DNA of 10,220 nt from Nitrospinota bacterium. Lineage in GTDB: Bacteria > UBA8248. Shown piece by piece: positions 1 to 10,220 of this stretch (the stretch's first letter is position 1; every line of letters begins with the position of its first letter). Location: NCBI GenBank assembly GCA_036231405.1, contig JAZAHK010000037.1:1-10220 (forward strand), written 5' to 3'. A program made the position numbers and the translations under genes. The notes below the pieces were generated by a model that worked only from the letters and a program-made list of their open reading frames with translations, was not told the DNA's origin and searched no databases.

Positions 1-2
1 AA

Positions 3-455
3 AAAAAATTAGAATTGTATAATACGAAGTTCAAACCACTTGCTGATAAATATGGTGTTACTATAAATCCCCCAGACAAGAACTGCAGAACTACTAATGC
101 CCATTTAGCAACTATTTATTCCCGGGAAAAGGGTAAATTAAAAGAGTATAGAAACAGGATTTATAAGGGACGATGGGTAGAAGACTTAGATATTGAAGAT
201 CCAAAGGTGCTAGTCAAACTTGGAGAAGAAGTTGGACTAGATAGTAAAGAAATTAAAAATGTAATTAATGAGAAACGATACTTATCTGTCTTACATAGCC
301 AAAGAGCACAAGGAAAAAGTATAGGGATTTTTGGAATACCATCGTTCGTGATAAGAGGGAAAATATTTTGGGGAGTTGATGTAATTGAAGAACTAAAAGA
401 AGAAATTGAGAAAGTAAAACAAAAGCTCATAGAAGAACAGGAAAAAGAAGATTGA
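3..455 (+). CDS. DsbA/FrnE-like (DSBA thioredoxin-fold, 2-hydroxychromene-2-carboxylate isomerase-like) protein, 5' truncated
   Basis: The frame is open back to the window edge (AAA AAA TTA GAA TTG...). The protein has the family-typical segments 'W.EDLDIEDPKVLVKLGEEVGLD' and 'GIFGIPSFVI.GKIFWGVD' (cis-Pro loop). The N-terminal CxxC-type site lies outside the window. Confidence 0.8.
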   Translation, partial: KKLELYNTKFKPLADKYGVTINPPDKNCRTTNAHLATIYSREKGKLKEYRNRIYKGRWVEDLDIEDPKVLVKLGEEVGLDSKEIKNVINEKRYLSVLHSQRAQGKSIGIFGIPSFVIRGKIFWGVDVIEELKEEIEKVKQKLIEEQEKED

Positions 456-857
456 TTACATTTTTTTTCTTGGTATATGGGCAATCGCTTCAATTTCGAC
501 GATGTCCTCTTGATTCAATGCAGAAACTTCAAGGATAGTTCTCGTTGGAAAATTTTTTCCAAAAAACTCTTCATATAGTTCGTTAATAACAGGTCTGATT
601 TTTTTCATATCTGTTACGTAAACGGTGGTGGAAACGATATCTTGCATACTTCCCCCATTACTCTCAACAATAGATTTCAAATTTAACATCGTCTGACGAG
701 AACGTTTTTCAATATCATATTCGACAAGTTGGTTGTTTTCGGGATTTATACCTCTTTGCCCAGAAATAAACAAAAGTTCTCCAACCTGACGTACCTGAAG
801 AAAAGGACCAGTGGGATTGGGAATAGAATCGTCGAAGAATTGATCATGTGCACTCAA
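456..857 (-). CDS. RidA/YjgF/YER057c/UK114 family protein (reactive enamine/imine deaminase)
   Basis: Motifs 'GPFLQV...LLFISGQ', 'INELYEEFF', 'FPTRT' (catalytic Arg) and 'VEIEAIA' (conserved Glu). TTG start lies 1 nt after the upstream stop, suggesting translational coupling. Confidence 0.92.
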   Translation of the reverse strand: MSAHDQFFDDSIPNPTGPFLQVRQVGELLFISGQRGINPENNQLVEYDIEKRSRQTMLNLKSIVESNGGSMQDIVSTTVYVTDMKKIRPVINELYEEFFGKNFPTRTILEVSALNQEDIVEIEAIAHIPRKKM

Positions 858-858
858 A

Positions 859-1110
859 TTAAGATACCTGTAAATCTCTTATTTTTTTTTTGCCTTTACT
901 AGGCAGTTCTTCAGGAAAAGTATTCTTCAACCATTGCTGAGCAAGAATAAGACTTGCTGTTTCGTCTTTTCCAGGAACAAAAGCAATGGATTCTTCAATG
1001 CGAGAACCATCTTCATTCAACATAAAGACATCTACTCCAGAACCATAAAGATCATCATTACGGGATTCTAAAGAATATTTAACACCATTGTTTTCTAACT
1101 CTTGAATCAT
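859..1110 (-). CDS. Hypothetical protein (83 aa)
   Basis: ATG is preceded by a strong RBS (AAGGAG). It sits co-directionally between the hydrolase and ridA-like genes and abuts the latter. No family recognised. Confidence 0.75.
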   Translation of the reverse strand: MIQELENNGVKYSLESRNDDLYGSGVDVFMLNEDGSRIEESIAFVPGKDETASLILAQQWLKNTFPEELPSKGKKKIRDLQVS

Positions 1111-1190
1111 GCATTCTCTCCTTTCCTATTAATCCACATCCAGAATTCTAACAAGGACAAAGATTAACATCAATCAAAAAGAATTGATCT

Positions 1191-2351
1191 TTAATGCATA
1201 AGATGATCCAGGAACCAATCAGCAATATAATTACTCGCCAGACCAAGATTATCGACTAAACAGTGTTGACTTCCTCCATTTTCAGAAGAAAAAACTTTGA
1301 GTTGTTTATCTATAGAACCACATTCCTCAAAAAGTCTGTGCGCCATTTCAATTGGAGCTATAGTATCCTCAATCCCATTCAAAATTAAAATCGGCATCGT
1401 AATATTTGAAGCCACCTCAGCCAAATTGTATTTTTTACACTTTTCAATGGCACTATCAACATCATCACAACCCATAAGAAAAGGCAATTGCCACATATGC
1501 GCAGATGTTTCCGTACCTCCTGCTTCGAGAATCTTTCTTCTTTTCACAACCACTTCATGGATATCAAAGCTACATCCCCAGGCAACACAAGCCGCAAACC
1601 TTTTTTCAAAAGCAGCTGCGCGAGGGGCATAATATCCCCCCATACTCATACCCATAATACCAATTCGATCCGGATCTACGTTTTCAATAGTAGAAACAAA
1701 ATTGTACGCAGCTGTTGCAGGTACTTCATAGTCGAATCGACTAGGGATTTTTCCAAGACGAAGGGTTTCTCCTTGACCAGGTCCATCAATACACAAACAC
1801 CCAATCCCCCGAGAATGTAGATCCAGTCCTGCCCAAAGAGTCGTAATTTCTTTACACGCATCTGCACCGTCAAAAAAAACTACTGCAGGAATTTTTTCTT
1901 TCTCAGTCTTTGGGGGAATCCAAAATGCGTATAAAGGACCTTCTTCATATTCGATTTCCACCTTTTCAAATCCAGTTATACGTAGTTTCATTCCTTTGTA
2001 AAATCTTGAAGCAACTTTTTTATATGATTCAAACTTTCTTGGATCCTCAGGAGGAATTAATTGTTCGGCGGTATAAAGATAAACAGCACTCCTAATAAAT
2101 GCTCCAGACGCTGTCACAGAGTGACCTGCTTTGAGTTCCCTTTCAGCACAATCTAGAACGAATTCAGACATCTCCTTCCATTCTTCGAACCAAACCTCAG
2201 AATCTCCAATATTATCTTTAAGTTTCTTTCCAATTTGATCAATTTCCCAGAGGGAACTACCACCAACACGGGCAAGATTCAAAATCCCACAAAGCCTATG
2301 TGACCAAAGATAATTGTCAGGGAAATACCGAAACCAATTAGCTCCCTGCAT
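1191..2351 (-). CDS. Alpha/beta hydrolase, 2,6-dihydropseudooxynicotine hydrolase/FrsA-like family
   Basis: Helical N-domain, 'FFDGADACKE', 'DGPGQGE', nucleophile elbow GMSMGGYYAPRAAAFEKRF, and a likely Asp (GIEDT) and His (QHCLVDN) completing the triad. RBS GGAG lies 5 nt before the ATG. Confidence 0.88.
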   Translation of the reverse strand: MQGANWFRYFPDNYLWSHRLCGILNLARVGGSSLWEIDQIGKKLKDNIGDSEVWFEEWKEMSEFVLDCAERELKAGHSVTASGAFIRSAVYLYTAEQLIPPEDPRKFESYKKVASRFYKGMKLRITGFEKVEIEYEEGPLYAFWIPPKTEKEKIPAVVFFDGADACKEITTLWAGLDLHSRGIGCLCIDGPGQGETLRLGKIPSRFDYEVPATAAYNFVSTIENVDPDRIGIMGMSMGGYYAPRAAAFEKRFAACVAWGCSFDIHEVVVKRRKILEAGGTETSAHMWQLPFLMGCDDVDSAIEKCKKYNLAEVASNITMPILILNGIEDTIAPIEMAHRLFEECGSIDKQLKVFSSENGGSQHCLVDNLGLASNYIADWFLDHLMH

Positions 2352-2416
2352 AAGTACTCCATAATTTAGGATTAAAACTAAAAATCAACAGAATTCTATA
2401 AATTTTTTATATATAT

Positions 2417-2444
2417 AAGTTAAAAAACTTCTCAAAACAGTCAA
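2417..2444 (-). promoter_or_regulatory. Candidate sigma70 promoter for the hydrolase operon
   Basis: The minus strand reads TTGACT-N16-TAACTT. The AT-rich context makes chance matches possible. Confidence 0.3.
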
Positions 2445-2457
2445 AAACAAGTACAAT
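2429..2457 (+). promoter_or_regulatory. Candidate sigma70 promoter for the MerT-like gene
   Basis: TTCTCA(2429-2434)-N17-TACAAT(2452-2457), about 50 nt upstream of ATG 2509. It overlaps the divergent promoter candidate. Confidence 0.35.
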
Positions 2458-2508
2458 CGAATTAGTTATAACCTACTGATGGTACAGAGAAAAAGGGTTC
2501 TTTGAAAG

Positions 2509-2799
2509 ATGAATAAAATTACAATTTTAAGTACTTTAGTATGGGGTTTTTTTAGACATACACTTTGTTGATGGCCCTCTGTTCTAACAGCTCTTGGTCT
2601 AGGAGCGACAACAGCAGGAGTTTTAGGAAGTGTATTAACTACACTCCAAGTGTATAGTTGGGTATTTTTAGTGATAGCAATACTATCTTTTTGCTGGACT
2701 TTCTGGAAAACGAGACATAACACTCACAAACAAAGAATTTTTGTCTATCTATCTGGGGCATTTATTTTCTTAGTGTTCATCTATAAATTCATTTCGTAA
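2509..2799 (+). CDS. MerT/MerF-like small membrane protein with in-frame TGA (putative selenocysteine, C20-U21)
   Basis: Manual translation: MNKITILSTLVWGFFRHTLC(U)WPSVLTALGLGATTAGVLGSVLTTLQVYSWVFLVIAILSFCWTFWKTRHNTHKQRIFVYLSGAFIFLVFIYKFIS* (96 aa). TGA at 2569-2571 occupies the second Cys position of a MerT-like 'CC.P..L.ALG..G' motif. There are about three hydrophobic segments. The ORF fills an otherwise unexplained gap, and a SECIS-like hairpin follows the TGA. Confidence 0.78.
2576..2618 (+). promoter_or_regulatory. Putative bacterial SECIS element
   Basis: Lower stem CCU/AGG (2576-78/2616-18) plus CUGUU/AACAG (2579-83/2610-14), then an internal loop, then upper stem GCUCUU/AGGAGC (2590-95/2601-06, one U-G pair). 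The apical loop GGUCU (2596-2600) starts 24 nt after the UGA. Confidence 0.72.
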
Positions 2800-2833
2800 A
2801 TGTTGAAATACACTAATTTAGAAAGCACATCTT

Positions 2834-3799
2834 TTAATCTATCATTTGTTTCATTTTCGTAACCATTTCATTGGTTACGTTTCCACCAGTCACTGTAGCA
2901 ACTGTAATCAAGTCAGTAGTTACTTTACCAGAAAGAAAAGCTGCAGAAGCAACTGCTCCTGCAGGTTCCGCCAAAATCTTACAGCGATACAAAATTTCAG
3001 AGAAGGCATTAGCAATCTCCACCTCACTAACCAAGACAATTTCATCAAGATATTTCTGTAGATGCCGGAATGGGAAAAGACCTGGACAAACTGCAGACAA
3101 ACCATCTGCAATAGTATCCCAATAATCTATCAAGGTTGGTTCTCCTTTTTGAAGAGAAACAAAAGCAGCGTTTGCTTGTTCTGGCTGCACTCCAATCACC
3201 TTTATTTTAGGATTTGTCTGTTTTATTGCTGAAGAAATCCCTGCAGCAACACCACCACTACTTACGGGAACCAGAACTAGTTGCACTGCTTCCATATCCT
3301 CTAGAATCTCAAGTCCAATAGTTCCATGTCCAACAGTTGCCATTGGTTCCTCCCATGTATTTATTGCAGTCATACCCCTATCTTTCGCTATTTTCTCAAC
3401 CATAGGTTGACGAGAAAGTGCATCCTCTCCACAAAAAACTACTTCGGCTCCATAGCCTCTTGTAGCTTCAATTTTATATGAACTTGCACGATTTAGCATT
3501 ACGACCACTATTTTCACACCCATACAAGAACCTGCATAAGCAAAAGCTTGTGCAAAATTTCCTGAAGAAGTCAAAACTACACCCTTTGAAAGTTGAACGC
3601 TAGATAGCGAGTTTAAAATTGAAACTGCTGCTCTAATTTTATATGCACCCGTAACCTGGAGATTTTCCGCCTTCAAAAAGAGTTTTTCTTTCCCAACATC
3701 AGAAGAATCAGAAGAGAATGGGAGGATCGGAGTTCTTCTTATCCAACTAGGGAAATGAGATCTTACTTTTTGAATATCTTTCAATTGCACGTAATTCAA
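2834..3799 (-). CDS. PLP-dependent threonine/serine dehydratase (fold type II, catalytic domain only; serine racemase/TdcB-like)
   Basis: Motifs 'LKAENLQVTGAYKIR' (PLP lysine), 'SSGN', 'GHGTIGLEI', 'TIADGL', 'EPAGA' and 'TGGN'. No C-terminal ACT regulatory domain. TTG start follows a purine-rich RBS (AAGGGAAG). Confidence 0.92.
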   Translation of the reverse strand: MNYVQLKDIQKVRSHFPSWIRRTPILPFSSDSSDVGKEKLFLKAENLQVTGAYKIRAAVSILNSLSSVQLSKGVVLTSSGNFAQAFAYAGSCMGVKIVVVMLNRASSYKIEATRGYGAEVVFCGEDALSRQPMVEKIAKDRGMTAINTWEEPMATVGHGTIGLEILEDMEAVQLVLVPVSSGGVAAGISSAIKQTNPKIKVIGVQPEQANAAFVSLQKGEPTLIDYWDTIADGLSAVCPGLFPFRHLQKYLDEIVLVSEVEIANAFSEILYRCKILAEPAGAVASAAFLSGKVTTDLITVATVTGGNVTNEMVTKMKQMID

Positions 3800-3899
3800 T
3801 TTCTTCCCTTGAATAAAAATGTAGTATCTAATATTTTCTATTTTATTTTATGCGAAACATTCCATTTAAGAAACACCTTTAAGCTAAGTGGGAATATTC

Positions 3900-4655
3900 A
3901 TGATTATACAATACGATAGTTCTCTACAAACTTATTCACTCAAGAGGATATTCTTTTTACTTTCCCTTTCTTTTCTTGTTATTTCTTGTTCGCACAATAA
4001 CGCGATTGAAACAGGATATATAAAGAGACACGGGGAAATAAATCCACATGGAGTCAAACTTAAAATAGGTGCTAATGTTCCATCTATAGTTTCTGACTTT
4101 AACTCTCTCTATGATACTTTTGGGACTATTCGCTCTAGAGGAAGACATACAGGATTAGATTTTAAAGCACCTATTGGACATCCTGTCTTAGCTGCATCTG
4201 ATGGAAGAGTAATCAGGGCACTTTATCTTTCTTGTGGAGGCAATGGTGTTTATTTAACTCACGGAAGAGATAAAAATGGTAACTACATCGGAACCGGGTA
4301 TACGCATTTAGACAAAATCCTCATAAAAAAAGGACAATTAGTAAAAAGAGGAGAAAAAATAGGACTTGTTGGCATTACTGGTTCATGTGCTAGCGGGCTT
4401 GTTCCTCATCTACACTTTTTAGTTTTCAAAGCACGAAAGAAGTATCATCTCGGTTGTGCTTACATAAATAAAAATCCTGAAAAGGATTTACCTTGCAAGG
4501 GGAGAAGAATAAATCCTCATAGGTTTTGGTATGATGGAAAAGGGGTTATGTCCTGTTTCGATAAAAACAAAAATTATTTGGAGAAGGTTCGCACTAAATT
4601 AACCATTCCAGTTGAGTGTGTTAAAAATTCCAAAAAAGAAACATACATTAAATAA
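3900..4655 (+). CDS. M23 family metallopeptidase, probable lipoprotein
   Basis: Zn ligand motifs HTGLD (HxxxD) and HLH, plus 'PVLAASDGRV', 'YTHL' and 'VKRGEKIGLVG.TG'. Hydrophobic signal ends in a lipobox-like VISC. ATG 3900 has GTGGGA upstream; GTG 3888 is an alternative start. Confidence 0.88.
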   Translation: MIIQYDSSLQTYSLKRIFFLLSLSFLVISCSHNNAIETGYIKRHGEINPHGVKLKIGANVPSIVSDFNSLYDTFGTIRSRGRHTGLDFKAPIGHPVLAASDGRVIRALYLSCGGNGVYLTHGRDKNGNYIGTGYTHLDKILIKKGQLVKRGEKIGLVGITGSCASGLVPHLHFLVFKARKKYHLGCAYINKNPEKDLPCKGRRINPHRFWYDGKGVMSCFDKNKNYLEKVRTKLTIPVECVKNSKKETYIK

Positions 4656-4669
4656 AATAGGAATTGAAA

Positions 4670-6472
4670 ATGAATCAAATTAGCTCTGAAAAAATAAGGA
4701 ATATTGCAATTATTGCACACGTCGATCACGGCAAGACGACTTTGGTTGACGCAATGCTATGGCAAACTGGAGTTTTCAGAGAAAATCAAAATGTTAGCGA
4801 ACGCGTCCTTGACTCTATGGATTTGGAGAGAGAAAAGGGAATAACAATTATGTCAAAGACGTGTTCGGTTCAATATAAAGATACTCTTATCAATATTGTG
4901 GACACTCCGGGACATGCAGATTTTGGAGGAGAAGTAGAACGTGTAATGTCAATGGTCGATGGGGTAATTCTATTGGTAGATGCCTATGAAGGCCCTCTTC
5001 CTCAAACCAAATTTGTAGTAGAGAAAGCAATGCAAGTAAACCTACCATTTATAATTGTTATCAATAAAGTTGACCGTTCTGACCAAAGGGCTACTCAAGT
5101 GCTTGACGAAATATACGACTTATTTATCGATTTAGATGTCTCAGAAGAAAAACTGAATTTTCCAGTTTTATACGCTATAGCAAAAGAAGGAAAAATCGGC
5201 ATGGAGTTAGATAAGATGATGGAAAACCTCGAACCATTATTCGAGACAATTATTTCAGAAGTGCCACCCCCACTTTCTGATTCTAGTAAACCTCTACAAA
5301 TGTTAATTTCAAGACTCGAATATGACAATTATTTGGGCAAACTTATAATAGGCCGTATCAAGAATGGATCAATGAAGGTAAGACAAAAAGCATTAATTCT
5401 TGCGAAAAACAATACAAAAACTACGCAAGAAATCACTAAACTCTTTACTTATCAGGGAATAAAACTTACAGAACAGAAAGAAGCATCTTTTGGAGATATT
5501 GTTGCTATCGCAGGATTTGATGAAGCAGAAATTGGAGACACACTAACTGACCTAGAATATCCCTCTGCTCTTCCAAGAATAGAAATTGATGACCCAACTA
5601 TTTCAATGACTTTTAGGATAAATGACACGCCGCTATCAGGAGAAGGAAAATTCTTAACTAGTCGTCAAATCAGAGATCGACTTCTACACGAGACAAAACA
5701 TAATGTCGCTATACAAATTCACGAAACCGATTCTACAGATACCCTGCGTGTTTCAGGGAGAGGATGCCTTCAATTATCTGTTCTAATAGAGCAACTCCGT
5801 AGAGAAGGATACGAATTAACAGTGGGCAGACCAAAAGTGATTACCAAAGATAGCGAAAATGGAAAACTTGAACCCATCGAAAAACTAATTGTTGAAGTGA
5901 AAGAAGAATATATAGGAACAATCACACAAAAATTGGGACAAAGAAAAGGTAAAATGAACAACATGAAAAAAATAACAAGTGAGGATACTAGACTAGAATT
6001 CATAATACCAAGCAGAGGATTGATTGGTTATCATAGCGAATTCATAACGGATACAAGAGGGACAGGAATATTAACACATCTTTTCCAAGGTTGGGATAAT
6101 TGGCAAGGAGATATTAAAAGTAGAAATACTGGCGCAATAATTGCGGATAGAGGAGGAAAATCTACAGCATATTCCATAGAAAATATTCAAGAAAGAGCGA
6201 CTATGTTTATACACCCTCAAGAGATTATTTACGAAGGGATGATTGTTGGAGAAAACACTAGGGAACAAGACATGTATGTAAATATCACGAAAGGGAAAAA
6301 ATTAACTAATATAAGAGCATCAAACTCAGATATCTCGACAAAAATCATACCTCCAAAAATTTTTAGTTTAGAACAGGCATTAGAATTCCTTAGAGATGGC
6401 GAATGCCTAGAAGTAACTCCAACCACATTCAGACTCAGAAAATCTGATCTTCGATCTCGAAAACATGCATAA
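4670..6472 (+). CDS. typA: Translational GTPase TypA/BipA
   Basis: Motifs '[18 protein letters not shown]', 'EKGITI', '[14 protein letters not shown]', NKVD, 'LRREGYE' and C-terminal 'KKLTNIR...LEQALEF...EVTP..FRLRK'. RBS AGGA lies 7 nt before ATG 4670 (the track start is TTG 4664). Confidence 0.97.
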
Positions 6473-6474
6473 AA

Positions 6475-9078
6475 TTACAACAGAGAATATGGATCTATAT
6501 CAACAATTAACCTTACATCCTTAGAAAATTTTTTTTGTTCAGAAAATGTGCGCCTAAATTTTAACACAAGCTGGTTTAATTTTTCGTGAGAAGACGACTT
6601 TATAAGAATATGATGCCTCCAATTTTTTCTTATCTTTGCAAAGACAGCGGGAGCGGGACCTAAAAATACTAGTTCGGAATCAATACTTCCTATCCTATCA
6701 CGTTTGACACCCAAGTCAGCTAAATAATTAGAAGACCAACTTGAGGCTAAAGCCACAAGTTCTTCGTTTTCTGACTCGAATCTAAACCTTAAAAGTTTTT
6801 TAAAAGGAGGAAATCCCAATAATTTTCTAGAAACGCTCTCCCTCTCATAAAATGAATTGAAATCATGAGATTTTGCATAGTTAATAACATAATTATCAGG
6901 TCTAAATGTCTGAATTATAACGTCTCCAGAAATTTGATCCCTTCCTGCTCTTCCTGCAACTTGAGTTAAGAGTTGAAAGGTCCTTTCTCCCGCCCTGAAA
7001 TCTGGAAGATTTAGCCCTACGTCAGCAACAAGAACTCCAACCAAAGTCAGATCTGGAAAGTCATGGCCTTTGCTGACCATTTGAGTTCCGATTAAGATAT
7101 CAATCTCTTTTCTTCTCATTGCAGAAAGAATGGCATCATAATCTCCGGCCTTTCTAACTGAATCCCTATCAAACCTCTTTATTCTTGCCTTATGGAAACG
7201 TGCACGTAGTGACTCCTCAACACGTTCCGTTCCTATCCCTAAATATGCGATTTCTTTACTTCCACAAAAATGACAATTCTCAGGAAGTTTAATACGAAAA
7301 TCACATAGATGACATCTAAGTTCATCTCCTCCATCACGATGGAATGTCAAAGACGTAGAACAATTCTCACATTGCACGCTTTCTCCACAATCTCTACAAA
7401 GAACTAAAGAAGAGAAGCCTCTTCTATTAAGAAACAGCAAAGTCTGTTCCCCACGTTCGAGTCTTTCGTAAATAGATTCCGATAATCTTCCACTTAAAAG
7501 TACTGGATTCCTTGGATCACCAACACTCTCTTTTCTTAAATCAACTATTTCTACTCTAGGTAATTTTTGTCCACTGGGTCGCGAACTTAATTCTTTCAGA
7601 TCATAATTGCCAATTTTAGAATTATAAAAACTCTCAAAAGAAGGGGTCGCGGAACCTAGGACTATAGGAACACCCATCTTATTTGCGCGATAAACTGCGA
7701 CATCTCTTGCATTATAACGAGGCAACTCTTCTTGTTTATAGGAAGAATCATGCTCCTCATCCATTACTATCAGACCCAAATCGGTCATAGGTGCGAAAAC
7801 TGCAGACCTTGTCCCAATAACTACTTTTGCCTTCGAACTACGTATCTTCAACCACTCTTCAGCTCTCTTCTTTTCGGAAAAAGCACTATGGAGACAAGCT
7901 ATAAGATTCCCAAATCGACTTCGAAATCTATCTAACAACTGTGGAGTCAACCCAATTTCTGGAACTAGGATAAGAGTAGATTTTTTTTCTTCTAATACAC
8001 GCCTAACCAGATGTAGATATACTTCAGTCTTTCCACTACCCGTAATACCATGCAATAGTGTGACGGAATGTCTTTTGGCCTCAATATCATTAGAAATAGA
8101 GGAAACAACTTCAAACTGTTCTTCAGTTAATTCTAATTCTTTGGAAGAAAAAAAATTATTTTCAACATTTTCTTCTTGACGTTCAATGTCATGAAAGTAC
8201 TCTATAATTTTTTTTTCATATAAACGAGCACAAACAGAACGAGCCCCTGGAAGTGAAGATTCCAACTTTGCTATTGAAACTTGATTTTCTTCAAAAATTT
8301 TATGCAGGACCTGAATTTGACGAAAAGCTCTTTTATCGAAAGAATTAATAATTTTTTTGTCCACTCCCTCTTTCAATCTTACAAATAAGATTTTCTTTTC
8401 AAGTGTTCCAGTAGATTGTTTTTTGAATTCTTCAATCAAGTTTGAGTTAGCGAGGCTTTTTAAGTGAGAAGCTATCTTATTCTGAAAATTTTCAGTTTTC
8501 TCTTTAGAAATACTTTCTTCTTTTTCTAAAACAGACGATAAAGAACTAAGAGTATAAGGTTTAGAGTGAAGTAATGAAGTAATTTTATCTTTGATAGATA
8601 AACTAGGAGATAATCCTGGTAAATTTCGAGTTTTACCGACTCCATGAAAAGATTCAACCCCTTGAGATGTAAGTCGAAAAAATCTTCTACTTTTTGATTC
8701 TTTCAATCCAGGGAGTGCAGCACGAATCATTTCACCCCACTCACAATGATAATAGAAGGAAGCCCAACGAGTAAGAGCCAACAACTCTTTTGTTAAAACT
8801 GCTTTTTCATCTAAAACATCTAAAACATTACGAATTTTTTCAGAAGTAATTACAGGAGAATGTTCCTCTTGAATTTTACTAACAACATATCCTGTAAGAT
8901 CTCGTTTACCAAAAGGAACTTTTACTCTGTACCCAAGAGTTAATGAAGGGAATTTTATAATATCAACACGATATGTTAAAGGACCTGGATAAGATACATT
9001 TAGCGCAACCTCTACATACGCTGAATGTGTATCTTTTGAATGATTAACGTCGAATTTTGATGGTTTACTTTTTTCCAA
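6475..9078 (-). CDS. priA: Primosomal protein N' (replication restart helicase)
   Basis: N-terminal 'RVKVPFG' 3'-binding domain, Walker A GITGSGKT, DEEH, SATPS, four CxxC Zn-knuckle pairs, 'GTQMVSKGHDFP', 'QVAGRAGR' and C-terminal 'VDIDP'. Confidence 0.97.
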   Translation of the reverse strand: MEKSKPSKFDVNHSKDTHSAYVEVALNVSYPGPLTYRVDIIKFPSLTLGYRVKVPFGKRDLTGYVVSKIQEEHSPVITSEKIRNVLDVLDEKAVLTKELLALTRWASFYYHCEWGEMIRAALPGLKESKSRRFFRLTSQGVESFHGVGKTRNLPGLSPSLSIKDKITSLLHSKPYTLSSLSSVLEKEESISKEKTENFQNKIASHLKSLANSNLIEEFKKQSTGTLEKKILFVRLKEGVDKKIINSFDKRAFRQIQVLHKIFEENQVSIAKLESSLPGARSVCARLYEKKIIEYFHDIERQEENVENNFFSSKELELTEEQFEVVSSISNDIEAKRHSVTLLHGITGSGKTEVYLHLVRRVLEEKKSTLILVPEIGLTPQLLDRFRSRFGNLIACLHSAFSEKKRAEEWLKIRSSKAKVVIGTRSAVFAPMTDLGLIVMDEEHDSSYKQEELPRYNARDVAVYRANKMGVPIVLGSATPSFESFYNSKIGNYDLKELSSRPSGQKLPRVEIVDLRKESVGDPRNPVLLSGRLSESIYERLERGEQTLLFLNRRGFSSLVLCRDCGESVQCENCSTSLTFHRDGGDELRCHLCDFRIKLPENCHFCGSKEIAYLGIGTERVEESLRARFHKARIKRFDRDSVRKAGDYDAILSAMRRKEIDILIGTQMVSKGHDFPDLTLVGVLVADVGLNLPDFRAGERTFQLLTQVAGRAGRDQISGDVIIQTFRPDNYVINYAKSHDFNSFYERESVSRKLLGFPPFKKLLRFRFESENEELVALASSWSSNYLADLGVKRDRIGSIDSELVFLGPAPAVFAKIRKNWRHHILIKSSSHEKLNQLVLKFRRTFSEQKKFSKDVRLIVDIDPYSLL

Positions 9079-9102
9079 AAATTACCCCATTGATTTATTA
9101 GT

Positions 9103-9131
9103 ATTATATAAAATAGAAAAAATCTTATCTA
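9103..9131 (-). promoter_or_regulatory. Candidate sigma70 promoter of priA
   Basis: The minus strand reads TAGATA(9131-9126)-N17-TATAAT(9108-9103), with a perfect -10. A GGGG RBS-like run precedes the TTG start. Confidence 0.5.
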
Positions 9132-9156
9132 TGGAAATTTCGCTTTCCACTAGATA
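9126..9156. repeat. Inverted repeat in divergent intergenic region (operator or hairpin)
   Basis: TATCTA-TGGAAA-(TTTCGC)-TTTCCA-C-TAGATA: 12 matched pairs with a single bulge. Confidence 0.6.
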
Positions 9157-9197
9157 TGTTTTACCGATCTTATAGACAAGATGACCTAGAAACTACG

Positions 9198-9226
9198 TTG
9201 ACCTTAGACAACTCTTCAGATAGTTT
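9198..9226 (+). promoter_or_regulatory. Candidate sigma70 promoter for the small ORF at 9265
   Basis: TTGACC(9198-9203)-N17-TAGTTT(9221-9226). Confidence 0.5.
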
Positions 9227-9264
9227 ATTACTTCTTTTGCATGTAAATTTAGAGGAACTCAACT

Positions 9265-9441
9265 ATGGACAATATACTTTATTTTGTAGGAGATGGTATA
9301 TGTTCGTTCTTAAATTCTGTCGGTGGAACAACAGTAAGCAATAAAATCAATTGTGGGGTAGATGATTACGATATTCGGCTTTTTACTTTAATAATTATGT
9401 TATCCTTACTATTTGCAAGTGGTTTCTTTTTCTTTAGCTGA
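9265..9441 (+). CDS. Small membrane protein (58 aa), not in the ORF track
   Basis: MDNILYFVGDGICSFLNSVGGTTVSNKINCGVDDYDIRLFTLIIMLSLLFASGFFFFS*. RBS AGAGGA lies 8 nt before the ATG, a promoter candidate lies upstream, and the C-terminus is a hydrophobic helix. Confidence 0.65.
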   Translation: MDNILYFVGDGICSFLNSVGGTTVSNKINCGVDDYDIRLFTLIIMLSLLFASGFFFFS

Positions 9442-9493
9442 GACAATGACTAATCTTTTATGATTTCATTAGAGATATAAAGGGGATAAATTA

Positions 9494-9826
9494 ATGAAAA
9501 GTGCTTTAGAAATTGCAATGCAAAAAACTGCTTCTATTGGACAAAAAGCACGAGAAGAACTAGAAAAATTAAGTCCTGAGGATCGAGAAGTTATTGAAAA
9601 AATAAAGAAAAAATATGACGCAAAAATTGCGGAGAAAGATGTCTTTTTTCAACAGGAAACAAACAAAATCAACTCTTCTATTCCTATAGGGACACCACAC
9701 GAACAGATTCCACCAGAAATTAGTCAGGCTTTGACAAAACTTAGGGAAAAATTCAACGAAGACCGTGCATCCTTAGAAGAAGAATGCGAAAAAGAAGTTG
9801 ATACTATAAAGAAGAAAAATTCTTAA
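9494..9826 (+). CDS. Hypothetical helical/coiled-coil protein
   Basis: RBS AAGGGG. The N-terminal 'MKSALEIAM.K' and 'KYDAKIAEK' segments resemble, from recall, an uncharacterised bacterial family. Charge-rich helical composition. Confidence 0.8.
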   Translation: MKSALEIAMQKTASIGQKAREELEKLSPEDREVIEKIKKKYDAKIAEKDVFFQQETNKINSSIPIGTPHEQIPPEISQALTKLREKFNEDRASLEEECEKEVDTIKKKNS

Positions 9827-10218
9827 ATATTAGAATGGCTCTGAGAACCATCAACATTCCAGCAAGCACCATGTACCAAACTTGCTTTAGGACTGACCAT
9901 AAAAGCAGCAACATTAGCAATTTCTTCAGGTCTACCGAAACGCTTTAGAGGAAGATCGCTGTCTATAAAACCTTTCAAACCATCATCAGAAGATAAAACT
10001 CTTTTTTCCCAACCACCACCTTTAAAAATGATGCTACCAGGAGCAATACAATTCACTCTAATATTATCTTCTGCAGTTTCCAACGCCAGAGCCTTCGAGA
10101 ATGAAATTAATGCTGCCTTTGACGCATTATAGGTCATTGAACCCTTGCTCTCTCTCCCATAAATAGAAGCAACATTCAGAATCGATCCACCATTCCCTCT
10201 TCTCATTTCAGAAACTGC
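9823..10218 (-). CDS. SDR family oxidoreductase (FabG-like), 5' truncated
   Basis: Motifs 'GSILNVAS', catalytic YNASK (YxxxK), 'IRVNCIAPG', 'PLKRFGRPEEIA' and 'VDG'. The frame is open to the window edge. Its stop overlaps the convergent gene's stop (TTAA). Confidence 0.92.
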   Translation of the reverse strand, partial: AVSEMRRGNGGSILNVASIYGRESKGSMTYNASKAALISFSKALALETAEDNIRVNCIAPGSIIFKGGGWEKRVLSSDDGLKGFIDSDLPLKRFGRPEEIANVAAFMVSPKASLVHGACWNVDGSQSHSNI

Positions 10219-10220
10219 AA

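Follow-up and report, generated by a model that had tools for sequence, protein, structure and literature searches.

The question raised by this locus is whether a reading frame interrupted by a single TGA codon is nonetheless a functional gene and, if so, what its product may do. The window, that is, the whole stretch of 10,220 nucleotides analyzed here, carries on its plus strand at positions 2509-2799 a frame of 96 sense codons, whose sole internal stop upon translation is the TGA at 2569-2571 (codon 21). The sequence is as the earlier note had described it, with the TGA directly following a cysteine codon and the surrounding peptide reading TLC*WPSVLTALGLG. Two features define the candidate gene:

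2509 to 2799, plus strand: predicted coding sequence of a MerT-like selenoprotein of 96 residues (ATG at 2509, TAA at 2797-2799, selenocysteine at codon 21)

2566 to 2571, plus strand: vicinal pair of Cys20 (TGT, 2566-2568) and predicted Sec21 (TGA, 2569-2571), at the start of the long hydrophobic helix 1 and followed by Trp-Pro

Standard ORF calling does not recover such a gene. Under translation table 11, the plus strand yields only a 49-aa ORF (2650-2799), and the opposite strand yields an 85-aa shadow ORF (2466-2723), which is the blindness of the ORF track that had been pointed out for this locus. The expectation that annotation would drop the gene was likewise borne out, since only the 49-aa plus-strand ORF is called and a word-indexed search of a collection of 5.8 billion proteins returned no full-length protein of near length. 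Taken literally, these observations suit a different reading, in which translation truly ends at the TGA, or the TGA arose through an error of sequencing or assembly, so that the frame is a pseudogene or non-coding and the short downstream or opposite-strand ORF is the real one. Truncation by gene callers would, however, leave no near-length entry either, and the missing entry is no evidence that the protein stands alone.

Comparison with congeners and with independent assemblies spoke against a stop or an error. A six-frame search recovered an orthologous frame with one TGA at the identical codon from each of the three other congeneric species, the proteins being 86-88% identical, so that the TGA is shared by four species. 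Codon comparison of the four congeneric genes placed 18, 4 and 43 variable sites at codon positions 1, 2 and 3, respectively. The 20 codons 5' of the TGA evolve as coding sequence as well, with variable sites distributed 4/0/9 over the three positions (9/13 at the third), and synonymous pairwise changes outnumber non-synonymous ones on either side of the TGA in nearly all pairs of the four genes. Such synonymous-dominated, third-position variation on both sides indicates that both halves are translated in one frame. A check of the TGA in independent data gave the same answer: positions 2569-2571 are identical in contigs from three DNA runs of three separate metagenome studies, which excludes a sequencing error. 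In addition, homologs from other genera retain a TGA at the same residue pair, and the genome encodes the selenocysteine (Sec) machinery described below. On this evidence, a true stop or an error is extremely improbable, and we are close to certain that the locus is a real selenoprotein gene.

A 171-nt contig from a metatranscriptome library covers 2490-2660 and keeps the TGA. It differs from the window at 2539 and 2621, giving Ile11 and Ala38, and both residues are found at these places in congeners. Because such RNA libraries can contain DNA, the contig may reflect DNA carry-over and provides a weak hint of expression. Upstream of the frame, one sequence resembles a promoter:

2429 to 2457, plus strand: sigma-70-like promoter match TTCTCA-17-TACAAT (9/12 matches, about 50 nt 5' of the ATG; weak)

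Sigma-70-like matches in the upstream region are no commoner than in shuffled sequence (2 found versus 2.7 expected), and a promoter role for this element is a possibility only. The promoter/terminator scan found no terminator, and no other extended frame with TGA read as Sec was convincing across the window.

How the TGA is read depends on the decoding capacity of the genome, which is assembled as 2.09 Mb in 48 contigs (92% complete, 36.8% G+C). The earlier note had named selA, selB, selC and selD as the genes to look for, and selA, selB, selD and a tRNA-Sec are all present: SelA is encoded (E 8e-148), SelB was recognized by its winged-helix domain (E 1e-21), SelD was found at E 3e-100 with one in-frame TGA in its own gene, and the tRNA-Sec scored 75 bits, the gathering score being 47. 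A small AT-rich genome of this kind might instead read TGA as Trp, Gly or Cys, via a deviant code or a suppressor. TGA, however, is the terminator of 208 of the 1040 open frames of at least 300 codons in the genome, which marks it as an ordinary stop in a genome that is not recoded; every large gene in the window is intact under table 11; and a dedicated tRNA-Sec, selA and selB are at hand. Such recoding was accordingly judged very improbable.

Reading codon 21 as selenocysteine, as the earlier note had proposed, is almost certainly correct on the sequence evidence, which combines conservation of the TGA in 4/4 congeners, coding sequence on both sides, a covarying hairpin downstream, the Sec machinery in the genome and homologs with Cys-Cys at this place. 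The search for homologs returned both of the kinds that had been thought informative, those with a cysteine and those with a conserved TGA, and among the congeners showed coding conservation on both sides.

The hairpin that may direct Sec insertion lies within the coding sequence, shortly downstream of the TGA:

2590 to 2606, plus strand: putative SECIS core, a 6-bp stem GCUCUU/AGGAGC with the apical loop GGUCU (2596-2600), based on the fold and on conservation among homologs

2573 to 2622, plus strand: extended lower stem, 2573-2583 pairing with 2610-2622, in the minimum-free-energy fold (prediction only)

The GGUCU loop begins 27 nt past the U of the UGA in the window gene, and the SECIS of Escherichia coli fdhF also has a GGUC-type loop. 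The extended lower stem is not conserved beyond the genus. To evaluate the core, the equivalent 29 nt were aligned from 17 homologs in 12 genomes spanning 34-63% G+C. The apical loop is GGUCU in 14 of the 17 sequences and AGUCU in the remaining three, its last four bases being invariant (17/17), and its distance from the first UGA is either 24 or 27 nt in all of these homologs. Over an 8-bp stem, 88% of the alignment cells are paired, compared with 36-57% after the 3' partner has been shifted by 1-3 columns, and the stem covariation of 0.388 exceeds the 0.246 +/- 0.026 obtained in shuffles, none of 500 reaching 0.388. Compensatory changes occur in three of the eight stem pairs. Among the 16 distinct rows, the loop-adjacent pair is GC in 12, UA in three and AU in one, with none unpaired, and a second varying pair is CG in seven, UA in five and UG in three, with one unpaired. 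Within the A-L/P-G-L-G-A motif, both varying pairs occupy third codon positions, for which protein conservation alone is an insufficient explanation; as the hairpin overlaps this conserved peptide motif, the protein does account for part of the conservation. The folding energy of the 65-nt region is not better than that of shuffles (z = 0.05) and does not single out the hairpin, and the case for a SECIS therefore rests on conservation and covariation. An Rfam search of 2400-2900 at E <= 10 returned chance-level matches only and no SECIS family.

The protein itself scores below the family thresholds, with 14.1 bits on Pfam MerT (PF02411) for the window protein and 17.4 for a congener against a gathering threshold of 32.9, and with 16.7 bits on NCBIfam merT_RC607 against a cut-off of 130, although the latter match spans the full length. 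The connection to MerT is made by intermediates and by profile-profile comparison. The window protein shares 41% identity (E 6e-11) with a 117-residue homolog from another family of the same class, and on Pfam MerT this intermediate and two more, all from outside the window genus, reach 43-46 bits, above 32.9. In hhalign, a genus profile of four sequences matched 20 Cys-Cys representatives, drawn from a library of 1.84 billion representatives and all matching Pfam MerT (20/20), with a probability of 97.4% and E 1.2e-11 over 88 columns (residues 2-93). The alignment sets Cys20-Sec21 upon the Cys-Cys pair of the 20 representatives, in agreement with the equation of the two pairs in the earlier note, and the Pro after the vicinal pair (C20-U21-W22-P23) is invariant in both alignments. 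Given this profile-profile match and the intermediates above the Pfam threshold, the window protein very probably belongs to the MerT superfamily; the homology claimed for it thus withstood the MerT profile checks, with the window protein itself remaining sub-threshold.

The same library gave 388 matches at E <= 1e-3, of which the six best are fragments starting just past the Sec position, the signature of selenoproteins cut by gene callers. Full-length Cys-Cys homologs rank after these fragments, and one of them, of 95 residues, is without a second Cys pair.

Hydropathy showed three main hydrophobic stretches in the 96-residue protein, which were assigned as approximate transmembrane helices:

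2560 to 2640, plus strand: helix 1, residues ~18-44, the C-U-W-P kink lying close to its beginning (hydropathy; AlphaFold2 helices 3-20 and 22-45, low confidence)

2647 to 2706, plus strand: helix 2, residues ~47-66 (hydropathy, low-confidence AlphaFold2)

2737 to 2793, plus strand: helix 3, residues ~77-95 (hydropathy, low-confidence AlphaFold2)

An all-helical AlphaFold2 model from a 9-row alignment, weak at a pLDDT of 57, placed helices at residues 3-20, 22-45, 50-68 and 73-95, with a break at 21. A profile search of PDB sequences yielded no solved structural relative at E <= 1. Cysteines occur only at residues 20 and 62, residue 21 being the predicted Sec; the loop of residues 67-76 holds six K/R/H and no cysteine; and the whole protein is free of acidic residues.

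These features resemble those of MerT (PF02411; NF010314, NF033560), which is likewise a small inner-membrane protein with three hydrophobic segments, in which helix 1 begins with a vicinal pair and a Pro after it, ahead of a Gly-rich L-G-x-G stretch. MerT has a further Cys pair, on the cytoplasmic loop that connects helices 2 and 3. The window protein differs in having Sec for the second Cys of the first pair, in lacking a Cys pair in the helix 2-3 loop, and in its length (96 residues versus 116 positions in the Pfam model); its gene, moreover, lies outside a mer operon, in a genome in which neither MerA nor MerR was found.

MerF, the other family to which the protein had been likened, carries a vicinal Cys pair on each of its two transmembrane helices. 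A MerF identity was rejected for a protein with three hydrophobic stretches and one vicinal pair, and no MerF model was among the listed NCBIfam or Pfam matches up to E = 10. Of the MerT/MerF-like membrane protein that the earlier note had proposed, the MerT half is thus upheld and the MerF half is not.

The genomic context of the window gene is uninformative as to metals: its neighbors encode an alpha/beta hydrolase, a PLP-dependent threonine/serine dehydratase, an M23 peptidase, BipA and PriA, none of them metal-related. In the 92% complete genome, neither a MerA above cut-off nor a MerR-type DNA-binding domain nor a second MerT was found, and at this completeness the missing genes are described as not found rather than absent. 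The HgcA-like CdhD domain was not found either, which leaves a link to mercury methylation unsupported here. Elsewhere in the genome, a candidate partner is encoded:

G000:C3:203027-203314 (window genome), minus strand: MerP-like HMA protein of 96 residues, unlinked to the window gene (Pfam HMA 39.4 bits, above cut-off)

This protein has a hydrophobic N-terminus and two in-frame TGAs in its metal-binding loop (GMT-U-PSS-U-P), and all four members of the genus (4/4), at 76-82% identity, retain both. Among NCBIfam models it scores highest, though below cut-off, on 'UxxU_metal_bind metal-binding (seleno)protein' and MerP, and the CopZ copper-chaperone models score about equal to MerP. A MerT-like part and an HMA part also occur together in NF045683, the NCBIfam model of a MerT/CopZ fusion-like heavy metal transport selenoprotein, which joins the two in one polypeptide, whereas the window genome has them as separate selenoprotein genes without fusion. 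The window protein, with 96 residues and no HMA domain, had no listed match to NF045683, and its relatives reach 15-35 bits on that model, whose cut-off is 375.

On balance, the explanation that we favor, and consider probable though well short of assured, is that the locus encodes a monocistronic, three-helix inner-membrane selenoprotein of the MerT superfamily, which would act as a Cys-Sec soft-metal relay with a MerP-like partner. In this scheme, SelB and tRNA-Sec would decode UGA21 under the direction of the GGUCU hairpin, located inside the codons for the A-L-G-L-G motif. Cys20-Sec21 would sit at the start of the kinked helix 1, in the place of the Hg(II)-binding Cys-Cys pair of MerT, and the thiol/selenol pair would bind a soft metal ion, Hg(II) being the best-supported candidate. 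The metal may be received from the periplasmic MerP-like di-Sec protein encoded elsewhere in the genome, and would then be moved across or into the membrane. The relay function, judged from sequence, seems somewhat likelier than its opposite. The data show a real gene, the signals of Sec decoding, homology to MerT and a MerP-like partner gene, and from these we infer which metal is bound, which way it travels and that it passes between the two proteins.

The relatives of the window gene bear directly on this scheme. Across 51 genomes of the phylum, 18 matches were obtained at E <= 1e-5, and in 17 of these the TGA lies inside the vicinal pair. Translations gave a C-U pair in the window genus and two other genera, a U-C pair in four genomes of one genus, a U-U pair (tandem TGA-TGA) in six genomes and a lone U in one genome. 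The largest genus of the family had no match in any of its 23 genomes, and two weak matches in the family search, from two genomes, are ordinary Cys-Cys MerT genes. A single-protein search for related loci returned two same-genus contigs only.

Two of these relatives have the MerT-like gene in a cluster. In the first, a complete genome, the gene order is a glutaredoxin-like ORF with a UxxC motif (Pfam Glutaredoxin, E 7.5e-18), a LysW-like zinc ribbon, MerE (Pfam 41.7 bits, above cut-off), a U-U MerT-like gene, a small membrane ORF and a MerR-family regulator. The cluster of the second consists of a Sec-containing glutaredoxin, a zinc ribbon, a C-U MerT-like gene, a MerP-like HMA protein with two in-frame TGAs, a metallochaperone of the CopZ N-terminal type (NF047645, 112 bits, above cut-off) and a MerR. 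The regulators of both score best on the Hg-type MerR model TIGR02051, at 138-140 bits, slightly under its cut-off of 150.85, compared with 89-108 bits on the CueR, ZntR and CadR models. A thioredoxin-reductase-like flavoprotein is also encoded near the MerT-like gene in relatives. None of five relatives tested had a MerA above cut-off.

It is the MerE and the Hg-type MerR of these relatives that make Hg(II) the best-supported substrate. Even so, Hg(II) import without a reductase makes little physiological sense, which counts against the favored explanation. Since neither a mercuric reductase nor a MerR was found, and the cytoplasmic loop has no Cys pair, the window gene does not represent a classical mer detoxification operon, and the missing reductase would also be compatible with another metal, such as Cu(I), with sequestration, or with a C-U pair that acts in redox chemistry.

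Of these, the possibility nearest to the favored one keeps the same gene and the same Sec decoding and changes the substrate to Cu(I), to Cd/Zn at ocean trace levels, or to selenium, so that the MerT-like and MerP-like proteins would serve a scavenging or trafficking relay of high affinity and not a mercury system. The failure to find MerA and MerR in the window genome is compatible with this, as is the HMA partner, which fits CopZ about as well as the MerP models; the CopZ N-terminal-type protein in the cluster of the second relative is an Fe-S metallochaperone and points in the same direction. On the other hand, the regulators adjacent to the gene in both relatives score higher on the Hg-type MerR model, though slightly under its cut-off, than on CueR (94-102 bits) and ZntR (101-108 bits), and a MerE homolog adjoins the MerT-like gene in one of them. 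A substrate other than mercury is for these reasons rated unlikely, while deserving to be kept in mind.

A redox function of the Cys-Sec pair would be a further departure from the mercury relay. Mammalian thioredoxin reductase ends in Gly-Cys-Sec-Gly, which forms a reversible selenenylsulfide, and vicinal C-U is a known redox motif; the window protein has an adjacent pair able to do the same and might work in the membrane as a small oxidoreductase of the thiol/selenol type or as a redox sensor, and not as a transporter. The UxxC glutaredoxin-like selenoprotein and the thioredoxin-reductase-like flavoprotein near the gene in relatives would accord with such a function, and the window protein does not have the second Cys pair by which MerT passes the metal to the cytoplasm. 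Thioredoxin reductase, however, is a soluble flavoenzyme unrelated to the window protein in sequence and fold, and the homology found is to a metal transporter family and to no oxidoreductase. In addition, the genes linked to the MerT-like gene in relatives are of metal type (MerE, MerP-like and MerR), and neither gene flanking the window gene is a redox partner. We regard a redox centre as improbable, and retain the soft-metal relay, with Hg(II) as its leading candidate substrate, as the better account.

The kind of protein described here is already known, as the earlier note had suspected in calling the class perhaps not wholly new. A 'putative mercuric transport protein' stands among the known selenoprotein families in a 2007 table (PMC1976440), a table in a 2022 review places a mercuric transport selenoprotein under pfam02411 (PMC9312934), and the NCBI reference data for selenoprotein annotation contain a small CU-motif MerT-related set (bioRxiv 10.1101/2022.07.06.499078); these lists, together with the NCBIfam fusion selenoprotein model, establish the precedent. 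As far as these sources describe them, the published MerT-type selenoproteins are like the window protein in superfamily, in the C-U dipeptide at the metal site and in being truncated or missed by gene callers. Compared by description only, the window protein differs in being short, divergent and, as far as searched, restricted to one genus. The 96-residue form is therefore presented, on a comparison with published examples by description only, as a divergent, uncatalogued member that falls below every curated threshold. The earlier note knew of no experimental characterization, and a full-text literature search likewise found no experimental study of MerT-type selenoproteins.

For annotation, the locus exemplifies a gene that is invisible to standard callers, scores below threshold and has no full-length entry, yet is conserved and apparently functional in a marine genus. 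To our knowledge, membrane transporters with selenocysteine are rare, and the lineage examined here has a set of Sec-bearing mer-like parts (MerT-like, MerP-like and glutaredoxin) with no recognizable mercuric reductase. We tentatively propose, as a possibility that is more doubtful than probable, that marine Nitrospinaceae-like bacteria possess a selenium-based soft-metal relay without mercuric reductase, of which the window gene is the minimal, unlinked version. Its parts would be a periplasmic HMA protein with U-x3-U and MerT-like proteins with C-U, U-C or U-U, for whose decoding a single hairpin would suffice; some genera would add a UxxC glutaredoxin, MerE and an Hg-type MerR. This raises the question of what role a selenol-based soft-metal relay plays in marine nitrite oxidizers. 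If the relay is real, it would let these nitrite oxidizers take up Hg(II) or a different soft metal, or lock it away, with unusually high affinity at the trace concentrations of the ocean.

The vicinal pair of the MerT-like proteins is encoded as a tandem TGA-TGA in six genes from six genomes of the window's family, which are found at the following loci:

L025 (G009:C1:458949-459296)
L029
L034
L037
L038
L021:48-383

Each of these genes carries a single downstream hairpin of the GGUCU or AGUCU type, positioned 24 or 27 nt past the first UGA. The presence of one hairpin after two consecutive UGA codons implies, as far as can be read from sequence, that the neighbouring selenocysteines would be served by a single, shared SECIS.

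Four genomes carry a tandem pair of MerT-like selenoprotein paralogues:

L043 (G022:C134), 6001-6972
G019:C94
G012:C214
G008:C1

In three of these genomes, all from one genus, the U-C form (selenocysteine first in the vicinal pair) is followed about 280 nt downstream by the U-U form, and in G008 a U-U form comes first and a form with a lone selenocysteine second. The longer MerT-like forms carry a C-terminal K-P-x-N-P-C-A tail, which is missing from the 96-residue window protein.

Near the MerT-like gene, two genomes carry a glutaredoxin-like ORF whose UxxC motif contains an in-frame TGA:

L040:5149-5394 (G009)
L042, within 5339-5662 (G006)

When U was read as C, this ORF matched the Pfam family Glutaredoxin (E 7.5e-18). 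In both genomes, a gene for a LysW-like zinc-ribbon protein comes next after it, and the MerT-like gene lies two or three genes downstream. Three genomes from two genera share a conserved gene block on the downstream side of their MerT-like genes:

L040, 7145-11610
L043, 8641-12493
L044, 7583-11430

The block, annotated in two of the three genomes and inferred from ORF sizes in the third, consists of a thioredoxin-reductase-like flavoprotein, a 4Fe-4S ferredoxin-like protein, a QRPTase-like protein and a DHH phosphoesterase; its conservation may be plain synteny.

Within the window, two other ORFs gave no Pfam match at E <= 0.01:

859-1110, minus strand, 83-aa ORF
9494-9826, plus strand, 110-aa ORF

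In NCBIfam searches up to E = 10, the former had no match and the latter chance-level matches only.

Elsewhere in the window's own genome, and unlinked to the window gene, a MerP-like protein of the HMA type is encoded:

G000:C3:203027-203314 (L048:1480-1767), minus strand, MerP-like HMA protein of 96 residues

It has a hydrophobic N-terminus and a metal-binding loop, GMT-U-PSS-U-P, whose two in-frame TGAs are kept in all four genus members; its top NCBIfam model is NF041115 ('UxxU_metal_bind'), with a score below the cut-off. In two genomes of the family, an ordinary Cys-Cys MerT gene adjoins an HMA gene with two in-frame TGAs:

G011:C16:33001-34123
G018:C255:1878-2447

This adjacency shows that a MerT of the Cys type can be paired with a Sec-type MerP-like protein.
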